This document shows positions 1 to 64,000 of a stretch of DNA of 64,000 nucleotides, piece after piece. This DNA comes from a virus (taxonomy: Duplodnaviria; Caudoviricetes): positions 137,265 through 201,264 of the IMG/VR virus record IMGVR_UViG_3300028374_000002. The stretch is one strand, 5' to 3'. A program made the translations under genes and the position numbers. Position 1 is the first letter of the stretch, and every line of letters begins with the position of its first letter. The notes under the pieces are model-generated. The model was not told the origin of the DNA and did no database searches. It saw nothing but the letters and a program-made list of their open reading frames with translations.

Positions 1-1269
1 AGATAAGCATCTATTCATTTTCTCATAATGGTAGTACTTGTCCTTATTAAGTTCAGAATGCCAATATAAACCATTATACTCTATTGCTATCTTTTTTTCC
101 TTTATTAAAAAGTCAATTTCGTAAGGACTAATCAAAGTCCTATCACTATGTATAGCATTTTGGTCTAATTCTTTTAAAAAATCTAATATATTAGATTCTT
201 GACTAGATTTCCCAGAGTTTATTGGATTACACACAGTACAAGTTTCTATACTAGCATCTATTCTTCTTTGTAATGTTGTTGGATGTATCTCAAATTGATG
301 ACCACAACTATTATTTTTACTTAATAAAACAAATCCTTCTCTACTTGAATTAGAAATGAACGTAAATCCTTTATCATTATAGAACTTTATTCTATTTTTA
401 AGTATCACGTTCTTATATCTATCTGATTTTAAGTAAGTCTTATATTCATCACTTTTTGTATAATGATCAACACCAAACTTATCCAAAAAATGTTTCTTAG
501 ACTTCTCTTTGAATTCGATAGTTTTAAAGTAATTATCAACACCATACTTTTCCATATTTGAATCCTCTATCTTATCTCTTATCTTGATACTTTTTAAGGG
601 ATGTGCAACACCATATCTTTCAAAAGATATGTTCTTATAACTTATCCAAAAATCTTGTGTTTTAGAAATATGATTAACACCATACTTTTCTATATTAGTC
701 TGGCTTATTTTATTCTGAACCTCCTTTGATTTAGATGGATGGTCAACACCATACTTCTCTAAGGAAAACTCTTTAGTCTTTTCTTTAAATTCATCTGTTT
801 TGAAATAATGGTCAACACCATACTTTTCCTCGATAGTTGTTTTCCACCTTTCTCTAACTTCCTCATTTTGAAATGATGACTTATGACCCCACCTCTCAAT
901 ATTTGTTTGTTCTTGCTTCTTTTTAATATCTTGTGATTTAGCTATGTTATCAACACCATACTTTTCTAAAACAGTTTTTTTCCTTTTCTCCTTGGTCTTG
1001 TTACTGCTCTGTGCACACTTAGTACTACAATACGTCTTATATCCCTCTGTCCACTTTTTATTAAAGCTAACTCTGTTTATGCAAGAACTACACAGTACAT
1101 AAGATGTTTTTTTATTTACAAAACACCAAAGACGTTCTTTAAACGATAATTCTAAATCTATTGTATATTCAACTATTTTATCATATATATCACCATGGTT
1201 ATTTATGAAATATGATTCCCTTAACCTACTTGGTTTATTATCTATTATCTTTATTATTTTATCCTTCAT
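1..1269 (-). CDS. Putative homing endonuclease, KYGV-repeat family (partial, runs off window start)
   Basis: Translated by hand, not in the ORF track: ATG at 1269, open for 423 codons to base 1. MKDKIIKII...YKTYCSTKC, multiple EKYGVDH/N repeats, CTVCNP, then ELDFLIKEKKIAIEYNGLYWHSE as in the paralogues. Confidence 0.8.
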   Translation of the reverse strand, partial: MKDKIIKIIDNKPSRLRESYFINNHGDIYDKIVEYTIDLELSFKERLWCFVNKKTSYVLCSSCINRVSFNKKWTEGYKTYCSTKCAQSSNKTKEKRKKTVLEKYGVDNIAKSQDIKKKQEQTNIERWGHKSSFQNEEVRERWKTTIEEKYGVDHYFKTDEFKEKTKEFSLEKYGVDHPSKSKEVQNKISQTNIEKYGVNHISKTQDFWISYKNISFERYGVAHPLKSIKIRDKIEDSNMEKYGVDNYFKTIEFKEKSKKHFLDKFGVDHYTKSDEYKTYLKSDRYKNVILKNRIKFYNDKGFTFISNSSREGFVLLSKNNSCGHQFEIHPTTLQRRIDASIETCTVCNPINSGKSSQESNILDFLKELDQNAIHSDRTLISPYEIDFLIKEKKIAIEYNGLYWHSELNKDKYYHYEKMNRCLS

Positions 1270-1275
1270 AATTTA

Positions 1276-2136
1276 TTAATTTGTGAAATGTGAAGATAAA
1301 TACTCAAACACATCTAAATCATAAGGTATCCTTACTAACTCAAACCCATTATCTATACACCATCTATTTTTTAAACCATCATATTCGACTAGCTTTTTAT
1401 AATATTCTTCCCCACCGAATATATCAACTGGTTTAAAATGTTGTATTCCATCATACTCTATAAATGTCCTTATACCCTCTATGTAAAAATCAAACCTTAA
1501 CTTCTTATCTTCTATCTTAACAACATATTCTTTTTCATATTTGATTTCAACTAAGTCTAGAAATTCTATTATTTCCCTCTCGCCCTTTGATTTAGAACAC
1601 ACAGGACAGTTTGTGTTCATATGTAGGATATAATTAGGTTTAGTATCAAATTCTGTATTGCAATCAGTACAGAGGTGTTTATGCCTATGGTGCGATCCTT
1701 TATATTCTGTTGATAATAGCTTTATATTATTAGGCAGTATTGACTTGTATTTATCTATAGAGAATATCTTACCAGAACATGACGGACATCCATTTGTAGA
1801 ACTTAATATAGATTTAGGACTTGTTATAAATTCCATATCACATGTTTTACACTTATGTAAAGTCTTTTCTCTCATACTTATATAATTACCTAAAAGTTCT
1901 ATATCCTTAGTTCTTAAAGATTCCTCATATTTAATTTTCCTATCTGTACAATTACATTTTATTTTACTAATTTCTTTGGGCTTTTTCTTATATATTCTAT
2001 TGCATTTAGTACATGAGAATTTAATAGCAGTCTTTGAATCTATATAGTCTGACTCCCTTTTAATATTAGGATAATTATTTAATAGCCTAGTATCAAGTTG
2101 TTCGTTTGTTATTTTCTTACCAGATTTTGACCACAT
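1276..2136 (-). CDS. Putative endonuclease: Zn-ribbon repeats plus C-terminal PD-(D/E)XK/DUF559-like domain
   Basis: Repeated CxxC pairs; SKGE..I..FL, LRFDFYI, IEYDGIQH motif; sits directly downstream of the capsid gene. Confidence 0.7.
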   Translation of the reverse strand: MWSKSGKKITNEQLDTRLLNNYPNIKRESDYIDSKTAIKFSCTKCNRIYKKKPKEISKIKCNCTDRKIKYEESLRTKDIELLGNYISMREKTLHKCKTCDMEFITSPKSILSSTNGCPSCSGKIFSIDKYKSILPNNIKLLSTEYKGSHHRHKHLCTDCNTEFDTKPNYILHMNTNCPVCSKSKGEREIIEFLDLVEIKYEKEYVVKIEDKKLRFDFYIEGIRTFIEYDGIQHFKPVDIFGGEEYYKKLVEYDGLKNRWCIDNGFELVRIPYDLDVFEYLSSHFTN

Positions 2137-2197
2137 AATTTATATATTAAATAGGATTCTTTACTGTATTATAGCACAATAGTACGCAAAGTTTTTA

Positions 2198-2234
2198 ACA
2201 AAAAAAAGAGGAACAAATTAATTGTTCCTCTTTT
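2198..2234 (-). terminator. Intrinsic terminator after the major capsid gene
   Basis: Inverted repeat aaaagaggaacaa-tta-attgttcctctttt with A/T tails. Confidence 0.75.
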
Positions 2235-2254
2235 CCTATTTATATTCTTATGAA

Positions 2255-3958
2255 TTAGTTTAATAATCCATTCTCGTCTGTAATTCTCAAAGTCATAAAT
2301 TGCTTTTGTGGGAACCAGCCTACTTCAGCTACTGCGTATCTTGAACGTAATAACATTCTAGGTGCAAAGGTAGCTTCCGAGATAACACTAATTGATTGTG
2401 CCATTAAGTAAGGTACAAATATGATACCTGGTTGGTCAGGATTGTTCTTTCTACCTAGAGCAATTCTGTTGTCGTTATACTTCATATATGGATCAACATA
2501 TATTGATATATCCCCGATAGAACCTACTGGGTAAAGTTGTCCAGCTCCGTTTAGTTTAGATTTTACTGGGTTAAGAGTATAACCTGAAACATCCGATAAA
2601 GCTGCTGCTAAACCACCGTTAGTAACTAAATACTGTGCTGGTCCAACACGTCCTTCTGTTGCAATGTAGTTAGATGCATGCATTATCTTTGTGATAAGCT
2701 TTCTTTGCACAGCGTGAGTTGTCTCACCACCTACGTTAGCACCTGCATAGTTCGTGTTTAAATCGAACAAAGGCACTCCTGTACCTCCTCCTGGTGGTGT
2801 TCTTAATGGTGCAGACTCTCTGTTAAGTTCTCCCATTTCAAATACTTTAGCAACAATTTGCTTAGATATTGTTTGAGAAAGTTCATTAACAAGAATGCTT
2901 TCCATTTTTTGAACGATATCCATACCAGTGTTGGCTTTGATATCTTCAATTTCAGTTCTTCTAAGTGCTGATGTTATCTCGATAGTACCAACGGCAATTG
3001 TTTTAGAAGAAATTTTCGGCCCAATGATACCTGCGTATCTCTTGTCATCTTGCTCTCTATCCATTGGATAGTTTCCAGAAAAACCATTTTCACTTGTATT
3101 CCAGTTTGCAGAAAAACCTGGTAATTGGTCTTCAAGTGCAGAAATAAGTTCAACTTTTGCACCAGATACTGTTACACCAGCAACATTAACTAATTGATCA
3201 GTCATTGCAGTTGTTGAATCAAAAGTGTTTCTTGTTTGGTCAAATGCCCATGTAGTTCCAGCAGTTCCAACAGCACCATGAGATGTGTTAAATTGTCTGT
3301 AAGCTCTAAACATTGGGAATCCATCAATACGTGAAAATCCTAAAAATTCTACTTGTCCTGTTTTATCAGATGCTTCTGTTGTAGTGATACCAGTATCTGG
3401 AGCGGTTTGTGCTGCGATATCATTGAAAAGCGTTCCGTTTTGTAAACCACCTTGTGATTCTACAATACCAGCAGTATTTAGTTGCTCCTTAAGTGCAGCT
3501 CTAACATCTGCGATATTATCAGCATTAAGTTTAAAAACTTGTGGTCTTTCGTCAGAAGCACCTAAATGTGCATCATCATATCTAAAATCTACGTAAAGTA
3601 AATCGATTTTTGGTCCAGGAGAAGGCTTTACTGCAACAAGGTCTAAACCTATTGTTTGTGCAGCAATCTTCATAGCTACTGGAAGTAAGTTTTGGCCTAC
3701 ATCTCCAGATCCCTGTGATCCACCGTTTTGTCCAAAAGCATTACCGATTGTTGAACCAGATAATGTTGATGGCTGTGCAGCTACAACACCTCCCATACCT
3801 GATACGTTAGATGCGTTTGCGTAAGCGTTTTCATTAATTGAGTGGAATTCTGCGTACTCGCTCATCCAGTCAATTCTGTCGCCAGAAACACCCATGTTCT
3901 CTAGAACTGGTGTCCACTTCTTCTTGGCTTTTTGATTGTCTATTCTAATGTGTGACAT
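2255..3958 (-). CDS. gp23: Major capsid protein (T4 gp23-like)
   Basis: KKWTPVLE N-terminus; ILVNELSQTISKQIV, NYIATEGRVGPAQYLVTN, IYVDPY, PGIIFVPY, RSRYAVAE motifs typical of gp23. Confidence 0.92.
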   Translation of the reverse strand: MSHIRIDNQKAKKKWTPVLENMGVSGDRIDWMSEYAEFHSINENAYANASNVSGMGGVVAAQPSTLSGSTIGNAFGQNGGSQGSGDVGQNLLPVAMKIAAQTIGLDLVAVKPSPGPKIDLLYVDFRYDDAHLGASDERPQVFKLNADNIADVRAALKEQLNTAGIVESQGGLQNGTLFNDIAAQTAPDTGITTTEASDKTGQVEFLGFSRIDGFPMFRAYRQFNTSHGAVGTAGTTWAFDQTRNTFDSTTAMTDQLVNVAGVTVSGAKVELISALEDQLPGFSANWNTSENGFSGNYPMDREQDDKRYAGIIGPKISSKTIAVGTIEITSALRRTEIEDIKANTGMDIVQKMESILVNELSQTISKQIVAKVFEMGELNRESAPLRTPPGGGTGVPLFDLNTNYAGANVGGETTHAVQRKLITKIMHASNYIATEGRVGPAQYLVTNGGLAAALSDVSGYTLNPVKSKLNGAGQLYPVGSIGDISIYVDPYMKYNDNRIALGRKNNPDQPGIIFVPYLMAQSISVISEATFAPRMLLRSRYAVAEVGWFPQKQFMTLRITDENGLLN

Positions 3959-4038
3959 AATTTTTGTTTTATTTTTTTTAAATTTGATATAATCTATATA
4001 TAAACCCTTTTTTTACCTTTTTTTGAAAGGTGGATTTT

Positions 4039-6177
4039 TTATAGACTTTTGAACCTTTCTAATATTGCATTAGTTTCATCATCAGATAAATTATCCTCTT
4101 GGATTAGTTTATCATGTGAAATTAATTTCTTACTAGTCGCTTCGTTTTTCTTGATATTTCTAGTATCCCAGAAATGCTCAACTTGACTTTCGGTTATCAT
4201 GTTATCTTCTGGATAAAGTCTAGCTTGTGAAAGCACTGACTTTTTAGAAGTCCCATCTAACTGCTCCCAGACTGGCTTGATACTATCAGGCATTAGTCTG
4301 ACAACTCTGTCTTCTAGAGTTTCGTTCTTTGTTGATAAAGATTCGCTTATTAAACTTAGAACGTCTTTCTGTGTGAAATAACTACTTTCGTTTATATGTA
4401 GTTTAACGTTGTCTTGTTCTTCGTTAGTTAAAGCGTAATAACTATCTATTTGTGATTTGTTTAAGAACTTTAAAAAATTCAAATCACTCGTCTCAGAAAC
4501 TTTTCGTTTTTTAGCCTCTTCGATTAATTTATCAATAGATTCTGATAAGTCTGAATCACTTAATTCTGATTCTTCCATTTCACAATCTTCATCTTCTTTT
4601 TCTTCGTGTGCATGAGCAACTTCTGCCATTGTCTTAGCAATACCAGTTTGCTTTCTAGTACCTTCTTCATCGTGCATATCTTCTTCATCATGCATATCTT
4701 CATCATGCTTACCTTCTTCATCGTGCATACCTTCTTCATCGTGCATACCTTCTTGAACACCAAATCCAACAGACTCTAGTGTTGGGAATTGCTCTCCTTT
4801 AGATTCAAATAATTTACCACCATTAAGTTTTTCTACTATCATTCCTTGGTAGTCAACAGACTTGTCAAGGCTTTCAGCGATATACTCTGAATATGCAATG
4901 TTGTCATCTAGATTCTCTGCAATGTATTCTGAATAAGCAATATTACCATCAAGGTGTTCTGCTAGGTACTCTGAATAGTTAATAGAGTTATCTACATTTT
5001 CAGCAATGTATTCACTATAAGAAATGTTCTTACTTACGTTTTCAGCGATGTATTCTGAATAATTAATGTTCTTATCTAGATTTTCAGCGATGTATTCTGA
5101 ATAGTTAATGTTCTTATCTAGATTTTCAGCAATGTATTCTGAATATCCAATGTTCTTATCTAGATTTTCTGCAACATATTCACTATAAGCAATGTTCTTG
5201 TCTAAATTTTCAGCAATGTATTCTGAATAGTTAATGTTCTTATCTAAGTTTTCAGCAACATATTCAGAATAGCTAATAGCTTTTTCTAAATTCTCTGCTA
5301 AATAGTCGTTATGCTTAGCTAGTTTACCAGTTGTCTCCTTTAATGATTTATTTTCATTAACCATTACTTGTACTTTCTCTGATAAATAATCTAAGTATCC
5401 TATTACTTTTTCGTTAGTAGTATTAAGTTCTTCGTAATACTCTAATAATTGTTCTAGTTTCTTAGGGTTCATACTTCCCTTAGTTACTGCTCCCTTAACT
5501 TCCTTTTTAGTTTCGTTAAGCTCTTTAACTAAATACTGTGAGTAATCAGTTAATTGTTTCTTTGTTACAAATTCATTTTTGTTCATGTTGAATAATTCGT
5601 TTATTTTTGATTCATCGGACATTTCATATATCCTAAAGTTAGATTTGGCATCGTTGTAGCCTAATGATTCATTAAGTACGGTAACATTCATTTTAGCGGA
5701 TGCAAATCCAGGATCTGCTACAATGTCGTAAGTGAATAGTTTTTTAAGTGATACAGAACCGTCAGATTCAGTAACACCCGCTGCTCTTGATGATACAAAA
5801 ACAGGACAACCATCATTTACTAATGATTTTGCTTCTTTTCCCCAATAGGTACTTAAAAGCATAATCTCACCCTCTACTGAGTTCTTTTCTTGTACATAAT
5901 CTGCCTTTCTAATTATGTGCGAAGCTCTTGATAAAGAAGTATCGAATACGTCTGGGTGATCAAACTCACCATAAACAACTCCTAGACTATTCATTCTTTC
6001 ATTAAGTTCGCCCAAAGCTGGGAGAAACTTATCTGCTGAATAAACTCTATCGTTTCGATTTTTTACCCCGAATTCAGTGAAAGTCCCATTCATAACATAT
6101 TCACCCTTCTTAGCAGAACCGTTAGATTCTTTAATCAAGGAGTTTGTCGAATTTTCTACTATTAATACTGGTTTCAT
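4039..6177 (-). CDS. gp21: Prohead core protease fused to a long scaffold-like domain (gp21/gp22-like)
   Basis: GTFTEFGVKNRNDRVY, GEFDHP, VFVSSRAAG, TYDIVADPGF protease motifs, followed by coiled-coil, 14-aa repeats and an acidic tail; immediately upstream of the capsid gene. Confidence 0.88.
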   Translation of the reverse strand: MKPVLIVENSTNSLIKESNGSAKKGEYVMNGTFTEFGVKNRNDRVYSADKFLPALGELNERMNSLGVVYGEFDHPDVFDTSLSRASHIIRKADYVQEKNSVEGEIMLLSTYWGKEAKSLVNDGCPVFVSSRAAGVTESDGSVSLKKLFTYDIVADPGFASAKMNVTVLNESLGYNDAKSNFRIYEMSDESKINELFNMNKNEFVTKKQLTDYSQYLVKELNETKKEVKGAVTKGSMNPKKLEQLLEYYEELNTTNEKVIGYLDYLSEKVQVMVNENKSLKETTGKLAKHNDYLAENLEKAISYSEYVAENLDKNINYSEYIAENLDKNIAYSEYVAENLDKNIGYSEYIAENLDKNINYSEYIAENLDKNINYSEYIAENVSKNISYSEYIAENVDNSINYSEYLAEHLDGNIAYSEYIAENLDDNIAYSEYIAESLDKSVDYQGMIVEKLNGGKLFESKGEQFPTLESVGFGVQEGMHDEEGMHDEEGKHDEDMHDEEDMHDEEGTRKQTGIAKTMAEVAHAHEEKEDEDCEMEESELSDSDLSESIDKLIEEAKKRKVSETSDLNFLKFLNKSQIDSYYALTNEEQDNVKLHINESSYFTQKDVLSLISESLSTKNETLEDRVVRLMPDSIKPVWEQLDGTSKKSVLSQARLYPEDNMITESQVEHFWDTRNIKKNEATSKKLISHDKLIQEDNLSDDETNAILERFKSL
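4855..5310 (-). repeat. About 10 tandem 42-bp (14-aa) coding repeats, consensus NINYSEYIAENLDK
   Basis: Ten YSEY units counted in the protein; 42-bp periodicity visible in the DNA (coordinates approximate). Confidence 0.9.
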
Positions 6178-6327
6178 TTATTAGATTTTATTTTTTCCTA
6201 TATCGTATATATAATGAGTTATTTCTCCTTAAATAAAAAGGTGGATTTTTTATACGATTGTCGGATTTTTTAGTTAATTTTGAGAACTTTCACCGAATTT
6301 AATATATATACTAAAATAGTTACCCAT

Positions 6328-7878
6328 ATGAAATTCAAGACAACAAGAGGACTTACTATAGAAAAGCTAAAAAGTGAGTTCCCATCATACTATAATAAAA
6401 TGGTTAACTTCTTAATAGAAGATGATGACATAACACTATCTGAAAAAATATGGTTGTTTCAAAATGAATTAAAACAAAAACCAAAATGTCTGAACTGTAA
6501 TAGTAAGGTAAGTTTCACTAAATTTTATAAAGGTTACAGAACATATTGTAGTAGAAGTTGTGCTACCAAGTATAGCCATGGATTTAAAGAGGTAAAGGAT
6601 AAGAGAGTTAAGAAAATGATAGAATGTAACAACAATCCAAAGACTAGGAAGAAAATGACCGAAAGTGCTAACATAACAAAGTCTAATTTTTCTGATACTA
6701 AAAAAAGAGAAATAAACAATAAGAGGTCAAAGACAGTAAATGATAAATGGGGTGTTAAAAACATATCAAATGCAGAAAGTATTAAACAGAAAATAAGTAC
6801 TAGACTACAAGAGGTACTACCTGGTATTAGGCTTGAAAAGACTAAAGATAGAATTACAAGTGCTGGGTTTTCTGTAATAGATATAGACAATGGTAATTTT
6901 AAATTATTATGCAGTAAATGTAAAAAAGAGTTTAATATTTCTAGTAAACTATTTAACCAAAGAAATAGATTTGATATTGAGCCTTGTCTAAATTGTAACC
7001 CCAATAACAATGATTCTTTTTTTGAAAGCAGTATATGTGATTTTATCAAAGAAAATTATGACGGTGAGGTAAAAGATAAATGTAGAGATTTTAAAAAATA
7101 TGAAATAGATGTGTATTTACCAGAGTTATCAATAGGTTTTGAATGCAACGGTCTTTGGTGGCATTCTGAGAGGTATAAGGAAAATAGTTATCATAAATCT
7201 AAAAACGATTTCTTCAAAGAGAAAGGGATACAAATAATACACATTTGGGAAGATGATTGGAAATTTAAAAAAGAAATAATTAAAAGTAGAGTACTTAACA
7301 TAGTTAGCAAAACTAATGAAAGGATATGGGGCAGAAAATGTGAGATAAGAGAAGTTAATAGTAATGTGTATAGAAAATTTGTAGATAAAAATCATTTACA
7401 AGGCCATGCACCAGCCAAATATAAGCTAGGTCTATATTATAATGACAATCTAGTATCTGTTATGTCATTTTCTAAGTTAAGGAGGAATTTAGGTTATAAG
7501 ACAAATCCAGATAATCATTACGAATTACTAAGGTTTTGTAGTAGTAAAAACACCACTATTGTTGGTGGATCATCTAAATTATTGAAATATTTTATAAGGG
7601 AATATAAACCTACTAAAATAATTTCTTATGCTAGTAAAGATTGGTCAGTTGGTAATTTATATAATAAACTAGGATTTATTGAAATAAAAGAAACTGTTCC
7701 TAATTATTTTTATTTCCACAAAGATGAAGGTCTTAGAATAAATAGATTTAACTTTAGGAAAGATGTATTAGTTAAAGAAGGATATGACAAAGATAAATCA
7801 GAACACCAAATAATGAATGATAGGAAGTATTATAGAGTTTATGACACTGGGTCATTATTGTTTGAAATGAATATATAA
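6328..7878 (+). CDS. Putative homing endonuclease, KYGV family, with C-terminal GNAT-like domain
   Basis: EIDVYLPELSIGFECNGLWWHSE, NHLQG, ELLRFCS, GGSSKLLKYF, LYNKLGF; ATG at 6328 preferred because it follows TTAATATATA at 6299-6308. Confidence 0.75.
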   Translation: MKFKTTRGLTIEKLKSEFPSYYNKMVNFLIEDDDITLSEKIWLFQNELKQKPKCLNCNSKVSFTKFYKGYRTYCSRSCATKYSHGFKEVKDKRVKKMIECNNNPKTRKKMTESANITKSNFSDTKKREINNKRSKTVNDKWGVKNISNAESIKQKISTRLQEVLPGIRLEKTKDRITSAGFSVIDIDNGNFKLLCSKCKKEFNISSKLFNQRNRFDIEPCLNCNPNNNDSFFESSICDFIKENYDGEVKDKCRDFKKYEIDVYLPELSIGFECNGLWWHSERYKENSYHKSKNDFFKEKGIQIIHIWEDDWKFKKEIIKSRVLNIVSKTNERIWGRKCEIREVNSNVYRKFVDKNHLQGHAPAKYKLGLYYNDNLVSVMSFSKLRRNLGYKTNPDNHYELLRFCSSKNTTIVGGSSKLLKYFIREYKPTKIISYASKDWSVGNLYNKLGFIEIKETVPNYFYFHKDEGLRINRFNFRKDVLVKEGYDKDKSEHQIMNDRKYYRVYDTGSLLFEMNI

Positions 7879-7881
7879 GTT

Positions 7882-9495
7882 ATGATAAAAGAAGATATTT
7901 CTAATTTAGGAAAGTATAGCAAGGCTAAAATAACTGCCATATGTGATAATTGTCTTAATGAAAAGAAAACAACAATGAAATTATATACATCATATGGATA
8001 TAAAGCAGGTGTGTACTTATGTAGGAGTTGTAAGATGAAGAAGAATAATCTAGAAAAATATGGAGTTGATAATGTGTTTAAACTAGACAGTGTTAAAGAT
8101 AAAATAAAAAGTAGCAACCAAGAAAAATACGGTGTTGATAATGTATCACAGTCTGATATTATTAAAGATAAAATAAGAGTTAGTAATTTAGAAAAGTATG
8201 GAGTGGAACACCATATGAAGAATAATAATGTTTTACAGAAACAGAAAGATAGCAATTTAAAAAAATATGGTGTAGAGAATATTTCTTCACTAGATAGTGT
8301 TAAAGAAAAAAAGATATCTACATGTCTTAAAAATAATGATGTTGAATTTATATTCCTAGACAAAGTCTTTATAGAAAACAGAAGAAACAACAATTTAGAA
8401 AAATATGGCGTAGAGAGTGTTCTTAGTTCAAAAGAAATAAGAGACAAAATAAAAAATACTAATTTAAAAAGGTATGGCGTAAGAAATCCCTCTATGAATA
8501 AAGACATTTCTAATAAAATAAAAAGCAGTGTATTAAGAACCAAACATAAACAAATATTAGACAGAGGTGATATTTTATCTATTGATAGTGATAATAGAAT
8601 GTTCGAAGCTTTTTGTAATAGTTGTAATAATAAATTTGATATAAGCTATTTTCTATACTACAAGCGAAGAGAAACTAATACAGAGATATGTACTATATGC
8701 AATGAGATAGATAAGCACCAATCTGGGGAAGAAATAAAAGTATTTAATTTTATAAATGATAATTATAGTGGTGTTATAATACAAAACCATAGAATATTAA
8801 ACAAAGAATTGGATATATATTTACCAGAATTAAATATTGCTTTTGAAGTGAATGGACTATATTGGCATTCTGAAATATTCAAAAGCAAAAATTATCACAA
8901 GGATAAGTATGACATGTGCAAAAGTAATAATATACAACTTATACATCTATGGGAAGATAATTTGGACTATAATTTCGAAATTATAAAATCAATGATATTG
9001 AACAAGATTAATATGTCAATTTATAAAATATGGGCAAGGAAATGTATTATTAAAGAAGTATGTGATAATAATGTTATCAAGGAGTTTTTAAATAAGAACC
9101 ATATACAAGGATATGCTTCTTCGTCTGTGAAGGTTGGACTATACCATAATGAAGAGTTGGTTAGCCTTATGACATTCAAAAAAAGTAAAGATAAATATGA
9201 TTTAAATAGATTTTGTAATAAATTAAATACCAGTGTTGTAGGTGGTGCTTCAAGATTATTAAAGTATTTTAATAGGAATTATTCAAATAAAATATTTACT
9301 TTTTCTGATAATTCTTATAGCAATGGCGATTTATATAAGACATTAGGATTTGATATAGAATACAATCTTAAACCAGACTATAAATATGTACAAAACAATA
9401 TAAGGATTCATAAGTTTAACTTCAGAAATAAAGACACCTCTGGATTATACAGAATCTATGATGCTGGTAAAGTTAAATATTACATGAGGGGATAA
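7882..9495 (+). CDS. Putative homing endonuclease, KYGV family
   Basis: Many LEKYGV repeats, CTICN, ELDIYLPELNIAFEVNGLYWHS, GGASRLLKYF, LYKTLGF. Confidence 0.75.
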   Translation: MIKEDISNLGKYSKAKITAICDNCLNEKKTTMKLYTSYGYKAGVYLCRSCKMKKNNLEKYGVDNVFKLDSVKDKIKSSNQEKYGVDNVSQSDIIKDKIRVSNLEKYGVEHHMKNNNVLQKQKDSNLKKYGVENISSLDSVKEKKISTCLKNNDVEFIFLDKVFIENRRNNNLEKYGVESVLSSKEIRDKIKNTNLKRYGVRNPSMNKDISNKIKSSVLRTKHKQILDRGDILSIDSDNRMFEAFCNSCNNKFDISYFLYYKRRETNTEICTICNEIDKHQSGEEIKVFNFINDNYSGVIIQNHRILNKELDIYLPELNIAFEVNGLYWHSEIFKSKNYHKDKYDMCKSNNIQLIHLWEDNLDYNFEIIKSMILNKINMSIYKIWARKCIIKEVCDNNVIKEFLNKNHIQGYASSSVKVGLYHNEELVSLMTFKKSKDKYDLNRFCNKLNTSVVGGASRLLKYFNRNYSNKIFTFSDNSYSNGDLYKTLGFDIEYNLKPDYKYVQNNIRIHKFNFRNKDTSGLYRIYDAGKVKYYMRG

Positions 9496-9535
9496 GCCAT
9501 TTATTTATAAATACATTAAAAATAAATGAGTTTTT

Positions 9536-9892
9536 ATGATATTAACTAGAGAGGTCTCTATCAAGATAAGTGAGTCTAACTTTCAATACTATGATAACTT
9601 AGGATATGATGTAACAATTGGTGAGTACTTATTAATACCAATAGATTTACTATCCAGGGGATCACATAGAGAGATAAAGTGTAAGTGTGATACTTGTGGT
9701 GTTGAGAAAGATGTGTTATTTAAAAACTATGTTAAATATGGTAATAAATGGGGTGAATATTTTTGTAGAAAGTGTTCAGAATTTAAAAGAAAGAAAACGC
9801 TTAAAAGAAATTTTGGTGTAGATTATCCTATTCAAAATGAAGATTTAAAAAAGAAAATAAAATCATCTAGTTCTTCTAAAGAAAAATCTTAA
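9536..9892 (+). CDS. Truncated paralogue of the KYGV endonuclease family (N-terminal Zn-binding part only)
   Basis: YYDNLGY...LSRGSHREIKCKCDTCG matches the N-termini of 15987-17771 and 20132-21868; one FGVDYP repeat, then stop. Confidence 0.6.
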   Translation: MILTREVSIKISESNFQYYDNLGYDVTIGEYLLIPIDLLSRGSHREIKCKCDTCGVEKDVLFKNYVKYGNKWGEYFCRKCSEFKRKKTLKRNFGVDYPIQNEDLKKKIKSSSSSKEKS

Positions 9893-10653
9893 TCAATAAC
9901 ATTATATCCATCTATTCCCCTAACTTTATCTATAGGTGGTACTTCAAATCCAAAACCATCTAAAAAGCTATAAAGCCTATCGTATAGAATAGTGTTTTTG
10001 CCTCTTATAACTTCAAATTCTTGAAATTCTTCGATTAGTTCTTCATCTGTAAGAGAATTGTTTCTAATCTCACCCATCATAGGTTGATTTTTAAAATAAT
10101 TATATAGGTAGAATAATGGATTACCATACATTTTTATATCCCCACCAACTTCTGGAAATCCTTCAAATGATGTTATGTTATTATTACTAATGTCTAAATC
10201 CCCCTCTATTCTTTTTGATATATAATCAAACGATTCTATTTTATTGTTACCACAAAACAGACCACCGTTTATAACTTCTGGTAGATATTTAAAACTTTTT
10301 ATTTCATTACCAGCAAAGTCATAATGATGACCTACTTTACTAGGACCACCTTTAAGTGTTTTTAGATTATTCATAGCACAACTATAATCACCACCAACCT
10401 CTGTTGGTCCATTATTTAGGCTAAATATACCTGACTTGTATGCATTAAAAGAAAATTTAACTTTATTTATTTTTATAGGTAGCATATATCCAACTTTATC
10501 AAATATAGAGGTTTGGAAGTTATCATTTATATCTATTGAGTAGTCATCATTTATAGTATAGTTTACTATACCGTGTGTTGTAACAAATTCTTTTATTTGG
10601 CTTATCTTTTCTTTATCACTTTTAAAGTCCTCATATAATTTAATATTTCCCAC
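9889..10653 (-). CDS. 21-aa LRR-like repeat protein (outlying paralogue of the 45.9-55.1 kb array)
   Basis: NYTINDDYSIDI, LKTLKGGPSKVG repeats and C-terminal EFEVIRGKNTILYDRL match the array genes; GTG start after a TTAATATATA motif. Confidence 0.8.
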   Translation of the reverse strand: MGNIKLYEDFKSDKEKISQIKEFVTTHGIVNYTINDDYSIDINDNFQTSIFDKVGYMLPIKINKVKFSFNAYKSGIFSLNNGPTEVGGDYSCAMNNLKTLKGGPSKVGHHYDFAGNEIKSFKYLPEVINGGLFCGNNKIESFDYISKRIEGDLDISNNNITSFEGFPEVGGDIKMYGNPLFYLYNYFKNQPMMGEIRNNSLTDEELIEEFQEFEVIRGKNTILYDRLYSFLDGFGFEVPPIDKVRGIDGYNVID

Positions 10654-10702
10654 GAAGTATATATTAAGTTAAAACTTTACTTTTTAAAAATATATAATAA
10701 AC

Positions 10703-12574
10703 ATGGAAAATAATAAAAAAGAAGGTGTTATAAACTTCTCAGTGAATGGGAATGCATCAATAGAAATTGATAAAACTAAGATATACATACACAAAAGCAA
10801 GACTTTAAATGCTTTAAATAAGGATTTAGTGAGTGTAAATGTTTATAAAAATAAATCAAGGCAAGAAGCTGAAGTAATCGAGGTATTAAAGAGAAATAGG
10901 AAAACATTTGTAGGTAAGGCAAGAGTAGGGAAAAAGACTATTTTTGTAGTTGCTGATGATAATAAAACACCTGTTGACTTCTATATAAAGGGTGGTTTAA
11001 CTTGTAAAAATGGACAGAAGGTAATAGTAGAGTTTACTAAATGGAATGATGGTAAATCACCACAAGGGAAGATAATTGAGATATTGGGAGACTCTGGTGA
11101 AAATAATGCAGAAATGAACTCAATAATGCATGATTATAATCTACCAGTAGAGTTTCCTAGAGATGTTGAGAAGGAAGCATCCAAAATCCCAAAGGAAATA
11201 TCAATGAAAGATATTAGCGAAAGGAGAGATATGAGGGGAATTAAGACATTCACTATTGATCCAAAGAGTGCCAAGGATTTTGATGATGCACTTTCAGTTA
11301 AGAATATTGAAAGTGGTTTAATAGAAGTAGGTATTCATATAGCAGATGTTGGACATTATGTAAAGGACGGAACTTTACTAAATGATGAGGCTATTAAAAG
11401 AGCAACATCGGTATATCTCGTTGATAGAGTTATACCAATGCTACCAGAGGTTTTAAGTAATGACATATGTTCTTTGAAGCCACATGTAGATAGATTAGCA
11501 TTTTCTGTAATCTTAACTATAAATGAGGATGGTAAGATATTAAAAGAATGGTTTGGTAAGACAATAATAAATTCAGATAATAGATTTACATATGCAGAAG
11601 CACAAAGTATAATAGAGGGAGATAGCCATGTATTAGATTACGAAGTTAGGATATTAGACACAATTGCAAGGAAAATAAGAAAGAAAAGAATTGGAGAAGG
11701 TTCAATAGAAATGGGTGGTGTAGAAATACAATTTAAGTTAGCACCAGATAATAAAAAACCAATAGGTGTTTATTATAAGGTACAGAAAGAGGCTAATAAG
11801 CTTATAGAGGAATATATGTTACTAGCCAACAAAGCAGTTGCTAAGAAGCTATCAAATGCACAAAGAACAGGTGTTTATAGAGTACACAACACTCCTTCTA
11901 TTGAGAAACTTAATGCACTAGCAGATATATGTGAAAGTTTTGGCTATAGTGTAGACTTAGAGAAAACTTCTAATGATTTAAAAAAGGAGTTGAATAAATT
12001 ACTAATAGAGATAAAAGACCAACCAGAAGAAAATATGATACAGACACTAGTAACTAGGTCTATGTCTAAGGCATATTATACTATAAAGAATATTGGACAT
12101 TATGGGTTAGGATTTTCACACTACTCACATTTTACATCTCCAATAAGAAGATACCCTGATCTTATAACACATAGGCTATTGTTAGGCTTATTAGAGAATA
12201 AGCCTAAGTCTAATCCTCTATCTATTGAAGAAGATGCAGAGTGGTGTTCACAAAGAGAAATAATAGCATCTAAGGCTCAGAGGGATTCTATAAAATACAA
12301 GCAAGTTGAATTTCTAATGGACAAGATTGGACAAATATTCCAAGGTGTCATCACTGGTGTTACTGACTGGGGCATATATGTAGAATTAACAGATAATAAA
12401 TGCGAGGGTATGATAGCACCAAATGATTTAGGAGATGGTAAGTGGAGAATAGATACTAAGAAATATACAGGTGATAATAAACTAGGTGATAAACTATCAC
12501 TGGGTGATGAAATTACAATTGTTGTAGATAATGTGGACTTGGATAAGAAACAGATAAACTTTAAAAAGTTTTAA
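10703..12574 (+). CDS. rnr: Ribonuclease R (RNB family)
   Basis: FTIDPKSAKDFDDALS catalytic motif, HIADV, YSHFTSPIRRYPDLITHR, C-terminal S1 domain. Confidence 0.93.
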   Translation: MENNKKEGVINFSVNGNASIEIDKTKIYIHKSKTLNALNKDLVSVNVYKNKSRQEAEVIEVLKRNRKTFVGKARVGKKTIFVVADDNKTPVDFYIKGGLTCKNGQKVIVEFTKWNDGKSPQGKIIEILGDSGENNAEMNSIMHDYNLPVEFPRDVEKEASKIPKEISMKDISERRDMRGIKTFTIDPKSAKDFDDALSVKNIESGLIEVGIHIADVGHYVKDGTLLNDEAIKRATSVYLVDRVIPMLPEVLSNDICSLKPHVDRLAFSVILTINEDGKILKEWFGKTIINSDNRFTYAEAQSIIEGDSHVLDYEVRILDTIARKIRKKRIGEGSIEMGGVEIQFKLAPDNKKPIGVYYKVQKEANKLIEEYMLLANKAVAKKLSNAQRTGVYRVHNTPSIEKLNALADICESFGYSVDLEKTSNDLKKELNKLLIEIKDQPEENMIQTLVTRSMSKAYYTIKNIGHYGLGFSHYSHFTSPIRRYPDLITHRLLLGLLENKPKSNPLSIEEDAEWCSQREIIASKAQRDSIKYKQVEFLMDKIGQIFQGVITGVTDWGIYVELTDNKCEGMIAPNDLGDGKWRIDTKKYTGDNKLGDKLSLGDEITIVVDNVDLDKKQINFKKF

Positions 12575-12593
12575 TTAGAACAAAAACTAGCAC

Positions 12594-12633
12594 AAATAAA
12601 AACATGACTGAATATTCAGTCATGTTTTTATTT
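12594..12633. terminator. Bidirectional terminator: 40-bp perfect palindrome between convergent rnr and portal genes
   Basis: aaataaaaacatgactgaat|attcagtcatgtttttattt. Confidence 0.8.
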
Positions 12634-12654
12634 TTGTACCAATCCATAATTATT

Positions 12655-14349
12655 TTAGAACTCAAACTCATCACCACCACCAGTATCTGGACTTGGATCA
12701 TCTGTGCCACCAATATCTAAATCATCACCACCGTCATCTATTGCAGAGTCGTCTGTGTCACCTGGTCCACCATCCATGGGAGCACCTCCCTCACCTTCGA
12801 AACCTTCAACACCAACTGCCGAACCCGCACCTTTATTATTATCTCTAGCCCAGTATCTTTCATTCTCTGCTTTCTCTTCTGGTGTTAATTTAAACACATT
12901 GTCCATAATCCATTCTATATGAAAGTATGGCTGTTCTTCATTTCTCATAACCCCTAATAAGCTACTAACAACATCTGCCTTTTTAGACATATTATTTATC
13001 TTCTTCCAGTCCTCAAATGTTTGATTGCTATAGAAGTATATGTCTATTTGGTTTATAAAGTTTTCATCATCAGTAAGTTCTGGGAATTCTATAAGCAGTT
13101 GTAACCTCACTGGTTTGACAATCATTTCTTTAAAATTCGCTCTAAGTCTACTAATAAAGTTATGAAATTTTATCTCATCTCTGGTCATATCTGATGCATC
13201 GGTAAATAAATTACCACCACCATTTTCAGACTCGAATCTCTGTACAGGTATTTTAGAAGCTCTTTTGAGTGCTCTGTAAAACCAATTTAACATAGTTTCA
13301 TCATTTAAATCATGACCTTCTTGCTTAACAAGTTCCATATTAGGAGTACCTGCATCACCCTCTGGGAACCATATTTGTTTATTATAATGCAATTGTTTAG
13401 AACCATTCATAGATAATGTTCCTAAATCATCATCCCATTCTACGTCTTCTGAATAGTCATGTATTAATTGTCCTATTTGTTCTTCTGCTCTTTGTCTAGA
13501 CATTCCCTTAATAGGAACTGTAAATTTTTGATAAACTTGAGCATTTAATACGTTAAACATTATTCTTGTCTGTTCAAGTATTTTAAGTTGGTTATATGGT
13601 TTTATAAGACCCTCCACATAAGAAGTTTCTGAATAATCATTTTGTGTAGAATATGATATATAAACTATCTGTGAATCTAGAAATATTCTTCTTAACTGTG
13701 GATCTTCTGGATATTGTATCCATAAGTGTCCAACATTAGGTTCATAAGCAGGTACTAATGTATCTGGTCTTAATCCATTAAATCCAATAATATTCTTCTT
13801 TTTATCATCAAAGATTATTTCTGATGCTAAATAGCCATCGATTAAGAAATCTTTCATCATATTCCACGCAGTAATATTGTCAGAAAATCCATACTTAGTA
13901 TAAACTTTTTTGAAATATTCTAGATATTTATCTTGTATCTCTTGTGAATATTCATTTGAAAGTGATCTTGCTGAACAAAAATCACTTTCATCGTTATATA
14001 CTATACATTCATCACACACAGAAGATACAAAATCTCTTATATCATCCTTTATAGAATACTCTCTAAGTATTCTTCTTTTATCAGCATATGATTTGTCAAG
14101 ATACGGAATAGATTTTCTACTTAATACAGATGATACGGCCCTTTGGCTGAAGAAATCATACATTGAATTCCCCTTTGATGAATAAGGATCTTCATTGATT
14201 CCTATACCTACTTGGTTTCTTATAATCATATCATTATAATTCATTCCATAATTTGAAAGATTTCTAAGTATTTTACTAAAGATTCCTTTATTCTCTATTG
14301 CTGAATTTGCAGTACCAAAATCTGAACTAGTAGTATTATATGTTGCCAT
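12655..14349 (-). CDS. gp20: Portal protein (T4 gp20-like)
   Basis: VCDECIVY, FLIDGYLASEII, YNQLKILE, WFPEGDAGTPNMELV, WFYRALKRASKIPVQRF, ITRDEIKF-like motifs. Confidence 0.88.
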   Translation of the reverse strand: MATYNTTSSDFGTANSAIENKGIFSKILRNLSNYGMNYNDMIIRNQVGIGINEDPYSSKGNSMYDFFSQRAVSSVLSRKSIPYLDKSYADKRRILREYSIKDDIRDFVSSVCDECIVYNDESDFCSARSLSNEYSQEIQDKYLEYFKKVYTKYGFSDNITAWNMMKDFLIDGYLASEIIFDDKKKNIIGFNGLRPDTLVPAYEPNVGHLWIQYPEDPQLRRIFLDSQIVYISYSTQNDYSETSYVEGLIKPYNQLKILEQTRIMFNVLNAQVYQKFTVPIKGMSRQRAEEQIGQLIHDYSEDVEWDDDLGTLSMNGSKQLHYNKQIWFPEGDAGTPNMELVKQEGHDLNDETMLNWFYRALKRASKIPVQRFESENGGGNLFTDASDMTRDEIKFHNFISRLRANFKEMIVKPVRLQLLIEFPELTDDENFINQIDIYFYSNQTFEDWKKINNMSKKADVVSSLLGVMRNEEQPYFHIEWIMDNVFKLTPEEKAENERYWARDNNKGAGSAVGVEGFEGEGGAPMDGGPGDTDDSAIDDGGDDLDIGGTDDPSPDTGGGDEFEF

Positions 14350-14415
14350 TTATGATTTGTATTTACATTATATATTAAGTTACAAACCTCCCATTAATCG
14401 CTTGATTAGCAAGGG

Positions 14416-15102
14416 TTAATACTTTTTAATATTTCTTTGTAATCTTTTTATATGTCCTTTAAGGACATCGTATTTTTCAGATATCTCAGAATTAACATCA
14501 TAAAAATCGCTTAATAATGATAATGTCATCTCTCTATGTCTCTGTTCTCTTTTAGCTAGCTTAGCTTCCCATATTTGCATAAGCTTCATAGGATCATATT
14601 TATTTTTTGGATGTTGGTGGTATAAGAATCTTGGAAGTATGTCTAAGCTAACTTTATGAACTACTTTTATTCTAGATACATCATATTCATTAAGAGCATA
14701 TTCAAATCCCAACCTCCTAAGTTCATCATATATACCTTGTAGGTCTACTTTTAGATAGTTATTATCTTCAAAATCTTTCTCTGTTATGTACTTATCAAAT
14801 AATAATACCCTAACCTCTAATGGTATAAAATTAAAGTTAACACCAAATGCTATAACCTTCCCAGACATCTTTCTATAATCTGCTAGAAATATTGGCGAGT
14901 ATTTCATCCAATTAGACTCATCTTGGTAATGTAAAAAATAGAATCCACCATTTGACATTTTAGAAACTGGTATTGCATTAAACTCTTTTGTAGTTTTTGT
15001 ATATTGCTCATAAAAGTATAAGCTGTTGTTCTTGAAATTATCAGAAATACTATTACCATGTAATAATAAATCTAGCTTTGTTCGTTTAAATAGTTCTGCC
15101 AT
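14416..15102 (-). CDS. Probable DNA end protector protein (gp2-like)
   Basis: YSPIFL...FGVNFNFIPLEVRVLLFD resembles the gp2 GLNLHYLP motif; lies between portal and gp4. Confidence 0.55.
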   Translation of the reverse strand: MAELFKRTKLDLLLHGNSISDNFKNNSLYFYEQYTKTTKEFNAIPVSKMSNGGFYFLHYQDESNWMKYSPIFLADYRKMSGKVIAFGVNFNFIPLEVRVLLFDKYITEKDFEDNNYLKVDLQGIYDELRRLGFEYALNEYDVSRIKVVHKVSLDILPRFLYHQHPKNKYDPMKLMQIWEAKLAKREQRHREMTLSLLSDFYDVNSEISEKYDVLKGHIKRLQRNIKKY

Positions 15103-15149
15103 AGTATATATATTATTTTAGAAAAAGAACATTTCTTAATATATACAAT

Positions 15150-15671
15150 ATGTTAAACTCAAAACCAAATAACAAAAAGTATCACCAAGGTAATTATAGA
15201 CCTAAGAATAGAGATAAGATAGTTAAAATGAATTCAGAAGGTGGTGTCTATTTCAGAAGTGGTCTAGAACAAAGATTTATGGTTTACTTAGACATGAATG
15301 ATAATGTTAAGAAATGGGGTGCAGAATGTTTGAAGATAAGCTACCAAAAAATGAATCCAAGTTCTGGTGCTTTAAAACAACATACTTACTACCCAGATTT
15401 CTACTATGAACTAAGAGGTAGTGATGGTGTTTTAAAACAAGTAGTTGTTGAAGTTAAGCCTATGAAAGAGTACAGAAATGTACAAATGCTTATGGAGAAT
15501 AAGCTAAAAGTACCAGAAAATGGCTTAAAGAAGTTGAGGAATTTTGAATACGACCTAAAAATGGCACATACAAACAGAAGCAAGTGGGAGGCAATGATAA
15601 AGTGGTGTGATAAAAAAGGTTATAAGTTTATAATAATAACAGAAGAGCATCTAAAGCAGTATGGCGTTTAA
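15150..15671 (+). CDS. gp4: Head completion nuclease (gp4, TnsA-like)
   Basis: YFRSGLE..FMVYLD, KKWGAE, HTYYPDFY, VEVKP, KWEA...F.IITEEHL. Confidence 0.85.
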   Translation: MLNSKPNNKKYHQGNYRPKNRDKIVKMNSEGGVYFRSGLEQRFMVYLDMNDNVKKWGAECLKISYQKMNPSSGALKQHTYYPDFYYELRGSDGVLKQVVVEVKPMKEYRNVQMLMENKLKVPENGLKKLRNFEYDLKMAHTNRSKWEAMIKWCDKKGYKFIIITEEHLKQYGV

Positions 15672-15943
15672 ATAACTAATATCTCGTTTAGGTTTAGTAA
15701 ATTATTCATCTCATGTCTCATAAGCTTAACTGTTTCTAAGCCTTTTATTAAATTAGATTTTAATAAAACATCAATAGGCTCACCAATAGCTCTCTCGTAG
15801 TATTCTGGGACTTTATTCCTGCCACTATAGATTGATTTTAAATATTTGTCTCTAGATTGTAAATCTGAATGTATGGAACAACCACATGGTCTGTTATTAT
15901 TCTTTTCACTTTCTTCCCATAGTTGTAAAACAGCTCTTGTCAT
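15668..15943 (-). CDS. Hypothetical protein
   Basis: 91-aa ORF with normal composition, convergent with gp4. Confidence 0.55.
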   Translation of the reverse strand: MTRAVLQLWEESEKNNNRPCGCSIHSDLQSRDKYLKSIYSGRNKVPEYYERAIGEPIDVLLKSNLIKGLETVKLMRHEMNNLLNLNEILVI

Positions 15944-15986
15944 ATATTATTATTTGTGATTATTATATATGAATTAATTTAAATGT

Positions 15987-17771
15987 TTAACTTTTATATA
16001 GCCATTTTTCTTGACCAGTCGAAAATATTCTATAATAACCCCTTTCGTTCATTATTTCTAACTCAGTCTTATCTTTATCAAATCCTTGTTTTACTAGCTT
16101 TCTTTTAGAGTAATTATATCTGTGTATTCTTTTCCCATTTATAACCCAAAAATAATTAGGTTTAGATAATGTATCAAAAACAAAACCTAACTTTTTATAG
16201 ACACCACCACCAAATAATGATATGTCGGCATATGATATTAAATATTCAAACTTAGTATTGTCTACGAAATACTTAAATAGTTTAGAAGCACCACCAATAA
16301 CACTAGTATTTAATTCATTACAAAACCTAATTAATTCATATTCTTTTTTATTGTTTGTTCTCCTCCATCCGAATGTCATTAAACTAACTAACTCATCATT
16401 AAAATATAATCCTAAGTTTATTGAAGAAGATGCATATCCTTGTATATGATTATTGTTTAGAAATAATTTATAATCTTTGGTATTGACCTCTCTTATATCA
16501 CATTTTCTAGCATATATTCTATTATTTACTTTACCCAATCTATTCCTTATGATTGATTTTATTATTTCTTTCTTGCTATCCCAGTCGTCCTCCCATATAT
16601 GTAGCAGAGATATCCCCTCTTCATTGCACTTATTTGTTTTACTGATATGATAATCACTACTTTTGAATAGTTCAGAGTGCCAGTATATGCCGTTACACTC
16701 AATAGCTATATTATATTCTGGTATGTATATATCAATCTCCTTACCTTTTAGTATTTTTTTATCATTTTTTATATAGCCAATTCCTAGACTCTCTATAAAA
16801 GAACCAACTTGTGTTTCGAAGTTAGAATATAATACACCAACTGGGTTGCATTGTGTACATATCATCTTACATGAGTTAAACCTTGCTCTTAATAAACCTT
16901 TGTTTATATCAAAGGTATTATTACATTCTTTATGTATTAATGAGAATGTCTCATTTTTATATGAATTAAGTATATACTTATCTGATATTAGTTCTGCATA
17001 TCTTTTAAATGTTTTTCTCTGTTTAGTATTCTTTGCCTTTAACTTAAAATTTTCATTCTTAGAAGGATGCTCACCCCAGTTTGAAAAATTTGTAGATTTT
17101 ACCTTCTCTTTATATTCTATAGTTTTTGAATAATTACTAACACCCCATTTCTCTATAGAAGTTTCTTTTATTTTGTCTTTATAGTAGTCTGATTTGGATA
17201 TCCAATCTACACCATATTTATCATTAAATGATTTTCTTGATTTGGATATAGTCGATTTACTTTGCATAGACCAGTCTACACCTAAGTTCTTTTGATTAGT
17301 TTCTTTTATTTTGTTAATAACGCCAATAGACTTAGAAGGATTAGTAACACCATACCTATCTAAAGATGTTTGTACGAACTTATCCTTCCATTCTTTCGTC
17401 TTAGAATAGTGGGAAACATTATATTTGTCTAGAAGGCTTTTCTTAAGAGTTTGTTTAACTTCTTCTGATTGCATTGGATTTTTAACACCATACTTTTTAA
17501 GAGAAGTCTTTTCAGATTTTATCTTTTTACAAGAGTTGCAATAATATATCCCACTTAGACCATTCGTGTAATTCCAGTAGTCTTTAAAGCCATTAGAGAC
17601 TTCTTTGTTACAGTTTTGGCATATACATGTAATCTTAGATGAAGTTCCCTTAGACAAGTGTTCTACGCTTATATCTATATATTTACCAACACTAATATCA
17701 TATCCAAATGATTTGTAATATTTTATATTCCTAGAGTGACCCTTTATCTTTATCTTTTTTTCTTTTATCAT
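15987..17771 (-). CDS. Putative homing endonuclease, KYGV family
   Basis: KYGV/KWGV repeats, CTQCNP, EIDIYIPEYNIAIECNGIYWHS, GNAT-like tail. Confidence 0.75.
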   Translation of the reverse strand: MIKEKKIKIKGHSRNIKYYKSFGYDISVGKYIDISVEHLSKGTSSKITCICQNCNKEVSNGFKDYWNYTNGLSGIYYCNSCKKIKSEKTSLKKYGVKNPMQSEEVKQTLKKSLLDKYNVSHYSKTKEWKDKFVQTSLDRYGVTNPSKSIGVINKIKETNQKNLGVDWSMQSKSTISKSRKSFNDKYGVDWISKSDYYKDKIKETSIEKWGVSNYSKTIEYKEKVKSTNFSNWGEHPSKNENFKLKAKNTKQRKTFKRYAELISDKYILNSYKNETFSLIHKECNNTFDINKGLLRARFNSCKMICTQCNPVGVLYSNFETQVGSFIESLGIGYIKNDKKILKGKEIDIYIPEYNIAIECNGIYWHSELFKSSDYHISKTNKCNEEGISLLHIWEDDWDSKKEIIKSIIRNRLGKVNNRIYARKCDIREVNTKDYKLFLNNNHIQGYASSSINLGLYFNDELVSLMTFGWRRTNNKKEYELIRFCNELNTSVIGGASKLFKYFVDNTKFEYLISYADISLFGGGVYKKLGFVFDTLSKPNYFWVINGKRIHRYNYSKRKLVKQGFDKDKTELEIMNERGYYRIFSTGQEKWLYKS

Positions 17772-17828
17772 TATATGTTATATCTATATATCTAAAAGAG
17801 TTGTTGCTAAAGGGTGTGAAAATATAAA

Positions 17829-18194
17829 TTATAGAGAATGAATACCATTACCATCGTTAGAACCCTCTATTGATAGTACCTTTATTAGATTATCACCATC
17901 GCCTTTCTTTTTATAGAGTTCATTAAATCCCTTAGCTAACCCTCGTTTAAATATTTCTGTGAAGTATGCAAAGGCATTTACTGACTTAGCTTCGTTAAAG
18001 TTATACCAATTTTGGTACATGTCTAAAACGCCTGATTGGTAGCAATCCATTTTATCATCATTTGACCAGTACCTCATTTTCTTAATGGTTTTATTTCCTA
18101 GTAATTCTAGCATCTTCTCAGCCTTTCTAGTAAGCTTACCTCTTGCTTTTGATACTATTATTTCTACATATAGTTCTTTGTTGTTTAAATACAT
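17829..18194 (-). CDS. gp55: Late-transcription sigma factor (T4 gp55-like, short)
   Basis: YLNNKELY, DCYQSG..DM..NWYNFN, NAFAYFTEI motif characteristic of gp55. Confidence 0.8.
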   Translation of the reverse strand: MYLNNKELYVEIIVSKARGKLTRKAEKMLELLGNKTIKKMRYWSNDDKMDCYQSGVLDMYQNWYNFNEAKSVNAFAYFTEIFKRGLAKGFNELYKKKGDGDNLIKVLSIEGSNDGNGIHSL

Positions 18195-19106
18195 TTATGT
18201 TCTATTATTTTTATATATATTATATATATTTTTATCAATAAGTTTTAACTTTTCATTAACAGATTCGTCATATTTGATTATTAATAGATTTATTCTATTA
18301 TTTGCACAAAATTCTTGTTTTATCTTATCTTTTTTTCTATTATATTCCAAATTTTTAACACCACCAAAGTATTTTACTGGCTTATAGTGTTGTTCACCAT
18401 TATATTCAATACAAATATTGTATTTTGGTATATAGAAATCAAATCTTAAAGGAAGCTTATTTACACAACCATTAAAGGATTTTTGAAATTCATATAATAT
18501 TTTATTTTTGTCTAGAAAAATACTTATCATACTCTCCCCCTTTGACTTATTACAGTCTGGGCATCCATTCATGCTATATAAGTGATTATCAGGTCTTTGG
18601 CTAAAAATGCCATGCTTAACACATATTATATCAACATGTGTTTTGTTATTTGTATAATTAACATTAGAATAATCCCATTTATGTTCTCCCCATATACTTT
18701 TAGAACTATCTATAAAGTCAGCTTGTAGTTTTGCCCTTTTACATACATCACAATCTTTTTCTTGGTTTAGATGTTGTTTAGGATAAATTTGAAAATAAGT
18801 ACCATGACTTCGGCAACCTATTGTTAATTTACTCCTAGAACACTTGTACAAAGTTTTTGAATAATCCCATTTATGTTCTCCCCATACTCTCTTAGACTCT
18901 TGTATGAATTTATCTGTTGTCTTTACTTTTGTAGAGCATAATGGACACAGGTTGCCTTTTCTTATTTGTTTTAAGTTTCTAGAAAATTTAGTTTTGTGTT
19001 TATTGCAGACTATAATGGATTTAGTTGTATTGTTAGTATATTCGAAATATGAAAAATTATAATTAATTAGTTCTGTAACTTCTTCATAAAAGTTTGCTTT
19101 TTTCAT
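18195..19106 (-). CDS. Putative homing endonuclease (repeated CxxH/CxxC DNA-binding modules plus PD-(D/E)XK domain)
   Basis: Duplicated VWGEHKWDYS modules, CVKHG.F, GCPDC, SKGE, LRFDFYIP, IEYNGEQHY. Confidence 0.72.
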   Translation of the reverse strand: MKKANFYEEVTELINYNFSYFEYTNNTTKSIIVCNKHKTKFSRNLKQIRKGNLCPLCSTKVKTTDKFIQESKRVWGEHKWDYSKTLYKCSRSKLTIGCRSHGTYFQIYPKQHLNQEKDCDVCKRAKLQADFIDSSKSIWGEHKWDYSNVNYTNNKTHVDIICVKHGIFSQRPDNHLYSMNGCPDCNKSKGESMISIFLDKNKILYEFQKSFNGCVNKLPLRFDFYIPKYNICIEYNGEQHYKPVKYFGGVKNLEYNRKKDKIKQEFCANNRINLLIIKYDESVNEKLKLIDKNIYNIYKNNRT

Positions 19107-19190
19107 ATAGGCTATATATTAAGTTAAATATGTAACAAATAATTGGTGATAAGTAGTTTATTTTTATTATATTTGTATAAAACTTAAAAT

Positions 19191-20102
19191 ATGAAAAAAG
19201 CATTTATATTTATAGGGTTGCCATTGTCAGGTAAATCTATGTATATTGAATCTAGAAAGAAAAAAGACTGGATTGGTATTAAGGTTGTATCTGCTGATAA
19301 TATAAAGCTAACACACCCTGACTATAATCACAACGTCCCAGAACATGTGCATTTGTGGAGTACAAAAATGGCAGAGGAAGAGATAATTACTCTAGCTAAA
19401 CAAGGGTTGTCTAAGATTGTTATGGATGGTGGTGGTATTAACAATAGCTATACCATCAGAATAATTAATATGCTTAAGGACAATGGGTATAAAACAGAAT
19501 TAATTCATATCAAAACCCCTTTACAAGTATGTCTTAGCAGAAATGAAAAACGTGAGAGGAAAGTACCACACATTGATATAATAAGAAAAGCAGCCAAAGA
19601 GAATATACAATTTAATAGAATATCAGAAATTTGTGATATTTCAACTGTTGTTAATCACTTTTCTAATAAAAACATATTTGTAGATATGGATGGTGTTATA
19701 GCTGGATTATCTTTACTACCTACATATGAGGACAAAGTAGATTTTGTTAATAATGAAATATTCAAAACGCTATTACCAGTAAACCCCGTAATTGATAAAC
19801 TAGAAAAATTAAAAGAAGAAGGAAGAAATATCTATATATTATCAGCAATTCCAAATTCACTTTCGTATATAGATAAAAATGAGTGGTTAGATAAGCATTT
19901 CAACATAGACAAGGATAAGAGATTTTTTGTAAATTCGGGTAGGCACAAAGCAGAGATGTTAGATAATCTTAGATTAAAGTTAAAGCTAGAGAAAAGGGAT
20001 GTATGTCTTATAGAAGACACACACTCTACTCTAGAAAAAGTAAGAGATTATGATATGAATCCTATACACGTATCAGAATTTCTCACAGATGGTTTTGTAT
20101 AA
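19191..20102 (+). CDS. P-loop kinase fused to HAD phosphatase (Pnkp-like / 5'-nucleotidase-like)
   Basis: IGLPLSGKS Walker A, VMDGGG, CLSRNEKR lid; C-terminal IFVDMDGV HAD motif and LIEDT. Confidence 0.75.
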   Translation: MKKAFIFIGLPLSGKSMYIESRKKKDWIGIKVVSADNIKLTHPDYNHNVPEHVHLWSTKMAEEEIITLAKQGLSKIVMDGGGINNSYTIRIINMLKDNGYKTELIHIKTPLQVCLSRNEKRERKVPHIDIIRKAAKENIQFNRISEICDISTVVNHFSNKNIFVDMDGVIAGLSLLPTYEDKVDFVNNEIFKTLLPVNPVIDKLEKLKEEGRNIYILSAIPNSLSYIDKNEWLDKHFNIDKDKRFFVNSGRHKAEMLDNLRLKLKLEKRDVCLIEDTHSTLEKVRDYDMNPIHVSEFLTDGFV

Positions 20103-20103
20103 C

Positions 20104-20136
20104 AAAAAAGCTCTTGAATAACAAGAGCTTTTTAAT
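20104..20136. terminator. Bidirectional terminator, copy 1 of a 33-bp direct repeat
   Basis: aaaaaagctcttg-aataa-caagagctttttaat. Confidence 0.8.
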
Positions 20137-21868
20137 ATTTTTTCTCAAATTTTATTTTACCACAGTCCCATATCTTCTTATAGTTATTATCTTTCATAAA
20201 TTTACTTTCTGTTAGATTTGTATTTAAATTAGATTTTTTATAATTTGACTTATGTATTCTCTTACAACCAACGATATATTTATAGTCTGGTTTTGTTTCT
20301 TTAATTTTCACAAATCCTAAGTTTTTATATAGACCACCATCAGACCAGTCGCTATCAGCATAACTTATTAATCTTTTGGGACTGTGATTTTTAACGAAAT
20401 AACTCAATAATTTACTAGCACCTCCAATTACAGAAGTATTCTTTTTATTACAGAATCTGTTAAGATTCCACTCATCACTCATCATTCTTTTTCTACCTTC
20501 TAAATGATCAAAGGTCATTATACTAACCAATTCTTCATTGTGGTACAGTCCCAATTTTAGTGAGGATTTTGCTCTTCCCTGTATATGATTTTTGTCTAAG
20601 AAATTAGTTACAATCTTCGTATTTTTTATTTCTTTTATAACACATTTTCTAGCACCTATTTTATTACTTATACTCAACCAGTTACATATTTGTGATTTTA
20701 GTATTTCTATATTATTTACCCAATCATCTTCCCATATATGTATTATTCTGATTCCTTTATCAAGAAAATATTTACTCTTATCATAGTGATAGTTTTTTTC
20801 TTTATATTCTTCTGAATGCCAGTATAATCCATTAAATTCAAAACCTATATTAAGTTCTGGTAAGTAAACATCTATTTCTAAACCATCTCTATAAGATTTT
20901 ATTATAGAACCATTATATTTAGAAGTTATATATTCTAGTAGTTCTTTCTCTTTTATTGATTGTGAACTGCTTATGGGATAACATGTAGTACAAAGTGGTA
21001 GGTTAGACCTTGACCTTTTTAAATAATTATCTATATGTATTTTATAATCATGTTCTTTGTAACACCTCATCAAAGAGATACCATTATCAATATACTTAAT
21101 GTAATTATCATCACTAGATATTGAGAACTTTCCTGGTCTGAATATATCAGATTTCATAATATTATCAGAATCCCATTTATTAGACATAGTCTTTTTATTT
21201 TTTATCTTAAAATCATCAGATAGTAAATAGTTAGATTGACCATACCTATCCTTATTAGTCTTATTAACACTTTGTCTAACACTTTCTAACATTGAAGGAT
21301 TTTCAACACCATATTTTCTTATGTTTGTAGTCCTTGATTTATCTCTTACTTTTTTTGACATCATTGGATACTCGACACCATGATTTTTAAGACAAGTTTC
21401 TTTAAATTTATTTTTAAAATGCTTTGATTTAGATATATGGTCTACTCCATACTTATCAATTAATGTTTGGGATGACTTTTTTCTTATTTTTTTTGATTGT
21501 TGTAAGTATTCAACACCATATTTTTCTATATTGGTCTTTTTAACGCTTTCTTGTATTTCTTTTAGCATCATAGGATGGTCTACACCGTATTTTTTTATAC
21601 TAGTTTCTTTAGCCTTTAGAGATCCACACTTCATACAACAGGCATACTTACTACCATTTGATATATTTCTAAAATACTCTTTTATCTGTATATTGACTTC
21701 CTTGTTACAAAAATCACAAGATACATCCACATCGAGTCTTGATCCCTTGGATATATGTTCTATTTTTATTTCTATTTCATCTTTATGAACTTCATACCCA
21801 AGTGATTTATAATATTTTATCTTTCTACACCCTTTGGTCTTTATTGTTATGGTCTTTTTTATTATCAT
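20132..21868 (-). CDS. Putative homing endonuclease, KYGV family
   Basis: KYGV repeats, CTTCYP, EIDVYLPELNIGFEFNGLYWHS, GNAT-like tail. Confidence 0.75.
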   Translation of the reverse strand: MIIKKTITIKTKGCRKIKYYKSLGYEVHKDEIEIKIEHISKGSRLDVDVSCDFCNKEVNIQIKEYFRNISNGSKYACCMKCGSLKAKETSIKKYGVDHPMMLKEIQESVKKTNIEKYGVEYLQQSKKIRKKSSQTLIDKYGVDHISKSKHFKNKFKETCLKNHGVEYPMMSKKVRDKSRTTNIRKYGVENPSMLESVRQSVNKTNKDRYGQSNYLLSDDFKIKNKKTMSNKWDSDNIMKSDIFRPGKFSISSDDNYIKYIDNGISLMRCYKEHDYKIHIDNYLKRSRSNLPLCTTCYPISSSQSIKEKELLEYITSKYNGSIIKSYRDGLEIDVYLPELNIGFEFNGLYWHSEEYKEKNYHYDKSKYFLDKGIRIIHIWEDDWVNNIEILKSQICNWLSISNKIGARKCVIKEIKNTKIVTNFLDKNHIQGRAKSSLKLGLYHNEELVSIMTFDHLEGRKRMMSDEWNLNRFCNKKNTSVIGGASKLLSYFVKNHSPKRLISYADSDWSDGGLYKNLGFVKIKETKPDYKYIVGCKRIHKSNYKKSNLNTNLTESKFMKDNNYKKIWDCGKIKFEKKY

Positions 21869-21911
21869 AGCTTAATTCTTATATGCAATTTGTCTTTGGA
21901 AGTTTCAAACA

Positions 21912-21944
21912 AAAAAAGCTCTTGAATAACAAGAGCTTTTTAAT
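21912..21944. terminator. Terminator, copy 2 of the 33-bp direct repeat
   Basis: Identical to 20104-20136. Confidence 0.8.
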
Positions 21945-21963
21945 TTAAAAACTTTTAATGTAT

Positions 21964-23250
21964 TTATTTACTTAACTTCACTTTTTCATTATATTGAAGT
22001 TCTTTTACCCCACCTAATTCGGACTTAAGATTTTTATGTCTTTTCTCTAGATTTACCAATGCAGTAGAAAGTGTAGTAGACTCCCCAATCATTTGTATAG
22101 AACCCTTTACTTTTTCAATGTTAAAATTGACATCCTCTAGTTTTAAAGTGATTTCTCTTTCCTTATCTTCTAGTTTTCTCTTAACCATTGTTTCTTTACC
22201 CAACTTATTCTCATAAAAATAAGTTAAATCGTAGTTAAGTTCGTTTCGGACTTCATTTACTAATTCGATTGCAGATTCAAATTGAAAGAAGCTATTTCCA
22301 TATCTCTCATCACATCTATATAAGAAGGTTGCGTTCTTATAGTTAAAGGCATAACATTCTAAATAAGGATTTATTAAGTTATCAATTTTTTTAACAACGT
22401 CTAGTTCTACAAATTTATCCATATTTTTAGCAACTTCTTGAATAACTGGATAGAAGTTCTTGTTTATAATTGGTATAATAGGTGAATTAAATAATGATTC
22501 TAATGTACTTTCATCTTCAAGTTCATCATCATTAATATAAATAGATTTATTATCTACACCAAGACCTATAGTTAAATGTTCAGAAATTCTAAAATTTATT
22601 TTATCATTATCTATTTGAGCATATGTCATAGCAGATTCAATCAATCTTAATTTTCTAAGTTCTGATTCTTCTTTTATATGATCTTCTAATAGTGTTTTCT
22701 CAATTGCATCTTCTGTTAATAGAAACCATGAATCTTTGACAAGTGCTATATGACCATTCTCTACTTGTTCTACTATTGTGTGAACTGACTCTCCCTGACC
22801 ACCACTAAGTAAATTTGATTTTTTCTCAGGTGAAGAAGTTAAGTTATGTACAAATAGTTTTATCTCTGGCACCCACTCATATATCGATAACTCATTAAGA
22901 ACTTTTGACATTCTGTCTTGGTCTGATTGAAGGTTAATTGTTTCTAGAAGAACGTTTATAGGCTGTCTATATAATTCTCCTTGGTTTTTGGAATTAAGAA
23001 CATTATACAAGTTTTTAAGTTCGTATAAAAGTTGATACTCATCCATATCGGTGTTTAACCCTTCTAGCAGAGATTTTACTTGTTTGTCGTATGTATAAGG
23101 TTTCAACCTTTCATTCAAAGAAGTAATAATATTTTTCTCTGATTCATCGTTACAAACATTCATATGTCCCTCTACTATATTAGAGATTTCTTCTTGATCA
23201 AGCGAAAGTTCTCTTTTGAAGTTAAACAACTCTAGTTTAAGATTCTTCAT
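21964..23250 (-). CDS. Hypothetical protein, probably virion-associated, C-terminal coiled coil
   Basis: 428-aa ORF after a TTAATATATA motif (23281-23290); no recognised family. Confidence 0.6.
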   Translation of the reverse strand: MKNLKLELFNFKRELSLDQEEISNIVEGHMNVCNDESEKNIITSLNERLKPYTYDKQVKSLLEGLNTDMDEYQLLYELKNLYNVLNSKNQGELYRQPINVLLETINLQSDQDRMSKVLNELSIYEWVPEIKLFVHNLTSSPEKKSNLLSGGQGESVHTIVEQVENGHIALVKDSWFLLTEDAIEKTLLEDHIKEESELRKLRLIESAMTYAQIDNDKINFRISEHLTIGLGVDNKSIYINDDELEDESTLESLFNSPIIPIINKNFYPVIQEVAKNMDKFVELDVVKKIDNLINPYLECYAFNYKNATFLYRCDERYGNSFFQFESAIELVNEVRNELNYDLTYFYENKLGKETMVKRKLEDKEREITLKLEDVNFNIEKVKGSIQMIGESTTLSTALVNLEKRHKNLKSELGGVKELQYNEKVKLSK

Positions 23251-23314
23251 GTGTTATTATTTTATTTTTTTTCTATATTGTATATATTAATAGCAAAAAG
23301 CCATTTTTTTCTAT

Positions 23315-24247
23315 TTATTTATTATTTTGTCTATCACTTGGGGATTCTCCGTTAGGATTGCTATCTTGTGGAGCATTCCTTTCTCTTGCTTTTAGTATAT
23401 TGTTGTACCACTTACTTTTCTTAGGACTAATGGAGTATCCATCTTCTGAATTAACATAAGGCCAACTACTCTTGTCTGTAAAGCTACCCTTACCCCCTGG
23501 ATTACCTACAAAATCTTGATCAGGGCTAAAGTAATCACTATATCCACCAGTTGTTTGATAACCGTTTTGGTCAGTCATACCATCTCCCTCTTTAGTATAA
23601 CCAGGTGTGTCTATTTTGTCTTTTCTAAACGCTGGGTAGTATGTTTGTACCTCAAATGATATTGACATTTTTATTTCATTACTTGAAGATAAGTCCTTTT
23701 CACGAGTTATTTCTATATTAGATTCATCTGGTGTTAAAAGAACTGCATCTATGTTCATATAGTTATGCTCAAAATACATAAATCTATATAACCAAAGTGT
23801 ATCCAATAGTGCTTGACTACACTTAAATGTGTCTATTTCATTAGCTAACGTTATTTCTAGGTCATATAATACACTTACAGGTACTGCTCTTACTCTATTA
23901 AGTGTTTTTCTAACCTCTATTTTATTCTCAACTACTGTTCTTAACCAAACATTTGGATTTGCAAATTCATCAGATCTTACATTAAATGATTTAAGGGATA
24001 TATGTCCTCTTGGTATAATATCCGTGTTTAGTTCAACTTTTCTACTACCAGATGCTATATCATCTTGGAAACTGTCTAATAAAAACCGCTCATCACCTGT
24101 CATAGAGTAATACATTGGTACCTCAACTGCATAATCACCAGATGAGAATCTATTTACCCATCTTAGGCTACCCTCAAGTGTATCTAATACACAAACTGTT
24201 AAGTCTCTAAAGAATGTGTCATCCATGTTTTTTCTATTTCCTATCAT
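23315..24247 (-). CDS. gp15: Tail sheath stabiliser / tail terminator (gp15-like)
   Basis: FFRDLTV, VEVPMYY, IPRGHISL, RAVPVSVLYDLEI, EVQTYYP pattern. Confidence 0.68.
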   Translation of the reverse strand: MIGNRKNMDDTFFRDLTVCVLDTLEGSLRWVNRFSSGDYAVEVPMYYSMTGDERFLLDSFQDDIASGSRKVELNTDIIPRGHISLKSFNVRSDEFANPNVWLRTVVENKIEVRKTLNRVRAVPVSVLYDLEITLANEIDTFKCSQALLDTLWLYRFMYFEHNYMNIDAVLLTPDESNIEITREKDLSSSNEIKMSISFEVQTYYPAFRKDKIDTPGYTKEGDGMTDQNGYQTTGGYSDYFSPDQDFVGNPGGKGSFTDKSSWPYVNSEDGYSISPKKSKWYNNILKARERNAPQDSNPNGESPSDRQNNK

Positions 24248-24319
24248 ATTTTTATATATTAAATTAAACTTTCTCTAATCTAATTAATAAGTAATGTATA
24301 CAATACTAAACAAAAAGAC

Positions 24320-25285
24320 ATGAGTGTGAACAAATTACTCCTATGGGAGAAGTGGAGACCTAAAAAGGTAGAAGATATGATACTTCTTCCTAGAATTAAA
24401 AAACATTTTGAAAATGGGATAGAAGGAAATTATATATTCTATGGACATTACGGAACTGGGAAAACATCATTATCTAGGATACTGGTTGGTAGATACACAA
24501 AAGATAAACCTTATATAGAGATAAATAGTTCCTTATACACATCCATTGATGTACTTAGGAATGAAATAGAGGATTTTTGTAGATTCACACCAATGATAGA
24601 TGCTGGTGATGGAACTAAATATGTTTTTTTAGATGAGTTTGAGAGAGTTTCTATACAATTTCAGGATGCATTTAAAGCATTCATTGAAAAATATAGTAAA
24701 AATGGTGTTAGATTTATAATAACCACGAACCATATCAATAAGATATCGGATGGTATAAAGTCTAGAATCCCACAGATAAATTTTGATTGTGAGAATATAG
24801 AGGAAGAAAAGTTTTTAAAAAAAGAAATTTTCAAAAAAATTCAAAACGAAATATTACCAAGCGAAGGTAATACTATACCCAAAGAGGATCTAATAAAAAT
24901 AGTAACAAAGAAATTCCCAGACTTTAGATCAACAATCGAGGAGGTTCAAAGTTATATAAGAACAGGTGGCACATCTTCTAGTTCATCTAATGTATCAAAC
25001 GTGGTTAAACTAGAACTTTATGAGGTACTGTATAATTCCGAGCTAGATTATGAGCAAATATATCATTTTTTGATGTCTAAATTTGGCTCTGAAAGAATAG
25101 ATGTTATGATTAAGCTTTTAGGTAAGCCACTCATAGATTGGTCAATTGATGGAAACAAAAATATAGATAAATTATTTGAGTGTAATTTTATAATATCTGA
25201 CTATTCTAATTTATTAGAAAACTCGACTGATCCTATAGTTCTTGGTCTAACAGTAATTGGTAAACTTAGAAAAATTTTAATCTAA
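24320..25285 (+). CDS. gp44: Sliding clamp loader subunit (gp44 / RFC small)
   Basis: LWEKWRPKKVEDMIL, GHYGTGKT, VFLDEFE, FIITTNH, IKSR, FPDFRSTI. Confidence 0.88.
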   Translation: MSVNKLLLWEKWRPKKVEDMILLPRIKKHFENGIEGNYIFYGHYGTGKTSLSRILVGRYTKDKPYIEINSSLYTSIDVLRNEIEDFCRFTPMIDAGDGTKYVFLDEFERVSIQFQDAFKAFIEKYSKNGVRFIITTNHINKISDGIKSRIPQINFDCENIEEEKFLKKEIFKKIQNEILPSEGNTIPKEDLIKIVTKKFPDFRSTIEEVQSYIRTGGTSSSSSNVSNVVKLELYEVLYNSELDYEQIYHFLMSKFGSERIDVMIKLLGKPLIDWSIDGNKNIDKLFECNFIISDYSNLLENSTDPIVLGLTVIGKLRKILI

Positions 25286-25873
25286 ATTTTTAAATACATG
25301 TGAAGATGTGTATATAGATACATCATTACCAACTACCATAACACCTACATTTCCTTTATGATGTGGGTGTTCTATTATCTTATTTACAACACCTAATTCT
25401 TCACCATAAGTAGCCTTGTATATAAAATCACCCACTTTAATATCTTGAGCCTTTCTATTTTCGCTTAACCACTTTTTTAATTCGTTCTTTATTTGCCTCT
25501 TAGTTTTCACTCGCTTAATTTCATCACCATTACCCTTTTTGTTATTACATCCATAACACATTGGTTGGTAATTATCAATATGATTAGCACCGCCCTTAGA
25601 CTTAGGGATAATGTGGTCAACGTTTAATGGATAAAGGTTGTCATCATATATGTCAATATGAATGTTCCCTGCCTTATCTAATCCATGACCTATTTGTGTT
25701 CCTACGTGTCCACATTCTACACATTTAACACCTTTGTGATAGAATGTTTGTAGTCTCCTATGATCTTTGTATTTATATAGGTTTTCAAGAGGCTCTGTTT
25801 TAAATATTTTATATTTAAATACTTTAGCTTTTTGTGTTTCTTTTAATTCTTTAAAATTTTCTAATACTTTCAT
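25277..25873 (-). CDS. HNH endonuclease
   Basis: CVEC...LNVDHIIPKSKGGANHIDNYQPMCYGCNNKKG. Confidence 0.85.
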   Translation of the reverse strand: MKVLENFKELKETQKAKVFKYKIFKTEPLENLYKYKDHRRLQTFYHKGVKCVECGHVGTQIGHGLDKAGNIHIDIYDDNLYPLNVDHIIPKSKGGANHIDNYQPMCYGCNNKKGNGDEIKRVKTKRQIKNELKKWLSENRKAQDIKVGDFIYKATYGEELGVVNKIIEHPHHKGNVGVMVVGNDVSIYTSSHVFKNLD

Positions 25874-25921
25874 ATTCTATATATTTTATATGCAAAGATA
25901 AACAAAATTAATATATAAACA

Positions 25922-26299
25922 ATGGCATCACTTAGTTTTACCGATTTTTACATAAAATACCCTGGGCATCCTAGTTTTAACAACATAGAATTGGTTGAAG
26001 ATGATGTCATAAGAGTTATTGTGCAGAAGTACGAGATGATAATATTCACAAATAAGGGTGATTTATTAGGCGATCCTAATTTTGGTGCTGATTTACCAAA
26101 CCTATTGTACGAAACTAAATTATCTGCCGAATTTATAGAGGGGGATATTAAAGCACAAATAGCAGACTATATTCCAGAGGTTGATAACATTGAGTATGAA
26201 CTTAAAGTTGAATTTTTTGAAGATCCTGATAGGTTTCAAGAATATATGGTAATTGGTTTTAAGATAAGAGACATAGAGATATTTGCCAGCGTACTATAA
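25922..26299 (+). CDS. gp25: Baseplate wedge subunit (gp25-like)
   Basis: IFTNKGDLLGDPNFGADLPNLLYE, IADYIPEV. Confidence 0.75.
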   Translation: MASLSFTDFYIKYPGHPSFNNIELVEDDVIRVIVQKYEMIIFTNKGDLLGDPNFGADLPNLLYETKLSAEFIEGDIKAQIADYIPEVDNIEYELKVEFFEDPDRFQEYMVIGFKIRDIEIFASVL

Positions 26300-26914
26300 T
26301 TATTTAATAGGACAATTTTTACCAGAGTATATATATCCTTTGTTTCTAGATATATCAACACCAATCGATTTACTAGAAATATAAACATCTTCTAGACATT
26401 CAGTATCAGAACCACCTACTATAACATATCTTCTATACTTATCATTACTTAGTCTTTTATATAGTTTTTTAGGGATTTGAAACCATTTATGATTATTTCC
26501 AATATATACAATTGCAGTTCCCTTAGTTGTTTTGAATATATCACCTTTATTTAGTTTATCATTACTTTCTTTATTCTTTATGTTATCATAGGTGTTTTTA
26601 TCTAATATCTTTTTATAGTAATCTACACTAACATCATAGTTATACCTTTTTTCTATAATTTCAGTTTGGTTAGGAAAATGATATAAATCCTGCTCAATAT
26701 TTATTTCTGGGTCATGATCAAATAAATATTCGTTCCCCACTTTACCATTTATGTGATTATCCCATATTTGGAACACCTCATCAAATTCATTACAATACTT
26801 TTTTAATTCCTTAACATAATTATCAGTAAAATACTTTTTAAAACTTTTTTGAACATCAACGATTATAAGAATATCATCAGTTCTATTACTTTCAAATGTA
26901 TTTATGTATTTCAT
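26300..26914 (-). CDS. Isochorismatase/cysteine-hydrolase family protein with capsid-targeting-like leader
   Basis: ILIIVDVQKSF, EIIEKRY, VGGSDTECLEDV reproduce the Asp-Lys-Cys triad pattern; leader MKYINTFES. Confidence 0.62.
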   Translation of the reverse strand: MKYINTFESNRTDDILIIVDVQKSFKKYFTDNYVKELKKYCNEFDEVFQIWDNHINGKVGNEYLFDHDPEINIEQDLYHFPNQTEIIEKRYNYDVSVDYYKKILDKNTYDNIKNKESNDKLNKGDIFKTTKGTAIVYIGNNHKWFQIPKKLYKRLSNDKYRRYVIVGGSDTECLEDVYISSKSIGVDISRNKGYIYSGKNCPIK

Positions 26915-26982
26915 AGTATTATATATTAAAAATCCCCATCATTTCTTTGACAGGGATTTAATTTATTTGGTACTTTTAATTA

Positions 26983-27543
26983 TTATATTGGCAAATCTTC
27001 ATCATCATCTTCCTCTACATCTTCAAACCCTTCTTCGTCTTGTGCTTGTTGTGTTTGGTCTTGTTGTGTTTGGTCTTCTTCATCTTGCATTTGTGCTTTG
27101 TCAAATCCTTCTTCAGCTTGAATTTGTGTTTCGTCTTGCGTCTCTTCTTGACCACCTTGCATTTGTGTTTCATCTTGCATCTCTTCTTGGCTACCATCCA
27201 TTTGTGTTTGGATTTGAGGTTGTGTTTGTACTTGATCACCTTCACTATCACCACCTATCAAGGCTCTTGAAGATAGTATGTCATTATCTAAGAACTTTTT
27301 AGCAACATGCTTAACTAACTCTTCTGCAATGTCGAAATCGCCAAAAAGTTTCTTTAAGTCCTCACCTGTTTCATCTTTTACTTTCTTACTATAAGCGTTT
27401 ATAAGACTTTTAGGAACATCAATAGTTGTTCTAACTTTATATGTATCTTCTACTTGAAATACATTTTCATTTATATTTGGTGTTTTGTCTTTACTAACTT
27501 TCTTATCTGTTCTATGTGATTCGAAATTTTGAATGCGTTTCAT
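26983..27543 (-). CDS. Acidic, Gln-rich low-complexity protein with MKRIQNFES leader
   Basis: QDETQ/QEE repeats in the C-terminal half. Confidence 0.65.
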   Translation of the reverse strand: MKRIQNFESHRTDKKVSKDKTPNINENVFQVEDTYKVRTTIDVPKSLINAYSKKVKDETGEDLKKLFGDFDIAEELVKHVAKKFLDNDILSSRALIGGDSEGDQVQTQPQIQTQMDGSQEEMQDETQMQGGQEETQDETQIQAEEGFDKAQMQDEEDQTQQDQTQQAQDEEGFEDVEEDDDEDLPI

Positions 27544-27596
27544 AATTTTTGTTATTTTTATAATTTATATATTAATATCTTAAACTCTCTTTTTTG

Positions 27597-28094
27597 CTAT
27601 AATGATCCACCAATTAAGAATGCACCTATTATAACAATAATGCTACTAACACCACCCCAAAACACTTTTTTCTCTAATTTATCGACTTGTGTTTCATATA
27701 TATCAACTTTAGTATTCAAATTACCAACTTGTGATCTATAAGTTTCTTCTATTAACATATTATTAGCTATTTGTGATTGTAAGTTTAATATTTGTTCGTC
27801 TTTATTGTTTACTAACTCAAATAAATTGGTTATTTGTATCTCTTGCTCACCTATAACTTTCTCTAAATCATTTACAACCCTTATTGTTATTGAATCCAAG
27901 CCTTGTCCTAATATGTCATTCTTTTCCATAAGTTCTAGTATATCTAACTTAGTATCAACATATCTAGCTTGTTCCATTGTTATAACAACATATTGATTAC
28001 CTAAAGAATCTTTTTCATATTTAGGATAATCTTGACCATATAGAGCAAATGTTGATAGGATGGCTATCAAAGTTATTATTATTTTTTTTCTCAT
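27597..28094 (-). CDS. Membrane-anchored coiled-coil protein, possible spanin component
   Basis: Signal peptide (MRKKIIITLIAILSTFALYG), coiled coil, C-terminal hydrophobic helix. Confidence 0.5.
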   Translation of the reverse strand: MRKKIIITLIAILSTFALYGQDYPKYEKDSLGNQYVVITMEQARYVDTKLDILELMEKNDILGQGLDSITIRVVNDLEKVIGEQEIQITNLFELVNNKDEQILNLQSQIANNMLIEETYRSQVGNLNTKVDIYETQVDKLEKKVFWGGVSSIIVIIGAFLIGGSL

Positions 28095-28504
28095 TTATTT
28101 AATTTTATTTTTAAAGATTTAAGCAATCTCTCATCACTTTTATCAGGTGCTTTATTTAGGCTATCTATTTCTTTTTTATTCTTTTCTATTTTAGCTTGCA
28201 GAGATTTTAATAATTTCTTACTAAGATATGCTTCTCTCTTAGCTTGTATTATAGAATCTTGGCTTTGTTCTATCTTTGTAGAAAGTATACTATCCATTTC
28301 TTTTAATAAAACATATTCTCCCTTTATACTATCTAATTCAAATGTCAAGGAATCTCTTTTGGCTATAAGACTCTCATTTTTAGCATTAAGCCTTTCTATA
28401 TCTTCCTTGTATGAATCATCTGTTTCGAAATATTCCTTGTATATAAAAAATACTAATAGAAAGAATAAGACTGTTATTAGTATTGATTTATTATCTAATT
28501 TCAT
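28091..28504 (-). CDS. N-terminal TM plus coiled-coil protein, possible i-spanin
   Basis: TM SILITVLFFLLVFFIY, then long heptad region; 4-nt overlap with the downstream gene. Confidence 0.5.
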   Translation of the reverse strand: MKLDNKSILITVLFFLLVFFIYKEYFETDDSYKEDIERLNAKNESLIAKRDSLTFELDSIKGEYVLLKEMDSILSTKIEQSQDSIIQAKREAYLSKKLLKSLQAKIEKNKKEIDSLNKAPDKSDERLLKSLKIKLNK

Positions 28505-28572
28505 ATATTTTATTTTTTTTCTTATATATTATATTGCATTATCCACATATTATTTATATATTTGTCAAAAAA

Positions 28573-29091
28573 ATGATTAGAGAATTATACTGTTTTGATT
28601 TTGATAAAACACTGTGCTTAACACCAGAGCCAAAAGAAGGTAAAGTTATATGGAAAGAAAAGACTGGTGAGGATTGGGGACACCGAGGTTGGTGGGGTAA
28701 GCCTGACTCTTTAGATACTAGTGTATTTGATATACCAAAGGTTGATTGGATTTATGAAGAATATCTAAGGGCAGTTGCTAGACCAGGTTCTTACGTCATT
28801 ATGGCTACTGGGAGACAGAATAGAGTAATGGGAATGAGATCCCGTGTTGAAGAAATTATTAGAAGCCACAATATGTCCTTTGATGAGGTTCATTTATGTA
28901 GTGGTCACGATACATTTACATTTAAAGTAAAGCTATTTGAAAATCAAATAGAAAATACTAAATGTGAACACTTCACTATGTATGATGATAGGGCTGAGCA
29001 TTTAGAAAAATTCGCTAGGTGGGGAGAAACACAAAAGATAAAGATTACAATAATCGACTCAATTAACAAAACTATAAAAACATTTAATTAA
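28573..29091 (+). CDS. HAD-family protein (Swiss-Army-knife RNA-repair-like HAD domain)
   Basis: LYCFDFDKTL..TP.P, WW..P..L, MATGR, MYDDR; ATG 28573 follows TATATTTG promoter at 28557-28564. Confidence 0.65.
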   Translation: MIRELYCFDFDKTLCLTPEPKEGKVIWKEKTGEDWGHRGWWGKPDSLDTSVFDIPKVDWIYEEYLRAVARPGSYVIMATGRQNRVMGMRSRVEEIIRSHNMSFDEVHLCSGHDTFTFKVKLFENQIENTKCEHFTMYDDRAEHLEKFARWGETQKIKITIIDSINKTIKTFN

Positions 29092-29096
29092 TAGCT

Positions 29097-29375
29097 ATGA
29101 CAAAGATAAAAGAAGAAACTAAGACAGAAGTAGAAGAAATATTATCTAGTCCATATAGACTAGATTTACACAATGACTCCCATAATTCATTTGAACATGT
29201 TATTAAGTGTTTGATAAATATATGTGGACACGAAAAAGAACAAGCAAATCAATGTGCACACATTGTACACTTTAAAGGTATTTGTGATGTTAAGTATGGT
29301 GATTATGAGACTATTTCTAGTATGAAAGAAAAATTGTCAAATAATGGACTGCTTGTTACTATGGAGGAAAACTAG
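29097..29375 (+). CDS. clpS: ATP-dependent Clp protease adaptor ClpS
   Basis: RLDLHNDSHNSFEHVIKCL..IC.H..EQA.QCAHIVHFKG.C.VK.G. Confidence 0.85.
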   Translation: MTKIKEETKTEVEEILSSPYRLDLHNDSHNSFEHVIKCLINICGHEKEQANQCAHIVHFKGICDVKYGDYETISSMKEKLSNNGLLVTMEEN

Positions 29376-29379
29376 CTGA

Positions 29380-32300
29380 TTACCTGCGTCTTCCATATCC
29401 ACTACTTGACTTATATTTACTCTGACCATATCCACCACCAGTTCTAGAACCAAGTGTTTTTTTCTTCACATCTAAAAAGTGTGTGTAATCATTACTTTCT
29501 ATATAATCAGATTTCTTCATACACTCATTTATGTAATCAACTATTTCCTTATCAACATGTTTGTTCATCCATTCGTGTATCATCTCTGTAAACTCGTTCT
29601 TTTCGAATATAGATGTAGCATTTACAATAGTCATGACACAATTATGTACAACTATCCCATTTGCTACATAACTATTATCATCCTCTACTTCTAAATTATA
29701 AGTTGTTCCAGTATAATTATACTTTTCATTTCTTTGTAGTACTGACGAATATTCAAAATCAGAAATCTTTCTCATACATGACCTTTCTAAACTATCTTCA
29801 TAAATAGATACCCAATATTGGCTTTTCGTAGGCTTACCATATCTATGTCTTTTATTATAGGATATTACTGCATGTTTGTCTAATGATATAGATATATCTC
29901 TCATAGTCAATGCTAGTTGAAAACTAGTTGAACATCCTATGTAATGTTTAGTCTTACCAGGTGTTTCACAGAGCCAACCATCTCCCTTTATCCAATAATC
30001 TAGGACTAGGGACATTTTCTCTTTATCTAGTTTGTTATAGAGCATTTCGGGGAATATTTTCTCTTTATCTTCATCATAGCATTTAGAAAATATTTCCCAT
30101 AAGAATCTATTATAAAATATCACAGTAGTGCAATTATTTCTATTCTGTACATGATATTTTAAATTCCAGTTATTTATTATATCCTTCATTTCATCAATAA
30201 GAGTTAAATCTTTATCATTAAAGGCTAAAGTTATTCGGTAAGTATTATGAGATGGTTTATAACTGTTACCATCTGCTAAGAATAAGCCTAAAAACTTAGC
30301 AAAATTATTATCTAGTTCTATTTCCTTTATTTTAAAATTAGATGACGGAGAATATTTATTCCTTTCAAATAATTCTTGATATTTGATATTATTAACATCA
30401 CCAGTATATAGAGGTGATTTTATAACAACACACCTAGATTTATTAGAAATGTCACTTGGTAAAATCCACTCTCGCTTAAGATAATTATTATAATTCTTTC
30501 TATTTTTCTTTGAGTAGTCATTTTTTGGAACATATATAGGATGGTTATATGTTATATCTAAGCTAGGTTGGCCTCTAAATTTGATTCTGTGCATAACACC
30601 ATCAAAATCTTTTTTACATATATTTGTTACTGGTTTGTAATTTCCTAAATGTGTTAACACCAACTCACCTAATTTGATATCTTTTATTCTTTTATAACCA
30701 TTTATAGTCTTTATAAGAGTGTTTGGCAAAACGCAATCATCGTTTCCATTATCTGCTGCATATTTTATATTACCAGAACTAGTTGTATGTTTTACAAATG
30801 TGGTTATTTCCCTTATGGTGTCTTCATTATTTATTGAGAAAGATTTACTAAGCATTAGAGATTGGTAGTCTTTTATAAGTAAATTTTTTAAACTTGTTAC
30901 TTTAAGTCCTACCTTTTCTTCTGGTGAATCTATTCTGTGCTTATATCTAACAAATACAGAAGAACCATAATCATTAATACCATCAAAAACATGAGGTAGT
31001 TCTGCTAGTAATGTATTTCCATAGTTGTTAAGTTCTAAAACTATTTTAAGGTTATCTGGATTAAAATATTCAAAAGCTAATATATAAAGCAATTCTGACA
31101 TTTGTTTAATAGATATTATATTACTTCGATATATCCCAATTTGTTCTAGTTTGAAAAAATCCTTTATTGATGAATACTTTTCTTTTTGTATATCTATGAC
31201 CTCTCTACTTTTATTACTTATTCTGAATATGTTTATAACAGAAAAATCTTGACCTAATCCCTCTGCAAGGTCAATTGATAAGACTATTTTATATTCTTTT
31301 CTTTTTATAGGGTTGTATATATCATAATCATCAACCCATTTTAAATTTTCATAGGAAAAATTTAGCTTATCTTCAAATTCATATATCTCCTCCCACTCAT
31401 AAAGAATTTTATTATTCAATAAATGGTCTATAATATTTTCACTTAGTAAAGATTTACTAGCATTTACAAATCTAAGACCGTATTCTTGGTTAAAAGCATC
31501 TTCTCCACCAATATCTTTTATTGCCTCATCCTTCCATGTAGTAAGTTCTGCTAACTCTAGTATAGATATCTCTTTACCATCGGGTGTTTTTATATTAAAT
31601 CCAACAACATCCTCATCATGACAATAATCATTATTATAAACCTCGATTACATATTTTTGTAAATCAACACTCCAACTCATTTCGACCTTAGTATCAGCAC
31701 CCCATTTATTATGTACTTGATTAAGAATATCATCCTTTTCTATTTTGTTTTCGTATAATTTATGATCATTAAGCCTTATATATGTAACAAACCTACCAGG
31801 GACTTGATACCAGTAAACCCTCATAGGGGTGTAGTTGTTTCTTTGTGGGTCACCAGCTGGTCGTTCTGCATTAGTAAGTAATTTATGAAATAAATTCATA
31901 CCATTTGGTGTAGATGTGATTATTATTTTAGAGTTTTTTATTGCAGATACTGTTGGAAAAACCGCAGTATAATATGGTTCTATTATGTTTGAAGGAATAT
32001 GTGCAAATTCATCTAAATAAAGAACATCAATAGTAAAACCAATAGCTGGAGTCTTTGTCCTAGCAGAGGTCTTAATACGACAACCATTGTCAAATGTTAG
32101 TGATTTTTGATTCCATGTTTTTATACCAGGTTTTAAAAAAAATGGTAGTAATGAATAAATGGATTTTATCTTGTCAACAATCTCAACTGATGTATCTCCC
32201 TTGTTAGCTACAATCATAATGTTTTTATCATTATTGAATAGTATTGTATGGAGCATAAATATAGAAGCAGATATAGTATTATGTGAAAGTATCCCATTCG

Positions 32301-32727
32301 TGTAGAACCTATGATTCTGATGGTCTACCGATAAATCAAACATAGATGATTTATAATCTTCCCTTTTTATATGCTTCACAATACTATTGCCATTTTTGGT
32401 CTTTATAGTATCGCCTATTTTTAATTCTTTACAGAATACTTCATCAAAATATTCATCAAATAATATATGATTATCTGCACAAGTTAAGCTAAGACCGTCA
32501 ATAGTTTTGATATTATAATGATTAAATGGTTGTGTTAAATGTATCTCTGATACTGCCTCATATCCAGTATCAGTCTTTACTCTAATATCTATTAAAGATA
32601 TAGATTTTAATATTTTTTTAGAAATATCATCCTCATCCAATGATACATTTCTATATTGGTATTTTTCTATCAACTCAATAGATTTTTCTATCAACTCAAT
32701 CAATATTTTTTTAAGAAGTGTAATCAT
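29380..32727 (-). CDS. terL: Terminase large subunit, C-terminal part: split-intein C-fragment + ATPase/nuclease + contiguous LAGLIDADG intein
   Basis: After GILSHN|T: NIMIVANKG, KTWNQKSLTFDNG, LYLDEFAHI, IIITSTPNGMN, SIDLAEGLGQDFS, GNDD...VMT, as in gp17. Confidence 0.88.
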   Translation of the reverse strand: MITLLKKILIELIEKSIELIEKYQYRNVSLDEDDISKKILKSISLIDIRVKTDTGYEAVSEIHLTQPFNHYNIKTIDGLSLTCADNHILFDEYFDEVFCKELKIGDTIKTKNGNSIVKHIKREDYKSSMFDLSVDHQNHRFYTNGILSHNTISASIFMLHTILFNNDKNIMIVANKGDTSVEIVDKIKSIYSLLPFFLKPGIKTWNQKSLTFDNGCRIKTSARTKTPAIGFTIDVLYLDEFAHIPSNIIEPYYTAVFPTVSAIKNSKIIITSTPNGMNLFHKLLTNAERPAGDPQRNNYTPMRVYWYQVPGRFVTYIRLNDHKLYENKIEKDDILNQVHNKWGADTKVEMSWSVDLQKYVIEVYNNDYCHDEDVVGFNIKTPDGKEISILELAELTTWKDEAIKDIGGEDAFNQEYGLRFVNASKSLLSENIIDHLLNNKILYEWEEIYEFEDKLNFSYENLKWVDDYDIYNPIKRKEYKIVLSIDLAEGLGQDFSVINIFRISNKSREVIDIQKEKYSSIKDFFKLEQIGIYRSNIISIKQMSELLYILAFEYFNPDNLKIVLELNNYGNTLLAELPHVFDGINDYGSSVFVRYKHRIDSPEEKVGLKVTSLKNLLIKDYQSLMLSKSFSINNEDTIREITTFVKHTTSSGNIKYAADNGNDDCVLPNTLIKTINGYKRIKDIKLGELVLTHLGNYKPVTNICKKDFDGVMHRIKFRGQPSLDITYNHPIYVPKNDYSKKNRKNYNNYLKREWILPSDISNKSRCVVIKSPLYTGDVNNIKYQELFERNKYSPSSNFKIKEIELDNNFAKFLGLFLADGNSYKPSHNTYRITLAFNDKDLTLIDEMKDIINNWNLKYHVQNRNNCTTVIFYNRFLWEIFSKCYDEDKEKIFPEMLYNKLDKEKMSLVLDYWIKGDGWLCETPGKTKHYIGCSTSFQLALTMRDISISLDKHAVISYNKRHRYGKPTKSQYWVSIYEDSLERSCMRKISDFEYSSVLQRNEKYNYTGTTYNLEVEDDNSYVANGIVVHNCVMTIVNATSIFEKNEFTEMIHEWMNKHVDKEIVDYINECMKKSDYIESNDYTHFLDVKKKTLGSRTGGGYGQSKYKSSSGYGRRR
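29641..30735 (-). mobile_element. Contiguous intein (365 aa) with LAGLIDADG endonuclease in the TerL nuclease domain
   Basis: GNDD|CVLPNT...ITYNHP...FLGLFLADG...LDYWIKGDG...TYNLEVED...GIVVHN|CVMT. Confidence 0.9.
32278..32727 (-). mobile_element. Split intein C-fragment (150 aa)
   Basis: Block B LTCADNH, block F MFDLSV, block G GILSHN followed by Thr(+1). Confidence 0.85.
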
Positions 32728-32745
32728 TTTTTTTATTATTTTTAT

Positions 32746-33741
32746 CTATACATTATTTAAAAAATCTATACATTTTTTAATAGTTAAATCTTTTTTGCTT
32801 TTATATTCAGTATCCCATATTATTAGAATATCAAATCCTTTTGATTTAGCAATATTTATTTTTAAATTATCTTTATCCCATATTTCCCTTGCAGTAGGTC
32901 CACTTTCTTTATAGAAAGGATGTGGGTAATCGTTCTCTTTGAAAGTTTTAGGATTTGCATGGTATAAATCACCATTGTATTCGATAATTTTCATTCTTTT
33001 TCTATCAGTGAAATCATATGAGAAAAATCCTACATCTTTAACTGATATAAAGAACTCTTTATTTTTTATTGCATAGTGTACACGTTTTAGTTCATTATCT
33101 GTATAAATCTTACTTATCTTTTTAAATAGGTCTTGTGATATTTCAGAATAGCCACATTTCATATTACCATTTTCTGCCAAATTTTTCTGCCAAAGTGTTT
33201 GTCTATCTAGCCATCTTTTCTTACCACCAACATCACCATATTTTTCTACACATTTTTTTAGAGAAAATGTACTTTGTCTTTCACTAAGCATCTTTTTAGA
33301 TGTTTCCTCATCATAACCTTTCAGTAAATAGTATTCTAAAGTAGTATCTGATATTCTATCCTTAATAGCTTCCTTTGCAAAAATACTTATATGCTTCTCT
33401 ATATTCTCTATACCTTCATATTTTGAAAAGTTCTTTGAAAATGGACTTCTCGATTTTCTTTCTAATTCAGTTGTATTTTCTTTGTGATTAGGATTTTTTC
33501 TGCCTCTTATTTTATCTGCAAACATTTTTTTATACTTTTCTGTCTTCATATGCTTACCACTTTTAATTGTTGTCTTAGCCTTATCTGATAATGCCATTAT
33601 AGGAGCACCTTCGTACAATTCTTTATATTCTTTAGTAGTCATATTATTATGTGCAAATTTTAAATGTTTACCATATATTCTTTTACATTGCTCACCACAT
33701 ATTCTACATGTTACAGTTTCTTTATTATCATTTATTATCAT
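32746..33741 (-). CDS. Free-standing putative homing endonuclease between the two TerL halves
   Basis: N-terminal CRIC..HL..AH Zn finger; C-terminal SYDFTD...IIEYNGDLYHAN...WDKD..K...A..KGF...IIWDTE (Vsr/PD-(D/E)XK-like). Confidence 0.68.
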   Translation of the reverse strand: MIINDNKETVTCRICGEQCKRIYGKHLKFAHNNMTTKEYKELYEGAPIMALSDKAKTTIKSGKHMKTEKYKKMFADKIRGRKNPNHKENTTELERKSRSPFSKNFSKYEGIENIEKHISIFAKEAIKDRISDTTLEYYLLKGYDEETSKKMLSERQSTFSLKKCVEKYGDVGGKKRWLDRQTLWQKNLAENGNMKCGYSEISQDLFKKISKIYTDNELKRVHYAIKNKEFFISVKDVGFFSYDFTDRKRMKIIEYNGDLYHANPKTFKENDYPHPFYKESGPTAREIWDKDNLKINIAKSKGFDILIIWDTEYKSKKDLTIKKCIDFLNNV

Positions 33742-33811
33742 AATTTATTCTGTTTTATTATTAAATGCTTTTATATATAAAAAGATGTTGGCTTGTTATC
33801 AAATAGGTAAA

Positions 33812-34327
33812 TTATTTTTCTAGCAAAAATAAAATATCATATAGTTTAATTTTTATTTTTTCTAATAATGTTAGTGATCTTTCTTGCTTAAGCATGTAGT
33901 AATATAGTTTACCAATTCTATATTCTTTTCTAATTTCCTTGCTCTTAATTTCGCATAAAGTGTTGAAGGTCAAGCACTTACCCACCTGCCTACTAGCCAT
34001 TAATATATTGAATCGATTATCAACAAAATTATCTAATATGTCAGCTTGATAGTCTCTAAGTGTTATTGCTCCAATAGAACCATCTTCTCTTTTCACCTTA
34101 CAGTATTTTTCGGTAAAATGGTGTATATCTAGTGCACATTTAATGTATTCTCCTTGCTCGGCACTTGTCATCTTAAATGTAAGACCTGATCTTCTTAACC
34201 CTATTTCATTTTTAAGCCATGGGTTTTGAAACCTTTTTAGTACTATACCATCATTTATCTTATCAGTAGCCTCGGTAACGTTCTCACTACTAAATACCAT
34301 TTGTCTTTCTTTCTTAATCTTTGCCAT
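33812..34327 (-). CDS. terL: Terminase large subunit, N-terminal part + split-intein N-fragment
   Basis: YIKCALDIHHFTEKYCKV, LRDYQ..IL, FNILMASRQVGK (Walker A), then CLTFNT intein block A. Confidence 0.88.
   Translation of the reverse strand: MAKIKKERQMVFSSENVTEATDKINDGIVLKRFQNPWLKNEIGLRRSGLTFKMTSAEQGEYIKCALDIHHFTEKYCKVKREDGSIGAITLRDYQADILDNFVDNRFNILMASRQVGKCLTFNTLCEIKSKEIRKEYRIGKLYYYMLKQERSLTLLEKIKIKLYDILFLLEK
33815..33976 (-). mobile_element. Split intein N-fragment (54 aa)
   Basis: Cys1 directly after RQVGK; ORF stops 54 aa later without block B. Confidence 0.82.
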
Positions 34328-34369
34328 AAGCGACTTATTTTTTTATATATATTATAAAAAAACAGCTCT

Positions 34370-35020
34370 ATGTCTAAAACAGATAAAGAAAAAAGTAGGA
34401 TACAAGACGAATTTGATCAAATACAAGGGGAGAATAATGATTTTGATATATCAAAACATTTGGCAGAAGCAGAAGATTTACCAGACCTTGGTGAGATAAG
34501 CTTGTATGATTATGATGCAGATTTAAGCACATCATCACAGCAATCAGTGGAGGTTTTAAGTTCACTTATAGACTTATACCTAAGTGATGTTCCAAAACTA
34601 AAACAACATCCTTATATAAAAAATAAGATGAAGGAAGATGCTATGGTATATTCAGAGGCTATATTCTTGGCTAAAATGACTAGAAAAAACTTCCTTAACC
34701 AACTACGCCAAATTGATAATGGGGAAAGCTCAGCTAGAATGCACGAAGTTGTTAACCAGACTATTGTGCAGGTTAGGGAAAACTCTAAATTTCTATCCAC
34801 ACAAAGAACTGACTTAGAAAAGTTCTATAAGAATCTAAGAACAGATATGGGATTAGACGATATTGAAAATTCAGAGGTTTTAGAGTCACAATCTGATAAA
34901 GCGAAAGATTCACAAGATGATGGTGATATTGTTGATAATAGAAAACTAAATGACCTTATAAAAGGAGCAATGATGAAAGAGAGTAATAATAAAAAAGAAA
35001 GTAAGGGTAAAAAGAAGTAA
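34370..35020 (+). CDS. Probable terminase small subunit (gp16-like)
   Basis: Helical; ESSARMHEVVNQTI resembles the gp16 SPRAYEV motif; divergent from TerL. Confidence 0.55.
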   Translation: MSKTDKEKSRIQDEFDQIQGENNDFDISKHLAEAEDLPDLGEISLYDYDADLSTSSQQSVEVLSSLIDLYLSDVPKLKQHPYIKNKMKEDAMVYSEAIFLAKMTRKNFLNQLRQIDNGESSARMHEVVNQTIVQVRENSKFLSTQRTDLEKFYKNLRTDMGLDDIENSEVLESQSDKAKDSQDDGDIVDNRKLNDLIKGAMMKESNNKKESKGKKK

Positions 35021-35872
35021 TTATATTTTTAAGTACTTAAATGTTTCAAAAGTTTTCACTAAATTATTAGCATGTATTAGAATATCTTTTTGTTTAAAGA
35101 TGTTTCTTTGGTTATATGTTACCTCCCTAACCATAACGTATTTATCTACTCTATTCGTAATGTCATGGATATTATTTTTTATACCATCGCTAGTATTACT
35201 CATTATTGTGGTAAACACATCGTTTATATTAATAGCCAAATCAATAGATTTTTTATTTTCATCATAAAAGTGGACTGTGTTATAATTCTCAACAACTGTA
35301 TCTGTAAATTTGTCACCATCAGTTTTATAACCGAACAAATGTTGTAATAAGAGTCTTGTTTTTAGATATGAGATATAATCTTTATCTCTATTATAGAATG
35401 TTTCTGATAGAAAGTAATAATCTTTTACTACTAGATTCATATCACCCAATTCCTTCTCTAAGCTATCTATAATCGTTTTGTAGCTACTTTTACTTTTTTT
35501 AGAACATATTATGTATATATCATCGTTTTTGTTTCTAAGGTGCTGAAAATGCTTCTTATAGATAGTGTAGTCTAAATTTTCTATAATACTTGTATTCATA
35601 AATTCTTGTAAGGAGAATGATAGGTCAGTTATGTTGAACTTCATACTTTTACTCTTAATCTTTAGTGTGTTGTAAAGGTTTTCTGGTAGCCAATATCCAA
35701 CATCATCAATATTAAGCATAGAATTATATTTCTTATAGATACCTTTTTTTATTAAATTGAATTCTGATTCAGTTAATTTAATGATGGGTATCGAAGGTTT
35801 ATTCTTAGAGACTAACCATACTGAATTATCTATCTTAATAAGTGTATCAATGTCAAAAAAATGTGCCTTCAT
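35021..35872 (-). CDS. Hypothetical protein, HAD-like fold
   Basis: AHFFDIDTLI at N-terminus, HFYDEN near C-terminus. Confidence 0.5.
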   Translation of the reverse strand: MKAHFFDIDTLIKIDNSVWLVSKNKPSIPIIKLTESEFNLIKKGIYKKYNSMLNIDDVGYWLPENLYNTLKIKSKSMKFNITDLSFSLQEFMNTSIIENLDYTIYKKHFQHLRNKNDDIYIICSKKSKSSYKTIIDSLEKELGDMNLVVKDYYFLSETFYNRDKDYISYLKTRLLLQHLFGYKTDGDKFTDTVVENYNTVHFYDENKKSIDLAININDVFTTIMSNTSDGIKNNIHDITNRVDKYVMVREVTYNQRNIFKQKDILIHANNLVKTFETFKYLKI

Positions 35873-35873
35873 A

Positions 35874-36125
35874 TTATTTGCTATATTTATTAGTTTCAGT
35901 ATACCTTATTTCCTCTTGTCCACCACCCTTTGGTTCATCTTCATATTCTCTATCTTCCCATGTTACTCCACCACTTGTTTGTGAGTTAAAGCTTTTGCAT
36001 TTACTACATTCCTTTGGAAATACACTTTTTCCATCTTTTTCTATTGCTTTATCAATATCATAGTAAAAGGGAGCTTTGCACCAAGGATTATTACACACTA
36101 ATCTTTTTTTATTTTCTCTATCCAT
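35874..36125 (-). CDS. Small Zn-ribbon protein
   Basis: CNNPWC...ECSKC; after TTAATATATA at 36130-36139. Confidence 0.65.
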   Translation of the reverse strand: MDRENKKRLVCNNPWCKAPFYYDIDKAIEKDGKSVFPKECSKCKSFNSQTSGGVTWEDREYEDEPKGGGQEEIRYTETNKYSK

Positions 36126-36280
36126 AATCTATATATTAATTAAAAAACATGCAAGATCATGACTATATAGATATTATAATATAAATTTTGTACTTGTATA
36201 GAATTTTAGTTAAAATAAATCCTTTTTACTTACAAAAACATGCAACATCATGATATATAAATATATTTAATATAAAATTT

Positions 36281-36736
36281 TCATTTTATTAGACTTTCGC
36301 TTAGTGCAAATTCATATATGTTAAGTAAATTTAGCTCATATTCAAATATAGATTTTACATCTGCTAATGTCTTTGAATTCTCTACTGCTTCAACTATCAT
36401 AGTTCCAAACTTTTCTTGAAAATGTATATATGATTCACACCACGGCTTATTGTAGTTTACAAGTGTATCCCACTCTTTTTGACCACCTGATAACCAGTAC
36501 AAACTTTTTTCTGGGATTACTGAATATTTCTTAAAATCGTCCAATCTAGTTTTCCATATACTATCTGTTGAATCGACCCTTTTCATTAATATCGATACTG
36601 CTTCTGCTACATCATCTGTTATTTGTTCACCAATTTCAAAGAAATAACCACATTCTGTTTTATAAATAGATACTATATTATCATTAAAAACTATATCTGA
36701 TAAATTCATCTTAACCAAAGTTTTTCTTTTTTTCAT
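36281..36736 (-). CDS. Hypothetical protein
   Basis: 151-aa ORF in an operon with neighbours. Confidence 0.65.
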   Translation of the reverse strand: MKKRKTLVKMNLSDIVFNDNIVSIYKTECGYFFEIGEQITDDVAEAVSILMKRVDSTDSIWKTRLDDFKKYSVIPEKSLYWLSGGQKEWDTLVNYNKPWCESYIHFQEKFGTMIVEAVENSKTLADVKSIFEYELNLLNIYEFALSESLIK

Positions 36737-36760
36737 AGCTATCTATTATTTTTTATACTC

Positions 36761-37045
36761 TTATATTCTTAATCCACTGTTCCACTTACCACTAAAAAGC
36801 CCATCTTCAAAAATTCCATTTAACCAATTACCATAAAATTCACCCCCTTTAAATACACCATAATACCAATTACCACTTAGGTAAACACCATCATGCCATA
36901 TTAGAGTATTCTTTCTTATTTCTATAACTGCGTTGGAAATTTCGGAGTCTATTAACCAATAGAATTCCTCTTCTTTAAGTATCTCTACTATCGTATCAAT
37001 ATCTTTATAGGCTTTATCTTTGTAAGTAATCTGTTTAAACTTCAT
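36761..37045 (-). CDS. Hypothetical protein with Gly/aromatic short repeats (W/F-x-x-G)
   Basis: WHDGVYLSGNWYYGVFKGGEFYGNWLNGIFEDG. Confidence 0.65.
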   Translation of the reverse strand: MKFKQITYKDKAYKDIDTIVEILKEEEFYWLIDSEISNAVIEIRKNTLIWHDGVYLSGNWYYGVFKGGEFYGNWLNGIFEDGLFSGKWNSGLRI

Positions 37046-37147
37046 TTTGTTATTAATTTACACTTTTATATATTATCATTTTAATATTGCTTTTTATCTA
37101 AAATCTATTTTATGGATAAAAATTAACATATTAAAAAAAATATAATA

Positions 37148-37183
37148 AAAAAAGCCAAAATAATATTATTTTGGCTTTTTTTA
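37148..37183 (-). terminator. Intrinsic terminator (palindromic)
   Basis: aaaaaagccaaaataatattattttggctttttt. Confidence 0.75.
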
Positions 37184-37212
37184 TCACTTTATGTACTAAA
37201 TAACATCAGTAC

Positions 37213-37578
37213 TTATAGGCTTTTGTCTAGAAATTCTTTTTCAATTAATGATATCTTATCTATACCTAATCTTGATATTTTATCAAGAATTTCGTCAGTG
37301 TCAAGACTATCTATTATACCTTCTTCAATATCTTGGAAATTTTCTGGTTGTATAGTTTCCAAAAACATTTCAATATCAATTACTGAAACTTCCTTAGAAG
37401 ATTTTGGATGTGTAAAGGCAACTATTCTGTACTCTTCATCCTTCGTAGTTATCCATACTTTACTAAACCCAGCTTTCTGAGCATTTTTTATACCATCTGG
37501 TGATAAAGCAGGATACTTATCTTGAAGTATTCTGTATTCTTTATCTCTCATCTCTGTTAAATCTATACAAATAATCAT
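37213..37578 (-). CDS. Hypothetical protein
   Basis: ATG at 37578 preferred; tandem TATATTTG promoter elements at 37602-37618; the longer ORF-track start overlaps the opposite-strand gene. Confidence 0.6.
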   Translation of the reverse strand: MIICIDLTEMRDKEYRILQDKYPALSPDGIKNAQKAGFSKVWITTKDEEYRIVAFTHPKSSKEVSVIDIEMFLETIQPENFQDIEEGIIDSLDTDEILDKISRLGIDKISLIEKEFLDKSL

Positions 37579-37676
37579 AATAATAGTTTTAAGGTTTGAT
37601 ACAAATATAACAAATATATTGACATCAAAAAATAAAACAAGTCTTTTATTTTTAATATATATAAAAAAATTCATAT

Positions 37677-39941
37677 ATGAAATACCTAAAAAGAAAAAAT
37701 ATATACTTAAGTGAAGCATTTGACATGTCAGGTGGATCATCAGGACCATTGGGCAATGACATAAATTGGGGAGATTCATTAGTGGGTAGAATGTTCAATT
37801 CTATAGCTAGGAGATTTACAGTTAATTATAATGTTAATAGGATTGAGGCAATAGCTAAAGGCATAGATAGTGAATTTGAAATATTGTTAGCATCTGGTGC
37901 TATAGAGGGAAGTGAGCAAGAAGATGAATTTAACTTTTTTAAAATATCATTTTTATTGGGTAAGTTAAAAGAAATAATTGACAACGAAGAGTCTATAAGT
38001 AAAATAAAAGAAAATGTAGAGAACCTTTTAGATTATATATCTGAAATGGATGAATTTAAGAACGATAGAGCTAGTATTAAAAAAGAATTAGAAGAAAGCC
38101 TTCTTAATTTTGAAGAATATTTAAAAGATATTAAAAGTGATTCTACTAATGATGATGGGGATAAAGATGAAACTGAAACTGAAACTGAAAGCGATGATTC
38201 AGAGGAAGAAACAGATTTAGATCATCAAGAGGTGGTTAAATTAATAGACATAATAACCGATATACTAGAGAAGGCAGAAGAACTTGAAGAAGAATATAAA
38301 AATGTTCCTAGTGTACCTAGCGTATCTAATAAAGTTAGTGATGAAGATGCAGCTATAGAAGGTATGTCAAGAGAACACAAACAGTACATCAAGCTAAGTA
38401 AGCAGATACAAGAACTAGTATCAGAAGAAAATGGCATTAAGCTAGATAAAAATTTTCTAACAAATCTAAAAAAACTATATAGTGATGGCAAATCTAAAAA
38501 ATACTGGATTGGCTTAGGAAGAAAGCTTCAATTAGCATACAAAAAATTTAGCAATAAATTTAATGAAAGTGCTGATATAGATTCTAGTGAAAGTGAAAGG
38601 GTGTCTATAGCTAGTAAGATATCAAATTTTGCTAAAAAATTAATGGGCATACCAGAAACAGAACTAGATGGCGACTTTGGTAGTTCTATTAAGAAGTTTA
38701 ATAAGTTATTTAAGAGAATAGTTGATACAGGCATAGATTCTAAAAACGAGAGCAAAATAATTAAATATAATGCCTTTATGAAGGTATATGAAAAATCTAC
38801 GAATGGGAAAGAAATTCAAAAATTCTTTTATAAAAACGTAGTATTAGATAATTGGATTGTTGACAAGAGTAAGGCTGATGATATTAAAGATATTGTTGAG
38901 AATTCTACAAAAGATATTAAAAAAATTGAAATAGATCCAATATTAAGCATAGTAAAGCTGTTTAACAAGGCTTTTAAGGTTTATACAACACAAACTATAC
39001 CTTCTGGTAGAAGTGGTGGTAGAGTCTCTAATAATGTGTTTAGAAGGTATACTAATTTAGGATCTAATGTAGGAACTCCAGATAATCCTGGTGGTGGACC
39101 ATTTATAATAAACAAAGTATTCAATAAATTTGAGGATAAGATACAGGATATTATTAGGGATAATAAATATAAAGCTTTATTTGACAAAGATACTGAAATA
39201 GAATTGGGTGATGGTAGAAAGGTTAAAGGTGGTGGTAAAATACTTCTTAGTTTTATACAAAAACTTCTAGATGGGGAAAATCTTTATAAAGGAAATGCTC
39301 AAAGTGTATTTTTTAAAGAATACTTTGGAATGGATGTGATACCTAAGAAAATAGGATCTGACAACATAACAGTTGGTAAAGATAATGAAGATTCACAAGA
39401 TAGTGATGAAGCTATTGTTAAAGATAATACACAAATTGATAAAGAAGTAATAGACACTTATTTTGAAGAGGTTAGTAAAATAACTGATACAGAAGGAACA
39501 ATATATGGTATGTTGATAGGAAAGCAATTAATGTTTTACCTTATTGTTATTAAAGTAGAGGATGAAGATGTGTATGTTAAGTATTCAGAAACATTTTTAA
39601 ACTTTTCTAAATATTTAGACCAAGACTATAATATTAAACCTGGTAAGATAAAAAATGTTGAATTAAGACCTAAACCAATGTTTTTTGGTAAGATGGATAG
39701 AGATTTATTTGATATAACTCCTGGTTCTGATATTAAAGTAGCAGCAGTTAATATTGATATGTTTAACACAAACAATGAAAGAACTATAGCTAAAAACTTT
39801 AAAGACTTAAAAGATGTTAGGAATATATTTCAATTAGTTGATAGCAATAAAGAACCTATCAAGTTTACTGACTTAGAGAAAACCGCATTTGGACCAATGG
39901 ATTCTAAAAACTATAAAGATTTAAAAGAAAAATTTAAATGA
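37677..39941 (+). CDS. Large hypothetical, probably virion internal protein
   Basis: 754 aa; leader MKYLKRKNIYLSEA; TTAATATATA at 37652-37661. Confidence 0.65.
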   Translation: MKYLKRKNIYLSEAFDMSGGSSGPLGNDINWGDSLVGRMFNSIARRFTVNYNVNRIEAIAKGIDSEFEILLASGAIEGSEQEDEFNFFKISFLLGKLKEIIDNEESISKIKENVENLLDYISEMDEFKNDRASIKKELEESLLNFEEYLKDIKSDSTNDDGDKDETETETESDDSEEETDLDHQEVVKLIDIITDILEKAEELEEEYKNVPSVPSVSNKVSDEDAAIEGMSREHKQYIKLSKQIQELVSEENGIKLDKNFLTNLKKLYSDGKSKKYWIGLGRKLQLAYKKFSNKFNESADIDSSESERVSIASKISNFAKKLMGIPETELDGDFGSSIKKFNKLFKRIVDTGIDSKNESKIIKYNAFMKVYEKSTNGKEIQKFFYKNVVLDNWIVDKSKADDIKDIVENSTKDIKKIEIDPILSIVKLFNKAFKVYTTQTIPSGRSGGRVSNNVFRRYTNLGSNVGTPDNPGGGPFIINKVFNKFEDKIQDIIRDNKYKALFDKDTEIELGDGRKVKGGGKILLSFIQKLLDGENLYKGNAQSVFFKEYFGMDVIPKKIGSDNITVGKDNEDSQDSDEAIVKDNTQIDKEVIDTYFEEVSKITDTEGTIYGMLIGKQLMFYLIVIKVEDEDVYVKYSETFLNFSKYLDQDYNIKPGKIKNVELRPKPMFFGKMDRDLFDITPGSDIKVAAVNIDMFNTNNERTIAKNFKDLKDVRNIFQLVDSNKEPIKFTDLEKTAFGPMDSKNYKDLKEKFK

Positions 39942-40462
39942 AACATTTAAAAAAGTACAAACTATTCTTAGAAGATTTTGAAGTTGAGGATAGTGATAGT
40001 GAAGATGTTAAACTATCTAAAGAAAAATTAGACAGAGTAAAGACACAAATATCATATTATAACTCTAATAAATCAAAAATAGATAAAATTTATCAAGATT
40101 TAGAAAATGGTAGTATTAAAGATGATTTAGATAAGGTAATTGGGACTGATGAAGATACAAACCCATTTCTAGTTAGTTACTCTAGTATAGCTAGTATAAC
40201 TAGAAGTATTGAGAAGTTAAAAAAGAGAGAAACTGATAAATCGATAGAAAAAAATGAGCTAAAGGATAGACTATCAGATGCTAGTGATGATATCTCAAAA
40301 GATATAAGTGATAGAATAAGCAAAGTCAATGATCAAATAATTAAAATTAAAAAAGATATTAATGATGCTAGTAAAAAATTATCTGTATTAGAGAAAAGTC
40401 ACAAAGAGAAAATGGATAATATAGAACAAGATATTAAAGATTGGATATCTAAAATTAAATAG
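39938..40462 (+). CDS. Coiled-coil protein with MKHLKKYKLFLEDF leader
   Basis: Heptad-rich C-terminal half; ATGA coupling to the upstream gene. Confidence 0.65.
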   Translation: MKHLKKYKLFLEDFEVEDSDSEDVKLSKEKLDRVKTQISYYNSNKSKIDKIYQDLENGSIKDDLDKVIGTDEDTNPFLVSYSSIASITRSIEKLKKRETDKSIEKNELKDRLSDASDDISKDISDRISKVNDQIIKIKKDINDASKKLSVLEKSHKEKMDNIEQDIKDWISKIK

Positions 40463-40537
40463 CTATTATCCAAAATAGAAAAAATGTCATTTTTTAGTTT
40501 TTATATATATACTAAATAAAAAAATTAAATAGAAAAT

Positions 40538-43500
40538 ATGGCAAATATTCAAATTGGCAAGTACAAAAGACCAGGTATATTCATAGAAGAATTTGATCAG
40601 TCAGTAAATTCATCACCAACAGTAGATGGGATAACTAACCTCGTTATAGGTACTTCTAAAAAAGGACCAGTTAACACACCAGTAAGATTGACAAATATAA
40701 ATGATTTAGAATCAGTTTTTGGACAAATAGACAGAGGTATGGAAAGAAAAGGATCATTCTTTCATAGAACGATTTCTAAGATGTTAGAAACTTCACCAGT
40801 TTTTGCATTGAATTTACTCTCAACTAATGACGAATTAGACACAATTAAATTTAAAACATTGTCAGCTTCTGCTGGTACAAATAATGATGTTTTGAAAGAA
40901 GGACCTTATAGAAGAGTTTTCGACACAACAGGCTTTTGGAGAAGGGATACTGAATCTTTCTTAAACTTAACAGATGATAATCAAAGAGCATTTAGCTTAA
41001 CAAACCTATCTGATAAGACAGTAACTGCATTCGTTTTTAAATCAAGACTAAGTGGATTTGATAGAACTTTGTTAGAATGGTACGGGTCAGAAGATAGAAT
41101 ACCACCATATGTATCTAGTAAAGACTACGCAGCAGACTACCTAGTAGATGTTGTTTTAGTAAGTGGGGATTGGTCAGATTACCAATCACTAGCGGTTGAT
41201 AACAGATGGAGTAGCTATTTCAATAATAATGGTCTTATAAAAGAAAGAGTAAGAGATTTTGCTAATGATAGAAATATTAATCTTCTAGAATACTATGAAG
41301 GTCTTTCACTTATTCCTTTTTTCAGAGATACAAATGGAAATAACATATTTATAGAAACTATTATAAACAGAGATACTGATAGAACTGGCTTATTCTGTGC
41401 ATTTAATAATGATGCAGTAGAGGTTGATTCTTATAATGGTTTAATTGACTTGTTAGGAAATACTACAACTGATGAAGATGTAGAATCAATTGACTTTTTG
41501 TCTTATAATGAAACTTTAAAAGAGGAAATTGAATTTATTCAAACTCCTTTAGACTTGCCTGGTAATGTAACTGCTATAATGGGTGGTGTAACAAATTACA
41601 CAGGTCAAGCATCACATGCGTTTACAGATACTGATGTTTCACCTGCTCCATTAGTAGAGGGCAATATTGAAAACGGTAATAATAGAACAGCATATTTTGC
41701 AGAGGGATCAACTTTTGGATTAACAAGAACTGATTTCGTTATAACTGCTAGCAATATAGAATTAACATATGAAGCTATTGAAGGTGCATTTGTAGTTATT
41801 GGGGATAGAAAAATAGATATCACTGATGGTTCTTATACATTAATCTTAGATGCTTCACAATACCCAGAGGCTACTAGTGGTCCAGTATCATATAGTTCGG
41901 TAGCAACTGTTAATACAAAGGGTGAAATAGCATTAAAGAATAGTGATGATGAAAATAATATGCCTGTAGCAATTACTGAATTAGCATTAGGTAAAATTGA
42001 AATAGTTATAGATGGTATTGAATTTGATATTTCATCAAATATACAAGACATAACAGTCGATGTAGCTGGCTTTGTAGACTTGGTGATTGGTGTTGATTAT
42101 AGCGTAAGTTATACAGAGAATGGTAAATTTGAAATTGAATTTTTAGATACTGCAACAACTGTATCTCTTTCTAATTACCAACAATCTAGAAGATTTAAGA
42201 TGTTTAACAGATTGGTTAGTGTAATTGATAATGTTAACAAAGATAAAGTCCTTATGAGCTTAGGCTCTACTGGTTTTAATGTTAGCTTAGGAAATGTAAC
42301 AATAGAAGATATAATTACTTCTACTAGCCAGAATAAGAAGTTTACATTGAATACACCATTAACAGAAGTTGAATTAGTGGATGTTCTTGCTGGATACTTA
42401 GTATTCTATACAGTAGATAATGAATTTATATTAGGATCAGAAGGTGCTAAAACTAAAGGAGAGGTAGCATCAAACGAAGAAGGTGTAATTGGTAAATATT
42501 CTGATTTCTACGATGCATTTAATGACGGAGTTATAAACACAAGAGATTCATTTGACCAAGTTGGTGTTGAGAATGGTGTATTTATGAAAATGTACTTAGA
42601 GGCTAATGGCGATATGATTTTTGAATCAACTGGTAAAGATATGTTAGCGACTGAGGCAATTGACGGTGATAACTTAACTAAATCTATTACAGTTAAATCA
42701 AAACTTGGTAATTTAAAACAAACTCTAGAATTAGAGGATGATGTTAATTACATTGAGACACCTAATAAGGTATTAATAGATGGGTCTAGATATACTGAGG
42801 TTAGAATAGGCGATTTCTTGAAATCTACAAAAACTCCTAGAGAATTAACTAGGATTATTTCTAAAAGAAGATATAATACTACTACTAATTTAGTTGAACT
42901 TACTTGTGATTCTGAAATATTAAAAGAAGATTTTAATGGTGATAGACAAACAACAAGATTTGTATCAGTAGATAATTATGCTAATACATATAAAGGTTTA
43001 GTTTTTGAAGGATTTAAAGTAAAGGAGTCTTCATTACCAGATGGTACAGAAGAAACTCAAAATAGAATACTAAACTTAGTAGCTAAAGGAACTCCCTTAT
43101 TTAAAGCAGTAACTAATAAAGAAGCTATTGACTTTAGATATTTAATTGACTCTTTTGGACTTGGATTAGTAGAAAATTCTAAATCTCAATTGGTAGATAT
43201 TTGTGGAGATAGATTAGATGCATTTGGATTTATAAACATGCCTTCTTTAAGACAGTTTAAAAAATCGCCAAACTTTACAGATTTGGAAGGTGTATTAAGT
43301 GTTGAGTTCTTAGCAGATGGTGGTAATAAAGAAAGTCTAAATCCAGTTGGATATTCATTCCCACAAGGAGTAGGTGATACATCGGTTGGGTATTTCACAC
43401 CTTATGTTACTGTAAATGATAATGGTCGTCCATTAGAGATGCCACCAGCATCTTATGTGGCTACAACTTATATGAGAAAGCATATTTCTAATATAACATC

Positions 43501-44029
43501 TATTACACCTTGGACAATAGCAGCTGGTGTTACAAATGGTAGAATAACAAATATCACAGGTCTAGAAATGGACTTTACTAAAGAAGATATTGAGTTCTTA
43601 AATCAAGCACAAATTAACCCTATTGTTTTCAAAAGAAATAGAGGATATATAATTGAGACAGAGAACACTGCACAAACATTGTTTAATTCTGCACTATCTT
43701 TTATACATGTTAGAGAGGTTCTTATAGAACTTGAAAGAGAATTATCTAATATGTTATTGGATTACCAATGGAAGTATAATACTCCTGATGTTAGAGCAGA
43801 AATTAAACTAAGAGCAGATGTTATATGTGAGACTTATGTGAGTAAGAATGGTTTATTCAACTTCTTTAATAAGATGGATGATGAAAATAACACACCAGAG
43901 ATAATAGATAACCAAATTGGGGTGCTTGACACGTTTGTTGAACCGATACGCGCAATGGGAATCATTGTTAATAACATTACTATCCTTAGAACTGGTGCTA
44001 TATCAGCAGGTGGATTTATAAATAGATAG
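40538..44029 (+). CDS. gp18: Tail sheath protein (gp18-like, enlarged)
   Basis: YKRPGIFIEEFDQS, GTSKKGPVNTP N-terminus; PPASYVA, AAGVTNG, AQINPI, LSFIHVREVLI, VEPIRAMGII C-terminus. Confidence 0.92.
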   Translation: MANIQIGKYKRPGIFIEEFDQSVNSSPTVDGITNLVIGTSKKGPVNTPVRLTNINDLESVFGQIDRGMERKGSFFHRTISKMLETSPVFALNLLSTNDELDTIKFKTLSASAGTNNDVLKEGPYRRVFDTTGFWRRDTESFLNLTDDNQRAFSLTNLSDKTVTAFVFKSRLSGFDRTLLEWYGSEDRIPPYVSSKDYAADYLVDVVLVSGDWSDYQSLAVDNRWSSYFNNNGLIKERVRDFANDRNINLLEYYEGLSLIPFFRDTNGNNIFIETIINRDTDRTGLFCAFNNDAVEVDSYNGLIDLLGNTTTDEDVESIDFLSYNETLKEEIEFIQTPLDLPGNVTAIMGGVTNYTGQASHAFTDTDVSPAPLVEGNIENGNNRTAYFAEGSTFGLTRTDFVITASNIELTYEAIEGAFVVIGDRKIDITDGSYTLILDASQYPEATSGPVSYSSVATVNTKGEIALKNSDDENNMPVAITELALGKIEIVIDGIEFDISSNIQDITVDVAGFVDLVIGVDYSVSYTENGKFEIEFLDTATTVSLSNYQQSRRFKMFNRLVSVIDNVNKDKVLMSLGSTGFNVSLGNVTIEDIITSTSQNKKFTLNTPLTEVELVDVLAGYLVFYTVDNEFILGSEGAKTKGEVASNEEGVIGKYSDFYDAFNDGVINTRDSFDQVGVENGVFMKMYLEANGDMIFESTGKDMLATEAIDGDNLTKSITVKSKLGNLKQTLELEDDVNYIETPNKVLIDGSRYTEVRIGDFLKSTKTPRELTRIISKRRYNTTTNLVELTCDSEILKEDFNGDRQTTRFVSVDNYANTYKGLVFEGFKVKESSLPDGTEETQNRILNLVAKGTPLFKAVTNKEAIDFRYLIDSFGLGLVENSKSQLVDICGDRLDAFGFINMPSLRQFKKSPNFTDLEGVLSVEFLADGGNKESLNPVGYSFPQGVGDTSVGYFTPYVTVNDNGRPLEMPPASYVATTYMRKHISNITSITPWTIAAGVTNGRITNITGLEMDFTKEDIEFLNQAQINPIVFKRNRGYIIETENTAQTLFNSALSFIHVREVLIELERELSNMLLDYQWKYNTPDVRAEIKLRADVICETYVSKNGLFNFFNKMDDENNTPEIIDNQIGVLDTFVEPIRAMGIIVNNITILRTGAISAGGFINR

Positions 44030-44052
44030 TAAATAGATAATAAATAATTACA

Positions 44053-44084
44053 AACCTCCATTTTAATCTAATGGGGGTTTTTTT
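44053..44084 (+). terminator. Terminator after sheath gene
   Basis: aaacctccatt...aatgggggttttttt. Confidence 0.65.
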
Positions 44085-44135
44085 AATTAAACAAACTATT
44101 TAAAAAGCATATAACATATAAATGAAAACTATCTT

Positions 44136-45836
44136 ATGATAAGCAAAGATTTCTTATATAATTATAAATTTGATAATAAGTCTGGTAAAATGTCTATGGA
44201 AAAGTATGTTTCAAAGAACTTTTTTGATGATTATACATACATAGTCAAATATTGTGAAGATAATAATATAAATCATCTATGTTTTAAAGAAAAGGTATAT
44301 CATGTTATAAATGATATAAAGACAGATGTCATTTGTGTCAATGAGTTGTGTGATAATCTAGTAAAATTTAAAAACTCATCTATGGGGTACTATGATTACT
44401 GTTCTAACAAATGTATAGGTAGTGATGATAAAATAAAAAAGAAAAAAGAAAACACCAATTTAAAAAAATTTGGACATAAACACGCAGCACATAGTGAGCA
44501 TGTTAAGGCAATAACTTCAAAAAAATATGAAAACCGAACAAATTCTTATAAAAAAAGTATCTTAAATAAGAGGATAAAAACACTAAATGATAGGTATGGT
44601 GTTAATAATGTAGCAAGTATAGATGGTCTTTTAGAAAGAAGAGTCGAGTCTTTTAAGAAAAATATAGATGCATACAAAGCATCATATAAAAAAACATCCC
44701 TTGATAGATATGGTGTAGACCATCCTTGGAAAAATGAAAAAATACACAAAAAAAGCATTCTCAATTCAAAAATCACTAAAAATGAAAACTTGTATAAAAA
44801 AGTACTAGATAAAATACACACATATGATAACATACACTTTATTAGTATAGATTATCACACTAGAGTAATAAGCCTACATTGCGATGTGTGTAATGAAGGG
44901 TTTAATATACATAGAGAATATTTGCATAACAGACAAAGTGTGGATAATGTAATATGTACAAAATGCAATCCAGTCAGTAGTAATATATCTGGTCTAGAGA
45001 AGGATTTAAAAATATATATAGAGAGCATATATGACGATTTAATAATTGAAAATGATAGAAAAGTTTTAGGTGGCAAGGAACTAGATATATATTTACCAAA
45101 TTCTAACATAGCATTTGAGTTTAATGGACTATATTGGCACAGTGAGATTAATAAAGCTAAGAAATACCATTATGATAAGACAAATATGTGCTTGAGTAAA
45201 GGTGTGTACCTTATGCATATATGGGAAGATGACTGGATATTGAGGAAAGATATAATAAAATCTATCATATCATATAAGCTCAAGAAAACAATAGGTTCTA
45301 TATATGCTAGGAAGTGTCTAATTAAAACAGTCAACACAGAAGATAGTAGAATATTTATGGATAATAATCATATACAGGGATATTCTAATTCTAATATAAA
45401 ATTAGGTCTATATCACAAAGATACCTTAGTATCACTTATGTGTTTCTCTAGACCAAGGGGTGGATCTGATAATGAATATGAATTAATTAGGTTTTGTAAT
45501 CTATTAAAAACAAATGTTGTTGGTGGTGCTAGTAAACTATTCAATTATTTATTAAAACAGTATAGTGTTAGCAGTGTTATCTCATTTTCAGACACCTCTA
45601 TGTTCGATGGCTCATTATATGAAAAATTGGGATTTGAACATACTAAAAATGTACCAATCGATTACAAATGGATTATTGGAAATAGAAGGTGTCATAAATC
45701 TAAGTATAGAAAATCACAGCTTATAAAAATGGGTTATGATATAGATAAATCTGAAAAGGAAATAATGTATGAAGATGTTATAAGTTATAGAATATGGGAC
45801 TGTGGGAAGGTCAAGTGGATTTATAAAACGCTATAG
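44136..45836 (+). CDS. Putative homing endonuclease, KYGV family
   Basis: YCSNKC, RYGV repeats, CTKCNP, ELDIYLPNSNIAFEFNGLYWHS, GNAT-like tail. Confidence 0.75.
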   Translation: MISKDFLYNYKFDNKSGKMSMEKYVSKNFFDDYTYIVKYCEDNNINHLCFKEKVYHVINDIKTDVICVNELCDNLVKFKNSSMGYYDYCSNKCIGSDDKIKKKKENTNLKKFGHKHAAHSEHVKAITSKKYENRTNSYKKSILNKRIKTLNDRYGVNNVASIDGLLERRVESFKKNIDAYKASYKKTSLDRYGVDHPWKNEKIHKKSILNSKITKNENLYKKVLDKIHTYDNIHFISIDYHTRVISLHCDVCNEGFNIHREYLHNRQSVDNVICTKCNPVSSNISGLEKDLKIYIESIYDDLIIENDRKVLGGKELDIYLPNSNIAFEFNGLYWHSEINKAKKYHYDKTNMCLSKGVYLMHIWEDDWILRKDIIKSIISYKLKKTIGSIYARKCLIKTVNTEDSRIFMDNNHIQGYSNSNIKLGLYHKDTLVSLMCFSRPRGGSDNEYELIRFCNLLKTNVVGGASKLFNYLLKQYSVSSVISFSDTSMFDGSLYEKLGFEHTKNVPIDYKWIIGNRRCHKSKYRKSQLIKMGYDIDKSEKEIMYEDVISYRIWDCGKVKWIYKTL

Positions 45837-45867
45837 ATATATTCCTAACCAAACTCAACTTACCTAT

Positions 45868-45877
45868 TTAATATATA
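45868..45877 (+). promoter_or_regulatory. Putative phage late promoter TTAATATATA ahead of the repeat-protein array
   Basis: Exact motif recurring just upstream of at least 18 start codons in the window. Confidence 0.6.
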
Positions 45878-45881
45878 GGTT

Positions 45882-46550
45882 ATGAAACATATAAAACCTT
45901 ATAAAATATTCGAGAGTACAAGTCTTAACTTCCCAACTACAAGAGAGGAAGTTATAGAAGTGTGTAAAAAATATAGAATAAAAAACTACACTATCAATGA
46001 CGATTTAAGTATTGATGTTGATGGTGATGTTGAATTAGATAGCAGAAATTTAGAATACTTACCACTTAAATTTAATTATGTAAATGGTCATTTTGATTGT
46101 GCTTATAATAGATTAGAAACATTAGAAGGTTGTCCACAAACAGTAGGTGGTTATTTTTTTTGTTTTGAAAATGAACTAAAGACATTAGAAGGTAGTCCAC
46201 AAACAGTAGGTGGTGATTTTGGTTGTTCACTTAATGAATTAATAACATTAGAAGGTAGCCCACAAACAGTAAATGGGAATTTTCTTTGTTTTGGAAATGA
46301 ATTAAAAGACTTAGAATACTTCCCAGAAGTAATTGGTAATGTATACATAAAGGAAAATCCAGTAGATTTATTAGTACATACTTTTATCGAAACTGCTGAT
46401 AGTTTTATGATAGAAGACTTCATAGATTATGAGATAGTTAGAAACAGAGATACTGTTATGTTAGATAGATTACAAACATTCATAAGGGATAATGATTTAA
46501 AGATGCCTAATTTAAAAGAAATTAAAAAACACTATAAAATAATAGAATAG
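45882..46550 (+). CDS. LRR-like 21-aa repeat protein, array copy 1
   Basis: MKHIKPYKIFES leader; LEG(C/S)PQTVGGxFxCxxN repeats; conserved C-cap ending KHYKIIE. Confidence 0.85.
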   Translation: MKHIKPYKIFESTSLNFPTTREEVIEVCKKYRIKNYTINDDLSIDVDGDVELDSRNLEYLPLKFNYVNGHFDCAYNRLETLEGCPQTVGGYFFCFENELKTLEGSPQTVGGDFGCSLNELITLEGSPQTVNGNFLCFGNELKDLEYFPEVIGNVYIKENPVDLLVHTFIETADSFMIEDFIDYEIVRNRDTVMLDRLQTFIRDNDLKMPNLKEIKKHYKIIE

Positions 46551-46552
46551 AA

Positions 46553-47095
46553 ATGAAACATATAAAACCCTACAAGATATTTGAGAGTACAAGTCCTAAC
46601 TTCCCAACTACAAGAGAGGGAGTTATACAAGTTTGTGAAAAGTATAGAATAGAAAACTATACTATTAACAATGACTTAACAATTGATGTTGATGGTGGTG
46701 TTTATTTAGGGGAGAAAGACTTAAAACACTTACCACTTAAATTTAATTATGTGAGTGGGATTTTCGTTTGCCGTATTAATAAACTAAAATCCTTGGAAGG
46801 TTGTCCTAAAACAGTAGGTGGTAATTTTTATTGTTCTAACAATGAATTAAGAGATTTAGAACATTTCCCAGAAGTAGATGGTATTATATCTATGAGAGAA
46901 AATCCAGTATATCTCTTAGTATACACCTTTATTCAGAATGCTGATAGTTTCCTAATAGAAGATTTTAACGACTATGAAATAGTTAGAAACAGAGATACTG
47001 TTATGTTAGATAGATTACAAACTTTTATAAGAGATAATAATCTAAGGATGCCTGAGTTAGAACTCATTAAAAACCACTATAAAATAATAGAATAG
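46553..47095 (+). CDS. LRR-like repeat protein, array copy 2 (shortest, 180 aa)
   Basis: Same caps, fewer repeats. Confidence 0.85.
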   Translation: MKHIKPYKIFESTSPNFPTTREGVIQVCEKYRIENYTINNDLTIDVDGGVYLGEKDLKHLPLKFNYVSGIFVCRINKLKSLEGCPKTVGGNFYCSNNELRDLEHFPEVDGIISMRENPVYLLVYTFIQNADSFLIEDFNDYEIVRNRDTVMLDRLQTFIRDNNLRMPELELIKNHYKIIE

Positions 47096-47097
47096 AA

Positions 47098-47766
47098 ATG
47101 AAACACATAAAACCTTACAAAATATTTGAAAGCAACAGTCCTAACTTCCCAACTACAAGAGAAGGTGTTATAGAAGCTTGTGAAAAGTGTTTAATAAATA
47201 TCTACACTATCAATGATGATTTAAGCATCGATGTTGGTGATGATGTTTTTTTAACTAATAGAAGCTTAGAGTATCTACCACTTAAATTTAACCATGTGAA
47301 AGGTTCTTTTATATGTAGCTTTAATGAATTAAAAACATTGGAGGGTAGTCCACAAACATTAGGTGGACAGTTTGATTGCTGTCATAATAAACTAAAGACA
47401 TTGGAGGGTAGTCCACAAACAGTAGATGGTAACTTTAATTGTTCTGCTAATATTCTAATGACATTAGAAGGTAGTCCAAAAACAATAAATGGTGATTTTG
47501 ATTGTTTTGATAATGATTTAACTGATTTAGAATATTTCCCAGAAGTAAATGGGGAAATATTTTTAGGGATTAATAAAATAAGTCATTTAGTACATAGCTT
47601 TATCAAAAATGCTGATAGCTTTATGATAGAAGATTTTAATGATTATGAGATAGTTAGAAACAGAGACACTGTTATGTTAGATAGATTACAAACATTCATA
47701 AGGGATAACGATTTAGAGATGCCTGACTTAGAACCCATTAAAAACCACTATAAAATAATAGAATAG
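47098..47766 (+). CDS. LRR-like repeat protein, array copy 3
   Basis: Same architecture, 222 aa. Confidence 0.85.
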   Translation: MKHIKPYKIFESNSPNFPTTREGVIEACEKCLINIYTINDDLSIDVGDDVFLTNRSLEYLPLKFNHVKGSFICSFNELKTLEGSPQTLGGQFDCCHNKLKTLEGSPQTVDGNFNCSANILMTLEGSPKTINGDFDCFDNDLTDLEYFPEVNGEIFLGINKISHLVHSFIKNADSFMIEDFNDYEIVRNRDTVMLDRLQTFIRDNDLEMPDLEPIKNHYKIIE

Positions 47767-47768
47767 AA

Positions 47769-48437
47769 ATGAAACATATAAAACCTTACAAAATATTTGA
47801 AAGCAACAGTCCTAACTTCCCAACTACAAGAGAGGAAGTTATAGAAGTTTGTAAAAAATATGATATAGAGAACTATACTATTAATGATGATTTAAGTATT
47901 GATGTTGATCATAACGTTATTTTAAATTTTAAAAGGTTAGAATATTTACCACTTAAATTTAATTATGTGAGTGGTGGTTTTAGTTGTCACCACAATAAAC
48001 TAAAAACATTAAAAGGTAGTCCACAAACAGTAGGTGGTTTTTTTGAATGCTCTTTTAATTATTTAGAATCACTAGAAGGTTGTCCACAAACAGTAGGTGG
48101 TTATTTTATGTGTTATGATAACGAATTAAGAACACTAGAAGGTAGTCCACAAAAAATAGATGGTGATTTTAATTGTGGTGATAATTATTTAACTGATTTA
48201 GAACATTTCCCAGAAGTAAGTGGTGGTATATACATAAATACAAACCCAGTAAATTTACTAGTATATACCTTTATCAAAAATGCTGATAGCTTTATGATAG
48301 AAGACTTTATAGACTATGAGATAATTAGGAACAGAGATACTGTTATGTTAGATAGGCTTCAAACATTCATAGAAGGATTTGATTTAGAAATACCTGACTT
48401 AGAAAAAATTAAAGAACACTATAAAATAATAGAATAA
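47769..48437 (+). CDS. LRR-like repeat protein, array copy 4
   Basis: Same architecture, 222 aa. Confidence 0.85.
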   Translation: MKHIKPYKIFESNSPNFPTTREEVIEVCKKYDIENYTINDDLSIDVDHNVILNFKRLEYLPLKFNYVSGGFSCHHNKLKTLKGSPQTVGGFFECSFNYLESLEGCPQTVGGYFMCYDNELRTLEGSPQKIDGDFNCGDNYLTDLEHFPEVSGGIYINTNPVNLLVYTFIKNADSFMIEDFIDYEIIRNRDTVMLDRLQTFIEGFDLEIPDLEKIKEHYKIIE

Positions 48438-48439
48438 AC

Positions 48440-49195
48440 ATGAAATATATAAAACCTTACAAAATATTCGAGAATGCTAGTCCTAACTTCCCAACTACAA
48501 GGGATGAAGTTATAGAAGTGTGTGAAAAGTATGAAATAGAAAATTATACCATAAACGATGATTTAAGTATCGGTGTTGATGGTGATGTTCATTTATATAG
48601 TAAAAATTTAGAATACTTACCACTTAGATTTAGTTATGTGAGTGGTGATTTTAGTTGTCACCACAATAAACTAAAAACATTAAAAGGTGGTCCACAAACA
48701 GTAGATGGTTATTTTTATTGCTTTAATAATAATTTAGAATCATTAGAAGGTTGTCCACAAACAGTAGGTGGGCGTTTTAATTGTTTTGAAAATGAACTAA
48801 AGACATTAGAAGGTAGTCCACAAACAGTAAATGGTGATTTTAATTGCTTTAATAATAAACTAGAATCATTAGAAGGTAGTCCACAAACAGTAGGTGGGCA
48901 TTTTAATTGTTCTTTTAATAAATTAACCGATTTAGAATATTTTCCAGAAGTAAATGGTTCGGTAATTATATATGGAAATATAGTAAATTTATTAGTATAT
49001 ACATTTGTGGAAAATGCTAATACTTTCCTCATAGAAAATGCTAATGCTTTCCTCATAGAAGATTTTGTAGACTACGAGATAGTTAGAAACGGTGATACTG
49101 TTATGTTAGATAGATTACAAACTTTTATAAGAGATAATAATCTAAGGATGCCTGAGTTAGAACCCATTAAAACCCACTATAAAATAATAGAATAG
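48440..49195 (+). CDS. LRR-like repeat protein, array copy 5
   Basis: 251 aa; extra repeat plus a 24-bp duplication (ENANTFLI/ENANAFLI). Confidence 0.85.
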   Translation: MKYIKPYKIFENASPNFPTTRDEVIEVCEKYEIENYTINDDLSIGVDGDVHLYSKNLEYLPLRFSYVSGDFSCHHNKLKTLKGGPQTVDGYFYCFNNNLESLEGCPQTVGGRFNCFENELKTLEGSPQTVNGDFNCFNNKLESLEGSPQTVGGHFNCSFNKLTDLEYFPEVNGSVIIYGNIVNLLVYTFVENANTFLIENANAFLIEDFVDYEIVRNGDTVMLDRLQTFIRDNNLRMPELEPIKTHYKIIE

Positions 49196-49196
49196 T

Positions 49197-49919
49197 ATGA
49201 AACATATAAAATTATACGAAGAATATAACAGTACTAAGGAAGTAGTAGAAGAAGTAATTAAATATGAGGTAATATTTGATGTAGTTGATGTATCAAGCGA
49301 CCCAGTTGCTAAGGAAGAATTTGATAATTATGAAGATGCCTTAGCATATTATGAGAAAACATATGAATATGATGATGGTGTATATAGGACAAGAACTCAT
49401 TCAAAAATGCTAGATGAAATAACATATTCTGTATCCTATGAATATGACAGTGATAATGAGGATAAAGACGATGTTGATGATGATGATAAAAATTGGGATA
49501 TAATCGATACTGATAATATGGAGTCAGAAGAATATCGAATTAATGATGATTCTGAAAATGTTTTGGAACAGATTGAGGATTGGTTCAAAGAAAAATATGA
49601 TTCAAATAGGACAAAATACCATGAGATAGATGTTTATTACAATGATGATGACTATAAGACTATACAAATTAGGTTTTCTAATCACACAGAAAACATTATG
49701 AACAATGATAGATTCAGAAGTAAGGATTATTACATATCAGTTGTTGTTTCTGATTATGATGTTACTGATAGCAGATTTGGTATGTCAAATAGTTTTGAGA
49801 GAAGGAATAACGAACATGAACTAAAATATGGTAGTAGTGATGATACTATACAAATGGAAATAGATATTGATTTTTTAATTAAAGAGTTAAAAGAGGAAAT
49901 ATTAGAAGACTTTGGATAG
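49197..49919 (+). CDS. Acidic hypothetical protein inserted in the array; shares only the leader (MKHIKLYEEY)
   Basis: No LEGxP repeats; D/E-rich; IQIRFSNH motif. Confidence 0.7.
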   Translation: MKHIKLYEEYNSTKEVVEEVIKYEVIFDVVDVSSDPVAKEEFDNYEDALAYYEKTYEYDDGVYRTRTHSKMLDEITYSVSYEYDSDNEDKDDVDDDDKNWDIIDTDNMESEEYRINDDSENVLEQIEDWFKEKYDSNRTKYHEIDVYYNDDDYKTIQIRFSNHTENIMNNDRFRSKDYYISVVVSDYDVTDSRFGMSNSFERRNNEHELKYGSSDDTIQMEIDIDFLIKELKEEILEDFG

Positions 49920-49956
49920 TAAATACATTACAAAATAAGTAATTAATATATACTTT

Positions 49957-50066
49957 ATGAAGCATATAAAACCTTATAAAAATATTAGACAGGTTACAAA
50001 CATTTATAAGTGATAATGGTTTAGATATGCTGGATTTGAAAGAAATTAAAAAAAATAATAGAATAA
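49957..50066 (+). pseudogene. Collapsed remnant of an array gene (5' end fused to 3' end)
   Basis: atgaagcatataaaaccttataaaaatat (MKHIKPYK) joined out of frame to ttagacaggttacaaacatttata...aaaataatagaataa (LDRLQTFI...IIE*). Confidence 0.85.
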
Positions 50067-50068
50067 AC

Positions 50069-50737
50069 ATGAAACATATAAAACCTTATAAGATATTCGA
50101 GAGCAATAGTCCTAACTTCCCAACCACAAGAGAGGAAGTTATACAAGTGTGTGAAAAGTATGAAATAGAAAACTACACTATTAATGATGATTTAAGCATT
50201 GATGTTGATGATAACGTTCATTTAGGTTTTAAAATGTTAGAATATTTACCTCTTAAATTTAATTATGTAAGTGGTGGTTTTGGTTGTTATGAAAATAAAT
50301 TAATATCATTAGAAGGTAGTCCACAAATATTAGATGGTTCTTTTCTTTGTTTTGAAAATGAATTAAAATCGTTAGAAGGTAGTCCATCAGTAGTGAATGG
50401 TAATTTTATATGTTATGAAAATGAATTAGAATCATTAGAAGGTTGTCCACAAACAGTAGGTGGTGATTTTTCTTGTTCTGATAATAAATTAAAAGATTTA
50501 GAACACTTCCCAGAAGTAAATGGTATCATATCTATGAGGGGAAATCCATTAGATTTATTAGTACATACCTTTATCAAAAATGCTGATATCTTTATGATAG
50601 AAGACTTTACAGACTATGAAATAGTTAGAAACAGAGATACTGTTATGTTAGATAGATTAGAAACTTTCATTAGAGATAATGATTTAAAAATGCCTGACTT
50701 AGAAGGTATTAAAAAACACTATAAAATAATAGAATAA
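50069..50737 (+). CDS. LRR-like repeat protein, array copy 6
   Basis: True start 50069 (MKHIKPYK); the ORF-track extension is the pseudogene tail. Confidence 0.85.
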   Translation: MKHIKPYKIFESNSPNFPTTREEVIQVCEKYEIENYTINDDLSIDVDDNVHLGFKMLEYLPLKFNYVSGGFGCYENKLISLEGSPQILDGSFLCFENELKSLEGSPSVVNGNFICYENELESLEGCPQTVGGDFSCSDNKLKDLEHFPEVNGIISMRGNPLDLLVHTFIKNADIFMIEDFTDYEIVRNRDTVMLDRLETFIRDNDLKMPDLEGIKKHYKIIE

Positions 50738-50749
50738 AATAGAATAAAC

Positions 50750-51418
50750 ATGAAACATATAAAACCTTATAAGATATTCGAGAGCAATAGTCCTAACTTC
50801 CCAACCACAAGAGAGGAAGTTATACAAGTGTGTGAAAAGTATGAAATAGAAAACTACACTATTAATGATGATTTAAGCATTGATGTTGATGATAACGTTC
50901 ATTTAGGTTTTAAAATGTTAGAATATTTACCTCTTAAATTTAATTATGTAAGTGGTAGTTTTAATTGTTTTTATAATAAATTAACATCATTGGAAGGTTG
51001 TCCACAAAAAGTAGGTGGTAGCTTTGGTTGTTTTTATAATAATTTAGAATCATTAGAAGGTTGTCCACAAACAGTAGGTGGTGATTTTTCTTGTTCTGAT
51101 AATGAATTAGTATCATTGAAAGGTGGCCCACATACAGTGGGTGGTAATTTTAATTGTGTTTATAATAAATTAACAGACTTAGAACACTTCCCAGAAGTAA
51201 ATGGAATTATAAGTATAAAGAAAAACACAGTATATCTATTAGTACATACTTTCATTGAAAATGCTAATAGTTTCCTCATAGAAGATTTTATAGACTATGA
51301 AATAGTTAGAAACGGAGACACTGTTATGTTAGATAGATTACAAACATTCATTAGAGATAATGATTTAGAGATGCCTGACTTAGAAGAAATTAAAGAACAC
51401 TATAAAATAATAGAATAA
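50750..51418 (+). CDS. LRR-like repeat protein, array copy 7
   Basis: 5' about 200 nt identical to copy 6, then diverges. Confidence 0.85.
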   Translation: MKHIKPYKIFESNSPNFPTTREEVIQVCEKYEIENYTINDDLSIDVDDNVHLGFKMLEYLPLKFNYVSGSFNCFYNKLTSLEGCPQKVGGSFGCFYNNLESLEGCPQTVGGDFSCSDNELVSLKGGPHTVGGNFNCVYNKLTDLEHFPEVNGIISIKKNTVYLLVHTFIENANSFLIEDFIDYEIVRNGDTVMLDRLQTFIRDNDLEMPDLEEIKEHYKIIE

Positions 51419-51420
51419 AC

Positions 51421-52218
51421 ATGAAATATATAAAACCTTATAAGATATTTGAGAATATATCTAACTATTTCCCAACTACAAGAGAAGAAGTTGTGGAAGT
51501 ATGTATAAAATTTGAAATTATAAATTATACTATCAATGATGATTTAAGTATAGATGTTGATGGTGATGTTGATATGGCGAATAAGGGAATAAGCAGCTTA
51601 CCAATTAAATTTGGAAAGGTAAGTGGTGATTTTGCTTGTGAGTCTAATTATCAATTCTTTACACTAGAGGGATGTCCTTATGAGGTTGGTGGGAGTTTTA
51701 GTTGTAATACCAATGAACTTTTTTCACTAAGGGGGTGTCCTAAGATAATAGGAATTGATTTTGATTGTGGGTATTGTCCAATAGATTCATTGGAAGGTTG
51801 CCCAGAAACAGTAGGTGGTAATTTTTATTGTGAGCATAGTGGTATAGAATCATTAGAATATATGACAAAAAATATTGGGGGATCTGTTATTTTAAACATG
51901 AATGAAATAAAATCATTCAAAGGGTGTCCAGATAGTATATTTGGTAATTTGTATATAAGTGATAATAATATCACAGACTTAGAATATATACCAAATGTAT
52001 CAGATTATATACACTTGCAAAGGAATCCAGTACACTCTATAGTAAACTCTTTCATTATAAAAGGTGATGATATGCTAATTGAAGATTTCCAAGACTATGA
52101 TATAATAATTGATAATAAATCTATAAATTTGTTTAGGTTAGAAAATTTCTTTAAAGATTTTAACCTACCAATGCCAGACTTAAAAAAAATAAAAAAACAT
52201 TATAAAATAATAGAATAA
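51421..52218 (+). CDS. LRR-like repeat protein, array copy 8 (divergent, 265 aa)
   Basis: TLEGCPYEVGGSFSCNTN-type repeats. Confidence 0.85.
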   Translation: MKYIKPYKIFENISNYFPTTREEVVEVCIKFEIINYTINDDLSIDVDGDVDMANKGISSLPIKFGKVSGDFACESNYQFFTLEGCPYEVGGSFSCNTNELFSLRGCPKIIGIDFDCGYCPIDSLEGCPETVGGNFYCEHSGIESLEYMTKNIGGSVILNMNEIKSFKGCPDSIFGNLYISDNNITDLEYIPNVSDYIHLQRNPVHSIVNSFIIKGDDMLIEDFQDYDIIIDNKSINLFRLENFFKDFNLPMPDLKKIKKHYKIIE

Positions 52219-52220
52219 GA

Positions 52221-53045
52221 ATGAAATATATAAAACCTTACAAGATATTTGAGAGTGTTAGTCCTAATTTCCCAACTACAAGGGATGAAGTTATAGAAGT
52301 GTGTGAAAAGTATGAAATATATAACTACATCATTAATGATGATTTAAGCATTAATGTTGAAGGTGATGTTGATTTAAATATTGATATCGATGAGGATATA
52401 GGCCTACAAAATATAAAATTAAAATATTTACCTGTTGTATTCAACTATGTAAAAGGCTCATTTTATTGTCAAGATAATGAATTAATATCACTAGAAGGTT
52501 CACCACGTGATGTTGGAATTTTTGATTGCTCTAATAATAAATTAAAAACACTTGAAGGTGGGCCAGTGGATGTGCGTGGTTTTTTCAGTTGTGATGATAA
52601 TAATTTAAAAACATTAAATGGGTCACCTTCTAATGTTTCTAGGTGGTTTTCCTGTTCTAATAATAATTTAAAAACATTAGAGGGTTCTCCAAATGTTGTA
52701 AACGGAGAGTTTGTTTGTCATAATAATGAGTTAGAATCATTAAAGGGTATTACTAAAAATATAACTGATAGATTATATATAAACCACAATAATATTAAAT
52801 CGTTGGATTACTTTCCAACAACAACAAGTATAATATTCACACAAGGAAATCCAATAGATGTACTAATAAGCACTTTTATCAGAAATGATAACTTCAATGA
52901 TCTTTTAGAAGAATTTGAAGAATTTGAAATATTAAGAAATGGTGTTGTTGTTTATCTAGATAGATTAAAAACCTTCATAGAAGGATTTGATTTGAAAATG
53001 CCTAGCTTAGATAGAATTAAACAAGAGTATAAAATAATAGAATAA
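52221..53045 (+). CDS. LRR-like repeat protein, array copy 9 (divergent, 274 aa)
   Basis: SLEGSPRDVGIFDCSNN-type repeats. Confidence 0.85.
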   Translation: MKYIKPYKIFESVSPNFPTTRDEVIEVCEKYEIYNYIINDDLSINVEGDVDLNIDIDEDIGLQNIKLKYLPVVFNYVKGSFYCQDNELISLEGSPRDVGIFDCSNNKLKTLEGGPVDVRGFFSCDDNNLKTLNGSPSNVSRWFSCSNNNLKTLEGSPNVVNGEFVCHNNELESLKGITKNITDRLYINHNNIKSLDYFPTTTSIIFTQGNPIDVLISTFIRNDNFNDLLEEFEEFEILRNGVVVYLDRLKTFIEGFDLKMPSLDRIKQEYKIIE

Positions 53046-53047
53046 AC

Positions 53048-53716
53048 ATGAAACATATAAAACCTTATAAAATATTTGAAAGCAACAGCCCTAACTTCCC
53101 AACTACAAGGGATGAAGTTATAGAAGTGTGTGAAAAGTATGAAATATATAACTACATCATTAATGATGATTTAAGCATAGATGTTGCTGATGATGTTTTT
53201 TTAACTAGAAGCTTAGAGTATCTACCACTTAAATTTAACCATGTGGAAGGTTCTTTTTTATGTGGCTTTAATGAATTAAAAACATTGGAGGGTAGTCCAC
53301 AAACATTAGGTGGGTTTTTTGATTGCTCTTATAATAAACTAAAGACATTAGAAGGTTGTCCACAAACAATAGTACGTGGTTCTTTTAAATGTTCTAATAA
53401 TAATATAATGACATTAGAAGGTAGTCCACAAACAATAAATGGTGATTTTATTTGTAGTGATAATAAGTTGGTAGATTTAGAACATTTCCCAGAAGTAAAT
53501 GGTATAATAAATATAGAGAAAAACACAGTAAATTTATTAGTATATACTTTTATTAATAAAGTGGATACTTTTATGATAGAAGACTTCATAGATTATGAAA
53601 TAGTTAGAAACAGAGATACTGTTATGTTAGATAGACTAGAGACCTTTATTAGTGATAATGATTTAATGATGCCAGACTTAAAAGAAATAAAAAAACATTA
53701 TAAAATAATAGAATAA
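53048..53716 (+). CDS. LRR-like repeat protein, array copy 10
   Basis: Same architecture, 222 aa. Confidence 0.85.
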   Translation: MKHIKPYKIFESNSPNFPTTRDEVIEVCEKYEIYNYIINDDLSIDVADDVFLTRSLEYLPLKFNHVEGSFLCGFNELKTLEGSPQTLGGFFDCSYNKLKTLEGCPQTIVRGSFKCSNNNIMTLEGSPQTINGDFICSDNKLVDLEHFPEVNGIINIEKNTVNLLVYTFINKVDTFMIEDFIDYEIVRNRDTVMLDRLETFISDNDLMMPDLKEIKKHYKIIE

Positions 53717-53718
53717 AC

Positions 53719-54450
53719 ATGAAACATATAAAACCTTACGAGATATTTGAGAGTGCTAGTCCTAATTTCCCAACTACAAGAGAGGAAGTTATAGAAGTGT
53801 GTGAAAGGTATAGAATAAAAAACTATACTATTAATGATGATTTAAGTATCGATGTTGATGGTGATGTTTATTTAGTGGATAAAGGCTTAGAATACTTACC
53901 ACTTAAATTTAATTATGTAAGTGGTAATTTTGTTTGTTCTGATAATAAATTAAAGACATTAGAAGGTAGTCCACAAACAGTAGGTGGTTATTTTTTTTGT
54001 TTTGAAAATGAACTAAAGACATTAGAAGGTAGTCCACAAACAGTAGGTGGTACTTTTAATTGTTCTTACAATGAATTAATAACATTAGAAGGTAGCCCAC
54101 AAACAGTAAATGGGAATTTTCTTTGTTTTGGAAATGAATTAATAACATTAGAAGGTAGCCCACAAACAGTAAATGGGAATTTTCTTTGTTTTGGAAATGA
54201 ATTAAAAGACTTAGAATACTTCCCAGAAGTAAGTGGTAATGTATACATAAAGGGAAACACAGTATATCTATTAGTGTATACTTTTATTAGAACTGCTAGT
54301 AGTTTTATGATAGAAGATTTTATAGACTATGAAATAGTTAGGAACAGAGATACTGTTATGTTAGATAGATTACAAACATTCATAAGGGATAATGATTTAA
54401 AGATGCCTAATTTAAAAGAAATTAAAAAACACTATAAAATAATAGAATAG
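53719..54450 (+). CDS. LRR-like repeat protein, array copy 11
   Basis: 243 aa; exact 63-bp tandem duplication at 54070-54205. Confidence 0.85.
   Translation: MKHIKPYEIFESASPNFPTTREEVIEVCERYRIKNYTINDDLSIDVDGDVYLVDKGLEYLPLKFNYVSGNFVCSDNKLKTLEGSPQTVGGYFFCFENELKTLEGSPQTVGGTFNCSYNELITLEGSPQTVNGNFLCFGNELITLEGSPQTVNGNFLCFGNELKDLEYFPEVSGNVYIKGNTVYLLVYTFIRTASSFMIEDFIDYEIVRNRDTVMLDRLQTFIRDNDLKMPNLKEIKKHYKIIE
54070..54205 (+). repeat. Exact 63-bp tandem duplication (one repeat unit) inside array copy 11
   Basis: aatgaattaataacattagaaggtagcccacaaacagtaaatgggaattttctttgttttgga twice. Confidence 0.9.
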
Positions 54451-54452
54451 AA

Positions 54453-55064
54453 ATGAAACATATAAAACATTACAAGATATTTGAGAGTACAAGTCCTAAC
54501 TTCCCAACTACAAGAGAGGAAGTTATAGAAGTGTGTGAAAGGTATAGAATAAAAAACTATACTATTAATGATGATTTAAGTATCGATGTTGATGGTGATG
54601 TTCATTTATATAGTAAAAATTTAGAATACTTACCACTTAGATTTAGTTATGTGAGTGGTGCATTTCTATGTTTTGATAATGAATTAAAAACATTAGAAGG
54701 TTGTCCACAAACAGTAGGTAGGTCTTTTTCCTGTTCTAATAATTTTTTAGCATCGTTGAAAGGATGTCCACAAACAGTACGTGGTAGTTTTAATTGCTCT
54801 TATAATAAAATAACAGACTTAGAACACTTTCCAGAAGATAGTCATACCATATACATAGAAAATAATCCAATATACAATCTAATAAATACGTTTATTTTTA
54901 AACCAAAAACTGATAGCTTTATGATAGAAGACTTTATAGATTATGAGATAGTTAGAAACGGGGATACTGTTATGTTGGATAGGCTACAAACATTTATAAG
55001 GGATAATGATTTAGAAATGCCTGATTTAGATGAAATTAAAAAACACTATAAAATAATAGAATAA
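54453..55064 (+). CDS. LRR-like repeat protein, array copy 12
   Basis: 203 aa, same caps. Confidence 0.85.
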   Translation: MKHIKHYKIFESTSPNFPTTREEVIEVCERYRIKNYTINDDLSIDVDGDVHLYSKNLEYLPLRFSYVSGAFLCFDNELKTLEGCPQTVGRSFSCSNNFLASLKGCPQTVRGSFNCSYNKITDLEHFPEDSHTIYIENNPIYNLINTFIFKPKTDSFMIEDFIDYEIVRNGDTVMLDRLQTFIRDNDLEMPDLDEIKKHYKIIE

Positions 55065-55165
55065 ATCCTCTAAGATAGTAAAATATATATTTAAACTTAT
55101 CATAATATTTGTATATAAATAGGGAAAAGTACAATAAAATATATATAAAATAAAAGAAATAAAAA

Positions 55166-56125
55166 ATGTCAGATAAAGAAAATCTTAGTGAAGAAGATTA
55201 CTTAAAAAAACACCTAGGAAACCAAGACTCTAATGGTAATAATCAAACGAATAGTGATATACCAACTAGTGATTATAAACAAGGTGAAGATTCAGAAGGT
55301 ATTAAAGTAAGTGATTTAAAATATTTCTCATTTAGTGTAGATATGCTACCATGTGGTAAGTTTTACCCAAGTGGATCAATGCTTATGATTAGACCAGCAG
55401 AAGTTGTTGAAATACAAGCATACTCTACTGTAGATGATAACAACTTCTATGATGTTGTTGAAAAAATGAATGGGATGTTACAATCTTGTGTCCGTATAAA
55501 GTTTCCAGATAATAAGATTGGATCTTATTTGGAATTAAAAGACCAAGATAGATTATATACCATATTTCTAATAAGAGAACTTACATTCCAAAAAGGTAAT
55601 TCTTTAACAGTTAAAGTTCCATCGCCATGTGGTAATGAAGAAGAGGAAATGTCTATTGAGTTAGTTAGAGATAACTTTGTGTTCCACGAAATAAGTGATA
55701 GTCTTAAAAAATACTTTACACCTAGTAATGGTACTTACAATTTTAAATTAACTAATAAAAAGAGCTTTGAACTTGCTCCACCAACAATAGGGATACAGAA
55801 ATCATTTAGTGATTATATAATCCAAGAAACTAATGCAGATAAAAAACCTAATTTAGCTTTTCTTAAAATAATTCCTTTTTTATTAGCTAACAGAACTAGT
55901 ATCTCATATGAGGGTATTAAGGCTAAGCTAAAAGACTTTAAAGATATGGATGAGGTTTCATTCCAATTTTTAAATTCAGCAGTTAACAAGCTTTCATTTG
56001 GTATTAAAGAACTTAAAAAAATATCAGAGTGTGGTGAGGAGGTACGCACACCCATGAAGTTTCCCAGCGGAGCATCAAGTATTTTCGTTGTTCAAGATGC
56101 CTTTGAAGCATATCTTGAAGAATAA
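55166..56125 (+). CDS. Baseplate hub protein (gp26-like)
   Basis: LPCGKFYP...LMIRPAEVVEI, LQSCV, DRLYTIFLIRELTF, C-terminal KKISECG..VRTPMKFP..ASSIF. Confidence 0.6.
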   Translation: MSDKENLSEEDYLKKHLGNQDSNGNNQTNSDIPTSDYKQGEDSEGIKVSDLKYFSFSVDMLPCGKFYPSGSMLMIRPAEVVEIQAYSTVDDNNFYDVVEKMNGMLQSCVRIKFPDNKIGSYLELKDQDRLYTIFLIRELTFQKGNSLTVKVPSPCGNEEEEMSIELVRDNFVFHEISDSLKKYFTPSNGTYNFKLTNKKSFELAPPTIGIQKSFSDYIIQETNADKKPNLAFLKIIPFLLANRTSISYEGIKAKLKDFKDMDEVSFQFLNSAVNKLSFGIKELKKISECGEEVRTPMKFPSGASSIFVVQDAFEAYLEE

Positions 56126-56345
56126 ATTAATGTTACAAAAACATTTCCACTTACAAGAGTATTCAATAGACTCTTGGCCATTTTGGATGTTTGAGGAAAA
56201 CATTAAGATAGTAAATGAAATAGTTGAGGAAGAAGAAAAGAACCAAGGAAAGCAAGAACAACAACAATCTTCTAACTTTGATGCTAACTCAATGATGAAA
56301 AATGCCCAAAGTATGACCAATAACATACCAAAGCCTAAATATTAA
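56097..56345 (+). CDS. Baseplate hub assembly protein (gp51-like small partner)
   Basis: LMLQKHFHLQEYSIDSWPFWMFEENIKIVNEIVEEE resembles the small partner gene that follows gp26-like genes in T4-like phages; overlaps the end of the hub gene. Confidence 0.55.
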   Translation: MPLKHILKNKLMLQKHFHLQEYSIDSWPFWMFEENIKIVNEIVEEEEKNQGKQEQQQSSNFDANSMMKNAQSMTNNIPKPKY

Positions 56346-56376
56346 GAAAGGGATAGGTTTATAGCCTATCCTTTTT
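56346..56376 (+). terminator. Intrinsic terminator
   Basis: gaaagggatagg-tttatag-cctatcccttttt. Confidence 0.8.
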
Positions 56377-56391
56377 AATTTATATAATTAA

Positions 56392-58050
56392 ATGGAAAAA
56401 GAAAGATTATACTTTATAGAGAATGTATTAAAAAATTCACCTAATAGGATTAAAGAATCTTATGTAAGCAAACATTATCCAATAGTATTTGAGCAAATAA
56501 TAGATATAACTAGGGATAAGGATTTCTCATTTAAACAAAGAATTTGGCATTGGGTTTATAATAACACTAATTTCATAAAATGCTACTGTGGTAATAAGGT
56601 ATCATTTGGACAATCTTGGAAAGGTGGATATAAAGAATATTGTTCTAACAAATGTTCTTCCAACTCACCAAGTGTTAAAGAAAAGGCAAAAAATACAATT
56701 GAAGAAAAGTATGGAGTTTCCCACTACTCTAAAACTGATGAGTTTAAAGAAAAATATAAAAAAACTAGTTTGGATAAATATGGTGTTGACAACTATTCCA
56801 AAACCAAAGACTATGTAAATAAGTCTAAAGAAACATATCTTAAAAAGTATGGTGTTGATTCATTTACAAAGACTGAAAAATATAATATAATATCTAGAAA
56901 CACATCATTTAAAAAGTATGGAGTTTCCCACTACTCTAAAACGGATGAGTTCAAAGAAAAGTTTTCTAAAACAATGATGGGTAAATACAATTCTGGTTCT
57001 TGCTTTGGTGGAGAGAATTATAGAGGAGAGAACTTTGAAATGTGTAAAAACAATTTATATGTAAAGTATCTAGGTAATGGTATAAGTAAATTTAAGTGTG
57101 ATGATGATAAATTACACACCTTTGATATAAGCACTGATAATTACTTTGGTAGGCTTTATAATTCTAATAAGTTATGCACTGTATGTAGTCCTATTTCTGA
57201 CTTAGATTCCATTAAGGAAAAAGAACTATATGAATATGTCAAAAGCATATCATCACATAATGTTGTTAAGAATTATAGGGATAAATACGAAATAGATGTT
57301 TACATACCAGAACTTAGCATAGGCTTTGAATTTAACGGTCTTTATTACCACTCTAACAAGTTTAAAAAGAATAACTATCATATTGTAAAGAAGAACTATT
57401 TTAAGGACAGAGGGATAAGGATTATACATATATGGGAAGATGATTGGGTAGATAGAAAGGAAATAATAAAATCTCAAATACTATATAATCTTAACAAAAT
57501 AGAAAATAGAGTATATGCTAGAAAATGCATTGTTAAGGAAATATGTACTAAAGCTTCATCTATATTTCTAAACGAAAACCATATACAAGGTACATGTAAT
57601 AGTGTATATAAAATAGGTTTGTTTTATAATGACGAATTGGTTTCTATTATGACGTTCGATAAATTTGAGGGGAGAAAGAAAATGGAAGAAGGTGGTTGGA
57701 ATTTAAACAGATACTGTTCTAAAACATACCATAATATAGTTGGTGCACCTTCTAAATTACTAAAACATTTCATAAATGAGAAGAGTCCAATTAGAATTAT
57801 AAGCTATGCAGATTACTATTGGAGTGATGGTAATTTATACGAACAGCTTGGCTTTAAAGAAAAGTATATTACAAAGCCAGATTATAAATATATTGTAAAT
57901 GGTAAGAGGGTTCATAAGTCCAACTATAAGAATAGTAATATTAAAACATCTATGACAGAGAGTGAATACACAAAATCTAATAATATTTACAAAGTTTATG
58001 ATTGTGGTAAAATAAAATATGAATTATTAAAACAAAAAAAAGCCAAATAA
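56392..58050 (+). CDS. Putative homing endonuclease, KYGV family
   Basis: YKEYCSNKC, KYGVSHYSKTDEFKE repeats, EIDVYIPELSIGFEFNGLYYHS, GNAT-like tail. Confidence 0.75.
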   Translation: MEKERLYFIENVLKNSPNRIKESYVSKHYPIVFEQIIDITRDKDFSFKQRIWHWVYNNTNFIKCYCGNKVSFGQSWKGGYKEYCSNKCSSNSPSVKEKAKNTIEEKYGVSHYSKTDEFKEKYKKTSLDKYGVDNYSKTKDYVNKSKETYLKKYGVDSFTKTEKYNIISRNTSFKKYGVSHYSKTDEFKEKFSKTMMGKYNSGSCFGGENYRGENFEMCKNNLYVKYLGNGISKFKCDDDKLHTFDISTDNYFGRLYNSNKLCTVCSPISDLDSIKEKELYEYVKSISSHNVVKNYRDKYEIDVYIPELSIGFEFNGLYYHSNKFKKNNYHIVKKNYFKDRGIRIIHIWEDDWVDRKEIIKSQILYNLNKIENRVYARKCIVKEICTKASSIFLNENHIQGTCNSVYKIGLFYNDELVSIMTFDKFEGRKKMEEGGWNLNRYCSKTYHNIVGAPSKLLKHFINEKSPIRIISYADYYWSDGNLYEQLGFKEKYITKPDYKYIVNGKRVHKSNYKNSNIKTSMTESEYTKSNNIYKVYDCGKIKYELLKQKKAK

Positions 58051-58069
58051 ATCATTATTTGGCTTTTTT
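58035..58069. terminator. Bidirectional terminator between endonuclease and tail tube genes
   Basis: aaaaaagccaaataa-atca-ttatttggctttttt. Confidence 0.75.
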
Positions 58070-58084
58070 ATAAATTATTATTTA

Positions 58085-58714
58085 TTAGTAACCCGATACT
58101 AATGGTGGGTTAATAGTAAAGTTTTGGTCTATGTATTCATCAATAAAGTAATCCCATACAAAATTTGCAGTGACTTCTTTGATGATATCATTAGAACTCC
58201 AATCTAAGTCATATCCGTCTAACTTTTTCATTTGAACGTTTTGGAAGGTAACTCGTCTTAATACAACACCTTTTTTATCATGTTGGTTAACTATTATAGT
58301 CCCAATTAAGTCACTCTTATAGTGAAGTGAGCCATTTTGTGAATTAAATACTAAATCATACCATGCTTTCATTGTGTTCCATGTCTCCATAGCACCTTCT
58401 TGATTAACATTTACCTGAAAAGGTATATTTACCTCACCAGATGTTTTAGTAGGTGTGGTTAGAAACTCTCTTGTAGAGTACTTGTAACGTTGCGTTACGC
58501 TCTGAATATCAAAGGCAGTTAGGTTGGCTGCATTTAAATCTATTTTAGTGGCATTTTCTAGCAAAAGAATAGGATCTCTACCTTGTGCTTGTAAGATAAC
58601 TGGTAAAATAAAGGTTACTTCAAATAGGTTTAGATATACAACCTCATCTGGGAGTGTCCCTGGTCCACCTGGACTTCCTACGTTTGATATTTGTGTAAAA
58701 TGTGGTAATGGCAT
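58085..58714 (-). CDS. gp19: Tail tube protein (gp19-like)
   Basis: NLFEVTFILP, WYDLVFNSQNG, GTIIVNQHDKKG, VTFQN, NFVWDYF. Confidence 0.78.
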   Translation of the reverse strand: MPLPHFTQISNVGSPGGPGTLPDEVVYLNLFEVTFILPVILQAQGRDPILLLENATKIDLNAANLTAFDIQSVTQRYKYSTREFLTTPTKTSGEVNIPFQVNVNQEGAMETWNTMKAWYDLVFNSQNGSLHYKSDLIGTIIVNQHDKKGVVLRRVTFQNVQMKKLDGYDLDWSSNDIIKEVTANFVWDYFIDEYIDQNFTINPPLVSGY

Positions 58715-58831
58715 AATTTTTAGTTATTTTTTATATTTTATATATTAATGTATTTTATCTCTCTAGTATATATATTAAATCAAAAAAACAACTTTTGCAT
58801 TAAATATGGTATAATTATATAAATAAGCAAT

Positions 58832-59971
58832 ATGGGCAAGATATTTTTGATAGGAGATACACACATTGGTTTGGGTTATCCCAATAAGACTGACAAGTGG
58901 TTGAAAGTTCATAAGGAGTACTTCGATGACTTCTTAATACCTACTCTAAGGAGGGAGGTAAAAGAAGGTGATATAATTATCCATCTAGGTGATTTTTTTG
59001 ATAATAGAAATGTTGTACCCATTAATCTATTAAATTTTGGAATGGATCAAGTTGAAAAGATAGCACAAATAGCACCATTTCATATACTTGTTGGTAACCA
59101 TGATTGTTGGTCTAGAAGTAGTGATGAGATAAACACTATAAGACCTTTTAAGTACATACCAGGCGTTAGTATTTACGATAAGGTATCAACACTAGAGTAT
59201 AATGGTTATAAGTTCCTTATGATGCCTTATTTCGAGAAAAAGAGTGAACAGATAAGACATTTAAATGAGAATAAGGATTGTGATTATGTTCTTTGTCATT
59301 CTGATTTAAACGGTGCTAAAATGCATTTAACATCAGTTGGTCATAAAAACAATGATATGATTGGTGTTGATGAATTTAAAGGATTTAAAGGTGTTTATTC
59401 TGGTCATATACATTTAGTTCAAAGGAATAAGAACTTCACATTTATAGGCTCTAACTTTCAGATGGACAGAAATGACTATGGTGACCAAAAAGGTATGTTT
59501 GTTATTGATACAGAAAATGATAAAGAAGAATTTATAGAAAACAATGTCTCGCCAGTATTTAAAAGAGTTAAAGTAACACAAGAGAGCGATTTAGATACTT
59601 TAGAAGAATTAAAGGATACTAAAGACTATATAGACTTATTCATATCTAATAATTTATTGATTAATGATAGGAAACTTAGAAGAAAATTAGAAATACTACT
59701 AGAAAGTGGTAAGTTTGCCTCTGTGGACTATATAGACGATATAACAAATGATTTAGAGGATGGTGATGAAGTAGATTCAGTAAATGAAGAATTTGATGAA
59801 GATAACTTAGATATATCTATTCAACTAGATTATGAAGATTATGTAAAGGAGTATATTCTAAAGCAAAAATATGATAATAATAAATTTAAGGATGGGATAT
59901 TAGAGCATTATTCTAACATAATAGGAATATATAAAGATAACTTTAAGCTTAACAAAAACGATAATGACTGA
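58832..59971 (+). CDS. gp47: Recombination endonuclease subunit (gp47 / SbcD / Mre11)
   Basis: IGDTHIG, HLGDFFDNR, VGNHD, LCHSDL, YSGHIH metallophosphoesterase motifs. Confidence 0.88.
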   Translation: MGKIFLIGDTHIGLGYPNKTDKWLKVHKEYFDDFLIPTLRREVKEGDIIIHLGDFFDNRNVVPINLLNFGMDQVEKIAQIAPFHILVGNHDCWSRSSDEINTIRPFKYIPGVSIYDKVSTLEYNGYKFLMMPYFEKKSEQIRHLNENKDCDYVLCHSDLNGAKMHLTSVGHKNNDMIGVDEFKGFKGVYSGHIHLVQRNKNFTFIGSNFQMDRNDYGDQKGMFVIDTENDKEEFIENNVSPVFKRVKVTQESDLDTLEELKDTKDYIDLFISNNLLINDRKLRRKLEILLESGKFASVDYIDDITNDLEDGDEVDSVNEEFDEDNLDISIQLDYEDYVKEYILKQKYDNNKFKDGILEHYSNIIGIYKDNFKLNKNDND

Positions 59972-60179
59972 GACCATTGATGCGTATGAGGTTTATGAAA
60001 GAATTTTCACAAACAGACCTTATGGTAAAAACTTAAAAATATACTCAAAAGATATAATAAAGATTGTGATAGAATTACTATCAGACTATGAAGAATATGA
60101 GATGTGTATTGAACTAGATAAATACCTAGAATCTAGGTTTGATCATAATAAGGGTTATAAAGACTTTAAAATGTTTTAG
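59964..60179 (+). CDS. Small hypothetical protein (UVR-like helical hairpin)
   Basis: IELLSDYEEYEMCIELDK. Confidence 0.55.
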   Translation: MTETIDAYEVYERIFTNRPYGKNLKIYSKDIIKIVIELLSDYEEYEMCIELDKYLESRFDHNKGYKDFKMF

Positions 60180-60185
60180 GATATC

Positions 60186-60878
60186 TTATTTATTCTTAAG
60201 TTTTCTATCTAGAATTTTAGAAATATTAGATCCAATAGTCATATGTATATTTTTTATATCATCTGATTCAACCTCTTCGATTTCACCCATAAACTTATAA
60301 AAAAATCTATAATATACGCTAGAGTCCAAATCCTCTGGTATCTCTTTTTTAATTGATAAGTCTATCTTATAGCTATTGTTTATGTTTATTTCGAAATCAA
60401 AAGTAGTTTTAGAACATGGTGTTGTTTTAAATTTAGGCTGGTACTTAACCTCAAATACTGAATAGTCTGTTATCTTATTTTTCCTCATATAAAAATTTAA
60501 AAACATTGCAGGTGCTTCTATAAAGTCTGATAGTGTTTGTAAATCATCACCAAAATCATTTGACTCTATTATATCCTCCATTCTTTTCTTTAAATCTATA
60601 ATTGAATCAAAATCTACCTTATGGTAAACGCAATTTATATCATATAAATATACAAATGAATTATCTTCTAACACAGTTTTGTCTAAATCTACTTTAAATA
60701 TAAATTTAGTGTGTATTATAGATACATCCTCAGCCTTTAACCCATGTATTGAAATAACTAGTTTTAAAAACTTTTTATCAATAGTTGATTCATATAGTGT
60801 CTCTACAGAATTAACCATTCCGCTATTTTCATCAAATATATCGCTAATTACATTTTCTATTTCAGATATCTTTATCAT
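60186..60878 (-). CDS. Hypothetical protein
   Basis: 230-aa ORF coupled to the upstream nucleotidyltransferase. Confidence 0.65.
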   Translation of the reverse strand: MIKISEIENVISDIFDENSGMVNSVETLYESTIDKKFLKLVISIHGLKAEDVSIIHTKFIFKVDLDKTVLEDNSFVYLYDINCVYHKVDFDSIIDLKKRMEDIIESNDFGDDLQTLSDFIEAPAMFLNFYMRKNKITDYSVFEVKYQPKFKTTPCSKTTFDFEININNSYKIDLSIKKEIPEDLDSSVYYRFFYKFMGEIEEVESDDIKNIHMTIGSNISKILDRKLKNK

Positions 60879-60880
60879 TA

Positions 60881-61624
60881 TTAAAATTGTTTTTCATAAG
60901 ATTCTTTTCTTAAATCAAGAACTTTCTCTATATATTTATTTCTTCTAAGTAATTTGAATACTAAATTACCTGTAGAATACTCACCACTTTCACTTTCTAG
61001 GCCAGACTTTCTATACTTTTTTATTTTATCCCAGACTTTCTTAACACGCTTTTTATATTCATCATAATCATATTTATCTATTTCGTCTTCTAAGTCATCA
61101 ACTAGCATCATAATACCCTTAGCCTTTTCTTTAATATCCATATCGTCTGGTATAAAGTCAACCTTAACAGGCTCTATATTCCATTTATTATTAAGTACTG
61201 AATACACACCAGAAGACCTATGTGGTTCTTTAATATCTTGTATATAGACTTCAACTTCAAAACCATTGACATATAAATCATATGATTTATTCCATAGGTT
61301 TTTAGCAGAATCCGTAAACTTTTTAACTAGTTTAGTATCAGAGTTAACCTTTTCAAAATCTATTATTATGTGTAAATCAAAGTCTGAATATTTCTCAGAC
61401 CAATTAAAGTTAGCCAGTGATCCAGTTAAGGTAATATCATCTATTTCAACATTTAGGCTAGTTGTATTATAAAAGTCTTGTGATATAGTTAATAACTTTT
61501 CACGCACCTCTTCTTTCATACTTTTATCTTCCCAAACTTTAGTGTTTAATTCATCTTTTATGTGAAAAGATTTAACTGCATCGAAATCCTTTTCCACAAA
61601 TTCTAAAAACTTAGTTACTTTCAT
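60881..61624 (-). CDS. Pol-beta superfamily nucleotidyltransferase
   Basis: ITLTGSLANFNWSEKYSDFDLHII (GS...DxD) and VEVYIQD third acidic residue; leader MKVTKFLEFVE. Confidence 0.8.
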   Translation of the reverse strand: MKVTKFLEFVEKDFDAVKSFHIKDELNTKVWEDKSMKEEVREKLLTISQDFYNTTSLNVEIDDITLTGSLANFNWSEKYSDFDLHIIIDFEKVNSDTKLVKKFTDSAKNLWNKSYDLYVNGFEVEVYIQDIKEPHRSSGVYSVLNNKWNIEPVKVDFIPDDMDIKEKAKGIMMLVDDLEDEIDKYDYDEYKKRVKKVWDKIKKYRKSGLESESGEYSTGNLVFKLLRRNKYIEKVLDLRKESYEKQF

Positions 61625-61703
61625 AATTATATATATTAAAATATTAAGACCACATTTCTAAACTTATTGTTTTAAATTAATATAATACTAAATAACAAAA
61701 GAT

Positions 61704-61913
61704 ATGAAACTTAGAGATAATGGAATTATAACAAAGGCAGACTATATTGGCAAGACTTTGGGCGAAGCTTCTAAACATGCAGAAAATGGTGGCTACGTCA
61801 CAAGGGTGGTTAGTAACAATGGTAATTCTCCTATGTTAGATATGGATGCTAATCAGAATAGAATTAATTTTATTATTAGTAACGATAGAGTTACTGATGT
61901 ATATGGTGGATAA
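61704..61913 (+). CDS. Small protein resembling peptidase inhibitor family I78
   Basis: YIGKT..EA...RVV.......MD....RINF.I.N..VTDVYGG. Confidence 0.5.
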   Translation: MKLRDNGIITKADYIGKTLGEASKHAENGGYVTRVVSNNGNSPMLDMDANQNRINFIISNDRVTDVYGG

Positions 61914-61935
61914 TTAAAAATAATTATAATAAAAC

Positions 61936-61966
61936 TTGTGAGAACCATTTAATAGTTTTATATTTG
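61936..61966 (+). promoter_or_regulatory. Bacteroidota-type sigma-A promoter upstream of tRNA cassette 1
   Basis: TTG at 61936-61938, 20-nt spacer, TATATTTG at 61959-61966. Confidence 0.65.
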
Positions 61967-62036
61967 CATAGTAAAATAAATATAAGATTTTTAAAGAAAA
62001 GTATAAAGAGAGAAAATAATTTTAATATATAGAATA

Positions 62037-62135
62037 ATGAGAACAATTAACACATTTAAGCATTTTAGTAAAAAGTCGTTTTGGTTTAGTCCAAGATCGG
62101 TAAAGAATGTTATTTGTTCTAATTTTATGATTTGA
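62037..62135 (+). CDS. Putative attenuator leader peptide 1 (MRTINTFKHFSKKSFWFSPRSVKNVICSNFMI)
   Basis: 32-codon ORF after TTAATATATA (62022-62031); Phe/Lys/His/Trp codon cluster; followed by a terminator and tRNA-Lys/Phe/His/Trp. Confidence 0.7.
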   Translation: MRTINTFKHFSKKSFWFSPRSVKNVICSNFMI

Positions 62136-62160
62136 TATAAAAATAGTAAAAAATATATTT

Positions 62161-62193
62161 AAAGCCGAGCTTCGAAAGAAATTCGGCTTTTTT
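62161..62193 (+). terminator. Intrinsic terminator / attenuator ahead of tRNA-Lys
   Basis: AAAGCCGAGCTTC-GAAA-GAAATTCGGCTTT-TTT; 13-bp stem with one mismatch, GNRA loop. Confidence 0.85.
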
Positions 62194-62202
62194 GTTTTAT
62201 AT

Positions 62203-62276
62203 AATTCTGTAGCTCAGCTGGTTAGAGCATCTCCCTTTTAAGGAGAGGGTCGTGGGTTCGAAACCCACCAGGATTA
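62203..62276 (+). tRNA. trnK: tRNA-Lys(UUU)
   Basis: Cloverleaf; anticodon arm TCTCC-CT TTT AA-GGAGA; T-arm GTGGG-TTCGAAA-CCCAC; no encoded CCA. Confidence 0.92.
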
Positions 62277-62281
62277 CACAT

Positions 62282-62354
62282 GGAGTAGTAGCTCAGTAGG
62301 TAGAGCACTTGGTTGAAGACCAAGGTGTCGTGGGTTCGAACCCCACCTTCTCCA
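62282..62354 (+). tRNA. trnF: tRNA-Phe(GAA)
   Basis: CTTGG-TT GAA GA-CCAAG; GTGGG-TTCGAAC-CCCAC. Confidence 0.92.
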
Positions 62355-62365
62355 CAAGATTAAAT

Positions 62366-62439
62366 GGTGTGTGTAGCTCAGTAGGTAGAGCGTTGGCTTG
62401 TGGTGTCAAAGGTCGGGGGTTCGAAACCCCTCATACACC
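62366..62439 (+). tRNA. trnH: tRNA-His(GUG)
   Basis: TTGGC-TT GTG GT-GTCAA; encoded G-1 pairing with C73. Confidence 0.92.
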
Positions 62440-62448
62440 CTAAATAAT

Positions 62449-62520
62449 ACGGACGTAGTTCAAAGGCTAGAATAACGATCTCCAAAATCGTAGATGAGAT
62501 TTCGAAATTCTCCGTCCGTG
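62449..62520 (+). tRNA. trnW: tRNA-Trp(CCA)
   Basis: ACGAT-CT CCA AA-ATCGT; acceptor ACGGACG/CGTCCGT. Confidence 0.88.
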
Positions 62521-62551
62521 CTAGAGTTTAATAAAAATAATATATAGTATA

Positions 62552-62623
62552 ATGAAACTTATAAACACATCGAGTAGTTCAAGTCGCTTAATAATTTCGA
62601 AAGAGATTCGATTGTGTGTGTAA
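62552..62623 (+). CDS. Putative attenuator leader peptide 2 (MKLINTSSSSSRLIISKEIRLCV)
   Basis: 23-codon ORF after ATAATATATA (62537-62546); TCG AGT AGT TCA AGT CGC run; followed by a terminator and tRNA-Arg/Ser/Ser. Confidence 0.78.
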   Translation: MKLINTSSSSSRLIISKEIRLCV

Positions 62624-62644
62624 TTATTTTTTAAAAATATTATT

Positions 62645-62675
62645 AGCCTTTCGAATTTATTTGAAAGGCTTTTTT
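62645..62675 (+). terminator. Intrinsic terminator / attenuator abutting tRNA-Arg
   Basis: AGCCTTTCGAA-TTTA-TTTGAAAGGCT-TTTTT. Confidence 0.85.
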
Positions 62676-62747
62676 AGTTCTATATTTCAACGGATAGAAT
62701 ACTCGGCTACGGACCGAGAGATAGGGGTTCGAATCCTCTTAGAACTA
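62676..62747 (+). tRNA. trnR: tRNA-Arg(ACG)
   Basis: CTCGG-CT ACG GA-CCGAG; acceptor AGTTCTA/TAGAACT. Confidence 0.9.
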
Positions 62748-62755
62748 CTAATTAT

Positions 62756-62845
62756 GGAAGATTTATCCGAAAGATTCTGGGTAGCGGAGACGGTCTTGAA
62801 AACCGTTTGCTTTAGGGCGTGTGGGTTCGAATCCCACATCTTCCG
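62756..62845 (+). tRNA. trnS: tRNA-Ser(UGA)
   Basis: ACGGT-CT TGA AA-ACCGT; long variable arm; G73; enlarged D-loop. Confidence 0.88.
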
Positions 62846-62857
62846 CATAATTTTAAT

Positions 62858-62946
62858 GGAAGCGTACTCAATGTTGGCAAAGAGGCTGGTTTGCTAAACC
62901 AGTAGGTCTGTAAAAGGGCGAGTGGGATCGACACCCACCGTTTCCG
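62858..62946 (+). tRNA. trnS: tRNA-Ser(GCU)
   Basis: CTGGT-TT GCT AA-ACCAG; long variable arm; G73; atypical T-loop ATCGACA. Confidence 0.86.
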
Positions 62947-63999
62947 CTAGTTTTTTATTAGTTCCTTTAATTCGTCTATTTGCTGTTGTAAGCTATCTAT
63001 CTTATTATTTTGCTCTTTATTCTCATTTTCCTGCTCTGCAAGTTTTAGAGATAAGAAACTATTATAATTAACAGACATCATTCCACCGTCTTCTGGTTTC
63101 TTAACAACTCCTGGATTTGTTTTTTCTATTTCTTGAGCTATAGTACCATATACAGTAATTCCTGGTTGAGTTTTTAATTCATAAGAATATACTGATTTTG
63201 ATATCTTTTTAATATTGGTTTTAAGCCTTTCGTCAGAGCCTTCGAAAAAGTTATCTGCTGTAAAATCTCCACTCCAATCTAAATTTTTATCAGATGTTAA
63301 AGCAAGCCTACCATTATTATCTACTCCAGAGTTTGATGCTAAGTGAAAATCTATATATCTTCCAATCTCCATTAATCCATCGGCACCAACATCAGGTATA
63401 AATGGCCAAGGTATATTTGCATTAGCACCTGCTATACTTAAACCATTTAAAGATGAAGCATCTACATTTGTAATCCGTGATCCATTTCCAATAAAGTTTT
63501 GTGCTGTAACATCGCCGAATGCTCTAAAATTACCCGACCCTCTACTAAATATAAACCTATTTAAAAATGAAGAGCCCGCGTCACGATATATAATATCAGC
63601 TCCCATATCAGCTATTAAAGTTGTTCCTGTAGCTTGGTATTTTAAATGACCTACATTACCAAAAGGTGAAGTACCACCTATTTTAAATTGAGAATTATCG
63701 TTAATAGTTAGTGCACTTCCTGAAAAATTATCACTGGTATTGCTTCTTAAAAAATCATTACTATCTAAACTATCTAAAGTTGCAGCATCTACATTTGTAA
63801 TCTGTGATCCATTTCCAATAAAGTTTTGTGCTGTAACATCGCCATTATAATCCAAATTACCGTTTTCTCTTAAAGTTAGAGATTTGTTAGAAGCATCATT
63901 TCGTATGCTAAGATCCGAGAACATAGTTATAGGAAATCCAATATAACCTTTGCGTGTTGTTCCGTTAGATTGATAAAATGAATAAAAAGAAGAGCTATT
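62947..63999 (-). CDS. Tail fibre protein, C-terminal part with intramolecular chaperone (peptidase S74); partial, start lies beyond window
   Basis: SDERLKTNIKKI...GTIAQEIE...VNY...coiled coil; frame stays open upstream of 63924 to the window end; duplicated GDVTAQNFIGNGS.ITNVDA module. Confidence 0.82.
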   Translation of the reverse strand, partial: NSSSFYSFYQSNGTTRKGYIGFPITMFSDLSIRNDASNKSLTLRENGNLDYNGDVTAQNFIGNGSQITNVDAATLDSLDSNDFLRSNTSDNFSGSALTINDNSQFKIGGTSPFGNVGHLKYQATGTTLIADMGADIIYRDAGSSFLNRFIFSRGSGNFRAFGDVTAQNFIGNGSRITNVDASSLNGLSIAGANANIPWPFIPDVGADGLMEIGRYIDFHLASNSGVDNNGRLALTSDKNLDWSGDFTADNFFEGSDERLKTNIKKISKSVYSYELKTQPGITVYGTIAQEIEKTNPGVVKKPEDGGMMSVNYNSFLSLKLAEQENENKEQNNKIDSLQQQIDELKELIKN

Positions 64000-64000
64000 A

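Follow-up and report, generated by a model that had tools for sequence, protein, structure and literature searches.

A Putative Ribosome-Mediated Attenuator in Front of an Arg/Ser tRNA Cassette of a Very Large Phage, with Codon-Matched Leaders in Its Relatives

Introduction

The closest described systems are the leaders trpL, hisL, pheL/pheA, and leuL of E. coli and Salmonella. Each has a short ORF with regulatory codons, a 1:2 hairpin, a 2:3 antiterminator, and a 3:4 terminator; the ribosome position selects the structure, and the supply of charged cognate tRNA is the signal. The phage locus described here, a small ORF and a hairpin preceding the genes for tRNA-Arg(ACG), tRNA-Ser(UGA), and tRNA-Ser(GCU), resembles these leaders on our reading, with the 1:2 hairpin resting on predicted folds only. 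It differs from them in that tRNAs rather than biosynthetic enzymes would be regulated, so that the product would feed straight back on the sensor. The unit is also viral, has no sequence or Rfam relation to these leaders, and uses a phage start signal without a Shine-Dalgarno sequence, which may yield a leaderless mRNA.

The leaders of ilvGMEDA (Ile/Leu/Val) and thr (Thr/Ile) integrate several shortages through mixed codons. Comparable multivalent leaders are found in the phages, namely Ser plus Arg in the unit studied, F/K/H/W in a second unit of the same genome, and N/L/M/T/V/I/R in relatives. The ilvGMEDA and thr mixtures reflect a shared biosynthetic pathway, whereas the phage mixtures reflect the tRNA list of the cassette, down to the isoacceptor. 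The pheST operon with its pheM leader and the T-box riboswitches are similar in that translation-apparatus genes respond to the decoding or charging status of the cognate tRNA by termination or antitermination. However, pheM controls a synthetase, and the phage leader would control tRNAs; T-boxes bind uncharged tRNA without a ribosome through a specifier loop and a T-box sequence, and neither feature is present in the phage unit.

The tRNA genes are generally regarded as constitutive or growth-rate controlled, and we know of no ribosome-sensed demand control of individual tRNA genes in cells or viruses. The author of an earlier note on this DNA likewise knew of no described phage tRNA cassette under such control. 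A full-text literature search agreed with it: leader-peptide attenuation of tRNA genes was not found, either for phages or for cells. Phage-encoded tRNAs that replace or supplement host tRNAs lost during infection are documented, including the T5 tRNAs that counter PARIS AriB (PMC11464382) and the phage tRNAs set against tRNA-targeting defence in the study of anticodon-loop escape (PMC10264068). These works concern tRNA function, and demand-sensing control of transcription is not described in them. The huge-phage paper (PMC7162821) mentions neither attenuation nor leaders.

Genomic Setting and Layout of the Locus

The window, i.e., the whole stretch of 64,000 nucleotides that was analysed, is the final 64 kb of a 201-kb record and has a GC content of 29%. 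The CheckV completeness estimate of 28% indicates a very large phage. For the tRNA region, queried as 61950-62960 and as 62030-62950, only DNA runs from lake and salt-lake metagenomes were listed, and no RNA run. Seven plus-strand tRNA genes were located by ARAGORN and Infernal at 62203-62521 and 62676-62947, the two groups being separated by a 154-nt spacer. The convergent gene, which ends at 62947, has a tail-fibre-like product that contains a Peptidase_S74 chaperone domain. The features of the Ser/Arg unit, all on the plus strand, are as follows.

62538..62546, plus strand: gene-start/promoter-like motif TAATATATA, 5 nt upstream of the Ser/Arg leader ATG
62552..62623, plus strand: predicted Ser/Arg leader-peptide ORF, 23 codons and TAA, taken from the ORF list and kept in 31 distinct homologues
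62559..62575, plus strand: region 1, 5' arm of the predicted leader hairpin (anti-antiterminator), pairing with 62606-62623 in the MFE fold
62570..62587, plus strand: putative regulatory codon run TCG AGT AGT TCA AGT CGC, codons 7-12, readable by the three downstream tRNAs
62590..62603, plus strand: extra predicted antiterminator strand of the window lineage, complementary to 62648-62661 at 13 of 14 positions
62603..62623, plus strand: region 2, 3' arm of the predicted leader hairpin, containing the antiterminator strand GAGATTCGA (62603-62611) and the stop codon
62645..62675, plus strand: regions 3 and 4, predicted intrinsic terminator, the best terminator-like site in 61500-64000
62676..62748, plus strand: tRNA-Arg(ACG), by ARAGORN and Infernal, beginning right after the T-run
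62756..62846, plus strand: tRNA-Ser(UGA), called at 62769-62846 by ARAGORN and at 62757-62844 by Infernal
62858..62947, plus strand: tRNA-Ser(GCU), by ARAGORN and Infernal

The motif TAATATATA was found 4-6 nt 5' of the ATG in many long ORFs and in both leader ORFs. Since the arrangement TAATATATA-N5-ATG is common to the leaders and many long genes, the leaders bear the normal gene-start signal of the phage. The form present at the second unit, TTAATATATA, is over-represented in the window, with 19 occurrences where 3.2 would be expected. It is inferred that TAATATATA acts as a promoter and yields nearly leaderless mRNAs.

Codon Content of the Leader ORF

The 23-codon ORF and the codon run reported in the earlier note are present at 62552-62623, together with the later TCG (codon 16) and CGA (codon 20). 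All of codons 7-12 can be read by Arg(ACG), Ser(UGA), and Ser(GCU), as had been claimed. Of 22 leader residues, 8 are Ser or Arg, compared with a background fraction of 0.112 (binomial P = 1.8e-3). According to the codon usage of 162 long ORFs of the 201-kb record, the frequencies per 1000 codons are 2.3 for TCG, 0.3 for CGC, 0.8 for CGA, and 2.7 for all CGN, compared with 24.3 for AGA, which confirms the suspected rarity of CGN and TCG. The codons AGA and AGG account for about 92% of Arg codons in the genome. Notably, the leader would sense CGC and CGA and the phage carries Arg(ACG), yet CGN codons are hardly used in its own genes.

Terminator and tRNA Cassette

An intrinsic terminator had been proposed between the ORF and tRNA-Arg, and the sequence at 62645-62675 fits this description. 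An 11-bp stem at 62645-62670 is followed by T6 and adjoins the tRNA gene; the 5' arm occupies 62645-62655, the loop 62656-62659, the 3' arm 62660-62670, and the T-run 62670-62675. Because tRNA-Arg(ACG) begins directly after the T-run, there is no room for a separate promoter between them.

Rfam cmscan of 61900-63000 (E <= 10) returned only the seven tRNAs above threshold. No match at the gathering score was obtained by cmscan for the described leader families (Trp, His, Leu, Thr, Phe, and others) or for the T-box. The best Rfam match in the spacer was the trpB motif with 22.6 bits against a threshold of 59 (E = 1.8), which is chance level.

Two other roles were considered for parts of the spacer and rejected. 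The segment AGTAGTTCAAGTCGC is not regarded as a decayed tRNA T-arm: it has no flanking stem, the spacer has no match to the tRNA model, and the codon run is kept in frame. Nor is the hairpin regarded as mainly a bidirectional terminator for the convergent tail-fibre gene. It lies 270 nt past the end of this gene, with three antisense tRNAs in between, and its minus strand shows no T-run; moreover, relatives in which the neighbouring genes differ retain it beside tRNA-Arg.

Homologues of the Ser/Arg Unit

The sole informative GenBank match was LR745206.1, a 634,780-bp uncultured phage, with 71% identity across the spacer and tRNA-Arg; no close relative was found among GenBank phages. The 634-kb genome was assigned to the Mahaphage clade, with Bacteroidetes as the predicted host (Al-Shayeb et al. 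2020, PMC7162821). Its Ser/Arg unit comprises the promoter-like motif, a 24-codon ORF encoding T-S-K-S-S-S-R-S-S-S, and a GC hairpin with a T-run, followed by tRNA-Arg(ACG) and then several Ser tRNAs.

To avoid circularity, the search for further homologues among viral and metagenome contigs relied on a pattern drawn solely from the 3' end of the ORF, without the Ser run. After removal of chance matches, 35 units were obtained, with 29 distinct ORFs and 31 distinct unit sequences. A search with ATGAAANNNATNAAC..ACATCG gave nearly only chance matches inside genes. In 185,579 prokaryote genomes, the leader pattern had three matches, all by chance in coding DNA, and none of these genomes has the leader.

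Units of ORF, terminator, and tRNA, which the earlier note had suggested looking for in related phages, therefore recur in 31 distinct sequences with the ORF and its codons kept. The Ser run followed by AGT-CGC is present in all homologous units, and the frame is kept in all of them. The terminator is followed by tRNA-Arg(ACG) and then Ser tRNAs for 26 of the 29 distinct leader ORFs; the remaining three have 5-89 nt of downstream sequence or no ARAGORN call (L115). The leader ORFs come in five lengths (72, 75, 78, 81, and 105 nt), each divisible by three, and a 30-nt insertion also leaves the frame intact. The stop-to-terminator spacer has nine lengths, from 25 to 33 nt, across all three mod-3 classes. 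A GC-rich hairpin with a T-run is present in 31/31 homologues, with compensatory changes in the arms.

Homologous Ser positions alternate between the AGY (AGT) and TCN codon boxes. Ser accounts for 38% and Arg for 9.7% of leader codons in the family, and the enrichment over genome usage is 46-fold for TCG, 51-fold for CGA, and 164-fold for CGC. The Arg codons of the Ser/Arg leaders are mostly CGC or CGA (62 of 73). The consensus of the leader peptide is M-K-T-I-x-x-T-S-x-S-S-S-R-S-S-K-x-S-E-V/I-R-L/S-Y-S. The variable residue of its S-S-K-x-S block tracks the inner hairpin, with ATG, ACG, or TTG opposite CTCGTC or CTCGA, which implies that RNA pairing shapes some of the codons.

RNA Folding and Antiterminator Pairing

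The RNA from the leader to the terminator folds better than its shuffles (z = -2.9). The MFE fold of the window and of the six homologues first collected consists of a long leader hairpin and the terminator. The 5' arm of the leader hairpin is formed by the codons that lead into the Ser run and by the first ones of the run itself, and the 3' arm by the E-I/V-R codons through the stop. This region 1:2 helix is predicted in the window and all six homologues folded; its covariation could not be assessed, as the search pattern fixed the 3' arm.

A stalled ribosome was mimicked by masking the RNA to 12 nt past the CGC codon and leaving out the 3' arm of the terminator. Folding with a masked footprint, a check put forward in the earlier note, predicted the same alternative antiterminator in 7/7 sequences (window and six homologues), with -12 to -21 kcal/mol. 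In this structure, (G)AGRTTCGA at the leader end pairs with TCGAAYYT, which covers the 5' arm and loop of the terminator; in the window, the family-conserved strand GAGATTCGA pairs with 62651-62659. The antiterminator core is paired in 30-31 of 31 sequences, and both of its strands covary. Its five central pairs hardly differ among the sequences; the pair beyond them is A:T in 7, G:C in 20, and G:T in 4 of the 31 sequences, without mismatches, and the following one is G:C in 13, G:T in 14, and A:T in 3, with one mismatch. The observed pairing was reached by only 1 of 5,000 partner shuffles; this figure is inflated by the relatedness of the sequences, and the main weight was placed on the pair types. 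The centre of the antiterminator, TTCGAA, is a palindrome, so part of the complementarity comes cheaply. With only 7-8 bp, the core is less stable than the terminator (-12.7 to -20 kcal/mol) and would therefore have to win kinetically.

The complementarity of 62590-62603 to 62648-62661 claimed earlier was confirmed at 13/14 positions, the mismatch being 62595/62656, and the long-range helix has -8.4 kcal/mol. As an antiterminator strand, this segment stood only in part. The duplex that it forms ranks first in the window (-10.2 kcal/mol), but the segment is absent from the other homologues; it was therefore rejected as the conserved antiterminator of the family, which is 62603-62611, and is regarded as specific to the window lineage.

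Proposed Attenuation Mechanism

The locus meets four structural criteria of a leader-peptide attenuator, namely an ORF with its own start and stop, clustered cognate codons, an intervening intrinsic terminator, and a mutually exclusive antiterminator. These elements, their order, conservation, codon match, and covariation were observed in the sequences. It is likely that 62538-62675 is a ribosome-mediated (leader-peptide) transcription attenuator of the Arg(ACG)/Ser(UGA)/Ser(GCU) cassette, although no expression, ribosome, or termination data are available. The trp/his-type reading given in the earlier note thus gains strong comparative support from the conserved ORF, frame, and codons, the terminator adjoining tRNA-Arg, the covarying antiterminator, and codon-matched leaders elsewhere (see below), all of which is evidence from sequence, with nothing shown experimentally.

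Translation of the leader, stalling, and read-through are inferred. In the proposed scheme, transcription would begin at or just 5' of the leader ATG, and a ribosome would translate the 23-codon leader; neither the host nor the transcribing polymerase is known, nor how closely transcription and translation are coupled. When decoding is fast, the ribosome at the stop codon would cover region 2 (62603-62623). The distance of 21 nt from the stop codon to the terminator stem would keep a terminating ribosome on region 2 and off the terminator. The latter could then form, and RNA polymerase would halt one base before tRNA-Arg. If the leader is not translated, region 1 (62559-62575) would pair with region 2, and the terminator would likewise form. 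A shortage of Ser-tRNA(UGA/GCU) or Arg-tRNA(ACG) capacity would stall the ribosome on codons 7-12, where it would cover region 1. Region 2 with GAGATTCGA, and in the window lineage also 62590-62603, would then be free to pair with 62648-62661, the terminator would be blocked, and the three tRNAs would be transcribed. The new tRNAs would relieve the stall as a negative feedback loop, which would limit itself, its products being the very tRNAs in short supply. The Ser/Arg codons 16 and 20 fall inside region 2, and stalling at either of them would favour termination.

On this scheme, the phage probably makes its Arg/Ser tRNAs only when Ser/Arg codons are read slowly. Depletion of tRNAs by a host anticodon nuclease as the trigger is a conjecture, and insufficient decoding capacity of whatever origin would set off the circuit. 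Possible triggers could include host tRNA loss after shut-off, a tRNA-cleaving defence, or a codon-usage mismatch, which are indistinguishable here. The circuit would also be switched on by amino-acid starvation, with no gain for the phage, and this was counted against the attenuator reading.

Leaders of Other tRNA Cassettes

The other tRNA group of the window has a unit of the same layout, with the following features.

62022..62031, plus strand: motif TTAATATATA of the second unit, 5 nt upstream of the second leader ATG
62037..62135, plus strand: second predicted leader ORF, 32 codons, F/K/H/W-rich, with codons 7-17 encoding FKHFSKKSFWF
62163..62193, plus strand: predicted intrinsic terminator of the second unit, before tRNA-Lys
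62203..62521, plus strand: cassette of tRNA-Lys(UUU), tRNA-Phe(GAA), tRNA-His(GUG), and tRNA-Trp(CCA), by ARAGORN and Infernal

In the second leader, 11 of 31 codons are decodable by the four tRNAs downstream, and homologues of this leader were found at L001:236-331 and L068:917-1018.

The tRNAs of LR745206.1 and three related contigs were mapped using ARAGORN, and leaders were sought where the gap before the tRNAs was at least 100-120 nt. Eight units were found in LR745206.1 and seven in a second contig, each with a small ORF and a hairpin, and each ORF enriched in the amino acids of its own cassette. The leader types in the relatives include the following.

H/F/W-rich leader, before His-Phe-His-Phe-Trp
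K-rich leader (4 of 8 residues), before four tRNA-Lys
Leader with YESYYEE, before Glu/Tyr
I/G/A-rich leader, before Ile-Gly-Met-Gly
N/L/M/T/V/I/R-rich 38-residue leader, before a block of 19 tRNAs for those amino acids
Leader with PQPQDQD, before Pro/Asp
Leader with QQIQQQQ, before three tRNA-Gln

The pairing of leader codons with downstream anticodons, the covariation of which had been suggested as a check, was evaluated by permutation. Among all 40,320 permutations for LR745206.1 and all 5,040 for the second contig, no other assignment scored as well as the true leader-cassette pairing, with the same outcome for residue counts and for wobble-decoded codon counts. The match extends to isoacceptors: the Ser/Arg leaders with CGC/CGA precede Arg(ACG), and the N/L/M/T/V/I/R leaders contain only AGA as an Arg codon and stand before cassettes with Arg(UCU). 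In relatives, the Lys leaders (L001:991-1020; L008, L058, L060, and L076) end right at an 11-12 bp hairpin without a T-run. In the 735-kb phage LR756501.1, no such leaders were found in the tRNA stretch examined; consequently, the system is not shared by every huge phage.

Alternative Explanations

The most serious rival accepts a translated, codon-matched leader but assigns control to another route, namely occlusion of a hairpin by the ribosome, cleavage or processing set off by stalling, with release or stabilisation of the tRNA precursor, or a reversed, pyrBI-like logic with read-through favoured by fast translation. The Lys leaders of the relatives, without a T-run at their hairpin, cannot be of the canonical trp type and fit such a route, as does the short antiterminator core of the Ser/Arg unit. 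This unit has, however, a canonical hairpin with a T-run, and its stop codon is at least 21 nt before the stem, too distant to mask the terminator; moreover, simple occlusion or processing models do not need the covarying pairing between the leader and the terminator arm. We consider this route unlikely, without dismissing it. Less probable by a clear margin is a structured leader without coding function, which might serve as a processing signal, small RNA, or pause/terminator module, with the ORF and its codons as by-products. Much of the ORF does lie in conserved helices, and the variable residue of S-S-K-x-S follows the inner hairpin. A purely structural role nevertheless leaves unexplained why the frame is kept through five length classes, unlike that of the adjacent spacer, why Ser positions switch between unrelated codon boxes, and why the start signal is identical to that of real genes; nor can RNA structure alone account for eight leaders each matching its own cassette as the best of 40,320 arrangements.

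A functional Ser-rich micropeptide, the transcript of which would end at the terminator while the tRNAs arise by leaky read-through, would be consistent with a consensus conserved at the peptide level. It is just as improbable as the non-coding leader, because the window peptide differs in six central residues (LIISK instead of SSKxS), yet the codon run, hairpins, and tRNA neighbours are kept. Furthermore, a micropeptide offers no reason for its composition to track downstream anticodons across eight cassette types, and the variable residue changes with RNA pairing rather than with chemistry. An ORF arising by chance in an AT-rich spacer with a coincidental terminator might be entertained because short ORFs are common at 29% GC. 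It is contradicted by the comparative data, i.e., the 31 distinct homologues, the 46-164-fold enrichment of rare codons, and the permutation outcomes, and its probability is regarded as negligible.

Implications and Leader Family

Taking the Ser/Arg unit as a leader-peptide attenuator, a broader conclusion is probable, though held somewhat less firmly than that for the single locus. The huge-phage clade including LR745206.1 would run a modular, genome-wide monitor of decoding capacity, in which nearly every cassette (about 18 amino acids) stands behind its own paralogous, codon-matched attenuator and is transcribed on demand with feedback limitation. Such a monitor may be an inducible answer to host tRNA loss caused by shut-off, anticodon nucleases, or codon-usage mismatch.

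If the mechanism is confirmed, the question of why phages carry tRNAs becomes directly testable, since each leader would report the codons that the phage "expects" to become limiting. The inducers of read-through would then separate the codon-supply, host-shut-off, and anti-defence hypotheses. A confirmed attenuator would also provide a compact, re-programmable regulatory part, in which a swap of the codon run changes the tRNA shortage sensed.

A start of the form M-K/T/N-T-I/T-N... is common to most leader types. This shared start suggests, at the level of sequence comparison, that the leaders are a paralogous family re-tuned cassette by cassette. One scaffold (M-K/T-T-I/T-N...) re-tuned for at least eight cassette types would be a clear case of attenuator evolution.

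Arginine Codons and Leader Variants

The phage encodes tRNA-Arg(ACG) (window 62676-62748), and the Ser/Arg leader, the short ORF located 5' of the cassette that this gene shares with tRNA-Ser(UGA) and tRNA-Ser(GCU), is inferred to sense CGC and CGA. Both features contrast with the scarce use of CGN in the phage's own long ORFs, where, genome-wide, CGN codons account for just 2.7 per 1000 codons and AGA/AGG for 92% of Arg codons. The homologous Ser/Arg leaders of contigs L086, L103/L113, and L124 are ten codons longer, carrying a 30-nt in-frame insertion with four to five Ser codons and one Arg codon, the latter being AGA (in CAA AGA) and not CGN.

Related phages also carry leaders in front of Lys cassettes:
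L001:991-1052 (coordinates on oriented copies), Lys-cassette leader; further copies in L008, L058, L060/L068, and L076

These comprise 9-11 codons, 4-5 of them Lys, and their stop codon overlaps an 11-12 bp hairpin, the sequence of which differs wholly from phage to phage with compensatory changes. The hairpin lacks a T-run in all these contigs. The Lys tRNAs may be gated by a different mechanism, perhaps ribosome occlusion.

tRNA Genes without a Leader and the Putative Gene-Start Motif

Single tRNA-Met(CAT) genes were found directly 3' of the promoter-like motif, with both leader ORF and terminator absent:
L061:871, L064:1264, L066:652, L069:762, L077:890, leaderless single tRNA-Met(CAT)

The proposed attenuator control does not extend to every tRNA.

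The motif TAATATATA occurs at 27 sites in the window and lies 4-6 nt 5' of the ATG in many long ORFs. Example sites are:
15137, 25909, 45869 (no strand sign), TAATATATA
61638, 26928, 24261 (-), TAATATATA

It looks like a general promoter or gene-start signal of the phage, which would yield nearly leaderless mRNAs.

tRNA Gene Boundaries and Neighboring ORFs

Several tRNA-Lys genes of relatives (L001:1149-1414; L008, L058, L060) are 84-91 nt long, an unusual size for tRNA-Lys that would fit an insertion or an extended variable arm. For tRNA-Ser(UGA) (window 62756-62846), the 5' boundary was placed at 62769 by ARAGORN versus 62757 by Infernal; acceptor-stem pairing (GGAAGAT/ATCTTCC) favors a 5' end at about 62756.

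The end of tRNA-Ser(GCU) is abutted by the stop codon of a convergent ORF, probably a tail fiber or spike:
window 62947-63999 (-), ORF running off the window edge, encoding a Peptidase_S74 (endosialidase chaperone) domain

In related phages, homing endonuclease-like ORFs sit between tRNA genes or cassettes and in places come between a cassette and its leader:
L058:2526-2855, L058:4658-4987, L076:600-870, L074:2375-2604, L074:3593-3822, homing endonuclease-like ORFs
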